Positions 1-64,000 of a stretch of 64,000 bases of DNA are shown piece after piece. Both the position numbers and the translations under genes were made by a program. The notes below the pieces were generated by a model. The model was given only the letters and a program-made list of their open reading frames with translations, had not been told where the DNA came from and made no database searches. Position 1 is the first letter of the stretch, and each line of letters begins with the position of its first letter. This stretch comes from Pseudomonadota bacterium (GTDB lineage Bacteria; Pseudomonadota; Alphaproteobacteria; Rhizobiales; Pleomorphomonadaceae), in NCBI GenBank assembly GCA_018262575.1, contig JAGSYU010000006.1, positions 7,528 to 71,527 of the forward strand, written 5' to 3'.

Positions 1-16
1 GGGCGGCAAGCGCGCC

Positions 17-250
17 GTGATCCGTGATGAGGATCTGCGCTTCACGCTGGCCGACGTCGATGACGACGGCAACGCCCTTCCCCTTTTCAAGCCGGCCTCG
101 GCCGAGCGGCTGATCCTGTTCGCCGAACACGCGGCGGTCGGATCGGCGGCGGCGATCACGCATCCGCAGGCCGTGATGATGCTGGCGACGCTCGCGCTCG
201 CCCTTCTCTCCGCGCTCGACGAAGCGACGAACAAGGAAATTCTGCCGTGA
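17..250 (+). CDS. Phage hypothetical protein (start uncertain, may extend beyond window)
   Basis: ORF in phage orientation; its stop overlaps the next start (GTGA). Confidence 0.5.
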   Translation: MIRDEDLRFTLADVDDDGNALPLFKPASAERLILFAEHAAVGSAAAITHPQAVMMLATLALALLSALDEATNKEILP

Positions 251-450
251 AGTCGCCCTGGCTCTCCGATCTTTGTGAGCGCGCGCCCACGACTTCCCGC
301 GATTACTCGAGGGTGGCCGGCGTCCTGAAATGTGCCGCCTCTCAAGCCTCCTTTGAAAGCGAATGTGACGCCCTGCGAGAAGAGGCCGACCGCTGGAAAG
401 CAACCGCCCGCCGCAAGCGCTGGTCCGACGAGCGGAGTGCTGCCAGGTGA
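247..450 (+). CDS. Phage hypothetical protein
   Basis: GTGA overlaps with both neighbours; aagga RBS upstream. Confidence 0.55.
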   Translation: MKSPWLSDLCERAPTTSRDYSRVAGVLKCAASQASFESECDALREEADRWKATARRKRWSDERSAAR

Positions 451-1544
451 GCGAGCCGCGCGTCAAAATGGCCGATATCAAGATCCGGCTGCTGGAGCGC
501 ATCGGCGACCTAGTGAAGTATCTGGCGAAGGGCGGCAAGTTCAAAGGCGATTACTATCTGGCGCTCAACCCGCGCCGGCATGACAAGCACATCGGCTCTT
601 TCTGGGTGAAGGTTGCCAAGGGGCAAGGTCAAGGCGCCTGGAAAGACGGGGCGACGGGCGACAGCGGCGATATCGTCGACCTCTGCGGTTACTGCCTCAG
701 GCACAAGAACCGGCAGGAAACCTACGCTTGGGCGCTGGCCTGGACGGGGCTCGACCGGAACGTCGATCCGAAAGAGCTGGAACACAGGCGCAAGGATCGG
801 GATCGGGACGAGGCGGCGATCGACGCCAAGGCGGAAGCGGAACTGCGGAAGTCTCGCAAGCGGGCCTTCGCCTGGTGGCTTCGTGCGCAACCGCTGCGCG
901 GCACGATCGGCGAAGTCTACATCCGCGAAGGGCGCGGGCTCGTCGGGCTGGACTGGAACAATCCGCTGCACCGGCTCGGTGCCCTGCGCTTTCTGCCGGA
1001 AGCCGACCACACCGATGAAGATGGCGTCGTCACCACCTGGCCGATCATCCTTGCCGCCATGTGCGACGGCGCCGGCAAGGTGGGCGCGGTGCATCGCACG
1101 TTCATCATGCCGGATGGATCGGACAAGGCGCCCGTCAAGCCGCCGCGCAAGATCTGGCCGAAGTTCAGCGGATATTCGATCCGCATCGGGCGGGGTGCCG
1201 GCGGGCTGACGCCGGAGGAGCGATGCCGGCGCGGCGAAAAGCTGCCGCTGGTGCTGACCGAAGGCTGGGATGACTCGGTCGCCAACCTGATTTCCCTGCC
1301 CGACTTCATGCACTGGGCGGCCGGCACGCAAGGCAACATGGCGGAAATCCCGCTGCTGCCCTGCATTTCCGAACTCATCCTCTGCCGCGACAACGACTGG
1401 ACCAAGGACCAGGCGGTGCGCGGCTTCGAGAAGGTCAAGCGCGTCCTCGGATCGCGCATCAAGGCTGCCGGGCTCGAAATCCCGGTGAAGGTGGCCGGCG
1501 CGTTCGTCGGCAAAGACAGCAACGACCAATACAGGGGTGCATGA
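447..1544 (+). CDS. Phage DNA primase (P4-alpha-like N-terminus, DUF7146/Toprim)
   Basis: [18 protein letters not shown]-terminal motif; AVHRTFI; Toprim motifs LVLTEG and ILCRDND; KDSND at C-terminus. Confidence 0.85.
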
Positions 1545-1809
1545 CATGTCGAGCATGGAAAATGCCGAAAGCCAAGGCGGCGTCGCGGCGGGTGAACTCC
1601 GGCAGTTCATCGAGCGCGTCGAGCGGCTGGAAGAGGAAAAGGCCGCGCTGCAGGATGACATCAAGGACGTGATGGCTGAGCTGAAGGCGCGCGGTTACGA
1701 CGTCAAGGCGGTGCGCACCATCCTCGCCCTTCGCAAGAAAGATCCCGACGAGCGGCAGGAGGCCGAGGCGATCCTCGAACTCTACATGAACGCCCTCGGC
1801 ATGGCTTGA
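1537..1809 (+). CDS. GapR-like DNA-binding protein (DUF2312)
   Basis: [16 protein letters not shown]...[27 protein letters not shown]...[13 protein letters not shown] signature. Confidence 0.92.
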
Positions 1810-1819
1810 GGAGGCGGGG

Positions 1820-2041
1820 ATGAACGCGCCAGTAAAGAGCAAAACGCCGATATCGGCCGCTGAAGCCCTGAGGATTAAGGCCTCGCACTTCCGAATTTAT
1901 GCCGATGACAGCGAGGCGATGATTTCTCGCCATCCGGTCGGATCATCTCGAAAAAAGCTGAAGGCTACAGCCGATCTTTGGAGAAACGCCGCCGAAGAGC
2001 TTGAGGCGGCTGCCGACGCGATAGCAAAAGAGGACGTGTGA
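1820..2041 (+). CDS. Phage hypothetical protein
   Basis: gaggagg RBS; abuts next gene. Confidence 0.6.
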   Translation: MNAPVKSKTPISAAEALRIKASHFRIYADDSEAMISRHPVGSSRKKLKATADLWRNAAEELEAAADAIAKEDV

Positions 2042-2521
2042 ATGGCAGACAAGATCCTCCCCTGCCCCTTCTGTGGCGGCCTCGCCGAACAGATCGAACT
2101 CACCGATGAGGAAAACGCCGGCGGAAGCGTCATCTGCTGCACCAAGTGCCATGCGTCGTCGTCTGTGCATTTCGGCCGGAAGGAAAACCTCGTTTCGATC
2201 TGGAACGAGCGGACGTGGGTGTCCTCTCGGCAGCTTGAAGATGGAGAGCATTCTTCGGACGCTCCTGCCGATATTCCGGAGGACGTCTGGGAAGCGGCTT
2301 ACGATGAGGCGGACGCCTTCTCTCCTGTTTACGGGTGTGACGAGAAGATCCGCTTCGGCCTGACCGAGGCTTTCGCGCGGGCGATCCTTGCGGAGCGCAA
2401 ACGATGCGCCGTGACCGCCAGAGAAGTGATCCCCGATGGTGAGCCGCTGTCGCGACAGCGCATAGCCCACCGAGCCGCAACTCTCGTTGCCAACGCAATC
2501 GAAGGAAAAGACCATGGCTAA
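2042..2521 (+). CDS. Lar-family (restriction alleviation-like) Zn-ribbon protein with C-terminal extension
   Basis: LPCPFCGG...CTKC...WNER motif. Confidence 0.7.
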   Translation: MADKILPCPFCGGLAEQIELTDEENAGGSVICCTKCHASSSVHFGRKENLVSIWNERTWVSSRQLEDGEHSSDAPADIPEDVWEAAYDEADAFSPVYGCDEKIRFGLTEAFARAILAERKRCAVTAREVIPDGEPLSRQRIAHRAATLVANAIEGKDHG

Positions 2522-2936
2522 GCACACGAAACAGGCGCTGAATATGCTGATGCCGGTGCTGGAGCTGGTGGATGGCATCGAGCGGAAGTCGAGCCGGACC
2601 ATTCTTAGCTGGGCGTACGACTACGTTGTGAGCCGGCGCTGGAAGGTGGGTGTCGACACGCTGCATCATTACTGCACTTCCGGCACCTTCAACCTGACCG
2701 ATCCGGAGAGGATGATCGTCAGCTCGCGGCCAATCCTCTCGGCTGTGCTGGACGTCGCCATGGCGCTGAAGCCGTTCGAGGACGGCAGCTATCAAGCGGC
2801 CCGTGAACCAGTACCGGCGCCGGCCGAGCCTCACCCCGACCCGTTCAAACCCGGCTTCAAGAAGCTGAAGGCCGGCCGGAAGCTCGGCCTCGGCCCGCGC
2901 ACCCCGCCACCAGTGGCAAAAACGCGCAAGAAGTGA
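2514..2936 (+). CDS. Phage hypothetical protein
   Basis: gaagga RBS before ATG 2514; overlaps previous stop; basic C-terminal tail. Confidence 0.6.
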   Translation: MAKHTKQALNMLMPVLELVDGIERKSSRTILSWAYDYVVSRRWKVGVDTLHHYCTSGTFNLTDPERMIVSSRPILSAVLDVAMALKPFEDGSYQAAREPVPAPAEPHPDPFKPGFKKLKAGRKLGLGPRTPPPVAKTRKK

Positions 2937-2957
2937 TGCTGGCTGGCTTAGGGGCGG

Positions 2958-4856
2958 ATGATGGAAGAGCGGAAAAGCCGGTCGCCGGAGGCAGGCGAGG
3001 CGGGCGTAAAAGCCATGCTGATGTCGGCCGAGGAAGAAAACGGCTGGCTGGCGCGGGAAGCAACGCGCGATCCGGACAAGGGCATGCCCTACATGGGCTT
3101 CGAGCCGGGCGAGTGGTACGAGGGGGCCGACGAACTCGGCCTTTTCCCCGGCTGCCCGATTTTCCCGCTCGGCACCGATGGCGACATGTATTTCTTTCTC
3201 GACACCATCGGGCAGATGCGCGTCTTCAGCTATTCCGAGCTGGGCAAGGCCGGCGTGTCCAGCCTGTTTCAGGGGCGGCATCGGCTGCTTTATTGGGCCT
3301 GGCCGCGCGGCATCAAGAACCGCGAGGGACAGTGGGTATCCGTCAACGGCTGGGACAACAACCTGGCCGGCCACGACCTGATGGGCGCTTGCGCCCGGCA
3401 AGGGGCCTTCGACCCGGCTGACAAGCCGCGCGGCCGGGGCGTGTGGAAGAGCCGCAAGGGCGACCTGATCGTACACTGCGGCGACAAGCTGTACCTGGTG
3501 GGCCGGGCGGCCAACCGGCCGGAAGAGGCCATCAAGGAAGTGCCGCTGGGTGTTTATGAGGGGCACGTTTACATGTCGCGGCCGCCGATCGCGCGGCCGT
3601 GGCCGGTGTCCATGGCCGACCTCGACGGCCCGGCGCTGGATATCTATCCGCTGCTCAAGACGTGGAACTGGGCGCGGCCGGACGTCGACCCGATCCTTCT
3701 TATCGGCGAGATCGGCGTCATGATCCTCGGCGCTGCGATCGATTTCCGCCCGACCGCCTTCATGATCGGCGATCGTGCGCGCGGCAAGTCGACGCTGCAA
3801 CAGCTCATTCGATGCCTGCTGCAGGGATGGTTGATCAAGGCGGCCGACGCCAGCGCCGCCGGCATTTATCAGCCGCTGAAGCATGACAGCCTTCCCGTTT
3901 CGCTCGACGAGCTGGAGAGCGAGAGCGACAACCGCAAGGGCGAAGCAATCATGAAGCTCGCCCGCGTGTCGGCCTCCGGTGACCTGATCTTGCGCGGCGG
4001 CGACAAGCATACGGGCGTCGCTTTCCGGGCGAGATCCGCATTCCTGTTCTCGGCCATCAACCCGCCGCCGATGGAGACGGCGGAAATGAGCCGCATGGCG
4101 TTCCTGGTGCTGAAGACGCTGAAGGCAGGCCAGGCGGAACCGGTGATCGACGAGGAGAAGATGGGCCGCGTTGGACAGCGGATCGTTCGCAAGCTGCTCG
4201 ACAACTGGCATAGATGGCCGACCACACTGGCCGCCTACAAAGCGGCGCTCGCCAAGGCCGGCCACGACGGCCGAGGGCAAGCGACCTTCGGGACGCTGCT
4301 CGCCTGCGCCGACATGATCATCGATGGCGACGCTGCCGCGCTGGGGATAGAGATGGGCGACAACGCCACCTATCTCGACATCTGGGGCGAACGTCTTCGC
4401 CCGGCGACCATGATCGAATACGACGGGCAGGCGGACAACTGGCGCGCCTGTATCAGCCACATTCTCACCACGCCGATCGACGCATGGAAGGGCGGCTCCA
4501 GAACGACCGTCGGCGGCGTCATCGAGCGCTATTGGATGGTGGACTATTCCGACCCCGACCACCTGGCCATGCAGGCGGCCAACGATTTGCTCGGCGCGGT
4601 TGGCCTGAAGCTGGTGATCTCGGCCGAGAAGAAAACCGAGCTGTTCATTCAGAACAGCAACTCGGCCCTGCAGCGGATCTTCCAAGGCTCGAAGTGGTAC
4701 GGCAAGCCGAATAGCGGCGGCTGGGCGCTGGCGCTAAGGACCGGCATGCCGGAGGATTGGTTTCGGCATGACAATCTCTATGTCACCGGCAACAAGGGCC
4801 GGGGGATCGCCGTGGCGCTGGACAAGCTGATGCCGAATGAGACGGGCGGCGACTGA
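2958..4856 (+). CDS. Phage replicative P-loop ATPase/helicase
   Basis: Walker A GDRARGKST, Walker B PVSLDE, FLFSAIN motif; same module as the primase. Confidence 0.8.
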   Translation: MMEERKSRSPEAGEAGVKAMLMSAEEENGWLAREATRDPDKGMPYMGFEPGEWYEGADELGLFPGCPIFPLGTDGDMYFFLDTIGQMRVFSYSELGKAGVSSLFQGRHRLLYWAWPRGIKNREGQWVSVNGWDNNLAGHDLMGACARQGAFDPADKPRGRGVWKSRKGDLIVHCGDKLYLVGRAANRPEEAIKEVPLGVYEGHVYMSRPPIARPWPVSMADLDGPALDIYPLLKTWNWARPDVDPILLIGEIGVMILGAAIDFRPTAFMIGDRARGKSTLQQLIRCLLQGWLIKAADASAAGIYQPLKHDSLPVSLDELESESDNRKGEAIMKLARVSASGDLILRGGDKHTGVAFRARSAFLFSAINPPPMETAEMSRMAFLVLKTLKAGQAEPVIDEEKMGRVGQRIVRKLLDNWHRWPTTLAAYKAALAKAGHDGRGQATFGTLLACADMIIDGDAAALGIEMGDNATYLDIWGERLRPATMIEYDGQADNWRACISHILTTPIDAWKGGSRTTVGGVIERYWMVDYSDPDHLAMQAANDLLGAVGLKLVISAEKKTELFIQNSNSALQRIFQGSKWYGKPNSGGWALALRTGMPEDWFRHDNLYVTGNKGRGIAVALDKLMPNETGGD

Positions 4857-4880
4857 TCCTTCATTCTTGCATCTTGAGGG

Positions 4881-4975
4881 CTCGGCGACGCTCCAGTGAT
4901 GGAGCGTGCGCCAGGCCGCGCCAGCGGCCGACCAGGGCGGCACGCGGCCGAGGGTGAAGCCTCGGGCCGCTTCCT
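4881..4975. repeat. 95-bp structured direct repeat, copy 1
   Basis: 84/95 identical to 5187-5281 by manual ungapped alignment. Confidence 0.9.
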
Positions 4976-5002
4976 GTCATCTCCTCCAGAATGTGCTAGA
5001 TT
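4974..5002 (+). promoter_or_regulatory. Candidate sigma70 promoter CTGTCA-N17-TAGATT with extended -10 TG
   Basis: Motif match and spacing only. Confidence 0.3.
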
Positions 5003-5186
5003 GGGGTGCTGCTGCGGAGCGGTGCAAACCACCGCGCCATGCTTGCTTAGTCGGTGTTACGTGGGGCTCCGGGCGGGGAGCTGACTGGTGCCAGGCTGGA
5101 AAAGAGCCATAAACTATGCCTCCGACTAAGACCGCCATCCGGAGTAGTGCCCGGACAGCAGCGCCTTCCCTCCCCCTGTAGATAGC

Positions 5187-5281
5187 CTCGACGACGCTCC
5201 AGAGATGGAGCGCGCGCCAGACCGCGACAGCGGTCGACCAGGGCGGCGCGCGACCGAGGGTGCCGCATCGGGCCGCTTCCT
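5187..5281. repeat. 95-bp structured direct repeat, copy 2
   Basis: 84/95 identical to 4881-4975; includes compensatory changes. Confidence 0.9.
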
Positions 5282-5400
5282 TCTCCCGACCTCCTCATGC
5301 GCCTTGGATCGCCGACAGCGCCAATCCTGACGCCTCAGCCCCCACCCTATTCTTGCCCGAGATACGCAATGACGGCGATGTGGCGTGCCCTGTCGGGTTG

Positions 5401-5716
5401 GGGTGTTCTGCCGGTGTTCTGTCGCTAAGCCATTGATATCTATGACGCCCGGAACGACGTGTTCTATTGGCGTCCTGTGCTAAGCCAATGATTTGAAAGG
5501 GAAATCTGAAACCGGAACGGATAGAGCCGGTCAAGGGGTCGTATGCGATTACGCGCGCGCGGGCGCGCAATCATCACATACCCATATCCGTTCTAACGAG
5601 AGATATTCCTATATATATCAATCACTTAACACAGGACGCCAATAGAACACGCCGTTCCGCTGTCCAAGAAAAGTGAACGATCTCAAGGCCTTGAAAGCGG
5701 AACGCCTCTGTTCTGT
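5401..5716. other. Putative phage replication origin (iterons, long inverted repeat, IHF sites)
   Basis: ~11 YGTTC/GAACR units in both orientations; 34-bp inverted repeat 5451-5484/5625-5658 (2 mismatches); IHF consensus at 5426-5438 and 5616-5628; AT-rich patch. Confidence 0.6.
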
Positions 5717-5749
5717 CGGCCGTCCGAATAAAGAAATGGGGTTTATCCG

Positions 5750-6328
5750 ATGGACACTCGGCACGGCGGGAAGGCGATCATAGCTGGCGGTCTCGGCGAT
5801 GAGGTGACCACGCCGGAACCGGAGCAAGAGGAGCTGTTCGAGCGCGATGCGCTGGCCGACGCTCCGCTCTTCCTGTTGGAGATCGACCAGCGCGGCAATG
5901 AGGTCACGCGCGGCGGACCGGGTCGGCCGAAGGGCAGCCAGAACAAGACCACCGAGCAGATGCGCCGGGTGTTCCTTTCCAAGTACCGCGACCCGCTGAT
6001 GGCGGCCGGCGAGATCATCTCGACGCCGATCGACGTCCTGAAGGTCCAACTCGGCGCGGCGACGAACCTCGAAGCGGCCGAGTTCTGGCGCAAGGTGCTG
6101 GTCGACGTGCTGCCCTACATCCATCAGAAGCGGCCGATCGCCCTGGAGGGCGGCGGCATCTCGGCCGGGGTGCTCAATGTGGTCATCGGCGACGTCGTCG
6201 TCGGCAATCCTGCGGGCGGTGAGTTTGGCGTCAACATGCGCCTTGTCGATGGTGAGCAAAATCAATCACTTAGCGATAGTCGGAACGCAGAGCCTCATGG
6301 CAACGCACCTCACGACGAAGACAAGTGA
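5750..6328 (+). CDS. Probable terminase small subunit
   Basis: GRPKGSQNK motif, LPYIHQKRP; directly upstream of TerL. Confidence 0.7.
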   Translation: MDTRHGGKAIIAGGLGDEVTTPEPEQEELFERDALADAPLFLLEIDQRGNEVTRGGPGRPKGSQNKTTEQMRRVFLSKYRDPLMAAGEIISTPIDVLKVQLGAATNLEAAEFWRKVLVDVLPYIHQKRPIALEGGGISAGVLNVVIGDVVVGNPAGGEFGVNMRLVDGEQNQSLSDSRNAEPHGNAPHDEDK

Positions 6329-6563
6329 TTGAAATGAAAAGGGAAACCACGTCCTAGGCCGGTGATGAAAACTCACCTTCAGCCAGGCCGCTCCCCTCTC
6401 GATCGATGAGGAGGGGGGTGGCCTTTTATATGGCGGACCGCCAGGCCGGAGGCCCCCCCGAAATCGCTTTTCCGTTTCGCATGGGTGCTGCCCCGTGCGG
6501 TTTTCAGCCCTTGAAAGGGCGCGGAACTTGATCGTTGCGGACGTGGGTCGGGGGTGTGGTTCG

Positions 6564-8087
6564 ATGCCTGAGACGATGATGAGCCCGGACACCTACCGAT
6601 CGCCTGGACCGGTGGCTTCCGCCTTCCTCTCATCATCGGCTCTCGTGCGCTTCATCATGGGGCCATTCGGGTCGGGCAAGACGAATGTCTGCCTGATGGA
6701 CGCCCTGGCGCACGCTGCGCGAATGCCGGTCTGTCTCGATGGGGTGAGGCGGTTCCGTGGTGTGGTGCTTCGCGATACATACGCCAATCTATGGCAGACG
6801 ACAATCAAGACCTGGGCAAATTGGTTCCCCAAGGAAAAAGGCAAGTGGACCGGTTCGGAGGGGCGCCAAGCGCAACACGTTCTCCGCTTCGATCTGCCGG
6901 ACGGAACCAAGCTCCACTTTGAAATGCTGTTCCTGGCGATCGGCGATGACCGTATCGAGGACGTGCTGCGCGGCATCGAATTCACCTGGCTGATGATGAA
7001 CGAAGCCGACCTGCAAAGCGGCGACGTGCTGACGTATGCCGTCGGTCGCGTCACGCTTCGGCGTTATCCACGAACCATCGACCTCCGGCCGGAAGATCGC
7101 GAGTACTTCGTCGGCATCGTCGGCGACCTCAACCCGCCGGACACCGATAGTTGGGTCTATGAGCTGTTCGAGGAAACCAAGCCGGCCGAACACATCATGT
7201 TCAAGCAACCGTCCGGCCGGTCGCCTCTCGGCGAGAACCGCGGCGCCATTCCCCGCGAGGCCTACGACCGCCTGGCCGAGGCAAACAAGCACAAGAAATG
7301 GTGGGTGAAACGCATGGTCGACGGGCAATACGGCCCGTCGCGCGAAGGCGACCCCGTCTATGGCGACGATTACGACGACAGCGTGCATTTTGCCGATGGC
7401 GAGCTTCAGCTTTTCAAGGATTTGCCGCTTCGCCTTTCCTTCGACCAGGGCGTGACCGGGCCGGCCATGCTGATCAAGCAATACACCTATTCCGGCCAAC
7501 TCCGTGTTCTCGAGGAACTGGTGCCTGGCCGTATGGGGGAAACCCGCTTCGGAGAACGCTGCAAGATCCTGCTTGAAGAGCGCTATGGCGCCATCCCGTC
7601 AACGCGCTGGCGCGCGGTTTGCGACCCGGCCGGCTTCACTGGCGGCGATGCGGAGGGCGGAGATCTAGCCTGGGCCGAGACGGTAGCCAGAATACTCGGG
7701 ATAGTGATCCTCCCGGCTGAAACCAACGAACTGAAAGCCCGTATCGACGGCGTATCGCAGCTCCTGCGCTATCGGATCGATGGCCAGCCGGCTCTCATCA
7801 TTTCGAGCCTGTGTCCGATGCTCCGGAAGGGGTTCAATAGCCATTATCGCTACAAGACGATCAAAGGGGCCGATGGCCGATCGGCGAACAAACCCGAGAA
7901 AAACGAATACTCCGACCCACACGACGCCCTTCAGTATGGGGTTCTCGACCTTGGCGGCCGCTCGGCGGTGATCTCTGGAGACCTCACGAAAAAGGGCGGC
8001 GTCGGCCGTCAGGACCGTCACGACGAAGACAGCGACGATGTCCATATTCCGGCCGGATCGGGGGGCTTTGATGTCTTCGCCTGCTGA
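6564..8087 (+). CDS. terL: Terminase large subunit
   Basis: Walker A GPFGSGKT, Walker B LMMNEA, GDLNPP, nuclease motifs SFDQG, VCDPAG, SDPHDALQY; start uncertain (6495-6576). Confidence 0.92.
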   Translation: MPETMMSPDTYRSPGPVASAFLSSSALVRFIMGPFGSGKTNVCLMDALAHAARMPVCLDGVRRFRGVVLRDTYANLWQTTIKTWANWFPKEKGKWTGSEGRQAQHVLRFDLPDGTKLHFEMLFLAIGDDRIEDVLRGIEFTWLMMNEADLQSGDVLTYAVGRVTLRRYPRTIDLRPEDREYFVGIVGDLNPPDTDSWVYELFEETKPAEHIMFKQPSGRSPLGENRGAIPREAYDRLAEANKHKKWWVKRMVDGQYGPSREGDPVYGDDYDDSVHFADGELQLFKDLPLRLSFDQGVTGPAMLIKQYTYSGQLRVLEELVPGRMGETRFGERCKILLEERYGAIPSTRWRAVCDPAGFTGGDAEGGDLAWAETVARILGIVILPAETNELKARIDGVSQLLRYRIDGQPALIISSLCPMLRKGFNSHYRYKTIKGADGRSANKPEKNEYSDPHDALQYGVLDLGGRSAVISGDLTKKGGVGRQDRHDEDSDDVHIPAGSGGFDVFAC

Positions 8088-8499
8088 CCTCACCTATCGG
8101 TCGGGCAACTGGCGCGATATCGCCGCGCTCGGCCACCGTCTGACGCCCGACCGGTGGCGCCAGGTGGTCTATCAGTGCGCACGCTCGGCCGTGTTCACGG
8201 TGCTGGATGATGGCAAGCCGGTGGCTGTGGCGGGGCTATGCCACGACCGTGATGGCATCGAGATATTCCTGTTCATCGAGCAAGGTTTACGCGGATCGCC
8301 GCGAGCGGCCGGAATGGTCCGGCGCTTGATCCGCTTGTTCCGTCGTGAGGCGCCACCGGCGGTCTATGGCGTCGGTGTCGCTGATGGGCACGAACCGGGC
8401 CGGCGGCTCGCTGAAATGGCCGGCTTCACCTTCTGGCGGCACCTTCCGACCGGGGAGGACAGCTACTGGCTCCGGCTTGGTCCCTCCGATGAATCCTGA
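8071..8499 (+). CDS. GNAT-fold phage protein
   Basis: DGKPVAVAG...GRRLAEMAGF acetyltransferase-like pattern; overlaps terL stop. Confidence 0.6.
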   Translation: MSSPADLTYRSGNWRDIAALGHRLTPDRWRQVVYQCARSAVFTVLDDGKPVAVAGLCHDRDGIEIFLFIEQGLRGSPRAAGMVRRLIRLFRREAPPAVYGVGVADGHEPGRRLAEMAGFTFWRHLPTGEDSYWLRLGPSDES

Positions 8500-8554
8500 C
8501 GGGCGGGCCTCGGGCGGATCGTTGCCATGGGGAATAGCCCCAAGAGGATCTGCC

Positions 8555-9046
8555 ATGACTACCAAAATCACCGTTGAAGCCCATGCTGGCTGGCCTGTGG
8601 CCGTCTATGCACTCGACAGTTTTTCAAGTGCTACTGCTGCGAATGTCACTGAACACCTGCTCGAGATTATCCCCCCTGGGGATGCGAAAGAGTTCCACGC
8701 GACAAGCAATCGGGAAATCCGTTGCGTTGAGCTTCCGCGAACCGACATCGTCGGCCTTCAGCCTGTGCCGAACCCTCTCGATTTCGCATCCGTCGTCCGT
8801 GGCCTTAAGGCCGGCAAGCGCTTTGCCCGCGCTGGGTGGAACGGCAAGGGCATGTTCATTTTCCTGGTTCCCGGCTCTCGCTTCACGGTCAACCGCGAGC
8901 CCCTGCTGTCGATCCTCGGTGATGGCGCCGAAGTCGACTATCACGCCCACATCGATATGAAGACGGCGCAAGGCTACGTCGTGCCCTGGCTGGCGTCGCA
9001 GGCCGACGTGCTGGCCGAGGACTGGACCGAAGTCGTTCCGGCCTGA
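8555..9046 (+). CDS. DUF2829 (Tad2-like) domain protein with extra N-terminal domain
   Basis: LDF...LKAGKRFARAGWNGKGMFIFL...IDMKTAQGYVVPWLASQADVLAEDW signature; gagga RBS. Confidence 0.88.
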   Translation: MTTKITVEAHAGWPVAVYALDSFSSATAANVTEHLLEIIPPGDAKEFHATSNREIRCVELPRTDIVGLQPVPNPLDFASVVRGLKAGKRFARAGWNGKGMFIFLVPGSRFTVNREPLLSILGDGAEVDYHAHIDMKTAQGYVVPWLASQADVLAEDWTEVVPA

Positions 9047-9146
9047 TCATCTCCGGCGCGGCGCCAGCGATGGTCTATCCCCGAAAGGGGCGAGCCGGTG
9101 CGGTCCCACAAGCGCTCTCGAACGATACGAGACCGGCCGCGTCGAT

Positions 9147-9190
9147 GGCCCCGATCCAATCCTGACGGATGGTTCGGGGCCTTAGTTTTT
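9147..9190 (+). terminator. Putative intrinsic terminator
   Basis: GGCCCCGA/TCGGGGCC stem with inner stem, followed by TTAGTTTTT. Confidence 0.5.
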
Positions 9191-9216
9191 CCCTCGTGAC
9201 AAACACGGGGGAAGGC

Positions 9217-9420
9217 ATGGGCGCCCTATTTGGTGGTGGTGGAAGCTCCTACACCGGACCGACCGCAGCCCAACGGGCTGCGCAACGCGACCAGGCACAA
9301 TCGGCCATGCAATCGCAGGCCAAGTCGGATCGCGTCGTCGCGCTGGCCTCCGAGGCCTCCGGCCTCAGATCCTCGCTCGCCTTCGTCGACGATCGCCTCA
9401 AGAAAAGCTTGGGGGGCTGA
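9217..9420 (+). CDS. Small virion protein preceding portal (T7 gp6.7/7.3-like position)
   Basis: MGALFGGGG N-terminus, LGG C-terminus, directly before the portal gene. Confidence 0.7.
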   Translation: MGALFGGGGSSYTGPTAAQRAAQRDQAQSAMQSQAKSDRVVALASEASGLRSSLAFVDDRLKKSLGG

Positions 9421-9423
9421 TCG

Positions 9424-11037
9424 ATGGCGGCGCTGGCGGCTAACGACAACCTCAAGAAGATCAAAGCGCGCGCTTCGGCGGCAGCGAGCCGCAAGGATCT
9501 GTGGGCATCCCAGACCGACGAGCTGTTCGAATATGTGATCCCGTTTCGCAAGCCGGTGAAGGCGCGCACGGGATCGCAGACCGAGGGCGAAGGCCGTGTC
9601 AACCGCGTCTTCGACAGTACCGGTATCAAGGCCGCCCAGCGCTTTGCCGGCCGCATGGAGCGGGATGTCACCCCACCGTTCCAGCGTTTCTTCGAGCTGA
9701 AGCTCGGCCCGGCGTTCAACGGCGACAAACAGGCACGCGAAGAGATCGACGTCGACCTCGAAACCGTGTCGGCTAAGGTGGCGGCGCTGCTCGAGCGTTC
9801 AGCCTTCTCGATCGCCGCGTCGGAAATGTACCTCGATCTGTTCGGCGGTACCGGCTGCATGCTGATCCTCGAAGACGAGGACGATATCGCCAAGTTCGTG
9901 TCGGTGCCGTTCTACGAGGTGGCTCTTCGCGAAGACGGGTACGGCAAGGTTGTCGGCATCTACTGGACCAAGGATTTCAAGGCGGACACCCTTGAGGGCC
10001 AGTGGCCCGAAGACAAGATGCAGATCTCGGACGCGCTCCGGCAGATCATCAATAACAAGCCGAACGAAGACGTCACGATCTGCCAGGCGACCGAATACGA
10101 CCGGAAGACCCGCAAGTGGGTGTTCACAGTCTATCGGCCGGATGCCGAGGAAGCGCCGATCTACGAAACGCAGATGGACACCTCGCCGTGGATCACACCG
10201 CGGTTCTACAAGGTGCCGGGCGAAGTACAGGGGCGCGGCCCTGGCCTGATGGCGCTGCCTACGATCAAGACGCTGAACAAGGTGACGGAACTGTCGCTGA
10301 AGGCGGCTGCCTTCGCCATTCTCGGCATCTGGACCTATCGGCAAGACCGCGTCTTCAACCCGAAGACGGCGCGGATGGTGCCAGGCGCCATGTGGCCGGT
10401 GGCCTCGAACGGCGGCGCCTATGGCAAGAGCGTCGAGCGCATGGAGGTGCCGGGCCGCTTCGATCTGACCAACGTCATCATCCAGGACCTTCGGATGATG
10501 GTCAAGGAAATCTGCCTCGACGACACGTTGCCGGCCGACAGCACGGCGGTGAAGAGCGCCACGGAAATCATGGAGCGCATGAACCGCCTGATGACCGACC
10601 TGTCCGGCGCCTACGGGCGCCTGGCGCTGGAGATCCACATTCCGCTCGTCCAGCGGCTGCTTTCCATTCTCGGCCGGCGCGGCTTGATCCCCGATCGGCT
10701 CAAGATCGACCAGACGCTGTTGAAGCTCGAAATCGTGTCGCCGCTGGCCCGCGCGCAGAATTCGCAGGATGCCAGCTCGATCATCAACTGGCTGAAGATC
10801 CTTCTTGAGATCGGCGGGCCGGAGATGATGGCGCTATCGGCCAAGGTCGAAGAAATCGGCGCCGTGCTTGGCGAAAAGCTCGGTGTCGCCAAAAGCCTGA
10901 TGCGCGGCACAGACGAGCGCAAAGGCCTTCTCCAGTTGGTGGCGAAGATGATCGCCGCCGGCCAGCAACAGCAATCCGCACCACCGGAAGCCCCGCCCGC
11001 AAACCCGCAACAGCCGGGAATGATGGCGGCGGCTTAA
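9424..11037 (+). CDS. Portal / head-tail connector protein (T7 gp8-like)
   Basis: FDSTG, LFGGTG, PRFYKVPGEVQGRGP, SATEI motifs; 537 aa. Confidence 0.93.
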   Translation: MAALAANDNLKKIKARASAAASRKDLWASQTDELFEYVIPFRKPVKARTGSQTEGEGRVNRVFDSTGIKAAQRFAGRMERDVTPPFQRFFELKLGPAFNGDKQAREEIDVDLETVSAKVAALLERSAFSIAASEMYLDLFGGTGCMLILEDEDDIAKFVSVPFYEVALREDGYGKVVGIYWTKDFKADTLEGQWPEDKMQISDALRQIINNKPNEDVTICQATEYDRKTRKWVFTVYRPDAEEAPIYETQMDTSPWITPRFYKVPGEVQGRGPGLMALPTIKTLNKVTELSLKAAAFAILGIWTYRQDRVFNPKTARMVPGAMWPVASNGGAYGKSVERMEVPGRFDLTNVIIQDLRMMVKEICLDDTLPADSTAVKSATEIMERMNRLMTDLSGAYGRLALEIHIPLVQRLLSILGRRGLIPDRLKIDQTLLKLEIVSPLARAQNSQDASSIINWLKILLEIGGPEMMALSAKVEEIGAVLGEKLGVAKSLMRGTDERKGLLQLVAKMIAAGQQQQSAPPEAPPANPQQPGMMAAA

Positions 11038-11050
11038 GAAAGGCCCCTTC

Positions 11051-11449
11051 ATGCCCGACACCGAAGACGATCTTCCCGACGCTGAACCGTCGCTTTCCGC
11101 CCTGCTCAACGTTGTCCGCGACCTTACCGGCGGCGGCCCCGGATGGGATGGCATCGAGCCGTCCAGCCAGTCGCTAGAAAAGATGCGCCGGGCACAACAG
11201 GCCGCCATGCGACAGCAGGCGATGGCCTTCCGTGACTGCTTCGAGACCGAGGCGGGCCGCATCGTCCTCGAAACGCTGCTCAACGAGACGCTTCGCAAGG
11301 CGCCCGACGTCGTCAACTTCGACGGGCCGCTCGAAAAACTCGCTCTTCAACTCGCCTGCAGGGAGGCGGTGAACGCCTTCGTGTTCGGGATCCTGCAAGC
11401 CATCGCGCAGGCCGATGGCAACCAACTGGAAGGACGTGATCATGCGTGA
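11051..11449 (+). CDS. Conserved phage protein between portal and scaffold (Bbp19-like)
   Basis: FETEAGRIVLETL...REAVNAFV pattern; synteny. Confidence 0.65.
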   Translation: MPDTEDDLPDAEPSLSALLNVVRDLTGGGPGWDGIEPSSQSLEKMRRAQQAAMRQQAMAFRDCFETEAGRIVLETLLNETLRKAPDVVNFDGPLEKLALQLACREAVNAFVFGILQAIAQADGNQLEGRDHA

Positions 11450-12410
11450 TCGATTTCGGATTTTCTCGCTCATGGCTTCGGTTTGCTTTGCTCCCGAGGG
11501 CGGTGCTGGAGATGGTGGCGCGGATCCTGGCGCCGATGCCGGCGCCGATGCGGCTGGTGCGGGCCAAGCCGCCGACGCCGGAAAGGCCGCACCCGCTGCC
11601 GGCGCCGATGCCGGCGGCGACAAGGGAAAGGCTGCGGCGGACGCTGCGGCCGGAGCGAAAGGGGCCTTGGAAAACCCGGCGCTGAAACCGGACGCCAAGG
11701 CCGCGCCGAAGATCTACCGGCCCGACGGCCTGCCGGATCATCTTCTGGGCGGGACCGATCAGGAGACGATCGACAAGCTCTTTTCACAGAACAAGGGCTT
11801 CCGGGACGATACGGCCAAGCGGGGGGCGGTGCCGCGCGATGCGACGACATACGACCTCGCTCTCTCCGACGACGCCAAGGCGGCATGGAAAGTCGCCGAC
11901 GACGACAAGGCGGTCGGCCTCATCAAGGAAGTGGCTCACGAGTACGGCCTCACCGACAAACAGGCCGGCGTGTTCGGCAAGTTCCTCGACGTGGCCATGG
12001 AGCGCGGCATCATTCCGAAGCCGATCGCGCCGGACGCGCTGTTCACGTCACTCGCACCGGCCGACGCGGCGCCGGGCGATGCGGTGTCCCTTGGCGAGCG
12101 GCGATACCTCGACGCGGAGGTTTACCTCAACACGCTGGGGGATACGCTGGGCTTCTCGGAAGATGAGCGGCGCGACACGCTGATGATGGCGACCACTAAG
12201 GGCGGCCTGCGCCTCATCGAGCGGATGATGCGCTCGGCCGGCGTGGAAACGTCGGTGACCGTCGAAGGGCGCGGCAAGGCGGGCGGTGAAATCACGCCCG
12301 AGAGCTTACGGGCGCGGCAAGCCGACGAACGAAACAACCGGTCCAGCGCGAAATTCGACCAGTCGTTTCAGGCCGAGACTGACCGGCAATACAAGGCCTT
12401 CTACGGCTGA
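11442..12410 (+). CDS. Capsid assembly scaffolding protein
   Basis: Ala/Gly/Asp-rich N-terminus, RPDGLPD motif; position before the capsid gene. Confidence 0.75.
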   Translation: MRDRFRIFSLMASVCFAPEGGAGDGGADPGADAGADAAGAGQAADAGKAAPAAGADAGGDKGKAAADAAAGAKGALENPALKPDAKAAPKIYRPDGLPDHLLGGTDQETIDKLFSQNKGFRDDTAKRGAVPRDATTYDLALSDDAKAAWKVADDDKAVGLIKEVAHEYGLTDKQAGVFGKFLDVAMERGIIPKPIAPDALFTSLAPADAAPGDAVSLGERRYLDAEVYLNTLGDTLGFSEDERRDTLMMATTKGGLRLIERMMRSAGVETSVTVEGRGKAGGEITPESLRARQADERNNRSSAKFDQSFQAETDRQYKAFYG

Positions 12411-12422
12411 TAGGAGGGCACC

Positions 12423-12713
12423 GTGCCGTTCTTCCGAGAGAAAAATCGTCGCACGGTCGAAGCCATCCGTTGGGATGGTGAGAACACGCGCGAAATCACC
12501 CTTTGGGTTGATCCAAGCCTGAAGCCTCACGAACTGCCCAATGGATGGTGGCTGCGGCAGGAGCCGTCCGACAACCGCTTCTTGCTGGTGATCGGTGAGT
12601 ATCAGGCCGAGATTGGCGACTGGGTCGTCAAAGGACCGAACGGTTGCCTCGCCTGTTCGCCGCATCTGTTCGCGGCCGCCTACGAGGCCGTGCCGGTGCC
12701 TTCCGAGGCCTGA
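12423..12713 (+). CDS. PGDYG-like small phage protein (possible Acb4-type nucleotide sponge)
   Basis: FREK..TVEAIRWDGEN...AEIGDWVVKGPNG..ACSPHLFAAAYE; ggaggg RBS. Confidence 0.75.
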   Translation: MPFFREKNRRTVEAIRWDGENTREITLWVDPSLKPHELPNGWWLRQEPSDNRFLLVIGEYQAEIGDWVVKGPNGCLACSPHLFAAAYEAVPVPSEA

Positions 12714-12878
12714 TCGCCTCATTCCTGCGGGTCTCCGACCCGGACCTAGGCTCTGCCTCAAGACGTCCGGAGATAGACCCGCAGGTTTCGGCGGCTCCCG
12801 CTTAGGCGGCCCGCCCCCTCCCCTCGGCCCTCGTCCCCGGAGCGATCGAAACAAACCGATCTCTTCGAGGAACACGAA

Positions 12879-13754
12879 ATGGCCAGACAGGCTCCCAATT
12901 GGTACGTCCAGCAGTGGAAGGACGGTACCACCCACGAATATCAGTCGACGGGCTTTGCCCTGAAAAACACGACCACTCCCCCTGTGAAGGTCGTGGGCGA
13001 TAAGCTCTACTTCAACAAGATGGGCGTCGGCTACGCCGAGGAAGATGTTCAGGTTGGCGACAAGGCCACGCCAATGAACCCCGACCAGGGCAAAGTCGAG
13101 CTTGGTACCAAGAAGAGCCGTGCCTTTTACGAGGTCTATGAAGACGACCTTGACCAGATGACCGCTGACGAGCGGGCGGACAAGCAGAAAGAAAGCGCAC
13201 AAGCGCTTGGCCGAGTGCATGACCGGACCATCGTCGGCGCCGTCAAGTCGGAAGCGGCCGGCTCTGTCGGCGCCTACGCTGCCGGCGGTAGCCTTAGTCT
13301 GCTGCTGCAGGGCCGCCAGGCGCTTCTCGCCGAAGACGTCCCCTGCGAGGACGGAAACGTGTTCTGCGCCGTCGATAGCGTGACGTGGTCGCTGCTGCTC
13401 GCCTACGAACAGTTCACGAACAGTCAGTGGGTTGGTCCCGCCCTGCCCTTCGTCACGGGCGCGCTCGCGAAAACGTGGAATGGCATCCACGTGTTCCAAC
13501 TCTCGGACAAAACGCTCCGCATGCAGGATACCGCGTCGGCTGACGCCGCCGGTCAGGCAACCTGCCTGATGTGGCACAAGGGTGCGGTTGGTTTCGGTAC
13601 TGTGCGGGACATGACCGGCGATGTCGCATGGGACATCGACTACGACTGCTGGAAGCACTCGATGCGCATGCGCATCGGCTCCAAGCTGATCCTGCCGAAG
13701 GGCGCGGTGAAGCTGCTGACCAAGTACGACGCCACCCTGATCTCGCTCATCTGA
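12879..13754 (+). CDS. Major capsid protein
   Basis: YVQQW...ALGRVHDRTI...WNGIHV...MWHKGAVG; gagga RBS; follows scaffold. Confidence 0.88.
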   Translation: MARQAPNWYVQQWKDGTTHEYQSTGFALKNTTTPPVKVVGDKLYFNKMGVGYAEEDVQVGDKATPMNPDQGKVELGTKKSRAFYEVYEDDLDQMTADERADKQKESAQALGRVHDRTIVGAVKSEAAGSVGAYAAGGSLSLLLQGRQALLAEDVPCEDGNVFCAVDSVTWSLLLAYEQFTNSQWVGPALPFVTGALAKTWNGIHVFQLSDKTLRMQDTASADAAGQATCLMWHKGAVGFGTVRDMTGDVAWDIDYDCWKHSMRMRIGSKLILPKGAVKLLTKYDATLISLI

Positions 13755-13761
13755 TGAAGAC

Positions 13762-13792
13762 CGCCGCCGGGAAGCTGGCGGCGCCCCCTTTT
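13762..13792 (+). terminator. Hairpin/terminator after capsid gene
   Basis: CGCCGCCGG-GAAG-CTGGCGGCG followed by C/T run. Confidence 0.45.
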
Positions 13793-13828
13793 CTCGATCC
13801 CCTTCCTCTCTAGCTCTGGGAGCGCGAC

Positions 13829-14116
13829 ATGCGCACTTTCAAAACTGGCGTCATCCGCCGTATGTCGGACACGGTTCCTTTTGGGGCCGGCCCGAACAAT
13901 GTGGTCACCGACTGGCGCTACGTCACCAACGACGACGCGGCCGCCGTCGAGACGGCCGGCCATTTCAACGACCTCGCTTCGAAGCTGCAGAAGGGAAGCC
14001 TGATCTTCTGCTCGCTCGACATCGACGGCGCGCCGACCGCCCGCATTTACATGGTGACGGCAATCGCGGCCGGCGTCGTGACCGTCGCCAAGCTGGTGGC
14101 GACCGCCGCGGCCTGA
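13829..14116 (+). CDS. Small virion protein (capsid decoration-like)
   Basis: WRYVTNDDAAAVETAGHFN motif; directly after the capsid gene. Confidence 0.7.
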   Translation: MRTFKTGVIRRMSDTVPFGAGPNNVVTDWRYVTNDDAAAVETAGHFNDLASKLQKGSLIFCSLDIDGAPTARIYMVTAIAAGVVTVAKLVATAAA

Positions 14117-14140
14117 TCCGCACCTCACGGTGCCATGCTG

Positions 14141-14170
14141 GGCCGCGCTCGAACACGGGCGCGGCCTTTT
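14141..14170 (+). terminator. Intrinsic terminator
   Basis: GGCCGCGCTCG-AACA-CGGGCGCGGCC-TTTT. Confidence 0.65.
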
Positions 14171-14187
14171 CTCGTCAGGAGGCCGCC

Positions 14188-14844
14188 ATGGTCGCGCAGA
14201 TCACGCCGCTCGTCATCGTCAACCGCGCCCTCTCCCGCATCGGCGCCGCCGCCATCCCGGACATGGCGGCGAAGCTGCCGAGCGGGCAGATCATTCAGGA
14301 CGTTTATGACTCGGTGACCGAAGACATTCTTGCCAAAAACCGGTGGACCTTCACCAACAAGTTTGCCGAATTGGGCAGGGCCTCGGCCGCACCTGCCGCC
14401 GGGTTCAACTACGCTTTTGTGTTGCCCTCCGATCGCAATGCGCTGCCCGACGCCTATTACGCGGCGAAGGACGATTTCCCGAACCGGCCGATGAAGAGCT
14501 TTGCCCATGACGAAGGTTTCGTCTGCGCGGATCCGCCGCGCCTTTGGGCAGAATACCGCTTCCTGGCCACGCCCGATTATTGGCCGGGCGACGTTCGCGA
14601 GATGATGGTGCTGGCGCTCGCTGCCGAACTGGCGCTGGCGATCCGGGAAGACGAGAAGCTGCGGGCGCTCCTCCGTCGCGACGTCTACGGCGACGAGATG
14701 GCCCAAGGCGCCGGCGGGCAGTTCGGGGTCTGCGTCATGATGGACGACCAGGCCAAGGCTTCCAAACAACTCGGCATGAGCGACAGCCCCGTTGCGGGAT
14801 GGCACAACGCCGGTGGCCTCGATGCCGGCGAGTGGGGTTTCTGA
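14188..14844 (+). CDS. Tail tubular protein A / adaptor (T7 gp11-like)
   Basis: IVNRALSRIG, RWTF, YAFVLPSD, LAAELA motifs; aggagg RBS. Confidence 0.85.
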   Translation: MVAQITPLVIVNRALSRIGAAAIPDMAAKLPSGQIIQDVYDSVTEDILAKNRWTFTNKFAELGRASAAPAAGFNYAFVLPSDRNALPDAYYAAKDDFPNRPMKSFAHDEGFVCADPPRLWAEYRFLATPDYWPGDVREMMVLALAAELALAIREDEKLRALLRRDVYGDEMAQGAGGQFGVCVMMDDQAKASKQLGMSDSPVAGWHNAGGLDAGEWGF

Positions 14845-17297
14845 TGCCCCGGATCATCGACAGCCGCGCCGCCCACACCTATGGCGTTCTCGACCCGACC
14901 ATCATCGAACGGCGGGACACCAAGTTCTTTCATGGTGGCCTTCAGGACGCCGCCGATATCATCATCCTGCCGCAGGGCGGCTATCGCGACCGGGGCGGCA
15001 GCGACCGGGTTTCACGATGCCGACGCAAGCTCGAAAAGGTGACGCTCACGGCGGCCATGATCACGGCGATCAGCCCTGCAAACCTGATCGATGGACCGGA
15101 GACAACGACGTCGGTGAGCGCCGCCAAGGGCGCGGCAGCCGCCACCATCCTCGAAATCACCCTACCGGCGGCGGCGGCCGTGGTCGCCTTCGACATGCTG
15201 GCGTTTCATGCGGCTGCCGGCGCCGACGCGGCGCTCAAGGTGCAATACCACGATGGCGCCGCGTGGGCCGATTTCGGCGCGGCCTTTGCCGTGCGGTCAT
15301 CGGCGCGAACCCGGCGGATTGCCCGTGCGCCTTCGGCCGGCAGCGTGACGTCGAGCCGCTGGCGCCTGCAAGCACCGACCGCCGACGCCCTCGGCGCCGT
15401 CACCATCGGAGAAATAGCCCTGTGGCAGGAAACGGCCACTGTGTCGGATGGTCGCGTGCGCAAATTCAAGATCTCGCGCGACCTGAAATTCGAGCTGGTC
15501 ATCACCGACCACAACATCGATGTCTTCAAGGGCACGACCTGGTGCGCGGCGGTGCCGCTCGACGTTGCCTCGGATGGCGTGCCGCTGGTGAAAGACGAAG
15601 GCGGCTACGACAGCGTGATCCTCTACTACCCGACCATGCACACCCGCCGCCTGCAGCGACAGGGTGAGGACGGCGAATGGAACATCGAGAAGGTGAGCTT
15701 TTCGGAGCTGCCGCTCGTCGACTATGGCGGCACCTATACCAACGGCATCGACGAAATTCAGGACATCGCCATCTACGGCTTTTCCGATGGCGATGGCTTC
15801 GCGCTCACTCTCGCTGGCGTGGCAACTGACAGCATCACCTATTCGACGACGGCGGCGACGACGGCCGCCAACATCAAAGCGGCTCTTGAAAGCCTTTCCA
15901 TCGTTGATCCCGGCATTACCGTTGGCGCGACGTCGTCTGGCCGTTTCCGCGTGACCTTCACCGGCGGCGACAACGCGGCGAAGGACTGGAACCTGATGAC
16001 CGCGACGGCCCTCAACCTCGATGGCTACGTGTCGGTGCTGTCGGTCCAGTCCGGCAAGGAGGCGGGCGAGGACATGATTTCCGACGCGGCGGGCTGGCCC
16101 GGCGTCGGCCGCCTCGTCCAGCAACGCCAGGTGCTTGGTGGCCTTAAGAGCCGCCGCAACACGCTGCTCGCCTCGGTTACCGGCAAGCCCTTCAATTTCG
16201 ACATCACGTTGCCCGGCGCGACGGCGGCGCTCTCCTACGATCTGCAAGACGCGGCGCATGGCATCGTGGAAATCATGGATCAGCAAAAACTGTTGATCTT
16301 CAGCGAAGGCGGCATGTGGTTCGATGCCAACGCAACGCTAGACGCCACGGAAGCGCCAGCCTTCAAGAAGACGTCTTCGCCCGGCATCGACGCGCGGTGC
16401 CGGCCGATCGCTCTCGACAGCTCGGTCTATTTCTCGCAAGCCGGCGGCCGGGCGATCCGGCAGGGCACCTATTCGGCCGTCGAAGAAAGCTGGGCCCCGG
16501 AAAACGCCTCGGTTCTGGCGGCTGCGCTGGTGCCGACGCCGGTCGACTGGACGCTGCTCCGGTCGGTGACCTCGACCGATGCCGATACGATCATCTTCGC
16601 GCGCGACGACGGCAAGGCGGTCGCCTTCACGGTCATGGGTGCGCAAGAGGTTTCCGGCTTTGCGCCCTGGGTGACAGACGGCGCCTATCGCAGCTTCGCG
16701 TCCGACGACGACAACCGCCTCTGGCAGCTCGTCGAGCGCGACGGCGATCTGTGGTTCGAACTGGCGAGCCTCGACGGCCTCCTCGATGGGGCGATCGATG
16801 CGACAAGTGCGGCCCCGACCAAGACCTTCAGCGGCTTTGACGCCATGAACGGGAAGACGGTGTGGGCGGTCGCCGACGATCTCTTTGTGCATGGCCCGCT
16901 GACCGTTTCGGACGGCGCGGTGACGATCGGCGAGTTCGCCGACAAGCTGCGCGTCGGCACCTGGCGAGCGCCCTTTGCGCTCGACGTGCCCTTCGACGCC
17001 CGTGACGAGACCAAGGCGCCAATGGCGGCACAAAGGCGCGTCTATGCGGCCGAGCTATCGGTGCTGAAAGCGACGTCGGTCGCCATCGCCGCCAATGACG
17101 GCGCGCTCGTTGCCCTGCCGCTGTACCAGGCCGACGCCTTCACCGGCTTCGAGGTGGCGCCGCTCGACGATCCTTACACCGGCGTTCTCGTGGCAGAAGG
17201 GATGCCGGGGTGGACGCGGAACGCCCACGTCAAGGTGAGCCAGCTCAAGCCGGGAAAACTCACCGTTCGAAGCGTCAAGAAATCAGTGAGGGCGTGA
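14844..17297 (+). CDS. Tail tubular protein B / nozzle (T7 gp12-like)
   Basis: TYGVLDP...PQGGYRDRGG N-terminus, GWP..QQR, QEVSGF; TGATG coupling. Confidence 0.85.
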   Translation: MPRIIDSRAAHTYGVLDPTIIERRDTKFFHGGLQDAADIIILPQGGYRDRGGSDRVSRCRRKLEKVTLTAAMITAISPANLIDGPETTTSVSAAKGAAAATILEITLPAAAAVVAFDMLAFHAAAGADAALKVQYHDGAAWADFGAAFAVRSSARTRRIARAPSAGSVTSSRWRLQAPTADALGAVTIGEIALWQETATVSDGRVRKFKISRDLKFELVITDHNIDVFKGTTWCAAVPLDVASDGVPLVKDEGGYDSVILYYPTMHTRRLQRQGEDGEWNIEKVSFSELPLVDYGGTYTNGIDEIQDIAIYGFSDGDGFALTLAGVATDSITYSTTAATTAANIKAALESLSIVDPGITVGATSSGRFRVTFTGGDNAAKDWNLMTATALNLDGYVSVLSVQSGKEAGEDMISDAAGWPGVGRLVQQRQVLGGLKSRRNTLLASVTGKPFNFDITLPGATAALSYDLQDAAHGIVEIMDQQKLLIFSEGGMWFDANATLDATEAPAFKKTSSPGIDARCRPIALDSSVYFSQAGGRAIRQGTYSAVEESWAPENASVLAAALVPTPVDWTLLRSVTSTDADTIIFARDDGKAVAFTVMGAQEVSGFAPWVTDGAYRSFASDDDNRLWQLVERDGDLWFELASLDGLLDGAIDATSAAPTKTFSGFDAMNGKTVWAVADDLFVHGPLTVSDGAVTIGEFADKLRVGTWRAPFALDVPFDARDETKAPMAAQRRVYAAELSVLKATSVAIAANDGALVALPLYQADAFTGFEVAPLDDPYTGVLVAEGMPGWTRNAHVKVSQLKPGKLTVRSVKKSVRA

Positions 17298-17854
17298 TGG
17301 AAGCACTTATGGGGCTCTTCGCGGCCGGCGGTGCCGGGGCTACGGCGGTTGGCACCGGTGCGGTTGCAGCCGGCGGCGTTTCCGGCCTGACGCTGCTGCA
17401 AGGGGGCATGGCGGCCGTGTCGGCCATCGGCTCGATTGGCGCCGGCATCGCGGCCAACAAGGAAGCCAAGGCCATGGCGGCGCAACAGGAGTTTCAGGCG
17501 CGCGACGAGCAGATCGACACCATTACCGAGCAGACGAAGATCAAGAAGGCCTACGCCGACTCGCTTTCGAAGCAGGCGGTGCAATTTGCTGCCGGCGGCG
17601 TCGACCTCGGATCCGGATCAGTGGACGCGGCCCGGCGCCAGCTCTCCGAAGATGCCGAGAACGAAATCCAGAACGCCGGCTCGTCGGGCATCCGACGATC
17701 GCTGTCGCGGCGCGTGCAGGCGAACATCTACCGACAGAAGGGCAAGTCGGCGTTGATGAGCGGCTTCTTCGACGCGCTCGGGACTGGCTTGAATTTCGGC
17801 ATATCGGCCTACAAGAACGCCAATGGGCTGACAGCCAAAACCTCAGAGGGTTGA
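17297..17854 (+). CDS. Internal virion (ejection) protein, gp14-like
   Basis: Gly/Ala hydrophobic N-terminus, AAGGVDLGSGS motif. Confidence 0.8.
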   Translation: MEALMGLFAAGGAGATAVGTGAVAAGGVSGLTLLQGGMAAVSAIGSIGAGIAANKEAKAMAAQQEFQARDEQIDTITEQTKIKKAYADSLSKQAVQFAAGGVDLGSGSVDAARRQLSEDAENEIQNAGSSGIRRSLSRRVQANIYRQKGKSALMSGFFDALGTGLNFGISAYKNANGLTAKTSEG

Positions 17855-17857
17855 TCC

Positions 17858-20800
17858 ATGGTCCAGCTCGCCAAGCTTGGCGTTGAGGCTTCGCAAAAGT
17901 CCGACATTCCCGTGAACTACGATACCGGCGCCGTGGATATGTTCCGCACGCTGGCTGCGGTCGGCGGCGGGATTGCCGACCGCATCGGGCAACTGGCGGC
18001 TGTGGAGGCCAGGAAAAAGGAACAGATAGACGCTATTCAGGCCGAGCAGGCTGGCTATCGCGATGCCAGCTCGCTCCCGCTCGCCAATGTCGGCGCCGGG
18101 GCTGGTGTCGACGACGGCCGTGGAAACGGCGCGCGGAGAACGTATGTCCGCGACCGGCTTGTAGCGAAAGGGTGGACCGCAGAACAGGCGGCTGGCGTCA
18201 CGGGCGCGTTCGTGCAGGAAAGTGGTCTCAACACCGGCATCGTCGGCGATGCAGGGATTTCCTTCGGCCTCGGTCAATGGAACCGCGAACGGCGGGCGGC
18301 ATTGACGGCCTTCGCGGCAGCGGCCGGAAAACCCGTCACCGACATCGACACGCAAATCGACTTCTTCGACCACGAAATCCGCAACTCGCCGGCCGAGCAG
18401 CGGGCGTTGCTGGCCCTGACATCGGCCAAGACCGTTGACGATGCCGCCGTGGCGATGATGCACTACGAGCGGCCGCGCGACTATTCGCCGGACAACCCCA
18501 CCGCAGGGCACGGCTGGTCGAACCGGCTCGCCTACGCCAAGAACATTTATGGGGCTGGGTCGGCACCTTCTGCTTCCGGGGGGGCAACAGGGCAAGCGCC
18601 AGTTCCGGCCGTGCCGCAGACATCCGTCCCGTCGCAAGGCCCCCGCTTCGAGTTTCGCACCGGCTACACGCCAGCGGACATGGCCTACAACGATGCGGCG
18701 CGCAAGACGATCGGCGCTCGGCTCGGCGTTCAGCATCAGAGCGCGATGGATAACATCTACGCCGCCAACAAGGGCGACCCGGCCAAGCTCGACCAGGCGC
18801 TCAAGGGCTATTCGCAAGACGCGCTTGCCGGCGTGACCGATCCGCAGCTCAAGGCGGCGATGACGATCGATCTGGAGCAAGCGCAGTCGGCGTACCACAA
18901 ATCCGCTCTCGGCGAGGCGGAGGCCGCCGCCAAAGAACGTGTCGCCAACGAGAAGTCGATCTTCCTCGACAACATGGCGACGGCCAACATCAAAACGGGC
19001 GCGGCGCTCTCCGAACAATACAAGGGCGACCCGACCGGCCTTGCCTCCGCCTATGACAAGCATATGGCCGATACGCTCAAAGGGATCCCCGATCCGGTCG
19101 CGCGCGCCGACATGGAACGGCAGTTAACGGCTGATCGGCAGCAAGCGATCGCACAGGCTACCCGTGAACAGGATGCCAAGGCGACCAGTGACCGCCGCGC
19201 GTCGTTCGAGGCCACCGTCGAAGCCAGGAAGGCCGCCATCGTCCGCGCGTCGCAGGATGCCGGCAACAGCGCCTCGGCCGACCAGGCGCTCGCCCAGCAC
19301 CTTGGAGCCCTGAAGGACCAGCTCGACCGTGCCGGCGACGCCTACACTCCCGAGGAAAAGGGGAAGATCTTCCACGGCGTCGTCGATGACATGATCGCAG
19401 CGCGGATCGTCGGCGGCTTCAACGCCAACAAGACGCCGGCCGGCAAGCAAGCCTATCGCGATGCTTTCGTGAAATCGTGGATGGGGCAGGACGAGGTTAT
19501 CGGGCAGATGAGCCCGGATGGCTACGGCAAGATCGTTTCCATCCTGGACGAAGCTCTGATCAAGGACGAGGCCGAACGGACACGCCAGGCGAAGGCCGTC
19601 GACACGACGATTTCGTCGGCCTTTTCCAACCTCGAAAAGGGATATCCCCTCACGCCGGATGCAATGGCATCGGTCAAGGCGCAGGTCGCGACACTGGCCG
19701 ACCCCTCCCTTGATGCCCGCTTCGGCTTTCTCGACAGCATGTCGACCTGGGCGCGTGCCGCCGCCGCCTCGCCGCCGCAGGCGCTTGCCGCGCAGATCGA
19801 CGACTGGAGCCGCGCCATTCAAACCAGAGGCGCGACCCCCGAGGATATACAGAAACTGGACATCGCGCAGTCGCTGCAAAAGACGATGAGCGAGGGGCTG
19901 AAGACCAACGCGCTGGGCTGGGCTTCGCGTGTGGGGCTGATCAATCCGACGCCGATCGACACTAGCTCGACGGAGACGCTCGCCGTGTCACTGCAAAAGC
20001 GCGTGGCCGAAGCCGATACCGTCGGCTCCATCTATGGCATGCGTGATCCTGTCGGGCTTCTCCAGCCGGGGGAAGCGCAGGCGATCGGTGATTATCTCAC
20101 CAGCAACCCGGACCAGCTTCCCGCCTTTTCTCGCTCGGTCTACGGGGCGCTCGGGCAGAACACCGGGCGGTTCTTCGGCGAGATGGCAAAGGATGGCCCC
20201 ATGCTCGCCCACGTGGCGGGGTTGACGGCCGAAACCGGCGATGAGCGCGTGGCGCGGGACGTCGGCGACATGCTGAAGCGGCGGGCGGTGCCCGGCTATA
20301 AGGCGCCGGAAATCCCGAAGGCCAAGGCAAGCGCGGCCATTTCCAACACGATGGGAACGGCAACGCTGCTGCTGCCCCGCCTTTCGGCGGCCGCTCGCGA
20401 GACGGCCGACACGCTTTTGGAAGGGCGCGCGCTTCGCCAGGGGTTCGCCGACGACGATGCAGCAACGGCGGCGGCTACGGAAGCGGCCCAACGCTCGCTC
20501 GGCGCCCGCATGGTGGGTGACGTTCAATACGGCGGGGCGCAGGAAGTGAACGGCCTTTCTACGCTGCTGCCGCCGACCGTCTCCGGCGAAGAGGCGCAAC
20601 AGGCCCTCGATATGCTGCGCCCCTCCGATCTGCCGGCGTTGGCCAACCTTTCCAGTTTGCCGGCGATCGGTTCGGCGAACCGTTACGCGATTACGCCCGA
20701 TGACATCGCCGACGGCCATCTCGTGGCGATCGACACGGACGGACACTATCGCGTCGCTCTCGGCGACCCGACCTCTGACGCCCCGCGCTGGGTGGCGGCG

Positions 20801-20935
20801 GCCGATGGCTCGCCGTGGATCCTTGATCTCAAGGCCGTCATCGCCGCCCAAAACAGGGTGAGCGGAGAAGCGGAGAAGCGTCGGCGAGAGGGCGTCGCCG
20901 AGCGCTGGGGCATGCCGGCAAACGGGGGGCGCTGA
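17858..20935 (+). CDS. Internal virion protein with phage tail-lysozyme domain
   Basis: GWTAEQAAGVTGAFVQESG...FGLGQW...R...YERP lysozyme motif at ~18140-18550; rest helical. Confidence 0.85.
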   Translation: MVQLAKLGVEASQKSDIPVNYDTGAVDMFRTLAAVGGGIADRIGQLAAVEARKKEQIDAIQAEQAGYRDASSLPLANVGAGAGVDDGRGNGARRTYVRDRLVAKGWTAEQAAGVTGAFVQESGLNTGIVGDAGISFGLGQWNRERRAALTAFAAAAGKPVTDIDTQIDFFDHEIRNSPAEQRALLALTSAKTVDDAAVAMMHYERPRDYSPDNPTAGHGWSNRLAYAKNIYGAGSAPSASGGATGQAPVPAVPQTSVPSQGPRFEFRTGYTPADMAYNDAARKTIGARLGVQHQSAMDNIYAANKGDPAKLDQALKGYSQDALAGVTDPQLKAAMTIDLEQAQSAYHKSALGEAEAAAKERVANEKSIFLDNMATANIKTGAALSEQYKGDPTGLASAYDKHMADTLKGIPDPVARADMERQLTADRQQAIAQATREQDAKATSDRRASFEATVEARKAAIVRASQDAGNSASADQALAQHLGALKDQLDRAGDAYTPEEKGKIFHGVVDDMIAARIVGGFNANKTPAGKQAYRDAFVKSWMGQDEVIGQMSPDGYGKIVSILDEALIKDEAERTRQAKAVDTTISSAFSNLEKGYPLTPDAMASVKAQVATLADPSLDARFGFLDSMSTWARAAAASPPQALAAQIDDWSRAIQTRGATPEDIQKLDIAQSLQKTMSEGLKTNALGWASRVGLINPTPIDTSSTETLAVSLQKRVAEADTVGSIYGMRDPVGLLQPGEAQAIGDYLTSNPDQLPAFSRSVYGALGQNTGRFFGEMAKDGPMLAHVAGLTAETGDERVARDVGDMLKRRAVPGYKAPEIPKAKASAAISNTMGTATLLLPRLSAAARETADTLLEGRALRQGFADDDAATAAATEAAQRSLGARMVGDVQYGGAQEVNGLSTLLPPTVSGEEAQQALDMLRPSDLPALANLSSLPAIGSANRYAITPDDIADGHLVAIDTDGHYRVALGDPTSDAPRWVAAADGSPWILDLKAVIAAQNRVSGEAEKRRREGVAERWGMPANGGR

Positions 20936-23478
20936 TGGGCAGCTTTGCTTACGAGACAGCGCTTTCGCCGTGGAACGGTGACAGCCTGGCCGGCGGACGG
21001 GCTTCGCTCGGCGAGATCTTCACGGCGGCCGACGACGAAATGCGACTTGGTGCCAACAGCAATTCCCGCTGGGCGGCGTTGGAAGACGCCTACGACGATC
21101 GCAACGACGCAATCTTCAAGGCAACGGGTCAACGGCTGCCAAACCCCGTGCGCGATCCGGTGTTGGTGCCGTTCGGGAACGGCGCCGGTCGTGCCCCGTT
21201 GCCGGCGGCTGTGGCCTATCCTCAGGGCTCGCGCGCGTGGAAGGACCGCCTCGCCGCGCTTGCCAAGCAATATCCTGATGCCGCCGAGGCGATCGGCGCC
21301 GAGCGCCCGATCGATGACGACGCGGGGGCGTTACTGCAAGCGGCCGAGGGGCGATCGGCGGAGGCTTCGGCCTCGCGTCCAGGTGTTGGCGGCTTTCTGG
21401 CTGGGCTGGCCGGCGGTATCCGCGGCTCTTTCCGCGACCCGCTTCAGGTGATGGCGATGGTCGTTTCGGGCGGCGAGAGCACGGCTGTAACCATCGGCGG
21501 TCGCTTGCTCGGTACGGCAGGGCGGGAAGCCCTGGTGAATGGGCTTTCCGAGGCGGTGATCCAGCCGGAAGTGCAGGCCTGGCGGAAAGAAGCCGGTGTC
21601 GACCACGGCTTAGGCCGGGCGTTCGGCGATGTGATGATGGCGGCCGGTCTCGGCGCCGGGTTCGGCACGATCGCCCAAGGCCTTCGCGAAGTGGTGCCGG
21701 CCTTGCGCGGGATCGGACAGGAACGGGCGGTGCCGAGCGAGCTACGCGGCGCGGTCGACGCGATCGACGCCGACGAAGCTGTCGCCGCCATGAAGTTGCC
21801 GGACGTATCGCCTGCAACGCATGACGAGGCGATGGCCGCCGGTGTGCGGGCGGCCGAGACGGGCGAGGTGCCGCCGTACCTCACCGAAACGCCGATGGAA
21901 AGCGCCAACCGGGAACTCTGGGCTGCGGCGCCTGACGACATGGGTCGGCTCGATGCGCTTTCCCGGCAGCGGGATATCAACGCGGCTGCCCTCACTGACC
22001 TGCAAGCACGGTCGATGGATGATGCCACCTTCGCGCCGGTGCGGCGGGCGTTCATCGAAGCGGAAGCGGCGGCGGCTGACGCGGATCGCCTCCGGGCGGC
22101 AGCCGATGCCTCGAAGATTGAGACCGAACGGACGCTCCTCGGCGAGCGAGCGGCGGCGCGAGACCGGGAGGCCGAGCGCATTCTCGGCACCATCGATCCG
22201 GAGAAGGCGCGCGAGCTACGCGACATTGAAGGCCAACTCAAGCTGCGCCGCGAGGGCCAGACCAATGTCGAGCAACTGCTCGGTGAAGCGCGGGCAAAGG
22301 TCGACGAACTTCGGGCACCGCTGCTCGACAAATATCGGCGCGCTCCGGAGCCGGCGCCCGAAATCATGCTGCCGGCGGAATACGGCCCGACCATCAAGGC
22401 ATCGCCCGATGCCTGGGCAGACGCCGTCGCCAAGGCCGAGGCTGACGGAAAGGGGCAGATCATCGGCGCGCTCTACAACGATGAGCTGGGGCACGTGGCG
22501 GCGCCCTGGTCGATGCCCGGCGACAAGGAACACGGGCTTGCCGGCCTGATAGGCCGTGGCCGCCGGGACGTCGTGGAGCGGCTACCGGAGATCATCCGGA
22601 ACGGCCGCGTCGAGATGGGACGGTCGCGGGCTCGGATCTTCACAGACGATCACGGCGCCGTCGTTCGGCTCGATTTTCGGCGGCAACGGGGAAAGGGTCA
22701 GGCTTCGGGCGGAAGCCCCTGGCTGCTGACGGCATTCAGAAAAGAAGATAACGCCGGGGATCCGAAGTTTGCACGGTCGGAACCCGAGGGGGTGACCGTC
22801 AACTCTTCTCCCCCGCCGGCACCTGAAAATATAGGCGCAACTCTGCCGAAAAACAACTCCGCTGCCATTCCGCGCCGATCGCTGTCCGGATCTGCCGGCG
22901 ATCGGGCAGCGATCAAGGAAGCGCAGGATCTGAGAGACCAGGCGAGAGAGTATCTTATCGACAGCTCGTGGTCCTCAGATCCAAAAGCGAGCAAGATCGC
23001 ATATCAAAAGGCTCGGGATCTGGAGGCGCGCGCCGACGAAATAGAGCGGCGTGTCGTGCCCAAAGGCAAACAAGCAAGAACCGACCCGGCAACGCCGGGG
23101 ACGACCGCGCCAACCGAAGCGACGGCCCCCGCAGCAGAGTTGATGCCGGCCGCGCCTGCGCGTGCCGAAAACGAGGCGATAAACACGCTCCGCCGTGCTC
23201 TCTCCGGCACGGCAGACGAGCGCGCGGCGGCGCATCGCAAGCTCGGCCAGATGGTCGATACCCTTCAGCGGCGCGAAGGCTACGAACCAAAGATCCACGG
23301 GCAGGCGACCGTCGACCTTCTGACACATGCGCTCGGCGGGGATCCCGACCGTGTTGTTTCCAGCCTGGCGCGAGATGCGGCCGGCGCCGACGTCGACGTG
23401 ACGTTTCAGCGTGGCCTCGAGGTGGCCGGCCGGGGCGACGCGCTTTCCGAAATGATCGACGCCTGCAAAGCGAGGTGA
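20935..23478 (+). CDS. Internal virion/polyvalent protein with PBECR1-like domain
   Basis: Gly-rich ejection-protein N-terminal half; GAL..DELG...GL...LPEIIRNG...AVVRLD...WLLTAF domain. Confidence 0.75.
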   Translation: MGSFAYETALSPWNGDSLAGGRASLGEIFTAADDEMRLGANSNSRWAALEDAYDDRNDAIFKATGQRLPNPVRDPVLVPFGNGAGRAPLPAAVAYPQGSRAWKDRLAALAKQYPDAAEAIGAERPIDDDAGALLQAAEGRSAEASASRPGVGGFLAGLAGGIRGSFRDPLQVMAMVVSGGESTAVTIGGRLLGTAGREALVNGLSEAVIQPEVQAWRKEAGVDHGLGRAFGDVMMAAGLGAGFGTIAQGLREVVPALRGIGQERAVPSELRGAVDAIDADEAVAAMKLPDVSPATHDEAMAAGVRAAETGEVPPYLTETPMESANRELWAAAPDDMGRLDALSRQRDINAAALTDLQARSMDDATFAPVRRAFIEAEAAAADADRLRAAADASKIETERTLLGERAAARDREAERILGTIDPEKARELRDIEGQLKLRREGQTNVEQLLGEARAKVDELRAPLLDKYRRAPEPAPEIMLPAEYGPTIKASPDAWADAVAKAEADGKGQIIGALYNDELGHVAAPWSMPGDKEHGLAGLIGRGRRDVVERLPEIIRNGRVEMGRSRARIFTDDHGAVVRLDFRRQRGKGQASGGSPWLLTAFRKEDNAGDPKFARSEPEGVTVNSSPPPAPENIGATLPKNNSAAIPRRSLSGSAGDRAAIKEAQDLRDQAREYLIDSSWSSDPKASKIAYQKARDLEARADEIERRVVPKGKQARTDPATPGTTAPTEATAPAAELMPAAPARAENEAINTLRRALSGTADERAAAHRKLGQMVDTLQRREGYEPKIHGQATVDLLTHALGGDPDRVVSSLARDAAGADVDVTFQRGLEVAGRGDALSEMIDACKAR

Positions 23479-23482
23479 CGTG

Positions 23483-25963
23483 ATGGGCATCGAGAAATGT
23501 CTCTCCACTCTGGTGGAGGCGAAGGAAATCAGCTCTGCGGAAGCCGATGACCTCAATAAGCGCTACGAGCAGTTCCGCGGCGCCCGGGCGGCAAGCGGCT
23601 CGCCGGCCGCCGATGCCGAGGCGAAGGCCGACCTTTCGGCCGACCTCAAGGCGGAAGCCCTGGACAGGAAGCGGCGCTTTTTGCTGCAAACGGCCGTTGA
23701 TGCGCGGATCGATGCCGACCTCGACCGGTTCCGCACGGCGAGTGGCAAGAAGGACAAGGCGGAAGCTGCGCTGGCGTTGCTCGAACACTACGGCACGGCG
23801 CCGTATTCGTCGGTCGAAGGGCGTCGAAAATCGCTGATCGGCGCCGACCTCGCCAAGCTCTCGGACCTTCTCGCCGCCTTCGAACGCGACTGGAAGGGCG
23901 GCGCGCCGAACAAGGCGCGGCTTTCCAACATCGTGCGCGAGGCCTTCGGCAAGGACACCGGCGACCGCTCGGCGAAGGCATTCGTGCGGGCCTGGCTTGA
24001 GGTGGCTGAAGGCGAACGCGCGCGCTTCAACCGGGCTGGCGGCTCGATCGGCAAGCTGGACAACTGGGGGCTGCCGCAAGTCCATGACCGGTTGGCTCTG
24101 ACCAACATCGGGAAAGACCGCTGGGCGACAGCCATTCTGCCGCGCCTCAACCTTGATCGGATTTCAGAGATCGCCGGCCGACGGATCACGCGCGAGGAGA
24201 TGACCGGCATCCTCGGTGATATCTGGGAAGACGTGGTGACCGACGGATGGGCAAGTCGCGACATTTCGCGTGTGGCCTATGGCAAGGGCATGCTCGCCAA
24301 ACAGCGCTCGGAACACCGCTTCCTCATCTTCAAATCGCCCGACGACTGGATGGCCTACCAGGCGGACTTCGGCGGCGGCGCCGACCCCTTCGCGGCGATG
24401 ATGCACCACATCGGCATGATGAACCGCGATATCGCCGCCATGGAAATCCTCGGGCCGAACCCCGACGCGCAGATCCGGCGACTGACCAACATCCTGACCA
24501 AGGCCGGGCAGGAAACCAAGATCGGCAAGGGAAAGGACATCGCCAAGGGGCTGGTGTTCTCGGCCGAGACGCGCGCTGCGCAGGCCGCCGAACGGCTCGA
24601 TGAAATGTGGTTCGCCATGCGCGGCGGCGCCGGGGCGCCTGTATCGTCGGGAATGGCCTGGGCCGGCGCCACGGCGCGCGGCGTCATCACCTCGTCGGTC
24701 ATGGGCAAAGCCGTGCTTTCGGCGGTGACGACGGACCCGATGTTCGGCGCGGCGGCCCGCCACATGGCAGGTCTCCCCGCCTTCCGTTCGTTGTCCGACA
24801 CGATCGGCGCCATGGGCAAGGAAAGCCGCACGGAAGCCGTGCGAATGGGCCTCGTGCTCGACAGCGCGCTCAACGTGCTGGGCACCGAAGCGCGCTATGC
24901 CGGCGCGATCGGCAACGCCAAGCTCGGCAACTGGCTGGCCGATCGTACGCTCGCATGGAGCGGACTGAACGCATGGACGCAAGCCGGCAAGCACGGTTTC
25001 GGCATGACGATGATGATGCACCTCGCCGACCAGACGTCGAAGGGGTGGAAGTCGGCCGATCCGACCTTCCGGCGGACCTTCGAGCGCTACGGCTTCACGG
25101 CGGAGGATTGGGCGAAGCTCGCCACGGTGAAGCGTTATCGGCCGGACGCCGGTGGCGGGTTCCTGCGCCCTGACGAGATCGCGGCCGTTGACGAACAACT
25201 GGCGCACCGGGTGCTGGAAGTGGTGCTTACGGAAACCGAATACGCGGTGCCATCCGGCACGGTGCGAGGGCGCACCTACTTCGTCGGCCGGACGCGGGCC
25301 GGCACGGCAAAAGGCGAGTTCTGGCGCTCGGCCGCCATGTACAAGTCCTTCTCGGTGACCTTTGCCCTGCTTTACGGATCGCGGCTGATCCGCACCGCTT
25401 ATGAACGCGGCATGGTTTCGGCGGCAGCTTATGCCGGCGCCATCCTGTTCACGTCGTCGGTGGGCGGCGCGGCGGCCATGTGGCTGAAGGACGTGACGGC
25501 CGGTCGTGATCCCCGCCCGATCGGCAGTGGCACCGACGCGGCCAAGTTCCTCGGCGCGGCAGCCCTGCAAGGCGGCGGGCTTGGCATCTGGGGTGACTTC
25601 CTGTTTTCCGACCTCAACCGCTACGGCGGCAGCTTCGGCAAGACCCTGGCCGGCCCCGTGGCAGAACGGGGAAGCGGTATCCTCAACCTGACGCTCGGCA
25701 ACCTCGTGCAGCTCGGCATGGGCGAGGATGCCAACTTCGGCCGCGAGGCGGTACGCTTTCTTTCCGGCAACGTGCCTTTCGCCAACATCTGGTACGCGCG
25801 CATCGGCTGGGAACGGCTGTTCCTCGACCAGGTGCAACATGCCGTCGACCCGAAGGCCAACCAGTCGTTTAAAGAAGCGAAACACCGCTGGGTACGCGAC
25901 TTCAACACGGATTTCTGGTGGCAGCCGGGCAAGGCCGCGCCCGACCGGATGCCCGCCTTCTGA
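23483..25963 (+). CDS. Large internal virion (ejection) protein, gp16-like
   Basis: WGLPQVHD, RFLIFKS, MYKSF, GGLGIWGDFL motifs; Gly-rich C-terminal region. Confidence 0.8.
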   Translation: MGIEKCLSTLVEAKEISSAEADDLNKRYEQFRGARAASGSPAADAEAKADLSADLKAEALDRKRRFLLQTAVDARIDADLDRFRTASGKKDKAEAALALLEHYGTAPYSSVEGRRKSLIGADLAKLSDLLAAFERDWKGGAPNKARLSNIVREAFGKDTGDRSAKAFVRAWLEVAEGERARFNRAGGSIGKLDNWGLPQVHDRLALTNIGKDRWATAILPRLNLDRISEIAGRRITREEMTGILGDIWEDVVTDGWASRDISRVAYGKGMLAKQRSEHRFLIFKSPDDWMAYQADFGGGADPFAAMMHHIGMMNRDIAAMEILGPNPDAQIRRLTNILTKAGQETKIGKGKDIAKGLVFSAETRAAQAAERLDEMWFAMRGGAGAPVSSGMAWAGATARGVITSSVMGKAVLSAVTTDPMFGAAARHMAGLPAFRSLSDTIGAMGKESRTEAVRMGLVLDSALNVLGTEARYAGAIGNAKLGNWLADRTLAWSGLNAWTQAGKHGFGMTMMMHLADQTSKGWKSADPTFRRTFERYGFTAEDWAKLATVKRYRPDAGGGFLRPDEIAAVDEQLAHRVLEVVLTETEYAVPSGTVRGRTYFVGRTRAGTAKGEFWRSAAMYKSFSVTFALLYGSRLIRTAYERGMVSAAAYAGAILFTSSVGGAAAMWLKDVTAGRDPRPIGSGTDAAKFLGAAALQGGGLGIWGDFLFSDLNRYGGSFGKTLAGPVAERGSGILNLTLGNLVQLGMGEDANFGREAVRFLSGNVPFANIWYARIGWERLFLDQVQHAVDPKANQSFKEAKHRWVRDFNTDFWWQPGKAAPDRMPAF

Positions 25964-26111
25964 TTTCCTGCCCCTTGCCGTCACCATGGGATAACGAACC
26001 CGCACGCCGATCTCGGGCGGGGTCCGCGTGCCATGCGAGGGAAGGGTTTTGCGTTCCTTCGCTGGCCGGCGGGGGTGGTGCCCCGCCGGCCCTTCAAACA
26101 GCGAGGGCACG

Positions 26112-27425
26112 ATGGCGCTGCCGGATCCGATCCCGAGACGAGAGATCACCCTCGACGTCACCTCGTCGAAGGCCGACTACGGCGTCCCTTTCCCCTTCAT
26201 CTTCGACATGGACGTTGAGGTGGCCGTGTCGACGGCCGCCGCGCCCGACACCTTCGTACCGCTGGCCTACCCTACCGGCTACACGCTCACCGGCGCCGGC
26301 AACCCGATCGGCGGGACGGCACATTTGTCGGTCAACCCCGAGGTTGGCGGCAAGGTGCGCTTTCGCGGCATTTCTGCGGAAAACGCATCGGAAGAGGTGA
26401 TCCGGGGTGTCCGCTACAATTACTTGACCATTGAACAGACGCTGTTGCGGTTTGCCTGGGGGCTTCAGGAGACTGCGCGGGACACGGACGATCTCGGCGA
26501 CCGCGTCGATGGTATCTTTGAAGCGGTCGCCGACGCTGTCGCTACCACGACGTCGAAAGCTGCTGCCGCCTCCGCTAGTGCGACCACAGCCTACACGGCG
26601 GCCGGCACTGCAGCCGGTGCTGCCGATACGGCCGGCGCCGCAGCCGCGCTCGCCAATCAGTTGGCCAATGCGGCCCCCGACACGCCGGTCGGCAATGGAT
26701 ATTCGGCCCGCCATTGGGCGGCCTTGGCCCAAGCGCTTTCGGACACTTTCGACCTGAGCAGCTACTCGACCACAGCCCAGATCGAGGCAATCCTTGAAGG
26801 CTACGTGCCGACGGCACGGACGATCGCCAGCGGCAACGGCGTTATGATCAACGGTGGTGCAAGCGCGACGCTTGGCAGCACCGTGACCGTCTCACTCGAC
26901 TTTGCGACCGATGCGGAGGCCATTGCTGGCACAAATACGGGGAAACCCGTCGCCCCTGCTGGATTGCACGCCGCGATCGTCGCGGCTCTAGCAAGCGCCT
27001 CGGGCGTCCCGATCGGCACCTGGGACCACTTTAGTGGGCAAACACCACCTGCCGGCTATCTGGTTCGGGATGGCTCTGCCGTATCTCGCACCACCTATGC
27101 AGCGTTATTCGCCGTTTGTGGAACAACCTACGGTGCCGGTGATGGCTCCACCACGTTCAACCTACCTGACGGCCGGGGTGTGTTCGATCGCGGTTGGGAC
27201 GGTGGCCGTGGATTGGATAGTGGTCGTGTATTCGGCAGCTATCAGGCAGACGAGCTTAAGAGCCACACACACACAATACAAAGGATTGTGACGGGCGGAA
27301 TTGTCATCGAGGGCATATCAACTATATCGCAAACGCCTAACGGTACTTTCGCCTCGGGCGCTACCGGTGGCACCGAAACCCGACCGAAGAACATCGCTGG
27401 TCTCCCGATCATCCGCGCTTACTGA
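26112..27425 (+). CDS. Tail fibre (T7 gp17-like N-terminus plus tail collar domain)
   Basis: PFPFIF..DVEV N-terminus; YSARHWA; collar P.GYL.RDGSAVSRTTYAALF...FNLPD.RG.F.RG; SHTH; ETRPKN. Confidence 0.88.
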   Translation: MALPDPIPRREITLDVTSSKADYGVPFPFIFDMDVEVAVSTAAAPDTFVPLAYPTGYTLTGAGNPIGGTAHLSVNPEVGGKVRFRGISAENASEEVIRGVRYNYLTIEQTLLRFAWGLQETARDTDDLGDRVDGIFEAVADAVATTTSKAAAASASATTAYTAAGTAAGAADTAGAAAALANQLANAAPDTPVGNGYSARHWAALAQALSDTFDLSSYSTTAQIEAILEGYVPTARTIASGNGVMINGGASATLGSTVTVSLDFATDAEAIAGTNTGKPVAPAGLHAAIVAALASASGVPIGTWDHFSGQTPPAGYLVRDGSAVSRTTYAALFAVCGTTYGAGDGSTTFNLPDGRGVFDRGWDGGRGLDSGRVFGSYQADELKSHTHTIQRIVTGGIVIEGISTISQTPNGTFASGATGGTETRPKNIAGLPIIRAY

Positions 27426-27430
27426 GGGTT

Positions 27431-28105
27431 ATGATGAAGACGGTTTATCAGACTGACGCGGCCGGCGTCTTTGTTGGCGAGACAGTGGCACATGAAAGCC
27501 CGCTGGAACCCGGTGTCGTCTTGATACCGGCGGGGTGCGTCGAAAGCCCCCCTCCGGCTGCCGCGGCCGGCCATGCGGCCATGTGGTCCGGCTCTGCCTG
27601 GGCGCTGGTCGATGATCGTCGCGGCGAGAGCTGGTACGACGGCAACACACCAATCCTGATCGACTTCGTGGGTGATCCGATAGAGCGCGGTTACACCGCA
27701 TCTGCTCCAGCGGCCACGCTCGACGATCTCCGTGCCGCCAAGATCGCCACGATCGTGGCGGTGGCCGATGCGCTGCTCGGCGCCGGTGCGCCGGTCACCG
27801 GTGGGCTGCATGTCGCCCTCGATGACGGCGGCCGGGCCGACCTTACCGCAATGGCGGCGACCGCCACGGCCGCGGCCAGCGGCGCCGTATCGTGGCCGGA
27901 GAGCTATTCGCGCGGCTGGATCACCATCGAGAACGTCCGCATCCCGCTCGCCACGCCGACCGCCGGCCTGACTCTGGCGGCCTCCGTCGGTGATTACTAC
28001 GCCGCCCTGGTCCAGCACCGGCGCGACCTGAAGGACGCGGCGCTGGCGGCCGAAGATGCCGCCGCGCTCGACGCCATCGACATTTCCGCCGGCTGGCCGG
28101 CCTGA
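27431..28105 (+). CDS. Tail fibre assembly chaperone (DUF4376-like C-terminus)
   Basis: VYQTD..GVFVG..ESPLEPG..LIPAG, WALVDDRRG, GWP end. Confidence 0.8.
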   Translation: MMKTVYQTDAAGVFVGETVAHESPLEPGVVLIPAGCVESPPPAAAAGHAAMWSGSAWALVDDRRGESWYDGNTPILIDFVGDPIERGYTASAPAATLDDLRAAKIATIVAVADALLGAGAPVTGGLHVALDDGGRADLTAMAATATAAASGAVSWPESYSRGWITIENVRIPLATPTAGLTLAASVGDYYAALVQHRRDLKDAALAAEDAAALDAIDISAGWPA

Positions 28106-28118
28106 GAAGGGGGCAATC

Positions 28119-29219
28119 ATGGACATGCAGATTTTCACCGTTGCGCAGGCCGCCGCCGTCACATACGGCGTGCCGGCCGCGTGGATCGCCGCCATCATCG
28201 CCAAGGAAAGCAACGGCGCCGTTTATGCGACCGTTCACGGCAACAGGTTGCCACTCATCCGCTGGGAGGGGCACTACTTCTATCAGCGCCTCAAGGGTGC
28301 CGCCCTCAATATGGCCGTCGCAAAGAAGCTGGCGGCGCCGAAAGCGGGTGCCGTCAAGAACCCGAAGGAACAGGAAAAGCGCTGGCGCAAGCTGGTGGAG
28401 CCGGCCTGTTCGATCGATATGGACGCCGCGCATGAGAGCATGAGTTGGGGCGTCGGCCAGGTCATGGGCGCGCACTGGAAACGGCTCGGTTTTGCGAGCG
28501 TCGCCGACTTGGTCAAAATGGCCTGTTCTGGCCTCTATGGCCAGGTCGACGTCATGATGCGCTATTGCCGTGAGTTCGGCCTGCTCGACGAGCTGCAACG
28601 CGGTGATGCGTTGGGGTTCGCTCGTGGCTACAACGGCCCTAAGGCTCCGGCATCCTACGCCGACGATATCGAACGCCTGGCGCTGGACTACGGCGGCGAA
28701 GTCAACACGGCGGGCGTGGCCGGCATGCTTCGTATGGGCATGCGCGGCGCCAAGGTGCGCGAGCTGCAATCGCTGCTCAACCGTACCGGGGCCGCGCTCA
28801 CGGTCGACAGCGACTTCGGGCCGACCACCAAGGATGCGCTCGTCATCTTCCAGCGCAAGAACGGCTTGAAGGTGGACGGCCTCGCCGGCCCCGAGACCGT
28901 GCGGGCACTGTCGGCTTACCGTGTGGCGCCGGACGAGGCGCTTGGCGTCGTCGGCCCGTTGCAGACGGCCGAGGCGCGCCAGGGTGGATCATCGATCGGC
29001 GGCGGCGTCGTCGTGCTCGAGGCGGCCAAACAGGTTCAGCCGTATGTCGACCAGCTCAACCAGACGGCCGACAAGCTGCAATCGCTGTCCTCTCTCTCCG
29101 ATCTCGCCGGCTACGCGACGACGGCGCTCTATGTGGCTGGCGGCGTGCTCATCCTCGGCGGGCTCGTGTGGGCCGGCCTCGGTTGGCTCAAGAGCCGGCG
29201 GACGGATGGCTGGGCGTGA
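28119..29219 (+). CDS. Endolysin: N-acetylmuramidase (DUF3380) + PG-binding domain + C-terminal TM segment
   Basis: KESNG, IRWEGHYF, SWGVGQVMG.HW, FARGYNG; LRMG.RG..VRELQ...FQ..NGLKVDGLAGPET. Confidence 0.9.
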   Translation: MDMQIFTVAQAAAVTYGVPAAWIAAIIAKESNGAVYATVHGNRLPLIRWEGHYFYQRLKGAALNMAVAKKLAAPKAGAVKNPKEQEKRWRKLVEPACSIDMDAAHESMSWGVGQVMGAHWKRLGFASVADLVKMACSGLYGQVDVMMRYCREFGLLDELQRGDALGFARGYNGPKAPASYADDIERLALDYGGEVNTAGVAGMLRMGMRGAKVRELQSLLNRTGAALTVDSDFGPTTKDALVIFQRKNGLKVDGLAGPETVRALSAYRVAPDEALGVVGPLQTAEARQGGSSIGGGVVVLEAAKQVQPYVDQLNQTADKLQSLSSLSDLAGYATTALYVAGGVLILGGLVWAGLGWLKSRRTDGWA

Positions 29220-29476
29220 TGGCGGCCATCCTCTGGGCGGCCAAGCATTGGCGTCTCGTCGCGGCCGGAATGGCCGCCCTCGCCCTGCTGGTTGCCGCCT
29301 GGTGGCTGATCGACTTTGGCCGAGGGATTGAGCGGGTCGGACAAGATCGCGGCTCTCTGAACAACTGGCGCGATAGGAGCGCGATCGACGATGCGATGCA
29401 GACCGATGACGATGTGGCGCTCTGCATGCGCCTTGGTGGCGGCGGCGACTGTCGGGGCTTGCGCGTCGGCCGGTAG
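29219..29476 (+). CDS. Probable inner-membrane spanin (Rz-like)
   Basis: N-terminal TM helix; follows endolysin; overlapped by a lipoprotein ORF. Confidence 0.6.
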   Translation: MAAILWAAKHWRLVAAGMAALALLVAAWWLIDFGRGIERVGQDRGSLNNWRDRSAIDDAMQTDDDVALCMRLGGGGDCRGLRVGR

Positions 29477-29609
29477 CACCTGCGACGGCTGGCGGCCGAT
29501 CCCGCTCAAGCCGGCGTCGGCAGTCTACCTGGTTGGCAATGACAGGCCGGCGGCCGAGGCGATCGCCGGGCATTCGGAGTTTGGCCGCAAGAAGTGTGGG
29601 TGGAAGTGA
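29412..29609 (+). CDS. Probable outer-membrane spanin lipoprotein (Rz1-like)
   Basis: Lipobox VGAC; CDGWRPI...CGW; different frame overlapping the i-spanin. Confidence 0.65.
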   Translation: MWRSACALVAAATVGACASAGSTCDGWRPIPLKPASAVYLVGNDRPAAEAIAGHSEFGRKKCGWK

Positions 29610-29893
29610 TGCCAGACCTCCGGAAGGACATTCCTCTTCCAACCATCATCGCCTTGGTGACGCTCGCCATGGCGCTGGCCGGCGGCTGGACAGACCTAAA
29701 GGCCAGCATCACGAGCACGGAAGCGAAGGTGTTCGATCACGATCGGCGCTTAGGCGAGATCGAGGCGGATGGGAAAGCCGGCCGAGCCGACAACACGCGC
29801 GTCCTACAGGATATCGCCGAGATCAAGACCGACTTGAGATACTTGCGCCAGGCGATGGAGCGCGATGACGCGTTGGTAAACAGGAGGCAATGA
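29609..29893 (+). CDS. Single-TM coiled-coil protein (holin-like)
   Basis: N-terminal TM plus coiled coil in the lysis cassette; TGATG coupling. Confidence 0.55.
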   Translation: MPDLRKDIPLPTIIALVTLAMALAGGWTDLKASITSTEAKVFDHDRRLGEIEADGKAGRADNTRVLQDIAEIKTDLRYLRQAMERDDALVNRRQ

Positions 29894-30819
29894 TGGCAGG
29901 TATGCTCACAACCTTCGCTGGCAAGCTCTTTTCACTCTTGCCCGATGGAATGACGAAAGTTGGCGCCGTTCTACTGGTCGATAAAGATGGCAACCCGATC
30001 GGCGCGTCTGGCGGCTTGGTATCCGAAGCGGCGGGTGCCGTCTCTACCGTCAGCGGCCCACTGGCGACGGCGGGGGATGCCATCATCATCCCGCTTGCCG
30101 GCTTCAACGGCGCCGTGTTCGCATTTTCTGGCGTCTTCACTGGTCTCGGCGGTGCCTTTGAGGCGAGCTACAACGACGGCGCCAACTATGTTGCCGTTTC
30201 GGCGGTGAGCGTCGGCGGCGGATCTCCCGTCACCACGGTTTCTTCGCTGGCGGCGGCTGCGGCTTACGAAGTGTATGCGGCTGGCGCCACCCACGTTCGG
30301 TTCCGCGTCACAGCCATTTCTACCGGTCCCGCCGCGGCGATCGCGCGACCGTTCGTCTTTGCCGCAGATCCCGCTCCCGGTGTTGCCGGCGGTACGCTCA
30401 CTCTCTCGGCCATCAGTTCGTCGAGCAACACCATCATCGGGGACGTGAGCAATTCGCCGCGCACGACGTCCGGCGGCTTATCCAGCTTGAACCGCCTCCT
30501 TTCGGCCATCGCTTCTACCAACGCGACTTTGGTCAAGGGCGCCGCCGGCCGGCTCTACAAGGCGCGAGGCTACAACGCGGCGGCGGCCGTCCGTTACCTC
30601 AAGCTCTACAACAAGGCCAGCGCACCGACAGTTGGTACCGATACGCCTGTCGTAACCTTGCCGTTGGCACCCTCGGCGGTCTTCGACATCGATCTTGTGC
30701 CGATCGGGCAATACTTTTCGACGGGCATTGCCTTCGCATTGACGACCGGCTCGGCCGACAGTGACACGGGCGCGGTGGCGGCTGGCGACGTGGTCGGTCT
30801 GGCGCTCTGGTACGCTTAA
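29890..30819 (+). CDS. Putative virion decoration/fibre protein (two beta-rich domains)
   Basis: Ala/Gly/Ser/Thr-rich beta pattern; YLKLYNKASAPTVGTDTP...FSTGI; aggagg RBS. Confidence 0.65.
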   Translation: MMAGMLTTFAGKLFSLLPDGMTKVGAVLLVDKDGNPIGASGGLVSEAAGAVSTVSGPLATAGDAIIIPLAGFNGAVFAFSGVFTGLGGAFEASYNDGANYVAVSAVSVGGGSPVTTVSSLAAAAAYEVYAAGATHVRFRVTAISTGPAAAIARPFVFAADPAPGVAGGTLTLSAISSSSNTIIGDVSNSPRTTSGGLSSLNRLLSAIASTNATLVKGAAGRLYKARGYNAAAAVRYLKLYNKASAPTVGTDTPVVTLPLAPSAVFDIDLVPIGQYFSTGIAFALTTGSADSDTGAVAAGDVVGLALWYA

Positions 30820-30831
30820 TAGGAGGAAAAC

Positions 30832-31065
30832 ATGCGTTGGTGGCTTAACAAGAATGGCGAGAACACCGGGATCAACTTCGACGATGGCGTCGTCGCCCCA
30901 GAGACGGATGGCCATGGTCCCGGCCCTGGTGAAGATGGCTTTACGCGCGATTTGGTCGACGCTGAGTGCTCACGCCGGACTGCGGACGAGGGCGGCGATT
31001 GGACCGCTGACTATTGCGACGTGACGTGGCTCCCGGTCCCTACGGCACCGAACGAAAATGAATGA
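30832..31065 (+). CDS. Small acidic phage hypothetical protein
   Basis: aggagga RBS; last ORF before att. Confidence 0.6.
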   Translation: MRWWLNKNGENTGINFDDGVVAPETDGHGPGPGEDGFTRDLVDAECSRRTADEGGDWTADYCDVTWLPVPTAPNENE

Positions 31066-31095
31066 AAAGAACGTAATTGTCGGGAAAAGAATACC

Positions 31096-31108
31096 TAACA
31101 TATTGATT
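31096..31108 (-). promoter_or_regulatory. IHF-binding site in att arm
   Basis: TAACATATTGATT is the reverse complement of WATCAANNNNTTR. Confidence 0.55.
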
Positions 31109-31123
31109 TATAAAGATTTTAAA

Positions 31124-31172
31124 GTGACTGTTAATCACCGGGTCGTAGGTTCGAGTCCTACTCGCGGAGCCA
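31124..31172 (+). other. attR core: 3' half of tRNA-Asn(GTT)
   Basis: GTGA-CTGTTAA-TCAC anticodon arm, T-arm GTAGG-TTCGAGT-CCTAC, acceptor 3' strand and CCA; no D-arm or 5' half upstream. Confidence 0.92.
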
Positions 31173-31253
31173 TCGGTTTCCCCGTGAAATCAATTGGTTG
31201 ATACAAAGCGTTGTGCTGCGGCTCGGGCAGTCATGCGTCTTTGTCGCATCCCC

Positions 31254-32414
31254 TCACGACGGGATCGAGAAAAAGCTGTCAATCGCCAGCGCCGCCGCGC
31301 CGCGCGCCCAGGCGTCGTCGTTCCAGAACTCGACGAACACCTCGGTGCCCCGCTGGAAGTTCTTTTCCTTCAGCGTGGCGACCAGGGGATCGAGCAGCGC
31401 CGGTCCGAACAGCACGCCCTCGCCGCCAATCACCATGGTCTCCGGGTCGAACAGGCTGGCAAAGGTAGCCGCCGCCGCGCCGAGCCGCCGACCGGCGGTA
31501 TCGAGGATCTCGCGCGCCACGGCGTCGCCGGCCGCCGCCAGCGCCGCCAGGGCGGCTGGATCGATGGTTCGGTCGGACGGCCTGACGATGTCATAGGAGT
31601 TGACGATAGCCGGCAACGAGGTCACCGCCTCGAGGCAGCCGAGTCGGCCGCACTCGCAACGCGGACCACCCTCGACCACGGTAAGGTGACCAATCTCGCC
31701 AGCGCCGCCGTAACGGCCACGCAGCAACTGGCCGTCGACGATCATCGCCGCGCCGATGCCGCGACCAAAGGAAAACACCGCCAGGGACGAGGCCCGCCGT
31801 CCGGCGCCGAACAGGTGTTCGGCCAGCGCGAAGGCGTTGACGTCGTTGTCGACCCAGACCGGCACGCCGGCCAGGTGACCGATCAGCGCGGCGATCGGCA
31901 CGTCCTTCCAGCCGAACCGGTCGCAGCGCAGGCAGATGCCGCGCTCGGCGTCGTGCTGGCCGGGCATGGCGAGACCGATGCCGATCAGCCGCCGCTTGTC
32001 CTCGCCTGAGCGCTCGAGAAGTTGGGCGAGCGCATCGGCGATCGCTTGCGCCACCGCCTGTGGCGAGCGCGCGTCGACATCGGCGGTCAGGGTGTCGATG
32101 ACATTGGTGCCGAGGTCCGTGAGCGTCGCCCGAAAGCTGTGCTCCATCAGCTTGACACCCAGCGCCACATGACCAGCGTAATTGAGATCGAGCCGCGTCA
32201 TCCTGCGCCGGCCACCGTCAGCCACAGCGTCGAGTTCGACGATGACCTGCTGCTCCAGCAATTCGGACGACACATAGGAGATCGCCGCCGGGCTAAGTCC
32301 CGTCGCGGTGGCGATGTCCGAGCGGGCTGTCGGGCCATGCCGGCGCAGATGGTTGAGCAGCAGCAAGCGGTTGAGGGTACGCGAAGTGCTCTGGTTTCCC
32401 TTCAGGGAGGGCAT
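31254..32414 (-). CDS. ROK-family transcriptional repressor
   Basis: N-terminal HTH, VDNDVNA, GRGIG, GEIGH, CECGRLGCLE. Confidence 0.93.
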   Translation of the reverse strand: MPSLKGNQSTSRTLNRLLLLNHLRRHGPTARSDIATATGLSPAAISYVSSELLEQQVIVELDAVADGGRRRMTRLDLNYAGHVALGVKLMEHSFRATLTDLGTNVIDTLTADVDARSPQAVAQAIADALAQLLERSGEDKRRLIGIGLAMPGQHDAERGICLRCDRFGWKDVPIAALIGHLAGVPVWVDNDVNAFALAEHLFGAGRRASSLAVFSFGRGIGAAMIVDGQLLRGRYGGAGEIGHLTVVEGGPRCECGRLGCLEAVTSLPAIVNSYDIVRPSDRTIDPAALAALAAAGDAVAREILDTAGRRLGAAAATFASLFDPETMVIGGEGVLFGPALLDPLVATLKEKNFQRGTEVFVEFWNDDAWARGAAALAIDSFFSIPS

Positions 32415-32620
32415 GAAGACGCTTTCGTTGCCAAGGCCGGCCGGCCCTGCTTGTTTCACTTATAGAAATGAAAGATGGCCGATTTCAACACCCCGGTTGT
32501 TTCCGGATGCCACCGCGATTGCCTGGTTCGGCCGAACCGACAACGACCAAGATACTGACTAAGCCGATGAAATAAAGCATTCTTTGGCGCCTCCCTCCTC
32601 CCTCCCATCCCCGCACGCGA

Positions 32621-32682
32621 TAAATTTCGAGAATCGAATTTATGCCGCTTGACTCATACTCCGTTTCATTTAATTAATTGAA
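32621..32682. promoter_or_regulatory. Candidate ROK operator(s) and promoter
   Basis: AT-flanked TT-N9-AA (32626-32638); TTGACT at 32649; near-palindrome TTCATTTAATTAATTGAA at 32665-32682. Confidence 0.45.
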
Positions 32683-32700
32683 GCCACAGTTCGGTCAACC

Positions 32701-34053
32701 ATGGCGGTCGTCAGCATGCCTCGTTCCACCCGCGCCCAGTTTCCCACCGCCTTCCGGTGGGGCGTCTCCACCTCCGCCTTGCAGATCGAAGGTGGATCGG
32801 ACGCCGACGGTCGCCGGCCATCGGTCTGGGATAGCTTTGCCGCCGAGCCGGGACACGTCCGGAATGGCGACACGCCAGCGGTGGCCTGCGACCACTATCA
32901 CCGCTGGCCGGAAGACCTCGACCTCGTGAAGGCGCTCGGCGTCGGCGCCTACCGTTTTTCCGTCTCCTGGCCGCGCATCCTGCCGACGGGAACCGGGGCG
33001 GTGAACGAAGCGGGCCTTGCCTTCTACGATCGCCTCGTCGACGGGCTTCTCGAACGCGGCATCGAACCCTGGTTGACGCTCTACCATTGGGATCTGCCGC
33101 AGCCGCTCGAGGATGCCGGCGGCTGGCCGCGCCGGGACACCGCCCTCGCCTTCGCCGATTTCGCCGACGTGGTGTCCCGCCGTCTCGGCGACCGCGTCAA
33201 GCGCTGGATCACCCACAACGAGCCCTGGTGCAGCACCATCAAGGGCTATTACGAGGGCGAGTTCGCGCCGGGCAAGCGCGACCTTGCCGCGGCGATGCAG
33301 GCCACCCACCACGTTCTGCTGTCACATGGTCTGGCACTGCCGGTACTCAGGGCCAACGTCACTGATGCGAGCTGCGGCATCGCGCTCAGCTTGCACCCCA
33401 TCCACACGGCGTCCGGCTCCGAGGCCGACCGCCTTGCCGCCCTCCGCCACGATGGCCTCAGGAACCGCTGGTTCCTCGACCCGCTGCATGGCCGCGGCTA
33501 CCCTGAGGATGTCTTGCTGGAGTTGGGCGACGCCGCGCCAACGATCGTCGACGGCGACCTGGCGACCATCGCCGGCCAAACCGATTTCCTCGGCATCAAC
33601 TATTACTTTCGCGAGATCATCGCCGACGACCCGAGAGGGGCGCCGATGCGGTCGCGCGTCGTCGAGACGGATGCCTCCGACGTCACCGGTTTTGGCTGGG
33701 AGGTTTATCCCGAAGGACTGACCGAGTTGCTTCTCCGCGTGACGCGTGACTATCAGCCGGCACCCATCGCCATCACCGAGAATGGCGCGACCTACCCCGA
33801 CGACGTGGGAGCGGACGGCAAAATCCACGACGACAAGCGCGCCGTTTACATCCACCGCCATATCGACGCCCTGCGCGCGGCAATGGACGGCGGCGTCGAT
33901 CTCACGGGCTATTTCGTCTGGAGCCTTCTCGACAATTTCGAGTGGGCGGAGGGCTATTCCAAGCGGTTCGGCCTGGTGCACGTCGATTTCGAGACTCAGA
34001 CGCGGACCATGAAGCAAAGCGGCCGCTGGCTCGCCGACTTTTTGAAGGCGTGA
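32701..34053 (+). CDS. GH1 beta-glucosidase
   Basis: FRWGVSTSALQIEG, YRFSVSWPR, TLYHWDLP, HNEP, ITENG, WSLLDNFEW. Confidence 0.95.
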   Translation: MAVVSMPRSTRAQFPTAFRWGVSTSALQIEGGSDADGRRPSVWDSFAAEPGHVRNGDTPAVACDHYHRWPEDLDLVKALGVGAYRFSVSWPRILPTGTGAVNEAGLAFYDRLVDGLLERGIEPWLTLYHWDLPQPLEDAGGWPRRDTALAFADFADVVSRRLGDRVKRWITHNEPWCSTIKGYYEGEFAPGKRDLAAAMQATHHVLLSHGLALPVLRANVTDASCGIALSLHPIHTASGSEADRLAALRHDGLRNRWFLDPLHGRGYPEDVLLELGDAAPTIVDGDLATIAGQTDFLGINYYFREIIADDPRGAPMRSRVVETDASDVTGFGWEVYPEGLTELLLRVTRDYQPAPIAITENGATYPDDVGADGKIHDDKRAVYIHRHIDALRAAMDGGVDLTGYFVWSLLDNFEWAEGYSKRFGLVHVDFETQTRTMKQSGRWLADFLKA

Positions 34054-34167
34054 TCCAAGAGCGGACGTGATTTTCATCCTGGCGTCCCCGCATCCTCGCG
34101 GGCCGCGGATGGCGATTTTGAAGGGACCCGACGGGAGAGTATCGGGTCGCGATGAAGGAGGAGAGAC

Positions 34168-35394
34168 ATGTTCACGAAGCTTGGAGTGCTGGGCACGGCA
34201 ATGGCCTTTGCCCTGACGACTACCACGCCGGTCTTCGCCGGCACCGCCGAGGTCATCCACTGGTGGACCAGCGGTGGCGAGGCGGCAGCGCTGAAAATTC
34301 TCGTCGAAGCCTATGAGAAAACGGGCAACACCTGGAAGGATAACCCGGTGGCCGGCGGCGAAGCGGCGCGCATGGTGGCCCGCACGCGCATCCTCGGCGG
34401 CGATCCGCCGACGTCCATGCAGTGGCAGGTTGGCGCCCCGCTGATGGCGCTCGCCGAGGAAGGCCAGCTCAACGACATCGACGCCGTCGCCAAGGATTGG
34501 GACACGCTGTTGCCGAAGGTGATCGCCGACAATGCCAAGTTCGAAGGCAAGTACGTCAGTGCGCCGATCGATATCCACGGCCATAACTGGCTGTGGGGCA
34601 ACCAGGCCGTTCTCGACGACGTTGGCATTGCCATGCCGAAGACCTGGGACGAGCTGATCGCCTCGGCCGACAAGATCCGCGCCAAGGGCTACATCCCGCT
34701 GGCGCTCGGTGGCCAGTCCTGGCAGGAGATCTTCGTCTTCGAGAGCATCCTGGTCGACGTCGGCGGTCGCGATTTCCTGACCAAGGTCACCTACGACCTT
34801 GATGATGCTGCGCTGCGCAGCCCCGAGATGCTGAAGGCCTTCGAGACCTTTGCCAAGGTGCGCGACCTCGTCGATCCCGGCAGCCCGAGCCGCGACTGGA
34901 ACATCACCGGCGGCCTGCTGATCAACGGCAAGGCGGCCTACATGATCATGGGCGACTGGCTGAAGGGCGAGTTCGTGGCGGCGGGCAAAGTTCCCGGCAA
35001 GGACATCGCCTGCGAGGTGTTCCCGGCCGGCGGCAAGACGCTGGTGTTCGGCACCGACTCCTTCGCCATGACGGCGGTGAAGGACCCTGCCCTGCGCGAA
35101 GCCCAGCTGGCGCTGGCCGCGACGATCATGGACCCGGTGGTGCAGAAGGAATTCAGCCTGCGCAAGGGCTCGATCCCACCGCGCCTCGGCATCGACAAGA
35201 CCGGCTTTGACGCCTGCGCCCAGATTGCCATGGGCGAAGCGGCCGAGGGGCACCTGTTCCTGGTGCCCGACAACGTCGCCGACGCCACCAGCATCGGTGC
35301 TCTGGTCGACCAGATGACCACCTTCCTGCACAGCAAGATGACCCCTCAGGAAGGCGTCACGGCCATGGCCGACGCCGTGGCGGCGACCCGCTGA
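34168..35394 (+). CDS. Sugar ABC transporter substrate-binding protein
   Basis: Signal peptide; HWWTSGGEAAAL; MGDW.KGE. Confidence 0.93.
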   Translation: MFTKLGVLGTAMAFALTTTTPVFAGTAEVIHWWTSGGEAAALKILVEAYEKTGNTWKDNPVAGGEAARMVARTRILGGDPPTSMQWQVGAPLMALAEEGQLNDIDAVAKDWDTLLPKVIADNAKFEGKYVSAPIDIHGHNWLWGNQAVLDDVGIAMPKTWDELIASADKIRAKGYIPLALGGQSWQEIFVFESILVDVGGRDFLTKVTYDLDDAALRSPEMLKAFETFAKVRDLVDPGSPSRDWNITGGLLINGKAAYMIMGDWLKGEFVAAGKVPGKDIACEVFPAGGKTLVFGTDSFAMTAVKDPALREAQLALAATIMDPVVQKEFSLRKGSIPPRLGIDKTGFDACAQIAMGEAAEGHLFLVPDNVADATSIGALVDQMTTFLHSKMTPQEGVTAMADAVAATR

Positions 35395-35472
35395 CGGGCT
35401 TTCGACACGATGTGCCGGCGGTGGTTGTCCACTGCCGGCACGCCTCCGATCCGTGAAGCGAAGGCTCCGATC

Positions 35473-36345
35473 ATGCGCAGATTTCTCCAGCGGCACATGT
35501 CGCAGATCGCCCTGTCGCCGTCCCTGGCGCTGATCGCGATCTTCCTCTACGGCTTCATCGCCTACACGGCGGCGGTCTCCACGACCAACAGCAAGGCCTT
35601 CCCGCGCTTCGACAATTTCGTTGGCCTCGAGCAGTACTGGCGCCTGTTGCACACGCCGCGCTGGCACGTCGCCTTCACCAACATGTTCCTGTTCGGCGGG
35701 CTGTTCCTGCTCGTCACCATTTCGCTCGGCCTCGTCATCGCCATCCTGATCGACCAGCGCATCCGCGCTGAAAGCTTCTTCCGGTCGATCGTCATGTATC
35801 CGATGGCCATGTCCTTCGTGGTGACCGGCATCATCTGGCAATGGCTGCTCAACCCCACCCTCGGCATCGAGGTGATGGTGCATCAGCTGGGCTTCACCAG
35901 CTTCCGCCTCGACTGGCTGACCAATCCCGACACCGTTATCTGGGCCCTGGTGGTTGCGGCCTTCTGGCAGGGCTGCGGCCTTGTCATGGCGCTGTTCCTC
36001 GCCGGCCTGCGCGGCATCGACGAAGACATCTGGAAGGCGGCGGCGATCGATGGCATTCCCGCCTGGCGGGTCTATGTCTTCATCGTCATCCCAATGCTGG
36101 CGCCGGTGTTCCTCACCGTCGTCGTGCTCTTGGCGCTGTCGATCGTCCGCTCGTTCGATCTGGTGGTGGCGCTGACCAACGGCGGCCCCGGCGTATCATC
36201 CGACCTGCCGTCGGTGTTCATGTTCGACATGGCGTTCCGCCGCACCAACCTTGGCCTGTCGGCCGCCTCGGCGGTGGTGATGCTCGGCACCGTGCTGGCG
36301 ATCCTGATCCCCTATCTCTACGCCGAAACGAGGGAGCGCGCCTGA
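35473..36345 (+). CDS. Sugar ABC transporter permease
   Basis: FVGLEQY, EAA-type loop AAAIDG, TNGGPG. Confidence 0.92.
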   Translation: MRRFLQRHMSQIALSPSLALIAIFLYGFIAYTAAVSTTNSKAFPRFDNFVGLEQYWRLLHTPRWHVAFTNMFLFGGLFLLVTISLGLVIAILIDQRIRAESFFRSIVMYPMAMSFVVTGIIWQWLLNPTLGIEVMVHQLGFTSFRLDWLTNPDTVIWALVVAAFWQGCGLVMALFLAGLRGIDEDIWKAAAIDGIPAWRVYVFIVIPMLAPVFLTVVVLLALSIVRSFDLVVALTNGGPGVSSDLPSVFMFDMAFRRTNLGLSAASAVVMLGTVLAILIPYLYAETRERA

Positions 36346-37253
36346 TGCCGGCCCTGACAAACGCACTGCCCAGGAGATCCGGCTGGCTGACGCCGCGGCG
36401 GCGCAAGGCCATCCTGACGCGCGGGTTTCTCTATTTTCTTCTGGTGATCGTCGCCGCCTTTTTCGCCGGTCCCCTCTACATCCTGCTCAGCACGTCCTTC
36501 AAGACGATGCCGGAGATCCAATCGGGCGGGTTGATGACGCTGCCGCACGAACCGACGGTCCAGCCTTGGATCACCGCCTGGGGCGAGGCTTGCATCGGCA
36601 TCACCTGCGGTGGCCTGAAAGGCTATTTCGGCAACTCGATGGTGATGACCATCCCGGCCGTGCTGATCTCGGTGATGATCGGCGCCATCAACGGTTACGC
36701 GCTGGCCAAATGGCCGTTTCCGGGTGCCCGCTTCGTGTTCGCCGCGCTGGTCGCCGGCAACTTCGTGCCGTTCCAGGTGGTGCTGGCGCCAGTCGCCGTG
36801 ACGCTCCGCACGCTCGGCCTGTTCGGCTCGGTCGAAGGGCTGATCCTGATCCACGTGATCTACGGCATCCCCATCACCACCATGCTGTTCCGCAACTTCT
36901 TCCTGTCGGTGCCCAACGACCTGATCAAGGCAGCACGCATCGACGGCGCCGGCTTCTTCTGGATCTTCTTCCGCATCGTGCTGCCGCTGTCGCCATCGGT
37001 GATCGTCGTGGCGCTGATCCTGCAGTTCACCGGCATCTGGAACGACTTCCTGTTCGCCGTTTCCTTCTCCAATCCGTCGAGCGCACCGATGACGGTCGCC
37101 CTCAACAACCTGGTCAACTCCAATTTCGGGGTGAAGGAATACAACGTCCACATGGCGGCGACGGTGATCGCCGCCGCCCCCACCCTCATCCTCTACATCC
37201 TGCTGGGCCGCTACTTCCTGCGCGGCATGACCGCCGGGGCCGTCAAGGGTTGA
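36345..37253 (+). CDS. Sugar ABC transporter permease
   Basis: AARIDGA loop, IWNDFL, GMTAGAVKG end; TGATG coupling. Confidence 0.92.
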   Translation: MPALTNALPRRSGWLTPRRRKAILTRGFLYFLLVIVAAFFAGPLYILLSTSFKTMPEIQSGGLMTLPHEPTVQPWITAWGEACIGITCGGLKGYFGNSMVMTIPAVLISVMIGAINGYALAKWPFPGARFVFAALVAGNFVPFQVVLAPVAVTLRTLGLFGSVEGLILIHVIYGIPITTMLFRNFFLSVPNDLIKAARIDGAGFFWIFFRIVLPLSPSVIVVALILQFTGIWNDFLFAVSFSNPSSAPMTVALNNLVNSNFGVKEYNVHMAATVIAAAPTLILYILLGRYFLRGMTAGAVKG

Positions 37254-37258
37254 CCGTC

Positions 37259-38356
37259 ATGATCGACATCCGCGTTTCCAACTGCAACAAGAGCTACGGC
37301 TCGCTGAGGGTGCTGAAAGACATCAACCTCGAAATCGAGCGCGGCGAGTTCATCGTGCTCTTGGGGCCATCGGGTTGCGGCAAGTCGACGCTGCTGCATA
37401 TCGTCGCCGGTCTCGACCGGCTGAGTTCGGGAGAGATCGAGATCGGCGGCCGCGACGTCACCGATGTCGAGCCCAAGGACCGCGACATCGCCATGGTGTT
37501 CCAGTCCTACGCCCTCTATCCGACCATGAGCGTGCGCAGCAACATGGAGTTCGGCCTGCGCATGCGCGGCAAGCCGATGTCGGAGATCCGGCCGCTGGTC
37601 GAGGAAAAGGCGCGCATGCTGCACATCGACCACCTGCTGGATCGACGGCCGAGCCAGTTGTCCGGCGGCCAGCGACAGCGCGTCGCCATCGGCCGGGCGC
37701 TGGTGCGCGATCCCAAGGTGTTCCTGTTCGACGAGCCTCTCTCCAATCTCGACGCCAAGCTGCGCGCCAGCATGCGGACCGAGATCAAGAAATTGCACCA
37801 GTCGCTGGGGACAACGGCGATCTACGTCACCCACGATCAGCTCGAGGCGATGACGCTCGCCACGCGCATGGTGGTGATGAAGGCCGGCGAGATCCAGCAG
37901 ATCGGCAAGCCGGAAGAGGTCTACCACCGGCCGGTCAACCTGTTCGTCGCCGACTTCCTCGGCAACCCCGGCATGAATTTCATGAAGGGACACCTGCGGC
38001 TCGACGGCGGCCGCGTCTCGGCCGACGTCGGTGCGGCAACGCTGCCGCTCGACGGTTATGCCTTTGAGGTGGCGCCGGTCGCTGGGCAAGCGGTGGTGAT
38101 CGGCCTCCGCCCCGAATCCATCCAGCCAGCGTCTGTTCAGATGTCGGACGGCGGTGCACCCTACGCCTTGACGCTAAAGCCGATTTTGACCGAGCATACC
38201 GGCTCGGACAACCTCGTCGTGCTGGCGATGGGCGAACAGGAGATCGTCGGCAAGTTCCCCTCCGACATGCTGCCAAAGCTCGGGGAGCCTGTTGCGATTG
38301 GCTTCGACCTCTCCCGCGTCTCGGTATTCGACGCCGAAAGCGAGCGGCGCATCTAG
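37259..38356 (+). CDS. Sugar ABC transporter ATP-binding protein (MalK/UgpC-like)
   Basis: GPSGCGKS, VFQSYALYP, LSGGQRQR, DEPLSNLD. Confidence 0.95.
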   Translation: MIDIRVSNCNKSYGSLRVLKDINLEIERGEFIVLLGPSGCGKSTLLHIVAGLDRLSSGEIEIGGRDVTDVEPKDRDIAMVFQSYALYPTMSVRSNMEFGLRMRGKPMSEIRPLVEEKARMLHIDHLLDRRPSQLSGGQRQRVAIGRALVRDPKVFLFDEPLSNLDAKLRASMRTEIKKLHQSLGTTAIYVTHDQLEAMTLATRMVVMKAGEIQQIGKPEEVYHRPVNLFVADFLGNPGMNFMKGHLRLDGGRVSADVGAATLPLDGYAFEVAPVAGQAVVIGLRPESIQPASVQMSDGGAPYALTLKPILTEHTGSDNLVVLAMGEQEIVGKFPSDMLPKLGEPVAIGFDLSRVSVFDAESERRI

Positions 38357-38361
38357 CCTGG

Positions 38362-38952
38362 TCAGTGCGGTCGCTTCGCCTGCAGGCCCGATATCATGAT
38401 GTCGATGATGGCGTGGGCGGCGGCTTCCTCGTTTATGCGGCCGCCGCTGAACTGGACCATGCCGCCGAGGGCACGCAGCAAATCGAGTGGATCGACGTCA
38501 ATGCCGATCTCTCCGGACGCAACGGCATTGGCCACCAGGAAATCGATCGTCCGCTTGGTTTCGGCGCCGGAAGCGGCGTAGAGTGACGACTTGCCATCAG
38601 CCAGCGAGTCCAGCAGCTCCATCATGCCGTGCTTGACCGACATGTAGTTGAAGAAGAGGCGCATCCACTCCCTGAGCGCCTCGACCGGCGGCCGACTGGC
38701 GGCAAGTTCCGATGCCGCCTGTACCAATTGGTCGCTCTCGTTGCGATAGACCGCCTCGATCAGCGCGTCGCGCGTCGGGAAATGGCGATAGAGCGTCCCG
38801 CTGCCGACGCCAGCCGTCCGCGCCACCTCCTCAAGACTGGCAGTGCCCCCTCTTTCCGCGAATACCGCCTTGGCGGCGTCGATCAGCCGGCCGCGATTGC
38901 GGGCAGCGTCGGCGCGCGGCTTGCGGGAAGGCGTCTCGGGGCTGTCGATCAC
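38362..38952 (-). CDS. TetR/AcrR transcriptional regulator
   Basis: RADAARNR...GVGSGTLYRHFPTR; GTG start with gagga RBS. Confidence 0.9.
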   Translation of the reverse strand: MIDSPETPSRKPRADAARNRGRLIDAAKAVFAERGGTASLEEVARTAGVGSGTLYRHFPTRDALIEAVYRNESDQLVQAASELAASRPPVEALREWMRLFFNYMSVKHGMMELLDSLADGKSSLYAASGAETKRTIDFLVANAVASGEIGIDVDPLDLLRALGGMVQFSGGRINEEAAAHAIIDIMISGLQAKRPH

Positions 38953-38974
38953 GTCCGCGTGATCCTCTTGATAA

Positions 38975-38991
38975 ACGGAGGTACCCTCCGT
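38975..38991. promoter_or_regulatory. TetR operator palindrome
   Basis: ACGGAGG-TAC-CCTCCGT between divergent tetR and SDR genes; degenerate second copy at ~39000-39015. Confidence 0.65.
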
Positions 38992-39088
38992 ATTTGAAAG
39001 CGGAGATGCCCTCCTTTTATTCCAAAACCGGCCGGCGGGCAACGGTCCGCCCGGCACGGACGGAGGGTTTCGGCGCAAGGAGACAGAT

Positions 39089-40060
39089 ATGACCACACCA
39101 TTTGGCGCGACCTCGACCACCGACGACGTGCTCGCCGGCATTGATCTTTCAGGCAAGCGTATCCTCGTCACCGGCGTTTCGGCCGGCCTCGGCGTCGAAA
39201 CGGCGCGATCCCTCGTCGCCCGCGGCGCCTCGGTCGTCGGCGCGGCGCGCGATCTCAACAAGGCCGGGGCGGCGACGGCGCCGGTCAACGCCGCGGCCGT
39301 TGAAAGCGGTGGCGCCTTCAATCTTGTCGAGCTCGACCTTGCCTCGTTCGCCAGCATTCGCGCGGCCGCCGACCGGCTGGTCGTCGAGGGGCGGCCGTTC
39401 GACGTCGTCATCGCCAATGCCGGCGTCATGGCGGCACCGTTCGGCCATACTGTCGATGGCTTCGAGACGCAGTTCGGCACCAACCATCTCGGCCACTTCC
39501 TGTTCGTCAACCGGATCGCCGGGCTGATCGCGCCGGGTGGCCGCCTCGTCAACGTCGCCTCTTCAGGCCATCGCTTCGCCGACGTCGATCTCGATGACCC
39601 GAACTTCGAGAACAGCCCCTACGATCCCTGGGTCGCCTATGGCCGTTCGAAGACCTCCAACATCCTGTTCGCCGTAGAGTTCGACCGCCGTCATCGGGCG
39701 CGCGGCGTACGCGCCACCGCGCTGCATCCGGGCGGCATCAGCACCGAGCTCAGCCGGCACGTCGGCGTCGATACACTCAAGGCCATGATCGAGCGTATCA
39801 ATGTCGAGCTGGCCGCCGCCGGCAAGCCACCCTATCGCTGGAAGAGCATTCCCCAGGGTGCTGCCACTTCGGTGTGGGCCGGCCTGGTCGCCGACGCCAA
39901 CGAGGTGGGTGGTCGCTATTGTGAGAACTGCCATGTTTCGGAGATCACCGACGGCGTCATCAATCCGGTTGCCGAAGGGGTCCGCTCCTACGCACTCGAT
40001 CCCGATCGCGCCAGGGCGTTGTGGGCAAAAAGCGAAGAACTCGTCGGCGAACGCTTCTGA
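39089..40060 (+). CDS. Short-chain dehydrogenase/reductase
   Basis: TGVSAGLG, NAGVM, FGTNHLGHF, YGRSK. Confidence 0.93.
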   Translation: MTTPFGATSTTDDVLAGIDLSGKRILVTGVSAGLGVETARSLVARGASVVGAARDLNKAGAATAPVNAAAVESGGAFNLVELDLASFASIRAAADRLVVEGRPFDVVIANAGVMAAPFGHTVDGFETQFGTNHLGHFLFVNRIAGLIAPGGRLVNVASSGHRFADVDLDDPNFENSPYDPWVAYGRSKTSNILFAVEFDRRHRARGVRATALHPGGISTELSRHVGVDTLKAMIERINVELAAAGKPPYRWKSIPQGAATSVWAGLVADANEVGGRYCENCHVSEITDGVINPVAEGVRSYALDPDRARALWAKSEELVGERF

Positions 40061-40140
40061 GCTCTGACGATGTCGGCCGGACAAGCGTTCGGCCGACGAT
40101 CGGAGACGATGAAAATCGTGAAATTCTTCAGCCGCTTACG

Positions 40141-40179
40141 TGTCATGCGGCATTCATGCGACTGTCATGCCGCCGTCAC
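40141..40179 (+). promoter_or_regulatory. Pho box array (PhoB sites)
   Basis: TGTCAT/ATTCAT/TGTCAT/CGTCAC at exact 11-bp period upstream of alkaline phosphatase. Confidence 0.75.
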
Positions 40180-40242
40180 GCCCCCTGCCTACCAAGGAGC
40201 CGCGCTCTTTTCGACGCGATCCAATTTTTCAAGGGGCAGACC

Positions 40243-41916
40243 ATGCGCACTCTTTTCCTGGCGCTCACCGCCAGCACGGCTCTGATCGGCGCGGCCGGCG
40301 CGGCCACCGTCTATCCGCTGGACCGGGCGACCATCCTCGCCGGCTCGCCCTTCGACTTCAAGGTGGAGTTCGAGGGATCGGTGAAGGCTGAGGACGTCAA
40401 GATCGCCGTCAACGGTGCCGATTACAAGGCGGCGCTCGGCGGCGAAGTCGAGTTCATCGCCTCGGAGAAGGGCAAGGACGACGCGGCGCTCGGCTCAGCG
40501 GTGCTGCTGCGCGGCGTGAAGATTGGCAAGGCTGGCGCCTACACCATCGAAGTTTCGGCCGGCGACGAGAAGAAGTCGGTCACCTGGGACGTTTACGCAA
40601 CGCCCGAAGCACCCAAGGCCAAGAACGTCATCTTCCTGCTCGGCGACGGCCTGTCGGTCGCCCATCGCACCGCCGCCCGCCTGATGTCGAAGGGCATGAC
40701 CGAAGGCAAGGCCAACGGTCGCCTCGCCATGGACGACCTCGACCACATGGCGTTCATCGGCACCTCGGCCACCAACGCCATCAACACCGACTCGGCCAAT
40801 ACCATGTCGGCCTACATGACCGGCCACAAGACGGCGATCAACGCCCTCGGCGTCTATGCCGACCGTACGCCGCCGACGCAGGACGATCCGAAGGTGGAGA
40901 CCATCGCCGAGGCGCTGCGCCGCACCACCAAGAAGTCGATCGGCATCGTCGTCACGTCGGAAGTCGAGGATGCGACGCCGGCCGCCGTGGTCGCCCATAC
41001 CCGCAAGCGCGACGACAAGGCCGACATCGTCGGCATGCTCTACGACGTCAAGCCGGACGTGGTGCTGGGCGGTGGCTCGGCCTATTTCCTGTCGAAGGAC
41101 GTGCCGGGCTCCAAGCGCAAGGACGACAAGGATTACATCAAGCTGTTCCAGGAGGCCGGCTACAAGCTCGCCACCGACAAGACCGAGCTCGAGAAGGCAA
41201 CTGGTTCGGACAAGCTCCTCGGCCTGTTCCACACCGGCAACATGGACTACGCCCTCGACCGCCTGCAGCTCAAGAAGGGCAGCGTCGACAAGTTCCCGAA
41301 CCAGCCCGGCCTTACCGAGATGACCAAGATCGCCCTCGACAACCTCTCGAAGAATCCCGAAGGCTTCTTCCTGATGGTCGAGGCCTCCTGCATCGACAAG
41401 GCCAGCCATCCGCTCGACATGGAACGCGCCACGCTGATCGTCGTCACCGGCGACCATACCCACGGTGTATCGATCGTCGGTACCATCGACGACACTCTCG
41501 GCAAACAGGGCCGTGAGAAGTTCCTGGTCGGCGCCAACGCCGGCTTCCCGACCTATACTGACGAAGACAAGGACGGCTTCCCGGACAAGATCGACCCGAG
41601 CCGTCGCCTTGCCATGTTCGTCTCGAACTACCCGGACCACTACGAGACCTTCAATCCGAAGCTCGACGGGCCGTTCGAACCGGCGGTGAAGAACGAAGCC
41701 GGCGAGTACGTCGCCAACGACAAGTACAAGGACGTGCCGGGCGCCATCTTCGTCGAGGGCAACCTGCCCAAGGACGAATCGACCGGTACGCACACGGTCG
41801 ACGACGTCGTGCTGCAGGCGGCCGGCCCCGGCGCCGAGGCGTTCAAGGGCTACATGGAAGAGAGCGACGTCTACAAGGTGCTGGCTGACGCCTTCGCCCT
41901 CGGCGTGAAGCAGTAA
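40243..41916 (+). CDS. phoA: Alkaline phosphatase (PhoA family) with N-terminal extra domain; apparent internal in-frame deletion
   Basis: Signal peptide; KNVIFLLGDG, TDSA, DATPA, FLMVE..IDK..H, GDH, TH motifs. Confidence 0.88.
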   Translation: MRTLFLALTASTALIGAAGAATVYPLDRATILAGSPFDFKVEFEGSVKAEDVKIAVNGADYKAALGGEVEFIASEKGKDDAALGSAVLLRGVKIGKAGAYTIEVSAGDEKKSVTWDVYATPEAPKAKNVIFLLGDGLSVAHRTAARLMSKGMTEGKANGRLAMDDLDHMAFIGTSATNAINTDSANTMSAYMTGHKTAINALGVYADRTPPTQDDPKVETIAEALRRTTKKSIGIVVTSEVEDATPAAVVAHTRKRDDKADIVGMLYDVKPDVVLGGGSAYFLSKDVPGSKRKDDKDYIKLFQEAGYKLATDKTELEKATGSDKLLGLFHTGNMDYALDRLQLKKGSVDKFPNQPGLTEMTKIALDNLSKNPEGFFLMVEASCIDKASHPLDMERATLIVVTGDHTHGVSIVGTIDDTLGKQGREKFLVGANAGFPTYTDEDKDGFPDKIDPSRRLAMFVSNYPDHYETFNPKLDGPFEPAVKNEAGEYVANDKYKDVPGAIFVEGNLPKDESTGTHTVDDVVLQAAGPGAEAFKGYMEESDVYKVLADAFALGVKQ

Positions 41917-41932
41917 TCCCTGCGGTATCCTT

Positions 41933-41977
41933 CGCGGGCCGGGCGATCAACGGTCGCCCGGCCCGCGCGTCTTTTTT
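41933..41977 (+). terminator. Intrinsic terminator/attenuator inside the operon
   Basis: 16-bp GC stem 41933-41948/41952-41967 plus T6. Confidence 0.65.
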
Positions 41978-41995
41978 CAACTCGCGGAGATTTCC

Positions 41996-42451
41996 ATGGC
42001 GCGGACGACAGTCCCTGCGGTCAGCCGCCGGACGTTTCTCGCCGGGCTCGCCGTCCTCTCCTGCGTCGGCGCCGTACGGGCCGGCGACACGCTGACCTTC
42101 GACGAGCTCTACGGCAAGGTGTCGGTTCTCGGCCTCGCCTTCTCCGACAAGGCGAAGTCGCTCAACGGCAAGACGGTGTCGATGCGCGGTTTCATGGCGC
42201 CGCCGCTCAAAGCCGAAGCGGCGTTCTTCGTGCTTTCCGAAATCCCGATGGCGCTCTGTCCCTTCTGCTCGTCGGACGCCGATTGGCCGAGCAACATCGT
42301 CGTCGTCTACATCGACGAGAAGACGACCTTCCTGCCACCGTCGAAGCTGATCGAAGTGACCGGCACGCTGGAGGTCGGGTCCTGGACAGATCCCGAGACG
42401 GGCTTCGTCAGCCTGCTGCGCCTTGTCCACTCCTCCTTCGAAGCGGTGTGA
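41996..42451 (+). CDS. Tat-exported DUF3299-like protein with CPFC motif
   Basis: SRRTFL twin-arginine signal; GKTVSMRGFM, CPFC, IEVTGTL. Confidence 0.8.
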   Translation: MARTTVPAVSRRTFLAGLAVLSCVGAVRAGDTLTFDELYGKVSVLGLAFSDKAKSLNGKTVSMRGFMAPPLKAEAAFFVLSEIPMALCPFCSSDADWPSNIVVVYIDEKTTFLPPSKLIEVTGTLEVGSWTDPETGFVSLLRLVHSSFEAV

Positions 42452-42454
42452 CCC

Positions 42455-43141
42455 ATGTTGCCGCTGACCCTTTCCGGCGTCTCCATTTCCTTTCCCGGTC
42501 TCGCCCAGCCGGTACTGGCCATCGATGCGCTAACCGTTCCGGGCGGTGGACGACTCGCCGTCACCGGCGCCTCCGGCTCGGGCAAGAGCACCTTCGTCAA
42601 CCTCGTCTCCGGCCTTGAGCGGCCCGACCGCGGCACCATTCGCTGGCGCGATACCGACATCACGACGCTGTCCGAGAGCGGTCGCGACCGTTGGCGGGCA
42701 ACCAACGTCGGTCTGGTCATGCAGGATTTCCACCTGTTCCCCGGCCTTGCGGCCATCGACAATGTGCTGCTGCCGGCCCGCCTCGCCCACGCGGCCACGA
42801 CTGACGTCAAGACGCGCGCCCTTGAGCTTCTGGCGCGCGTCGGCCTCTCAAGGCCGAACCAATCCGTCGAGACCATGTCGCGCGGCGAGATGCAACGCGT
42901 CGCCGTGGCACGCGCCCTTCTTCGCCGACCCGGCGTCATCATCGCCGACGAACCGACCGCCAGCCTTGACACCGAGGCCGGCGCCGAGGTCAGCCGGCTG
43001 CTTCTGGAACTTGCCGAGCAGGAGGGTGCCACGCTGATCGTCGTCAGCCATGACGAGCGGCTGACCGAACGGCTCGATCGGCGCGTTCGCCTCGCCGCCG
43101 GCCGCGTCGTCGACGACACCGCCCCGGGGGCTTCGTCATGA
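42455..43141 (+). CDS. ABC ATP-binding protein (LolD/MacB type)
   Basis: GASGSGKS, MSRGEMQR, ADEPTASLD, VSHD. Confidence 0.92.
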   Translation: MLPLTLSGVSISFPGLAQPVLAIDALTVPGGGRLAVTGASGSGKSTFVNLVSGLERPDRGTIRWRDTDITTLSESGRDRWRATNVGLVMQDFHLFPGLAAIDNVLLPARLAHAATTDVKTRALELLARVGLSRPNQSVETMSRGEMQRVAVARALLRRPGVIIADEPTASLDTEAGAEVSRLLLELAEQEGATLIVVSHDERLTERLDRRVRLAAGRVVDDTAPGASS

Positions 43142-44430
43142 TCCGCTTCGTTCTCGCCGACCTCCGCCGCCTTTGGGCCGCCTCGCTGGTCATCGTGCTG
43201 TTGGTGGCACTGGCTACCGCCTTCGGCGTCGCCGTGACGCTGCAGGAGCGGGCGGTACGTCTCGGTTCGGCGCGCGCTGCCGACAAGTTCGATCTCATCG
43301 TCGGCGCGCCCGGCTCGGAGACCCAACTGGTGCTCTCCTCGGTCTTCCTGCAGCCGGCGGCGCTGCCGCTGATGTCAGGTGAGGTGCTGACCAAGCTCGC
43401 TGCCGACCCGCGCGTCGCCTGGGCGGCGCCGATCGGTTTCGGTGACAATTTCGCGGGTTATCCCATCGTCGGGACGACCAACGCGCTGGTTACCGGCACG
43501 ACGTCTGGCTTCATCGAGGGCGACATGTTCGCCCACGAGGGCGAGGCGGTGATCGGTTCGGGCGTTGATCTTGCCATCGGCGCCGAGGTGAAGCCGATGC
43601 ACGGTCAGGCCGGCGAAGGCGGGGAAACCCATGCCGATTCGATCTATCGCGTGGTCGGCAAGCTCCAACCGACCGGTACCGCCTGGGACCGGGCGATCCT
43701 CGTTCCCATTCAGGCAGTATGGCACGTCCACGGCCTGGGCGAAGACCACGACCATGAGGAGGCCGGCCACGACGAACACGCCGCCGCCGGTCATGAGGTG
43801 GGCGCCGACCATGAGGGCGAGGCCGCCGAGGACCACCACCACGGCCATATCGACGCCGATGCGGCGATCGACGAGGATTTCGACCACGGGGTTCCGGGCC
43901 TGCCAGCCATCCTCGTCAAGCCGAAGACCATCGCCGATGCCTATGCGCTCAGGCAGGCCTACCGTGCGGAGGGCAGCACGCGCGCCATTTTTCCGGCCGA
44001 GGTGTTGACCGGGCTCTATGCGACGCTTGGGGACGCCCGCGCCGTGCTGATGTATGTCGCCTATGGCGCGCAGGCGCTGGTCGCTGCGGCCCTGATGCTG
44101 ATCGCTGTCATCCACGTCGCCCAGCGGCGGCGGCAGATCGGCGCGCTCCGGGCCTTCGGCGCGCCGCGCCTTGCCGTGTTCGGCATCGTCTGGCTGGAAC
44201 TGCTGCTGCTGGTCGCCATCGGCGTTGGAGCCGGATTCGCCATCGGCTACGGTGCGGCGGAGTTCCTGGCCGGCCTGTTCACCGCGCAAAGCGGCGTTCG
44301 CCTGCCGGTGGAGTTCACCGCCGACGACGCCATGCTGGCCGCCGCCTTCCTCGCCATCGCCTCGCTGATGGCGGCTTTGCCGGCCGCCCTCGCCTACCGC
44401 CAGTCGCCGGTCGAGGCGCTCAGGGGGTGA
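43138..44430 (+). CDS. FtsX/MacB-type ABC permease with His/Asp/Glu-rich periplasmic insert
   Basis: DLIVGAPGS, RRRQIGALRAFGA, P..ALR end; His-rich tract at ~43720-43890. Confidence 0.9.
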   Translation: MIRFVLADLRRLWAASLVIVLLVALATAFGVAVTLQERAVRLGSARAADKFDLIVGAPGSETQLVLSSVFLQPAALPLMSGEVLTKLAADPRVAWAAPIGFGDNFAGYPIVGTTNALVTGTTSGFIEGDMFAHEGEAVIGSGVDLAIGAEVKPMHGQAGEGGETHADSIYRVVGKLQPTGTAWDRAILVPIQAVWHVHGLGEDHDHEEAGHDEHAAAGHEVGADHEGEAAEDHHHGHIDADAAIDEDFDHGVPGLPAILVKPKTIADAYALRQAYRAEGSTRAIFPAEVLTGLYATLGDARAVLMYVAYGAQALVAAALMLIAVIHVAQRRRQIGALRAFGAPRLAVFGIVWLELLLLVAIGVGAGFAIGYGAAEFLAGLFTAQSGVRLPVEFTADDAMLAAAFLAIASLMAALPAALAYRQSPVEALRG

Positions 44431-44461
44431 AGACGATGCGGTGGCCGTCGTCGGGCAGGTG

Positions 44462-45376
44462 TCAGCCGGTCGTTCGGGCCGCTTCGGCCAGAAGCCAGGT
44501 GCGGAAGGCGGCCACACTCGGGTTGGCCAGGGCGGCAGACGGGTAGACCAAGCTGTAGTTGAACGGTGACGGCTGCCCCTCGACGAAGGCACGGACCAGC
44601 GTACCGGCGCGCAGATCGGCATCGACCAGCGACGTGCGGACCAGGGCAAAGCCCTCGCCACGCCGGCAGGCGGCGAGCATGTCGGCGAACGTCGGAAAGC
44701 ATGCCGCCGCCGACAGCTGATCGGCGAAGCCGGCGGCAGCGCCTTCCGAGTCCACCTGCTCGAACCAGCGGCGCCAGTCGAGCGCCGTATGGCGGACGCC
44801 ATCGTATGTCAGGCAGGGGGCGGCAAGAAAGGCGTTGCGCGGCGGCAGTCGCTCGACCAGCAACGGCGCGCAGACCGCAAACTCATCGTCGACGGTCAGG
44901 GGCTCGGCAACGAGGTTGGCGCCGCCACCGCCCAACCGGATGGCGAGATCGGCACGTCCCGCCGAAAAATCCGGCGCCTGGTAGCCGATCGACAGCGCCA
45001 GCTCGACATCGGGAAAGCGCCGGACGAAGCCGGCCAGCCGCGGCGCCAGCCACTGGCTGGAAAATTCCGGCGTCACCAACAGTTCCACCCTGTCACGGCC
45101 GGCGTCGGCGCGGGCGGACCGCAGCGTCTCCTCGAGCCGCACCAACGTCTCGGCCAACGACGGATAAAGTCGCGCACCCCTCTGGGTAAGGCGAGTCCCG
45201 CCCCGGCCGCGTTCGAAGAGCGCGCCGCCGATCCAGCTTTCCAGTTGGGCGATCTGGTGGCTCACGGCCGTCTGCGTCGATCCCAGCCGTTCGGCGGCGC
45301 GGCTGAAGCCTCCCGTCTCGGCGATAGCGCAGAAGGCTTTCAACGCGGCGATCGACGGCAGCGGACGGCTATCCAT
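44462..45376 (-). CDS. LysR-family regulator (GcvA-like)
   Basis: LPSIAALKAF..GGFSRAAERL..TQTAVSHQI..LE. Confidence 0.92.
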   Translation of the reverse strand: MDSRPLPSIAALKAFCAIAETGGFSRAAERLGSTQTAVSHQIAQLESWIGGALFERGRGGTRLTQRGARLYPSLAETLVRLEETLRSARADAGRDRVELLVTPEFSSQWLAPRLAGFVRRFPDVELALSIGYQAPDFSAGRADLAIRLGGGGANLVAEPLTVDDEFAVCAPLLVERLPPRNAFLAAPCLTYDGVRHTALDWRRWFEQVDSEGAAAGFADQLSAAACFPTFADMLAACRRGEGFALVRTSLVDADLRAGTLVRAFVEGQPSPFNYSLVYPSAALANPSVAAFRTWLLAEAARTTG

Positions 45377-45389
45377 GAAATTTCCTCAT
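45375..45389. promoter_or_regulatory. LysR T-N11-A box
   Basis: ATG-N9-CAT dyad overlapping the LysR start codon. Confidence 0.45.
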
Positions 45390-45451
45390 GCCATGGCGAG
45401 AGATGTTTCATTTCATCTCCTTTTCATAGCATGGCAAATCTCGGCATAGGA

Positions 45452-45619
45452 ATGAAGCTATCCCGGATTTTCATCATGATTTTTCATGTCATTCGCTGGC
45501 TGCGAACCAGACGTCATCGGCGGGTCCGACATATCGCAACGCTGAGTGCCCATCTTCAGCGAGACATCGGCATCGATGAAGCGCGTCCCGAAACGCCGGT
45601 CAGGGTCAGCAGGCCGTGA
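45452..45619 (+). CDS. Small DUF1127 protein
   Basis: RW...RR....LSAHLQRDIGI motif; divergent from LysR; alternative start 45476. Confidence 0.7.
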   Translation: MKLSRIFIMIFHVIRWLRTRRHRRVRHIATLSAHLQRDIGIDEARPETPVRVSRP

Positions 45620-46994
45620 CGTTGACGGCAAGGCCACCAAGCGAGGTTTCCTTGTATTTCGACTGCATGTCGAGGCCGGTCTGGCGCATGGTCTCAAGCG
45701 CCGCGTCGAGGCTGACGATATGGCGACCGTCGCCGGCCAGCGCCAGGGAAGCCGCATTGATCGCCTTGATGGCGCCGAAGGCGTTGCGTTCGATACAAGG
45801 GATCTGTACCAGGCCGCCGACCGGATCGCAGGTCATGCCGAGATGATGCTCGATGGCGATCTCGGCGGCGTTTTCCACCTGGGCGGGGCTGCCGTCGAGA
45901 GCGGCACAAAGGCCGGCTGCCGCCATGGCCGCCGCCGAGCCAACCTCGCCCTGGCAGCCGACCTCGGCGCCTGAGATCGAGGCGTTGCGCTTGATGAGGC
46001 CGCCGATCGCCGCCGCCGTCAGCAGGAAGCGACGGAGTCCGTCAGGCTCGCCGCCACAGAAGTCGCGGTAGTAGCGCAGCACGGCCGGCACCACACCCGC
46101 AGCGCCGTTGGTCGGCGCAGTGACGACGCGGCCACCGGCGGCGTTCTCCTCGTTGACGGCAATGGCGAAGCAGGAAACGTAGTCCATCACCACCATCGGC
46201 GAGCGGTCGTTACCGGCCTCGCGAGCCTGAATGCGCTCGTGGAGCTGACGCGCCCGTCGGCGCACGCCGAGACCACCGGCCAGCTCGCCGTCGCGGTCCA
46301 GACCGCGATCGATGCAGGCGAACATGGCTTCGGAGATGCGGTCGACCGCTGCCAGGCAGTCGTCATCCGGGCGGCGAGCCCGTTCGTTGTCGAGGGCGAT
46401 GTCGGCAATCGAGCGACCGGTGGCGGCCGAAAGAGCCAGAAGCTCGGCGGCGGTGCCATAGCGCCAGGGCAGCGGCACTCTCCCCGCGTCCCCTTCCGTA
46501 TCGCCCTCGCGCAACACGAAGCCGCCGCCGACCGAATACCAGACTTCGGACAGAAGCTCCTCGCCGTTCGCATCATGGGCGACAAAACGCATGGCGTTCG
46601 GGTGGCGCTCGAAAACGGCGACGCAGTCAAAAACGACATCGCGGTCAGGGTCGAAAGCAACCGCCCGGCCATCCGGGAGCGACAGGCACCGCGCCGCCAC
46701 GATGCCGGCCAGCCTGTCATCGGCGAAATCGGGATCGATGTCATCCGGGCGGCAGCCGGCGAGACCGAGTATCAACGCCTTGTCGGTGGCGTGGCCCTTG
46801 CCCGTCCAGGCGAGCGATCCGAAGGCCGTCGCCGTGATACGGACCACCTCGGCCAGCCGCGGCTCCAGATGGCACATGAAGGCGAAGGCGGCGCGCATCG
46901 GGCCGACAGTATGCGAGGACGACGGACCGATACCGATCTTGAACAGTTCGCCGAAAGCAGCCGGCTGGCGGTCGTCGGCGCTGGCGGCCGGCAC
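45606..46994 (-). CDS. sdaA: L-serine ammonia-lyase (Fe-S dependent)
   Basis: [56 protein letters not shown]; start approximate. Confidence 0.93.
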
Positions 46995-47117
46995 GATGTC
47001 GGAAGGCGAGAGCAAGGCCGACGGTCTCCTCCGGAAGAGCACCTTGTGATGCCCCTGGTATCCACGCCATATGGGATGGTTTGCCGCCGGCTGGCAAGAG
47101 CGACCAGAGGGGATGAC

Positions 47118-48557
47118 ATGACGGAGGATGAAAGCGCCTCGAGACCGACGATTGTCTGGTTCCGCGACGACCTGCGCCTTGCCGACCATCCGGCGCTCGA
47201 CGCGGCGAACGCCTCCGGCCGGCCGGTGCTCTGCCTGTTCGTGCTGGAAGAAGGGACGGGGCGGCGGCCGCTCGGCGGAGCTGCCGGCTGGTGGCTCGAC
47301 AAGAGCCTTGCCGCGCTCGACGCCGATCTTCGTCGGCTTGGCGGCCGGCTGGTGCTGCGGCGGGGCGATCCGCGCCGAATCCTTCCGGAGGTCGCGGCCA
47401 GCACCGACGCTGCTGCGCTGCACTTCAACCGTCGCTACGACCGCGCAGGAAGCGATATCGATGAGGCCGTAATGGCGGAGATGACCCGGCAAGGCGTCGC
47501 CGTTTCAAGCCATGCGGCCTGGCTGTTGTTCGAGCCCGGCGCCATCCGTACGAAGACGGGTACGCCTTTCCGCGTCTTCACGCCCTTCTGGAAGGCGCAC
47601 CGGCCGCATCTCGCTCCACGCCCCGCGTTGCGCCGCCGTCCCGACTCGATGTCCTTCTTCGAAGGGCCAGCCGCCTGCGATCCGCTCGTCTCTTTTGGCC
47701 TGCATCCGACGCGGCCCGATTGGTCCGGCGGGCTGGCCGAGAGGTGGACGCCGGGCGAAGCTGGCGCCAGAGCCCGGCTGCTCGCCTTCCTCGACGGCGA
47801 CCTTTCCCGTTATGCCGCCGAACGCGACGTTCCGGCAGCAGGCGCCTCGTCCTGCCTGTCGCCGCATCTCCGTTTCGGCGAAGTTGCAGTGGCGCGCGTT
47901 GCCCAGGAGGTGATGAAGGTCGCGGCCGGCGGCGAGCTCCCGGCCGATGCAAGCGAGAAGTTCCTCGCCGAGATCGGCTGGCGCGAGTTCGCCTGGCATC
48001 TGTTCTCCAGCTTCCCCGATCTCGCGACACACAACTTCCAGTCCGGCTTCGACCACTTTCTCTGGCGGGAGGACACCGCTGCCTTTCAAACCTGGACGGC
48101 CGGTCGCACCGGCTACCCCATCGTCGATGCCGGCCTGCGCGAACTCTGGCAAACCGGCTTCATGCACAACCGCGTCCGCATGATCGTCGCCTCTTTCCTG
48201 GTCAAGCACCTGCTGATCGATTGGCGGCAGGGCGAACAATGGTTCTGGGATACGCTGGTTGACGCCGACGCCGCTTCCAACCCGTTCGGATGGCAGTGGG
48301 TGGCTGGCACCGGCGCCGATGCTGCGCCCTATTTCCGCGTCTTCAATCCCATGGCGCAGGGTGCGAAGTTCGATCCTGACGGCGCCTACGTCCGCCGCTT
48401 CGTGCCGGAGATCGCCGGTCTGCCAGACAAATTCCTGCATCGGCCGTGGGAGGTGCCGCCGCTGCTGCGGCTATCTGCCGCCGCGTACCCCCTGCCGATC
48501 GTCGAACATGAGGAGGGGCGCAAGCGCGCCCTCGCCGCCTTCGCGGCACGTCGATAA
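47118..48557 (+). CDS. phrB: Deoxyribodipyrimidine photolyase
   Basis: WFRDDLRLADHPAL, SPHLRFGE, GRTGYPIVDAG, GFMHNRVRM, WQW, RVFNP. Confidence 0.93.
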   Translation: MTEDESASRPTIVWFRDDLRLADHPALDAANASGRPVLCLFVLEEGTGRRPLGGAAGWWLDKSLAALDADLRRLGGRLVLRRGDPRRILPEVAASTDAAALHFNRRYDRAGSDIDEAVMAEMTRQGVAVSSHAAWLLFEPGAIRTKTGTPFRVFTPFWKAHRPHLAPRPALRRRPDSMSFFEGPAACDPLVSFGLHPTRPDWSGGLAERWTPGEAGARARLLAFLDGDLSRYAAERDVPAAGASSCLSPHLRFGEVAVARVAQEVMKVAAGGELPADASEKFLAEIGWREFAWHLFSSFPDLATHNFQSGFDHFLWREDTAAFQTWTAGRTGYPIVDAGLRELWQTGFMHNRVRMIVASFLVKHLLIDWRQGEQWFWDTLVDADAASNPFGWQWVAGTGADAAPYFRVFNPMAQGAKFDPDGAYVRRFVPEIAGLPDKFLHRPWEVPPLLRLSAAAYPLPIVEHEEGRKRALAAFAARR

Positions 48558-48633
48558 ACCATCGGGGGATCGGTTGCATTTCGTAAGGCGGAGCGGGCGA
48601 CAAAGCGCTTGGCCTGGGATATAGACGGTGCTC

Positions 48634-49782
48634 ATGTCGATGATCACCAGCACCTCCGCGCTCGCTGATGCCTGCGCCCATCTCGCCCGTTTCGACTTTG
48701 TCACCGTCGATACCGAATTCATGAGGGAAAGCACCTTCTGGCCGAAGCTGTGCGTCGTGCAGCTCGCCAGTCCCGAACAGGTGTTCGTGGTCGACGCGCT
48801 GGCGCCCGGCCTCGATCTTGCGCCTTTCTTCGAGTTGATGCGCAATCCCAAGGTCTTGAAGGTGTTCCACGCTGCCCGGCAGGACATCGAGATCGTCTGG
48901 CACCTCGGTGGTTTCCTGCCGACACCGCTGTTTGACACGCAGGTGGCGGCGATGGTCTGCGGCTTTGGCGATTCCATCTCCTACGACCAGCTGGTGGCCC
49001 GGATCACCGGCGTCGTGCTCGACAAGTCGAACCGCTTCACCGATTGGTCGCGCCGGCCACTGACCCCGAGCCAGGTCGACTACGCCGAGGCCGACGTCAC
49101 CCATCTGCGCGATGTCTACCGCCATCTCGAGGACAGCCTCGCCAAGGCCGGCCGCGCCGACTGGGTGGACGAGGAAATGAAGGTGCTCACGTCTGAGACC
49201 ACCTATCATACCGAGCCCGACGAGGCGTGGCAGCGGCTCAAGATGCGCGTCAAGAAGCCGCGTGAGCTGATCATCCTGAAGGAGGTCGCCGCCTGGCGCG
49301 AACGCGAAGCCCAGTCCCGCGATGTGCCGCGTTCGCGGGTCATCAAGGACGACTGCATTTACGAGGTCGCCACGCAGGCGCCGACAACTGTCGAAGCGCT
49401 CGGCCAGTTGCGCACCATCCCCAAGGGGTGGGAACGCTCCCGCTCAGGCGAGGAAATCCTCGCTGCCGTGCAACGCGCCCTCGACGCGCCCAAAGAAGAC
49501 TGGCCGAAGCTGCCGCGCCATCGCCAGCTTCCCGAGGGCACCGGTGCTGCGGTCGACCTGATGAAGGTCCTCCTCAAGCTGGTGTCCGAGGCCGAGGGCG
49601 TTGCCGCCAAGGTGATTGCCACCACCGACGACCTTGAGGACATCGCCGTCTCCGACGAGGCCGATGTGCCGGCCATGCACGGCTGGCGGCGGGAGATGTT
49701 CGGCGAGTTGGCCCTCAAGCTGAAGCGCGGCCGGCTGGCCATCACCTTCGACGGCAAGAAGATCATCGCCATCGAGCAGTGA
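48634..49782 (+). CDS. rnd: Ribonuclease D
   Basis: [30 protein letters not shown]-like C-terminus. Confidence 0.95.
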
Positions 49783-49845
49783 CGCTTCGCCGCTTGCAGA
49801 TCGCCCCAGGCAGACGGGACGCAGCCTGGGGATTCTTCTCCTGGG

Positions 49846-49879
49846 GCATTTCCGGTGAAAACGGGTTCACCGGAAATGC
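49846..49879. terminator. Hairpin between convergent rnd and ppx
   Basis: GCATTTCCGGTGAA/TTCACCGGAAATGC 14-bp perfect stem. Confidence 0.6.
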
Positions 49880-49886
49880 TTTGTCT

Positions 49887-51425
49887 CTACCCCTCGACGC
49901 GGATCACGCCATCCTTGAGGCCGCCGACTTTGGCGAGCTGGGTGAGACGTTTGACCAGACGGTCGCCTGACAGATCGCCGAGGTCGGCCGGAAGATGGAG
50001 CACCAGTTGGTCTCCCTCCATCGATAGCCGGGTGCGCGGCAACACGTCGGGCATCGAGGCACTGACGAGATAGGCGACGCGCATCACGGCGCCCAGCGTC
50101 CGCGCCCGTTCCTTGAGACGGGTCGATGCCAGCTCGCGGATGCGCGGGGACACGGCGTCATCGATGAGGCCGACGTGCCGGTAGAAGACGGCGAGCGCCA
50201 GATAGGCGCGCCCCGGATGATCGATACCGACGAAGGCGGCGTTGGAGAGGATGCCCAGACTCTGCTCGCCGCGATAGTCTGGATGGGCGCGCCAACCGAT
50301 GTCGGAGACCAGGCAGGCCGCCGCCCGCATGCGCTTTTCGTCCTCCGTCTCCTCGATGCCGAGCAGCGTGAAGGCGGCTGCCGACCAGGCGACCACTTCC
50401 TTGGCATGGCGCGGCGAACGCGAGCGCACCCAATTGAGTTCCGACGCCGCCTCGATCAGCGGGTCCTTGGCGCGCTCGTCGGCGGAAAGGCGCTCGTAGA
50501 GATAGCCTTCGCGCACACCGAGGGCGGAAATCACCACGTGCGACGGGCGGATCGCCCGGATCACCTGCTCCAGCACCAGGGCGCCGTATGGCAGCAACCC
50601 CCGGCGGGAGCGCGACACCACCTCGATCTGGTCGATGCTGTCGGGATCGCGACGGGCAACCACCCGGGCGAATTCCAGCGCTTCCTCGGCCCGGATCGAG
50701 TAGTTGTGCATCACGTGCAGCGGATAGCCGGTCTCGTACATGTGGAGAAGGGCGAGCGAGCGCCAGGTGCCGCCGACCGCGAAAAAGGGCAGCCCGGCGC
50801 AGGGCATCTGCACGATGGCCGGTTCCAGCGCGTCGGCAACGATCTTCTCGGCCTTGCGGATGGAGCCCTCGGAAGCCTCCCACAGACGGATGCCGCCAAG
50901 CGGATAGGTGCGACCGGTCCCGACGGCGCCATTCTCGACGCGGATGAGTTCCAGGCTGCCACCACCGAGATCGCCGACGATGCCTTCCGACCTGTTCATG
51001 CCGGACATCACACCCAATGCCGACAGCCGCGCTTCATCGGCGCCCGACAGCAGGTTGACCTTGACGCCGCATATCCGCTCGACAGCTTCCAGGAATTCCG
51101 GGCCATTCGCCGCGTCGCGGGCGGCGGCAGTGGCAAGAATATAGAGCTCCACCGAACCACTCTGCTCGGCCAGGAGCTTGAATCGACGAATGGCGCCGAG
51201 CGCTTGATCCACCGAGTCCTGGTTCATTCGACCGGTCGCGGCGAGGCCCTTGCCGAGACCTGCCAGCATCTTTTCGTTGAACAGCATGGTCGGCGCCCGC
51301 GACAGGCGCTCATAAACGACGAGGCGGACGGAGTTGGAGCCAATGTCGATGACCGATACCGGGCCATGGCCGGGCAGTCGCCCGGGGGCCTCGCATCGAC
51401 AGGTGCTCTTAGTTCCGTCCGGCAA
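49887..51425 (-). CDS. ppx: Exopolyphosphatase Ppx/GppA
   Basis: [32 protein letters not shown]; start TTG 51425 or GTG 51461, overlapping ppk. Confidence 0.93.
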
Positions 51426-53598
51426 TAGATTTGGGTGCGTCTGTTTCAAGCGAGTGTCCACGTCCCGATAGAGATGGATGGGTCATGAAGTAGCGATGGG
51501 CGTTGAAAGGTTCCTCGCCCGGCTCCGGCACGATGCGTTCGTGGCTTCCGTCGGACAGCAGGCGCCAGCTCTGCTGGTTGTCGCGGAGATTGGCCACCAT
51601 GATCTGGTCGACGGCTTGGGCGTGCACGCTCTCCGTGGTCAGCGGCACCAGCACCTCGACGCGGCGGTCGAGGTTGCGCGGCATCAGGTCGGCAGAGCCG
51701 ATGTAGACCGTGGCGCGCGGGTTGGGCAACGGTTGTCCGTTGCCGAAGCAGAAAATGCGGCTGTGTTCGAGGAAACGACCGACGATCGACTTGACGCGGA
51801 TGTTGTCCGAAAAGCCGGGGATCTGCGGCCTGAGACAGCAGATGCCGCGCACCACGAGGTCGATCGATACACCGGCCTGGCTCGCCTCGTAGAGCGCGTC
51901 AATGATGTCGGCATCGACCAGCGAGTTCATCTTCATCCAGATCTGGCTCGGTCGACCGGCCCTGGCGTGTTCGATCTCCTGGCCGATGCAGTCGATAATC
52001 GTCCGTCTCAGCGTCAGCGGGCTCATGGCCAGCGCGTTGAGCGACTGCGGCTCGGCGTAGCCGGTGATGAAGTTGAAGATGCGCGCCACGTCCTGGGCGA
52101 TGGTCTTGTTGGCCGTGAAATAGCTGAGGTCGGTGTAGATCCTGGCGGTAATCGGGTGATAGTTGCCGGTGCCGAGGTGGCAATAAGAGGTAAGCTGCTG
52201 CCCCTCGCGGCGCACCACCAGCGACATCTTGGCGTGGGTCTTCAGCTCGAAGAAGCCGAACACCACCTGTACGCCGGCCCGCTCGAGGTCGCGTGCCCAA
52301 CGGATATTGGCTTCCTCGTCGAAGCGGGCCTTGAGCTCGACCAAGGCCGTCACCGACTTGCCGGCGTCGGCGGCTTCGATCAGCGCGCGGACGATCGGGC
52401 TGTCGTTGGACGTGCGGTAGAGCGTCTGCTTGATGGCGACCACCTCGGGATCGGCCGCCGCCTGGCGCAGGAACTGCACCACCACGTCGAAGGATTCGTA
52501 GGGGTGGTGGACGATCAGGTCCTTCTGGCGAATGGCGGCGAAGGCGTCTCCGGCGTGCTCGCGGATGCGTTCGGGGTAACGCGGCGCGTAGGGCTCGAAC
52601 TTGAGATCAGGCCGTTCGACGCCGACCAATTGGCTGAGATCATTGAGGGCGAGCATCTCGTCGAGGAGTTGCACCTCGTCGGGCACGCAGCCGACCGCTT
52701 CGGTGACCAGCTGGCGCAACGCCAGCGGTGTCGAACGCTCGAACTCGGCCCGGATGACAAGACCCTTGCGGCGGCGCTTCAGCGCGCTCTCGAACAGGCG
52801 GACCAGATCCTCGGCCTCTTCTTCCACTTCGAGGTCGCTGTCGCGCAGAATGCGGAAGCTGCCCTGCCCGCGCACCGTGTAGCCGGGGAACAGGCGACCA
52901 ATGAACATGGTCACCACCTGCTCCAGCAGGATGAAGCGCGTCACCCCCGGAGAAGCGCCGTCGTCGGGCAGGCGGACGAAGCGGTCGATCTTGGCCGCCA
53001 TGCGGATGAGGGCCACCATGCTCTCGTTGCCGCGAATCCTGACGAGGTCGAGGACGATCGAGAAACCGAGATTGGGAATGAAGGGGAAAGGATGGGCCGG
53101 GTCGACGGCAAGCGGCGTCAGCACCGGAAAGACCGATGCCAGGAAGTAGTCCTCGAGCCAGACCTCGTCGCCTCCCTTGAGTTTATTGGGATCGACGAGG
53201 ACGACGCCGGCCTTCTCGATCTCGCTGCGCAGGTCGCGCCAGCGGGCTTGCTGGGCATCGGCCAACCGGGCGGCCGCCTCGGAAATCACCGCCATCTGCT
53301 CGGACGGCGTCAGTCCGTCATCGGAGCGGGTGGTGACGCGCTCGCGCACCTGCCCCTTGATGCCGGCAAAGCGCACCATGAAGAATTCATCGAGATTACT
53401 GGCGGAGATCGACAGAAAACGCAGTCGCTCCAGCAGCGGATGACTGGCGTTCTCCGACTCCTCAAGTACGCGGCGATTGAATCCCAGCCAGGAGATCTCG
53501 CGGTTCACGAACCGCTCGGGCGATTCCATGGTCAGCGCTGGAGCGGATACGGCTTCCGCCTCAATCGTCTCGCTCACAGCAGCATCCGTCTCGCTCAT
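51409..53598 (-). CDS. ppk1: Polyphosphate kinase 1
   Basis: [39 protein letters not shown]. Confidence 0.96.
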
Positions 53599-53697
53599 CT
53601 CCACGACCTCGCGCATGCGGGGCAGGCACCCGGCTCCAGGCTGGACCGACCGCCAACCATCACTCTAGCCTACGGGTCAGATCCATGCACCAGCTAT

Positions 53698-53715
53698 GTG
53701 ACAGTTTGTCTACGG
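53698..53715 (-). promoter_or_regulatory. Possible Pho box upstream of ppk
   Basis: Minus strand CCGTAGA-CAAA-CTGTCAC: one good and one degenerate half-site. Confidence 0.3.
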
Positions 53716-53760
53716 CCTCCGGTCCCGGCCAAAATCATGTGCCGGCAACGCATCCCGAGG

Positions 53761-54444
53761 TCATGTTTCGCTGTCGGGAGCTAGCACTTCGGCGGCAACC
53801 GCCCGGGTGATGCGGCGACCGCGAGCCAGCGATTCCCGGTCGAGCGCGTCAACCAGCGCGCAGGCGGCGGCACACGACCGCTCCATACGCAGCAGAATAT
53901 AGTCGAGCACACCGGCGTCGACGGTGAGCTGGCGATCGGCGAGAAGCTTCACCATCACCTTTTCGAGCAGTTCGTCGTCGGGCGGCCCGAGGAAGGCCGG
54001 CTGAGCGGCGCGAAGACGTGACAGCAGGTCCGGAAGCGTCACGCCCCAGGCCGACGGCACAGCATGGGCGGTGATCAGCACCGAGGCGCCGCGGCCACGC
54101 GCCGCGTTGAGCAGGTGAAACAGTGCCTTCTCGTCGAGGGTGGGATCGTCGGCATCCTCGACCGCAACGGCACCGGTACCGACGAGCGCCGTCGGGTCGG
54201 CGGCCAAAAGGTCGGCCGCGGCGACGACGGAGGCACGGCTCTTGGTCGCCCAGATGTTGACGAGATGCGTCTTGCCCGAACCGTTCGGGCCGATCAACAG
54301 CACTACCGACGCCGGCCAGTCGGGCCAGGCGTCGATGAAGGCTGCCGCCTCGCGATTGCCTTCGCCGACCAGAAAATCCTCGCGGCTCATGGCCGCGTGA
54401 TGCGGCATGGCGAGCGGCAGTTGGCGCGGTTTCATGCGGCTCAT
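53761..54444 (-). CDS. hdaA: DnaA regulatory inactivator HdaA
   Basis: QLPL clamp-binding motif, GPNGSGKTHL, LFHLLN, LPDLLSRL. Confidence 0.9.
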   Translation of the reverse strand: MSRMKPRQLPLAMPHHAAMSREDFLVGEGNREAAAFIDAWPDWPASVVLLIGPNGSGKTHLVNIWATKSRASVVAAADLLAADPTALVGTGAVAVEDADDPTLDEKALFHLLNAARGRGASVLITAHAVPSAWGVTLPDLLSRLRAAQPAFLGPPDDELLEKVMVKLLADRQLTVDAGVLDYILLRMERSCAAACALVDALDRESLARGRRITRAVAAEVLAPDSET

Positions 54445-55562
54445 GGAGCAGCGTCCTCGGGTGGAATATTGGCGTCGCCGATCGCTGGATGAACGGCCTT
54501 GGCCGAATCAAGGCTGTAGAAGGAGCTTGCCCGGTACTGGGTGAAGACGAAGCGGACCAGCACGGCGACCGACGCGGCGGCCGGCACGGCGACCAGAAGG
54601 CCGACGAAGCCGAACAGCGAGCCGAAGGCAAACAGAGCGAACATCAGCCAGACCGGATGCAGACCGACCGATGAGCCAATCAGCTTGGGCTGAAGGACAT
54701 TGCCCTCGATGAACTGACCGACGGCAAAGATGCCGGCGATGACGGAGATCCACGTCCAGTCCGGCCAGAACTGATAGAGTGCCACGCCAATGGCAAGGCC
54801 GCCGCCGACGATCGACCCCAGATAGGGAATGAAGCTGATGAGGCCGGCAACGAGGCCGATCAGCAAGCCGAAGGACAGGCCGGCGAGTGACAGCGATACG
54901 GCATAGAACAGGCCGAGCAACGCCGATACCGACACCTGCCCACGCACGAAATTGGCGACGCAGTCATTCATGTCCTGCGCCAGCTCCCGGATGGTCGTGC
55001 GGTGGTGGCGTGGCAAATTGTCGTCGATCGTCGCCACCATGCGGTCCCAGTCGAGCAGCATGTAGAAGGCGACCACCGGCGTCACCACCAACAGCGAAAT
55101 GGCCGAGATCAGCGTCTGACCGCCGTTCCAGACCGACGACAGGAGCGCCGCCACGATCGAGGAGCCGTTGGAGAACAGCGCGCCGAGTGAACCGCGGATG
55201 TCGGTCGCCGAGATGCGCAGCGCCCGGAACAGGCGCGTGCCCGCCTCCTGGCTTAGCCAGCGTTGAGCGGCATCGAGGTAGGCCGGCATGTTGGCGACCA
55301 GCCCCTGGAGCTGGCTGCCCAGCACCGGCACGATGATCATCAGCGCCAACAGCGCCAGCAGAACAAACAGCACGAGGATCAGCGCGGTGGCGATCACCCG
55401 CGACAGACCGAGCCGCTCGAGGCGGTCAGCCACCGGATCGAGCAGGTAGGCGAGCGCCATGCCGGCGACGAAGGGCAGCAGGATCGAGGAGAAGACGTAA
55501 AGCAGCAGACCGAAGGCCAGCGCCGCGCCAGTCCAGAAGAGAATCGTGTTCCTAAACGTCAC
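54441..55562 (-). CDS. AI-2E family transporter (PerM-like)
   Basis: LAYLLDP, FIPYLG, EGNVLQPKLIG..VGLHP. Confidence 0.92.
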   Translation of the reverse strand: MTFRNTILFWTGAALAFGLLLYVFSSILLPFVAGMALAYLLDPVADRLERLGLSRVIATALILVLFVLLALLALMIIVPVLGSQLQGLVANMPAYLDAAQRWLSQEAGTRLFRALRISATDIRGSLGALFSNGSSIVAALLSSVWNGGQTLISAISLLVVTPVVAFYMLLDWDRMVATIDDNLPRHHRTTIRELAQDMNDCVANFVRGQVSVSALLGLFYAVSLSLAGLSFGLLIGLVAGLISFIPYLGSIVGGGLAIGVALYQFWPDWTWISVIAGIFAVGQFIEGNVLQPKLIGSSVGLHPVWLMFALFAFGSLFGFVGLLVAVPAAASVAVLVRFVFTQYRASSFYSLDSAKAVHPAIGDANIPPEDAAP

Positions 55563-55571
55563 GCGCCACCC

Positions 55572-56111
55572 TCACCCTTGCATGAACGCAAGCCAACCTC
55601 TGACGTAGGCGGCGGCGGAGACCAGGGTCAAGGCCGCGACCAACCAGCCCATGATATCCACAACCGGGCCGAACTGCCATGCCAGCCCGAGATCGCCGAG
55701 CAACAAGGCGGCGTAGAGGATCTGCGCCACCGTGTTGGCCTTGGAGATCAACAGCGGCACGATCGGTACCGGCTTTGCGGCCAACCAGGACAGGATGACA
55801 CCGCCGACGATCAGCACGTCACGGCTGACCACCAAGACGGCGAGCCACATCGGCGCGTGGCCGGTGGCCGCCAGCACCACAAAGAGGGACACCAGCAGCG
55901 CCTTGTCGGCCACCGGATCGAGCAGGCGGCCGAGTTCGCTCGCCTGTCCCGGCACGTGACGGGCGATCGCGCCATCGACGCCGTCGGAGATGCCGGCGGT
56001 GACGAAGACGGCGAAAGCCCAGCCAAAGGCGCCGTCGAGCAGCAACAAGACCACCACGGGAACGGCGATCAGACGGGCCAGCGTGATGAGGTTGGGTATT
56101 GTCAAAGGCAT
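55572..56111 (-). CDS. CDP-alcohol phosphatidyltransferase
   Basis: [16 protein letters not shown]...G..LDPVADK. Confidence 0.92.
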
Positions 56112-56290
56112 CCCCGATGGCAGGTTGTCCCGGTCATTTGAGCATCGCCGCCGAGCTTTCCAAGACCGACCTCCGGCCATGCCAGCGGTTTTCCCGGCAC
56201 AAGAGGCCGGAAAAGCGCAGTTTGGACTTGTCATTTCCCGCCGTTTCGGCTTCTTGCCGGATATCGATTGCAGCGGAGGCGCGAGGCTCC

Positions 56291-57355
56291 ATGACCACAA
56301 AGAACGGGCTCACCTATCGCGACGCGGGTGTCGACATCGACGCCGGAAATGCTCTCGTCGACCGCATCAAACCACTGGTCAAGGCGACGCGGCGAATCGG
56401 CGCCGACGCCGACATCGGCGGCTTCGGCGGCCTGTTCGACCTCGCCGCCTGCAAGTTCCGCGACCCTGTGCTGGTGGCCGCCAACGACGGCGTCGGCACC
56501 AAGCTCGCCGTCGCCATCGAGGCGGGCATCCACGGCTTCGTCGGCATCGACCTCGTGGCAATGAGCGTCAATGACCTCGTCGTGCAAGGCGCCGAGCCAT
56601 TGTTCTTCCTTGACTATTTCGCCACCGGTCGCCTGTCCGTCGACACCGCGACCGAGGTGGTGGCCGGCATCGCCGAAGGCTGCAAGATGGCCGGCTGCGC
56701 GCTGATCGGCGGCGAGACGGCCGAGATGCCCGGCATGTACAAGGACGGCGATTATGACCTCGCCGGTTTTGCCGTCGGCGCCGTCGAGCGCGATGCGGTC
56801 CTGCCCCGCGACACTGTCCAGGCTGGCGACGTCATCCTCGGCATCGCCTCCTCGGGCGTCCATTCCAACGGCTTTTCGCTGGTCCGCAAGATCGTCGAAC
56901 GCTCGGGGCTTTCCTATGCCGACCCCTCGCCCTTCTCGGAGGGCGAAACGCTCGGCGCGGCGCTGACCGTGCCGACCCGCATCTACGTAAAGCCAATCCT
57001 CGCCGCCCAGACGGAGACGGGCGCCATCAAGGCGCTCGCCCACATCACCGGCGGCGGCTTCGTCGACAACATTCCACGCGTGCTGCCGGCCGGACTGTCG
57101 GCGCGGATCGACCTTTCGGCCGTCAACGTGCCGAAGGTGTTCGGCTGGCTGGTCGAAATCGGCGGGCTCGACCAGGAGGAACTGGTGCGCACCTTCAACT
57201 GCGGTATCGGCATGGTCGCCGTGGTGGCGCCGGAGGATGCCGACCGTGTCGCCGCCGCGCTCTCGGAAGCCGGCGAGCGCGTCGTGCGTTTCGGCGAGAT
57301 GGTCGCCGATCCGGACGGGCCGCGCACGCTGTTCGATGGGGAACTGGCGCTTTGA
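56291..57355 (+). CDS. purM: Phosphoribosylformylglycinamidine cyclo-ligase (AIR synthase)
   Basis: [32 protein letters not shown]. Confidence 0.97.
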
Positions 57356-57408
57356 ATGCCTGCTGGCGTTCCGGGCGACATTAGCGACCTCAAACGGGAC
57401 CGGGGAAG

Positions 57409-58059
57409 ATGGGCAAGCTCAAAGTCGGCATTCTGATTTCCGGTCGCGGCTCCAACATGGCGGCGCTGGTGGAAGCCGCGCAGGACCCCGCCTTCCCGGC
57501 CGAGGTGCGCTGCGTCCTCTCCAACCGGCCCGAGGCCGGCGGCCTCGATTTTGCCCGTGAACGGGGCATTCCGGCCGTGGCGGTCGACCACAAGGCCTAT
57601 GCCGCCAAGGCTGAGTTCGAGGCGGCCGTGACCAACACCCTCCTCGCCCACGGGGTCGATTTCGTCTGCCTTGCCGGCTTCATGCGCATTGTCTCTCCTG
57701 TCTTCATCGAGCGCTGGCACAACCGCCTGATCAACATCCACCCGTCCCTGCTGCCGTCCTACAAGGGGCTTCACACCCACGAGCGGGCCCTCGCCGACGG
57801 CGTCAAGCTGACCGGCTGCACGGTCCATTTTGTGCGCGCCGAAATGGACGTTGGTCCGATCGTCGCCCAGGCGGCCGTGCCGGTGATGACCAGCGACACG
57901 CCGGACAGCCTCGCCGCCCGCGTGCTGACGGCCGAACACCGCCTCTATCCCCTCGCCGTCCGGCTGATCGCCGAGGGAAAGGCACGGGTCACGAGCGAGA
58001 CGGTCGACATTGCACCAGACGCCGTTGACGAGACAGCACGGCTGTTTTCGGCGCGATAA
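57409..58059 (+). CDS. purN: Phosphoribosylglycinamide formyltransferase
   Basis: LISGRGSN, LAGFMRI, NIHPSLLP, GCTVH. Confidence 0.97.
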   Translation: MGKLKVGILISGRGSNMAALVEAAQDPAFPAEVRCVLSNRPEAGGLDFARERGIPAVAVDHKAYAAKAEFEAAVTNTLLAHGVDFVCLAGFMRIVSPVFIERWHNRLINIHPSLLPSYKGLHTHERALADGVKLTGCTVHFVRAEMDVGPIVAQAAVPVMTSDTPDSLAARVLTAEHRLYPLAVRLIAEGKARVTSETVDIAPDAVDETARLFSAR

Positions 58060-58065
58060 GCGCCC

Positions 58066-58842
58066 TCAGAACAGGCTGCCCTGGGCCGGCGGCTCGTCAT
58101 CCGGGGCTGAATCGGCTTTTTGTGGCGCCGATTCGGCGTCGGCGACGAGCGGCTCGGTAAGGGGCGCGATCAGCGCCTCGTCATCGCTCGCCACGCTATT
58201 CACCCGCTCGCTGACCGGAATCGCCTCCAGAAGATCGTCGGCCGCCGGCCGCAGCAGATGGGCGACGTCGCGCGGGCGACGATTGCCGCAGTCGAGCCAC
58301 TCGTCCCAGTCCTTGGCATCGAGGATAACCGGCATGCGGTCATGGAGCGCGGCCATCAGCCGATTGGCCGACGTGGTGAGGATGGTGCCGGTGTCGATCT
58401 CGCTGCCATCGGGACCGAGCCAGGTTTCCGTGAGACCGGCGAAGGCCATGGTCGAGCCGTCACGAGGGCGGATATAGTAGGGCATCTTGACCGCCCCCAT
58501 CCGCCGCCACTCATAGAAGCCTGAGGCGGGAACAAGGGAGCGGCGGTGACGCATTGCCGTCCGGAATGATGGCTTGTCGGCCGCCGTCTCCGAGCGGGCA
58601 TTGAACAGCAACGATTGGGTCTTGGCGTCTTTCGTCCAGCCAGGAATGAGCCCCCAGCGCACCAGGCGAACGTACCGGACGCCATCGAGGCCGGCATCGA
58701 CGGCGGTGATGGGCTGCGTCGGCGCGATGTTATAGCGCTGGCCGAAGTCGAGAAGACGCTCCGGATAGCGATCGTCGATGCGATACCCGAACATGTTCTG
58801 CATCGCCCTCAGCGACGGAATGAGCACAAATCGGCCGCACAT
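58066..58842 (-). CDS. SRAP/YedK (HMCES) abasic-site protecting protein
   Basis: MCGRF N-terminus, YNIAPTQ, NARSET, GFYEW, HDRMP. Confidence 0.93.
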   Translation of the reverse strand: MCGRFVLIPSLRAMQNMFGYRIDDRYPERLLDFGQRYNIAPTQPITAVDAGLDGVRYVRLVRWGLIPGWTKDAKTQSLLFNARSETAADKPSFRTAMRHRRSLVPASGFYEWRRMGAVKMPYYIRPRDGSTMAFAGLTETWLGPDGSEIDTGTILTTSANRLMAALHDRMPVILDAKDWDEWLDCGNRRPRDVAHLLRPAADDLLEAIPVSERVNSVASDDEALIAPLTEPLVADAESAPQKADSAPDDEPPAQGSLF

Positions 58843-58982
58843 GCATCGACTCCGAAACCAACGGGTTAGCCAGGACAGTGATATCCTTTTTCCCTGCGGG
58901 CAAACAAATGCCCGCGTAAGGTATTTGGCAACCTTGACCGCTGTATGTTTCCGAAAGTGAAATTCTCGGGGCGGGGGAAAAA

Positions 58983-59507
58983 TTGGGCGGTACGGCAGGC
59001 ACGGAAGAGCTCGTGAGACCGGAGACCGATTTTTCTCCGGACCGTCTTGCTGCTGCCAACATCCACCCAGATACGCGGCTCGCGACCGATTATCTCAACC
59101 ATTTCAATGAAGTGGTCATGCTGATCGACATGCTGCCGATGATGCCGGACTGCGCGCCGGACGTCGTCGACTGGCAGCCGTGCTCATATGTCGACCATTT
59201 TCGCCTGTCGCATTTCAAGGAACGCGACCTCGCCATTGCTGCCTACGAGGCCTCGGAGCCGGATCGGCGGCGGGCGTTCGAGGACACCGTCGCCCGGATC
59301 GACGCCGCCATGACCAGCCTGCAACGCATGATCATCGACGCGCCCATGGACGCGCTGCCGATCGAGGCGCTGTCCGATCTTTCGGAAATGCGCATCAAGC
59401 CGCTGCTTGCCCACGCCATGGGATTGATCAACGGCGCGCCGGTGGCGGCTGCGGTCACCGAGGACACCGGCGACGCCCAGTCGGCCGTCGACGCGCTGTT
59501 CGGCTAA
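58983..59507 (+). CDS. Conserved alphaproteobacterial hypothetical protein
   Basis: NIHP.T.LATDYLNHFNE motif; Q..VDALF end; start uncertain. Confidence 0.75.
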   Translation: MGGTAGTEELVRPETDFSPDRLAAANIHPDTRLATDYLNHFNEVVMLIDMLPMMPDCAPDVVDWQPCSYVDHFRLSHFKERDLAIAAYEASEPDRRRAFEDTVARIDAAMTSLQRMIIDAPMDALPIEALSDLSEMRIKPLLAHAMGLINGAPVAAAVTEDTGDAQSAVDALFG

Positions 59508-59511
59508 CGCC

Positions 59512-59949
59512 ATGCCCGTTTCTTCTCACGATCGCCGACCCCGCATCGGCGTCAGCGTCGGTGTCTGGCGCGGCGGCGATGTGCTGCTGGTGGAACGGTC
59601 GGGCGACCCGTCGGGTGGGCTTTGGAGCTTCCCGGGCGGTCATCTCGAGTGGGGTGAGAGCCTCGAAGATGCCGCGCGCCGCGAGGTATTGGAGGAGACC
59701 GGCCTCAGGATCACGCTTGTCGGCATCCCCATGGTCCACCAAGTGATTCTTTCGGGTCGCGACGGCGACACCTTTCGCCACTACGTGCTGATCGTCTTCG
59801 CGGCGACGGCAGCCGCCAACGCCGAGCCGGTGGCAGCCTCCGACGCGCTCGCGGCCCGCTTCGTTCGTCCCGAGCGGCTCGTCGATTTCAACCTGACGCC
59901 AAAGCTCGCCGCGTTCGTCGACCGCACACGGCAGCTCGTCGAAGGCTGA
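59512..59949 (+). CDS. NUDIX hydrolase
   Basis: Nudix box GGHLEWGESLEDAARREVLEETG. Confidence 0.93.
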   Translation: MPVSSHDRRPRIGVSVGVWRGGDVLLVERSGDPSGGLWSFPGGHLEWGESLEDAARREVLEETGLRITLVGIPMVHQVILSGRDGDTFRHYVLIVFAATAAANAEPVAASDALAARFVRPERLVDFNLTPKLAAFVDRTRQLVEG

Positions 59950-60020
59950 GGGCCGTCCTTGCCCCGCCCGGGCGGACGGTCCAGAATGCCGGCAAGGTTC
60001 GGTGCGACAGGGGGCGTTTC

Positions 60021-60422
60021 TTGCTGAAGGTATTGGCCGTGTTCGTGACGCTTGCCTCGGCGACGCCTCTTCTGGCCGCTGACGCCACGCCACCGCCCTA
60101 TCAGGCCGACCTCCTGCGCCTTTCCGAAGTGCTCGGCGCGGCAGCCTATCTCGATGGCCTGTGCGGCGGGGCGGCGGCGGACGACTGGCGCGGCAAGATG
60201 GCCGCCCTCATCGACGCCCAGGGGCTCGACGGACCGGCGCGCCGGCCGTATGTGGAAGCCTTCAACCGTGGCCAGCGCACCTTCGCGGTCGCCCATCGGA
60301 CTTGCACGGCAGCGGCGCGCGGCGTGCTCCAGCGCTACTTTGACGAGGGGGCTCGGCTCTCCGATCGCCTTGACCAGCGCTTCGGCCGAACCGGCGATTC
60401 GCCCGCCTCGTCCGTCCCCTGA
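60021..60422 (+). CDS. TIGR02301-family exported protein
   Basis: Signal peptide; LLRLSEVLGA..YL..LC, W...M, AFNRG, CT. Confidence 0.8.
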   Translation: MLKVLAVFVTLASATPLLAADATPPPYQADLLRLSEVLGAAAYLDGLCGGAAADDWRGKMAALIDAQGLDGPARRPYVEAFNRGQRTFAVAHRTCTAAARGVLQRYFDEGARLSDRLDQRFGRTGDSPASSVP

Positions 60423-60425
60423 TGG

Positions 60426-60441
60426 TTACCCATTCGTTAAC
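60426..60441 (+). promoter_or_regulatory. Possible CtrA box
   Basis: TTAC-N7-TTAAC, with further TTAA half-sites at 60460 and 60470. Confidence 0.35.
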
Positions 60442-60585
60442 CGCGTTTCTTCAAACTCGTTAACGCTCTTTAACGGTTGGCGTTGCGTCGATGGAGAAGG
60501 ATGATAGTGTGACGCCCGTGAATGATGCGGATCGGCGGCGGCCCAGCGTGCCTCCAACGATTCCCTAAGGTGCGGATGGGGTCCG

Positions 60586-60855
60586 ATGTCGGATATGCGG
60601 GATGAACTGCTGGAGCCGGTCGAGGCTACGGTGGGCGACAATTTCAAGCATCGGGCCATGACTCACATGGAGCGCGCCTTTGACGACGCCGACGATGACG
60701 GCATACCCGTCGACGCCGTCGCCCACGCTGCCCTGTTCGCCGCAATAACGACACTCGTCGAGTGCTTCGGCGAGGAGAGTGTTGCGCGGCTCGTTGCCGA
60801 GCTTCCGGAGAAGATCTCGTCGGGCAGCTACACGTTGCTCCGGACTCTGCAGTAA
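60586..60855 (+). CDS. Conserved hypothetical protein
   Basis: DGIP.DAVAHAALFAA...FGEE pattern; host-like codon usage. Confidence 0.7.
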   Translation: MSDMRDELLEPVEATVGDNFKHRAMTHMERAFDDADDDGIPVDAVAHAALFAAITTLVECFGEESVARLVAELPEKISSGSYTLLRTLQ

Positions 60856-60891
60856 GACGGGGCGGGCCGTCGCGCGAGGCCGGGGGAAGAC

Positions 60892-61581
60892 ATGCGGATT
60901 TCCATCGGAGCGCTCTTGTTCGCCGCGGCGACCGCGGCGGGCCTTTGGCTGTGGACTGCACCGATGGCGCTCGCCTTCGGAGTCCAATCCCCACCGGAAG
61001 AGGGCCGGTCGCCCGGCGACGGCGGTTTCGGCTTCAGCATCCCCGGCGGTGACGGATTCGGCGTTACGCCCGATGCCGAAGTGACGAGCCCGTCGGGCGA
61101 GGACGCGGCAAGCCCCCTCCCCAAGGTGAATTACGATCTCTCGACGCTGCCGCCGGCCGTCGCTGCCATGCGCGAAAAGATCATCGGGGCCGCCCGCTCC
61201 GGCGATGAGGCGCAGATGCGGGCGGTGATCGGCCTTTCCACTCCGCCGCCGGTGTTCTCTTCGACCGGCGAGGGCGACCCGATCGACATTCTGAAGGCAG
61301 CCTCCGGCGACACCGCCGGGCTCGAAGTGCTGGCCATCATGCTTGACGTGCTCGACACGGGATGGGTGGTGAAGGGCGAGGGTACGCCGCAGGTCCGCTA
61401 CGTCTGGCCCTATTTTGCCGAGATTCCGCCCGACACCCTCGACCGCCGCCAACTCGTCGAGGCCTATCGCGTGCTGACGGCCGGCGATTTCGAGGAAATG
61501 CGGGCGATCGGCTCCTACGAGTTCTATCGGCTGGAGATCGGCGCGGATGGACGCTGGCTGCTGTTCATGGCCGGCGAATGA
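60892..61581 (+). CDS. Conserved exported hypothetical protein
   Basis: Signal peptide; LP.AV..MR..I..AARSGD, YVWPYF, Y.FYR..I..DG.W..F.AG. Confidence 0.8.
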   Translation: MRISIGALLFAAATAAGLWLWTAPMALAFGVQSPPEEGRSPGDGGFGFSIPGGDGFGVTPDAEVTSPSGEDAASPLPKVNYDLSTLPPAVAAMREKIIGAARSGDEAQMRAVIGLSTPPPVFSSTGEGDPIDILKAASGDTAGLEVLAIMLDVLDTGWVVKGEGTPQVRYVWPYFAEIPPDTLDRRQLVEAYRVLTAGDFEEMRAIGSYEFYRLEIGADGRWLLFMAGE

Positions 61582-62992
61582 CCCGGTCGGGATTGAGGAT
61601 GCCCTCGGGATCGAGCGCGTCCTTCAGGCGGCCCATCAACTCAAGATCGAGCGGCGATTTCACGTCGGCAAGGAGATTGACCTTTAGCCGGCCGACGCCG
61701 TGCTCGGCGGCCACCGAGCCATCGTATTTGCGCACCACGCCATGCACGACGGCATTCATCTTGTCCCAGCGATCGAGGAAGGCCTGACGGTCGCCGCCTT
61801 CGGGCTGGCTGACGTTGAAGTGGATGTTGCCATCGCCCATGTGGCCGAAGGGCACCGGCCGGCAGCCAGGGAAAGCCGCCTGCACGGCGGTCATCGCCTC
61901 ATCGAGGAAGGCCGGCAGATCACCGATCGGCACGGAGACGTCGTGCTTGATCGAGCCACCTTCGTGCTTCTGCACCTCGCTCATGCCGTGACGAAGTCGC
62001 CAGAAATCGTCGATCTGGGAGAGCGACTGCGCCACCGCCGCGTCGAGCACCTCGTCCGCCGCCATTGCGCCGTCGAGAACATCGAGGACGACCGCATTCG
62101 CCTCCGTGTCGGACAGACCTGAACTGACCTCGACGAGTACGTACCAAGGCGCCTGGGCTGCCGGCAGACGGGCGCCGGGCAGATGGCGCAGCGCGAATTG
62201 CATGGCAAGGCCGGACATCAACTCGAAGCCGGTCAGGCCGAAGCTCGCCGCCGCCTGGGCACGAGCGAACAGGTCGAGTGCGGCGGCCGGCGAAGCGACC
62301 GAGACGAAGGCGGCGGCCAGCCCGCGCGGACGGTGACGGAGCCGCAGTGCCGCTGCCGTGATGATGCCCAGCGTGCCCTCCGAACCGATAAACAATTGTT
62401 TCAGATCATAACCGGCATTGTCCTTTCCAAGCTGCCGGAGGCCGTTCCAGACACGGCCATCGGCAAGCACCACTTCGAGGCCAAGCACAAGGTTGCGCGC
62501 GTTGCCATAGGCGAGCACCGCGGTGCCGCCGGCATTGGTGGCGATGTTGCCGCCGATCTGACAGGAGCCGAGCGAAGCCAGCGTCAGCGGGAACATGCGG
62601 CCCGCCGCCTCCGCCGCCGCATGCACGGCGGCGAGCGGCATGCCAGCCTCGACGACCATGCTGTTGCCGAGGGGATCGAGCGAGCGAACCTTGTCAAGCC
62701 GTTCGAGAGAAACGACAATTTCCTGCTGCCCCGGTATAGGGATCTGTCCGCCGACCAGGCCGGTATTGCCACCCTGCGGCACGATGGGCGTCTTCGTCTG
62801 ATGGGCAAGACGCAGGATGGCCGCGACTTCCGCCGTGTCGGCCGGCCGCAATACGAGCGGCGTTTCGCCTTTGTAGAGGTCGCGCCATTCCACGAGATAG
62901 CGGGCTTTGTCAGCGGCCTCCACCAGGGCGTGGCCGGGCGCGACGAGGGCCTTGAAACGGGAGATGAGGGCGGGCGTCAGCGGAGTTTTCAT
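61565..62992 (-). CDS. FAD-binding oxidoreductase (D-2-hydroxyacid dehydrogenase-like)
   Basis: PQGGNTGLVGG, GGNIATNAGG, KDNAGYDL, GSEGTLGI, GHMGDGNIH, AEHGVG. Confidence 0.92.
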   Translation of the reverse strand: MKTPLTPALISRFKALVAPGHALVEAADKARYLVEWRDLYKGETPLVLRPADTAEVAAILRLAHQTKTPIVPQGGNTGLVGGQIPIPGQQEIVVSLERLDKVRSLDPLGNSMVVEAGMPLAAVHAAAEAAGRMFPLTLASLGSCQIGGNIATNAGGTAVLAYGNARNLVLGLEVVLADGRVWNGLRQLGKDNAGYDLKQLFIGSEGTLGIITAAALRLRHRPRGLAAAFVSVASPAAALDLFARAQAAASFGLTGFELMSGLAMQFALRHLPGARLPAAQAPWYVLVEVSSGLSDTEANAVVLDVLDGAMAADEVLDAAVAQSLSQIDDFWRLRHGMSEVQKHEGGSIKHDVSVPIGDLPAFLDEAMTAVQAAFPGCRPVPFGHMGDGNIHFNVSQPEGGDRQAFLDRWDKMNAVVHGVVRKYDGSVAAEHGVGRLKVNLLADVKSPLDLELMGRLKDALDPEGILNPDRVIRRP

Positions 62993-63154
62993 GTAGCGGA
63001 ACCTACAGCCGCCAACCGTCGTCGTCGAGGGCGGGCACTGGTCCGGGAGCGGTAACGGTGGACCAGCCGGAGAGCCCTCCCCGCGACTTGCTATTGTCAT
63101 AATGCTTGTGTCATACGAGCACGACATCAGGATTTGATTAGGCGGGGTTACAAA

Positions 63155-63973
63155 ATGGCAGGTGCTGTGGGTCTGATGGCGGGCAAGCGTGGCCTGATCA
63201 TGGGATTGGCCAACAACCGTTCCATCGCCTGGGGAATTGCCAAGTCGCTCCATGCCGCCGGCGCCGAGATTGCGTTGACCTACCAGGGCGACGCGCTGAG
63301 GAAACGCGTTGAACCACTGGCCGCCGAGCTCGATGCCATCGTGGTGGGCCACTGCGACGTGGCCGAAGCCGATACCATCGACGCCGTGTTCGCGACGCTC
63401 GCCGAGAAGTGGGGCAAGATCGACTTCCTGGTGCACGCCATCGGCTTCTCGGACAAGGACGAGCTGACCGGCCGCTACGTCGACACCTCCGAAGCCAATT
63501 TCCAGAAGACGATGCTGATCTCGGTCTATTCCTTCACGGCGGTCGCCCGACGCGCCGAGAAGCTGATGACCGGTAGCGGTTCGATGTTGACGCTGACCTA
63601 CTACGGCGCCGAGAAGGTGATGCCCAACTACAACGTGATGGGTGTGGCCAAGGCAGCGCTGGAGGCGTCGGTCAAATACCTCGCCGTCGACCTCGGTCCG
63701 CGCAATATCCGCGTCAACGCGGTCTCGGCCGGCCCGATCAAGACGCTGGCCGCCTCCGGCATCGGCGACTTCCGCTATATTCTGAAGTGGAACGAGTATA
63801 ATGCGCCGCTGCGCCGCACCGTCACCATCGAGGAAGTGGGCGACAGTGCGCTCTATCTCCTGTCCGATCTCAGCCGCGCCGTCACCGGCGAAGTGCTGCA
63901 CGTCGACAGCGGCTATCATACCGTTGGCATGAAGGCGGTCGACGCGCCGGATATTTCGGTCATCAAGGACTGA
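63155..63973 (+). CDS. fabI: Enoyl-ACP reductase
   Basis: GLANNRSIAWGIA, YNVMGVAKAALE, AGPIKTLAA. Confidence 0.96.
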   Translation: MAGAVGLMAGKRGLIMGLANNRSIAWGIAKSLHAAGAEIALTYQGDALRKRVEPLAAELDAIVVGHCDVAEADTIDAVFATLAEKWGKIDFLVHAIGFSDKDELTGRYVDTSEANFQKTMLISVYSFTAVARRAEKLMTGSGSMLTLTYYGAEKVMPNYNVMGVAKAALEASVKYLAVDLGPRNIRVNAVSAGPIKTLAASGIGDFRYILKWNEYNAPLRRTVTIEEVGDSALYLLSDLSRAVTGEVLHVDSGYHTVGMKAVDAPDISVIKD

Positions 63974-64000
63974 GCAAAGCGGATTTCCAGACCAAAGTGG

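Follow-up and report, generated by a model that had tools for sequence, protein, structure and literature searches.

The nut sites of phage lambda (boxA/boxB) and the put sites of HK022 are present in two copies per phage, and their effect on RNA polymerase is exerted in cis. In phage P4, replication needs in cis two 120-bp direct repeats, known as crr, which carry the iterons of the initiator and act as duplex DNA. The RNase III signals of phage T7 are repeated intergenic bipartite hairpins, cleavage of which leaves a protective 3' hairpin (Dunn and Studier). Other hairpins function as single-stranded (ss) DNA. The RepB' protein of plasmid RSF1010 contacts the 5' flank and the stem base of the ssiA hairpin, not its apical mini-hairpin (PMC8567376, PMC13037366), and the multi-hairpin signal of phages G4, St-1 and alpha3, with its GCGNNAGC-type apex, resists SSB (PMC13037366).

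There has been hardly any work on the temperate podovirus-like phages of Hyphomicrobiales-type hosts, for which neither the origins nor the early/late switches have been defined. Here we describe a duplicated non-coding element of one such prophage, a base-resolution mark of a constrained signal next to the probable replication origin. We consider the element to be a real, albeit modest, phage control element that matches no described family. Its two redundant copies, with a 44-nt core and natural compensatory variants, make it a clean test case for distinguishing RNA from ssDNA function: as a priming signal, it would extend the enzyme-specific ssi of the RSF1010 style to tailed phages, whereas as an RNA, it would represent an undescribed cis-regulatory motif. 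Its general importance is limited by its narrow distribution, which encompasses six metagenomic phages.

The repeat pair and its prophage setting

A tailed prophage within the 64,000-nt stretch of DNA that we analysed (the window) has a single large non-coding gap (4857-5749), which contains the repeats. The genes upstream of the repeats, all on the plus strand, encode a primase of the Toprim/DUF7146 type (447-1544), GapR-like and Lar-like proteins, and a 632-aa helicase/primase-C-terminal-like replication protein (2958-4856; phrog_21086, E=5e-66; phrog_35358 'DNA primase', E=1e-29). Relatives of the 632-aa protein, hereinafter the helicase, are annotated in their sources as DNA primase/helicase or DUF927, and its stop codon lies 24 nt before the first repeat copy. 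Downstream of the repeats are a gene for a 192-aa protein (5750-6328, plus strand), the large terminase gene (terL, 6495-8087; phrog_2 match) and genes for a Tad2-like protein, a T7-type portal, the capsid and the tail. The 192-aa protein has no Pfam match and only a weak match to phrog_15261; judging from its position alone, directly upstream of the large terminase, it is probably the small terminase (hence, terS-like). Every gene flanking the element has the plus strand as its sense strand, and no phage RNA polymerase gene was found in the prophage.

The strongest terminator-like site of the prophage lies elsewhere, behind the capsid gene (12879-13754), where a 12-bp GC stem is followed by a mixed T/C tail (14140-14177, plus strand). 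Two prophage genes are candidate anti-defence genes, namely, that for the Tad2-like domain protein (8345-9046; PF11195, E=3e-22) within the packaging/structural operon and that for the Lar-like restriction-alleviation protein (2042-2521; PF14354) in the early operon.

A repeat search of the window recovered positions 4881-4975 (copy W1) and 5187-5281 (copy W2) as an ungapped 95-nt direct repeat with 88% identity, 11 differences and a start-to-start distance of 306 nt, reproducing the gapless pair claimed in the preliminary description of this DNA. When W1 was compared by BLAST with the whole 4.4-Mb assembly, W2 was the sole real match (E=3.9e-29), all others being GC-rich fragments of at most 40 nt with E-values of at least 7e-4; likewise, a covariance model scan of the 4.4-Mb genome yielded no copies beyond these two. 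With two copies in 4.4 Mb by both approaches and none in 400 genomes of the order, the element is not a dispersed REP or MITE, the case that the preliminary description had named as decisive against it.

On the plus strand, each copy can be drawn as three hairpins (hp1 to hp3) and a long-range stem, P2, that encloses hp2. W1 consists of hp1 (4892-4903, loop GTGA), P2 (4904-4912 with 4936-4945), hp2 (4914-4929, loop GCCA) and hp3 (4946-4968), with a C/T-rich tail extending to about 4995. The corresponding parts of W2 are hp1 (5198-5209, loop GAGA), P2 (5210-5218 with 5242-5251), hp2 (5220-5235, loop GACA) and hp3 (5252-5274), the latter with two mismatches, and a C/T-rich tail is again found 3' of the copy. 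Both compensatory changes between the copies that had been described previously, G35-C48 to A-T in hp2 and T27-A62 to C-G in the long-range stem, are present in the alignment, and so are the four loop changes; missing from the earlier account was position 81 (C to A), a plain mismatch in hp3.

The 211-nt spacer between the copies (4976-5186) is found only in this phage, its counterparts in relatives being 18-27 nt long, and matches neither the rest of the genome nor any relative. It was rejected as a structured RNA, given that its fold is no better than those of shuffled sequences (z-scores of -0.58 and +0.42). The 3' end of the spacer resembles the C-rich tails behind each copy; the spacer may have arisen by insertion into such a tail or be what is left of a third copy.

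Related phages and the position of the element

Closer kin of the phage were collected from a large protein collection, with helicases 91% and 82% identical and terS-like proteins 82-64% identical to those in the window. The element is carried by six phages, the window phage included, which are delineated by a helicase at least 82% or a terS-like protein at least 72% identical, and which together yielded 11 copies, some of them truncated or degraded and all of them located in this gap. All copies are direct repeats on the plus strand. In addition to W1 and W2, there are two copies 114 nt apart in L065, two in L066 + L063, the second cut by the contig end, and two in L051, 111 nt apart and each incomplete; the L050 + L056 contigs are interrupted within the repeat, an indication of two or more copies, and L062, on a contig that begins 100 nt upstream, has a single diverged one. 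Thus, copy number, spacing (18-211 nt) and completeness differ among the phages and several copies are visibly decaying, but at least one intact core is retained in every phage of the clade. L080 was left out of the comparison for too little upstream DNA on its contig. The end of the L039 contig within the gap was considered as a clue to the genome terminus and dropped, the downstream DNA there being coding.

Beyond these six phages, the element is absent from L070 and L071 (both at 49%, or about 50%, helicase identity), and no homologue was found in the IMG/VR and GTDB loci reached through the helicase (31-46% identity). A DNA search of the phage database gave no match, and a protein search of the same database retrieved only relatives that are at most 33% identical. 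Pattern scans of viral contigs produced 0 matches to the core and 0 to an invariant downstream 26-mer; the scan of metagenomes returned two chance matches, both inside coding DNA, and that of genomes at the family level returned only the genome under study. In L052, the same gap contains a single GC hairpin and a similar C-rich tail. The element family is thus narrow and clade-specific.

The helicase-to-terS gap is an accessory-gene hot spot in this phage group. It accommodates a gene for a 476-aa protein with no Pfam match in L051 (4902-6332, minus strand), small open reading frames (ORFs) in L050 (around 3536-3775) and L052 (5145-5441), and HTH and ArdC-like/MPTase-PolyVal genes in L070 (4384-6248) and L071 (4327-6236). 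A perfect 12-nt palindrome, GCCGGCGCCGGC, lies between the copies in L065 (3160-3175) and L066 (5148-5161).

Downstream of the element, the six phages share a block (5390-5720) with a mean column identity of 83%. This block includes GTGTTCT repeats at 5403, 5414, 5459 and 5644 (the last on the minus strand); the heptamer occurs 11 times in the window against 3.7 expected, 4 of them within 250 nt. All clustered GTGTTCT sequences fall in 5403-5650, and none is found in the element (4881-5281). It further contains two 54-nt inverted arms (5450-5503 and 5606-5659), a GC palindrome (around 5550-5569), an invariant 30-mer (5572-5601) and an AT-rich core (around 5602-5625). Across the phages, the arms are 45-54 nt long, and their variable positions co-vary between phages (TGTG/CACA, ACAG/CTGT, ATAA/TTAT). 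The block is origin-like, its mirror-image repeats and meltable core being of the type that origins located directly 3' of primase-helicase genes display; it is probably the replication origin, with a cos/pac site as the alternative. Between the element and this block, directly 3' of the last copy, lies a C-rich, G-poor stretch (5280-5360, plus strand; GC skew -0.46), which is found also behind the last copy in L065 (3260-3340; GC skew -0.48) and could serve as a Rho-loading site on the sense transcript.

In four phages, the terS-like gene starts 445-468 nt from the last copy. The upstream neighbour varies: in the window, L065 and L066, the element follows the helicase stop codon, whereas L050 has an extra small ORF and L051 the inserted opposite-strand gene in this place. 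The element starts about 24 nt past a stop codon in four phages. Given that the upstream content varies and the downstream distance is fixed, the element belongs with the downstream block.

The conserved core, its strand and its coding potential

The conserved part of the element is a 44-nt core composed of the 9-bp P2, which has one bulged G, an asymmetric (1x6) internal loop and a 6-8-bp hp2 capped by a GNNA loop. Applied to a plain MAFFT alignment of the 11 copies, RNAalifold picks only P2 (24-32 with 56-65) around a 6-bp hp2. The four-helix model pairs 92-93% of the alignment cells and, in the MAFFT alignment, 92.3%; displacing the 3' partners by 1-3 columns lowers the figure to 30-53%. 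P2 is paired in all 86 of 86 cells; at pair 27-62, 5 copies have U-A, 4 have C-G and none violates the pairing, and both states occur within one phage (W1 versus W2, and copy 1 versus copy 2 of L066). For hp2, 64 of 65 cells are paired, with one G-C to A-U switch in W2. Moreover, L062 has exchanged its whole hp2 stem, in the same place and between unchanged P2 strands, for another one of 8 bp that carries a GCAA loop. In the MAFFT alignment, 3 pairs changed on both sides, versus 1.1-1.4 in shuffled controls. A structure-aware alignment, which leans towards the four-helix model, gave 6 of 27 versus 1.4 in shuffles, with 0 of 500 shuffles reaching 6; the copies are close kin, so these changes represent few independent covariation events. 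The 44-nt core folds identically in W1, W2, L065 and L062, with z-scores of -2.5 to -3.6. Sequence is conserved as well: the core is about 94-100% identical among phages with flanks 73-82% identical, and between the window and L062, P2 with its flanks is about 94% identical against a background of about 73%.

The peripheral parts are less constant. L062 and the second copies of L065 and L051 retain just 4 bp of hp1 or a disrupted version of it, and hp3 pairs in only about 79% of cells, its fold varying from copy to copy and degenerate in the second copies of the relatives. An outer closing stem was dropped, as it is absent from the conserved pairing. We also rejected a switch between P2 and an extended hp1, a form that comes from a single-sequence minimum-energy fold: the extended hp1 is mismatched in most first copies and impossible in second copies. 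A mixed T/C tail with 3-5 T in 11 positions follows hp3 and is similar to that of the capsid-gene terminator, but in an intrinsic terminator scan of the plus strand from 4600 to 6000 no site passes, hp3 with its tail included.

Thus, of the selected multi-stem fold put forward in the preliminary description, the central P2 and hp2 stems hold, being kept through changes on both sides, whereas the degenerate hp1, the partially paired hp3 and the unconserved closing stem do not: the selected object is a bipartite core rather than the full fold. The preliminary description had recognized no family, and the Infernal scan agrees: with Rfam 15 and E-values up to 10, cmscan of 4000-6500 gave best scores of 14-20 bits against thresholds of 47-120 bits (E 1-7). 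A tRNA/tmRNA scan yielded none. The suggested antisense, immunity or decoy role gained nothing in its support; the other suggestion, ssDNA hairpins read by the phage primase, continues to be a serious rival.

Which strand folds can be addressed through wobble pairs, loops and energies. The earlier hint that the minus strand folds, based on wobble pairs in the closing stem, was not borne out: wobble pairs unique to the plus or the minus strand number 7 versus 7 and fall mostly within the poorly aligned hp3. All intact hp1 loops (GTGA, GAGA, GCGA, GCAA) are GNRA and the hp2 loops (GCCA, GACA, GCTA, GCAA) are GNNA; in both tetraloops, G1 and A4 are invariant and the middle positions take seven forms. 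The plus strand is favoured because this sheared G-A closing pattern exists only on the plus reading. The consensus fold has an energy of -20.9 kcal/mol on the plus strand versus -17.9 kcal/mol on the minus strand. Taken together, it is probably the plus strand, not the minus, that folds.

The same copies speak to coding. That the shared minus-strand frame changes mostly non-synonymously, as had been pointed out previously, is right and true of all six frames, in which 13-26% of changes are synonymous. Repeat-containing small proteins from either strand, such as one from the plus-strand frame beginning MERAPGR, are largely refuted and hardly credible. This frame is open through the core in five copies, the copy spacing is a multiple of three in 3 of 4 phages (306, 114 and 111), and automated annotation called a minus-strand gene of 77 aa across the L065 copies. 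However, none of the six frames stands out in its synonymous share; a 1-nt insertion interrupts the MERAPGR frame in L066 copy 1, a TGA ends it in L051 copy A, and its start codon is missing from L062 and L065 copy 2; and the open minus-strand frames are not the same between phages, the called ORFs having no Pfam match.

Readings of the element and its described counterparts

We favour, with a probability of roughly 40%, a cis-acting RNA module at the early/late operon boundary, in which the folded molecule would be RNA rather than ssDNA, hp3 would be terminator-like and the core would have a protein partner. The element would be part of a read-through transcript leaving the replication genes, in which hp3 with its tail might act as a leaky terminator or as a 3'-end protecting hairpin for the early operon, whereas the P2/hp2 core would be a site recognized by a protein, such as an RNase III-type dsRNA processing enzyme or an antitermination factor. 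Together, hp3 and the core would determine how much transcription reaches the packaging genes beyond the C-rich stretch and the origin-like block, the two copies providing redundancy. Consistent with such a module, the plus strand is the sense strand of all neighbours and the element begins shortly past a stop codon in four phages, the hp1 loops are textbook GNRA, and hp3 with its mixed U/C tail is like the capsid-gene terminator, the sole convincing one of the prophage, and is combined with a C-rich, Rho-loading-like stretch behind the last copy. Yet transcription across the element is assumed, and in L051 the 476-aa opposite-strand gene splits the helicase from the element; therefore, it is the origin-like block, rather than the 3' end of the early operon, that the element accompanies. 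Conservation of the P2 and flank sequences is typical of protein-recognized sites and needless for a simple terminator or stabilizer. Moreover, hp3 and its tail fail the terminator scan, and hp3 decays in the second copies of relatives. Furthermore, a pyrimidine at position 3 of the hp2 loop makes it GNNA rather than the RNA-favoured GNRA, the hp2 apex matches the GCGNNAGC mini-hairpin DNA motif known from priming sites (PMC13037366), and wobble pairs favour neither strand. The covariation events are few among such close kin, and template switching in replication can yield matched hairpin changes without RNA selection (PMC8794818). A more elaborate RNA reading, which we regard as improbable, takes the tandem units as aptamer-like domains of a new riboregulator class; their ligand would be a factor of the phage or the host, or a small molecule, and they would control the switch from transcription of the replication genes to origin firing and late-gene expression, with the core as the pocket and hp3 as the expression platform.

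The closest rival of the RNA module is an ssDNA initiation signal belonging to the adjacent origin, a reading that we consider somewhat less likely but worth serious attention. Once the helicase unwinds the origin-like block, the plus strand of the element would fold into hairpins free of SSB, to be recognized by the phage primase (447-1544) or a loading factor, with DNA synthesis proceeding leftwards and two copies again providing redundancy. The fixed 445-468 nt to the terS-like gene and the adjacency to the iteron/AT-rich block, whatever lies upstream, the enrichment of GTGTTCT in that block and the primase and helicase genes of the phage itself next door all suit such a signal. The same is true of the phylogenetic range, confined to replication proteins at least 82% identical and absent at 50% or less, as for an enzyme-matched signal. 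As in RSF1010 ssiA, the lower stem and flanks are fixed in sequence and the apical hairpin is free (PMC8567376, PMC13037366); the hp2 apex fits GCGNNAGC in 10 of the 11 copies, and DNA energy parameters give the same hairpins. Weighing on the other side, both copies are on one strand, in contrast to one ssi per strand in RSF1010, Toprim/DUF7146 primases usually read short template words, and the adjoining block could be a packaging site. Besides, at a leftward fork the plus strand would serve as template for the leading strand, which is less exposed than that for the lagging strand, and a single-stranded phase would have to be assumed here. It is much more doubtful that the hairpins are incidental to duplex protein-binding repeats of an origin or packaging site, analogous to the P4 crr enhancer or to small-terminase sites. 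The P2 halves are strongly conserved in sequence and are inverted repeats of each other, and the direct duplication adjoins a block that resembles an origin or pac site and shortly precedes the terS-like gene; nevertheless, the sequence enclosed by the P2 halves forms a perfect hairpin in all copies, swapped for another in L062, where by our estimate 8 matched pairs would arise by chance with a probability of about 5e-5 at this composition, and GTGTTCT is missing from the 95-nt repeats, unlike in crr with the iterons of its initiator.

Tandem small RNA (sRNA) genes are known in alpha-proteobacteria, and compact stable folds with C/U-rich tails that contain CCUCC-like anti-Shine-Dalgarno words behind each copy would suit an sRNA, independently transcribed or derived from the 3' UTR, that targets host or phage mRNAs in trans or titrates a protein. 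We rate this as very unlikely, given that neither strand has a promoter-like site, no canonical terminator is present, no Rfam sRNA family is matched even at E up to 10 and the tails differ between copy types. Alternatively, and still with little likelihood, the element is a functionless GC-rich quasi-palindrome shaped by recent duplication, gene conversion and template-switch changes in its stems: the copies are close kin of variable number, spacing and completeness, several of them decaying, and one template-switching event can make paired changes (PMC8794818). The difference in identity between the core and its flanks, the intact core kept by each phage of the clade and the constancy of loop positions G1 and A4 while the middle positions vary in seven ways argue against the absence of function. 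Two further candidates were rejected. Hairpin hp2 resembles the hairpin of the Escherichia coli type I-E CRISPR repeat, which raised the idea of a CRISPR-repeat mimic or RNA anti-CRISPR, but the type I-E repeats of three genomes of the host genus share with hp2 only a generic CCGC..GCGG stem and neither handle. The genome itself (86% complete) contains no Cas1 and no convincing CRISPR array; type I-E CRISPR-Cas loci, with arrays of 61-nt period, are present in 3 of 16 species of the host genus (G007:C11, around 918.8 kb; G008:C54, around 94-102 kb; G009:C40, around 11.3 kb). The repeats of type III toxin-antitoxin RNAs do not correspond either, the copies being 18-211 nt apart and the next gene, about 450 nt off, having no Pfam match and occupying the small-terminase position.

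Among the described systems that act as RNA, the T7 RNase III signals are similar to the element in shape only: P2, the 1x6 loop and hp2 would present an intergenic bipartite hairpin in the sense transcript. T7 sites are spread between many genes, whereas here two adjacent copies, each with about 15-17 bp in all, mark one boundary. With nut and put, the element shares short hairpins with GNRA-like loops, the vicinity of a C-rich Rho-loading stretch and the number of two per phage; however, those sites serve two operons and lie just past the promoters, whereas the copies here are in tandem, with no boxA, no N-like or Q-like gene identified and no Rfam match. Intrinsic terminators and REP/BIME 3' stabilizers are likewise GC hairpins located shortly past a stop codon, and the tail of hp3 is like that of the capsid terminator, but the scan accepts no T-tract in the element, which also greatly exceeds a terminator in size and, unlike REP, is not dispersed. 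The crr of P4 is comparable as two direct repeats near a primase/helicase gene and an iteron origin; unlike crr, the 95-nt repeats have no GTGTTCT, and their hairpins co-vary. The complementary-strand origin of phages G4, St-1 and alpha3, three hairpins used by the host primase, is also multi-hairpin with a GCGNNAGC-type apex, but belongs to ssDNA phages with an obligatory single-stranded stage, whereas the element resides in a dsDNA tailed prophage and has no sequence similarity to it. Finally, as in the ssiA/ssiB of RSF1010 (IncQ), a hairpin signal with a conserved stem base and flank accompanies an iteron-type origin, here probably represented by the 5390-5720 block, and the primase of the replicon itself; ssiA and ssiB are 40-nt single hairpins, one per strand, whereas the units described here are 95 nt long, form up to three hairpins, lie on the same strand and are paired with a primase of another type.
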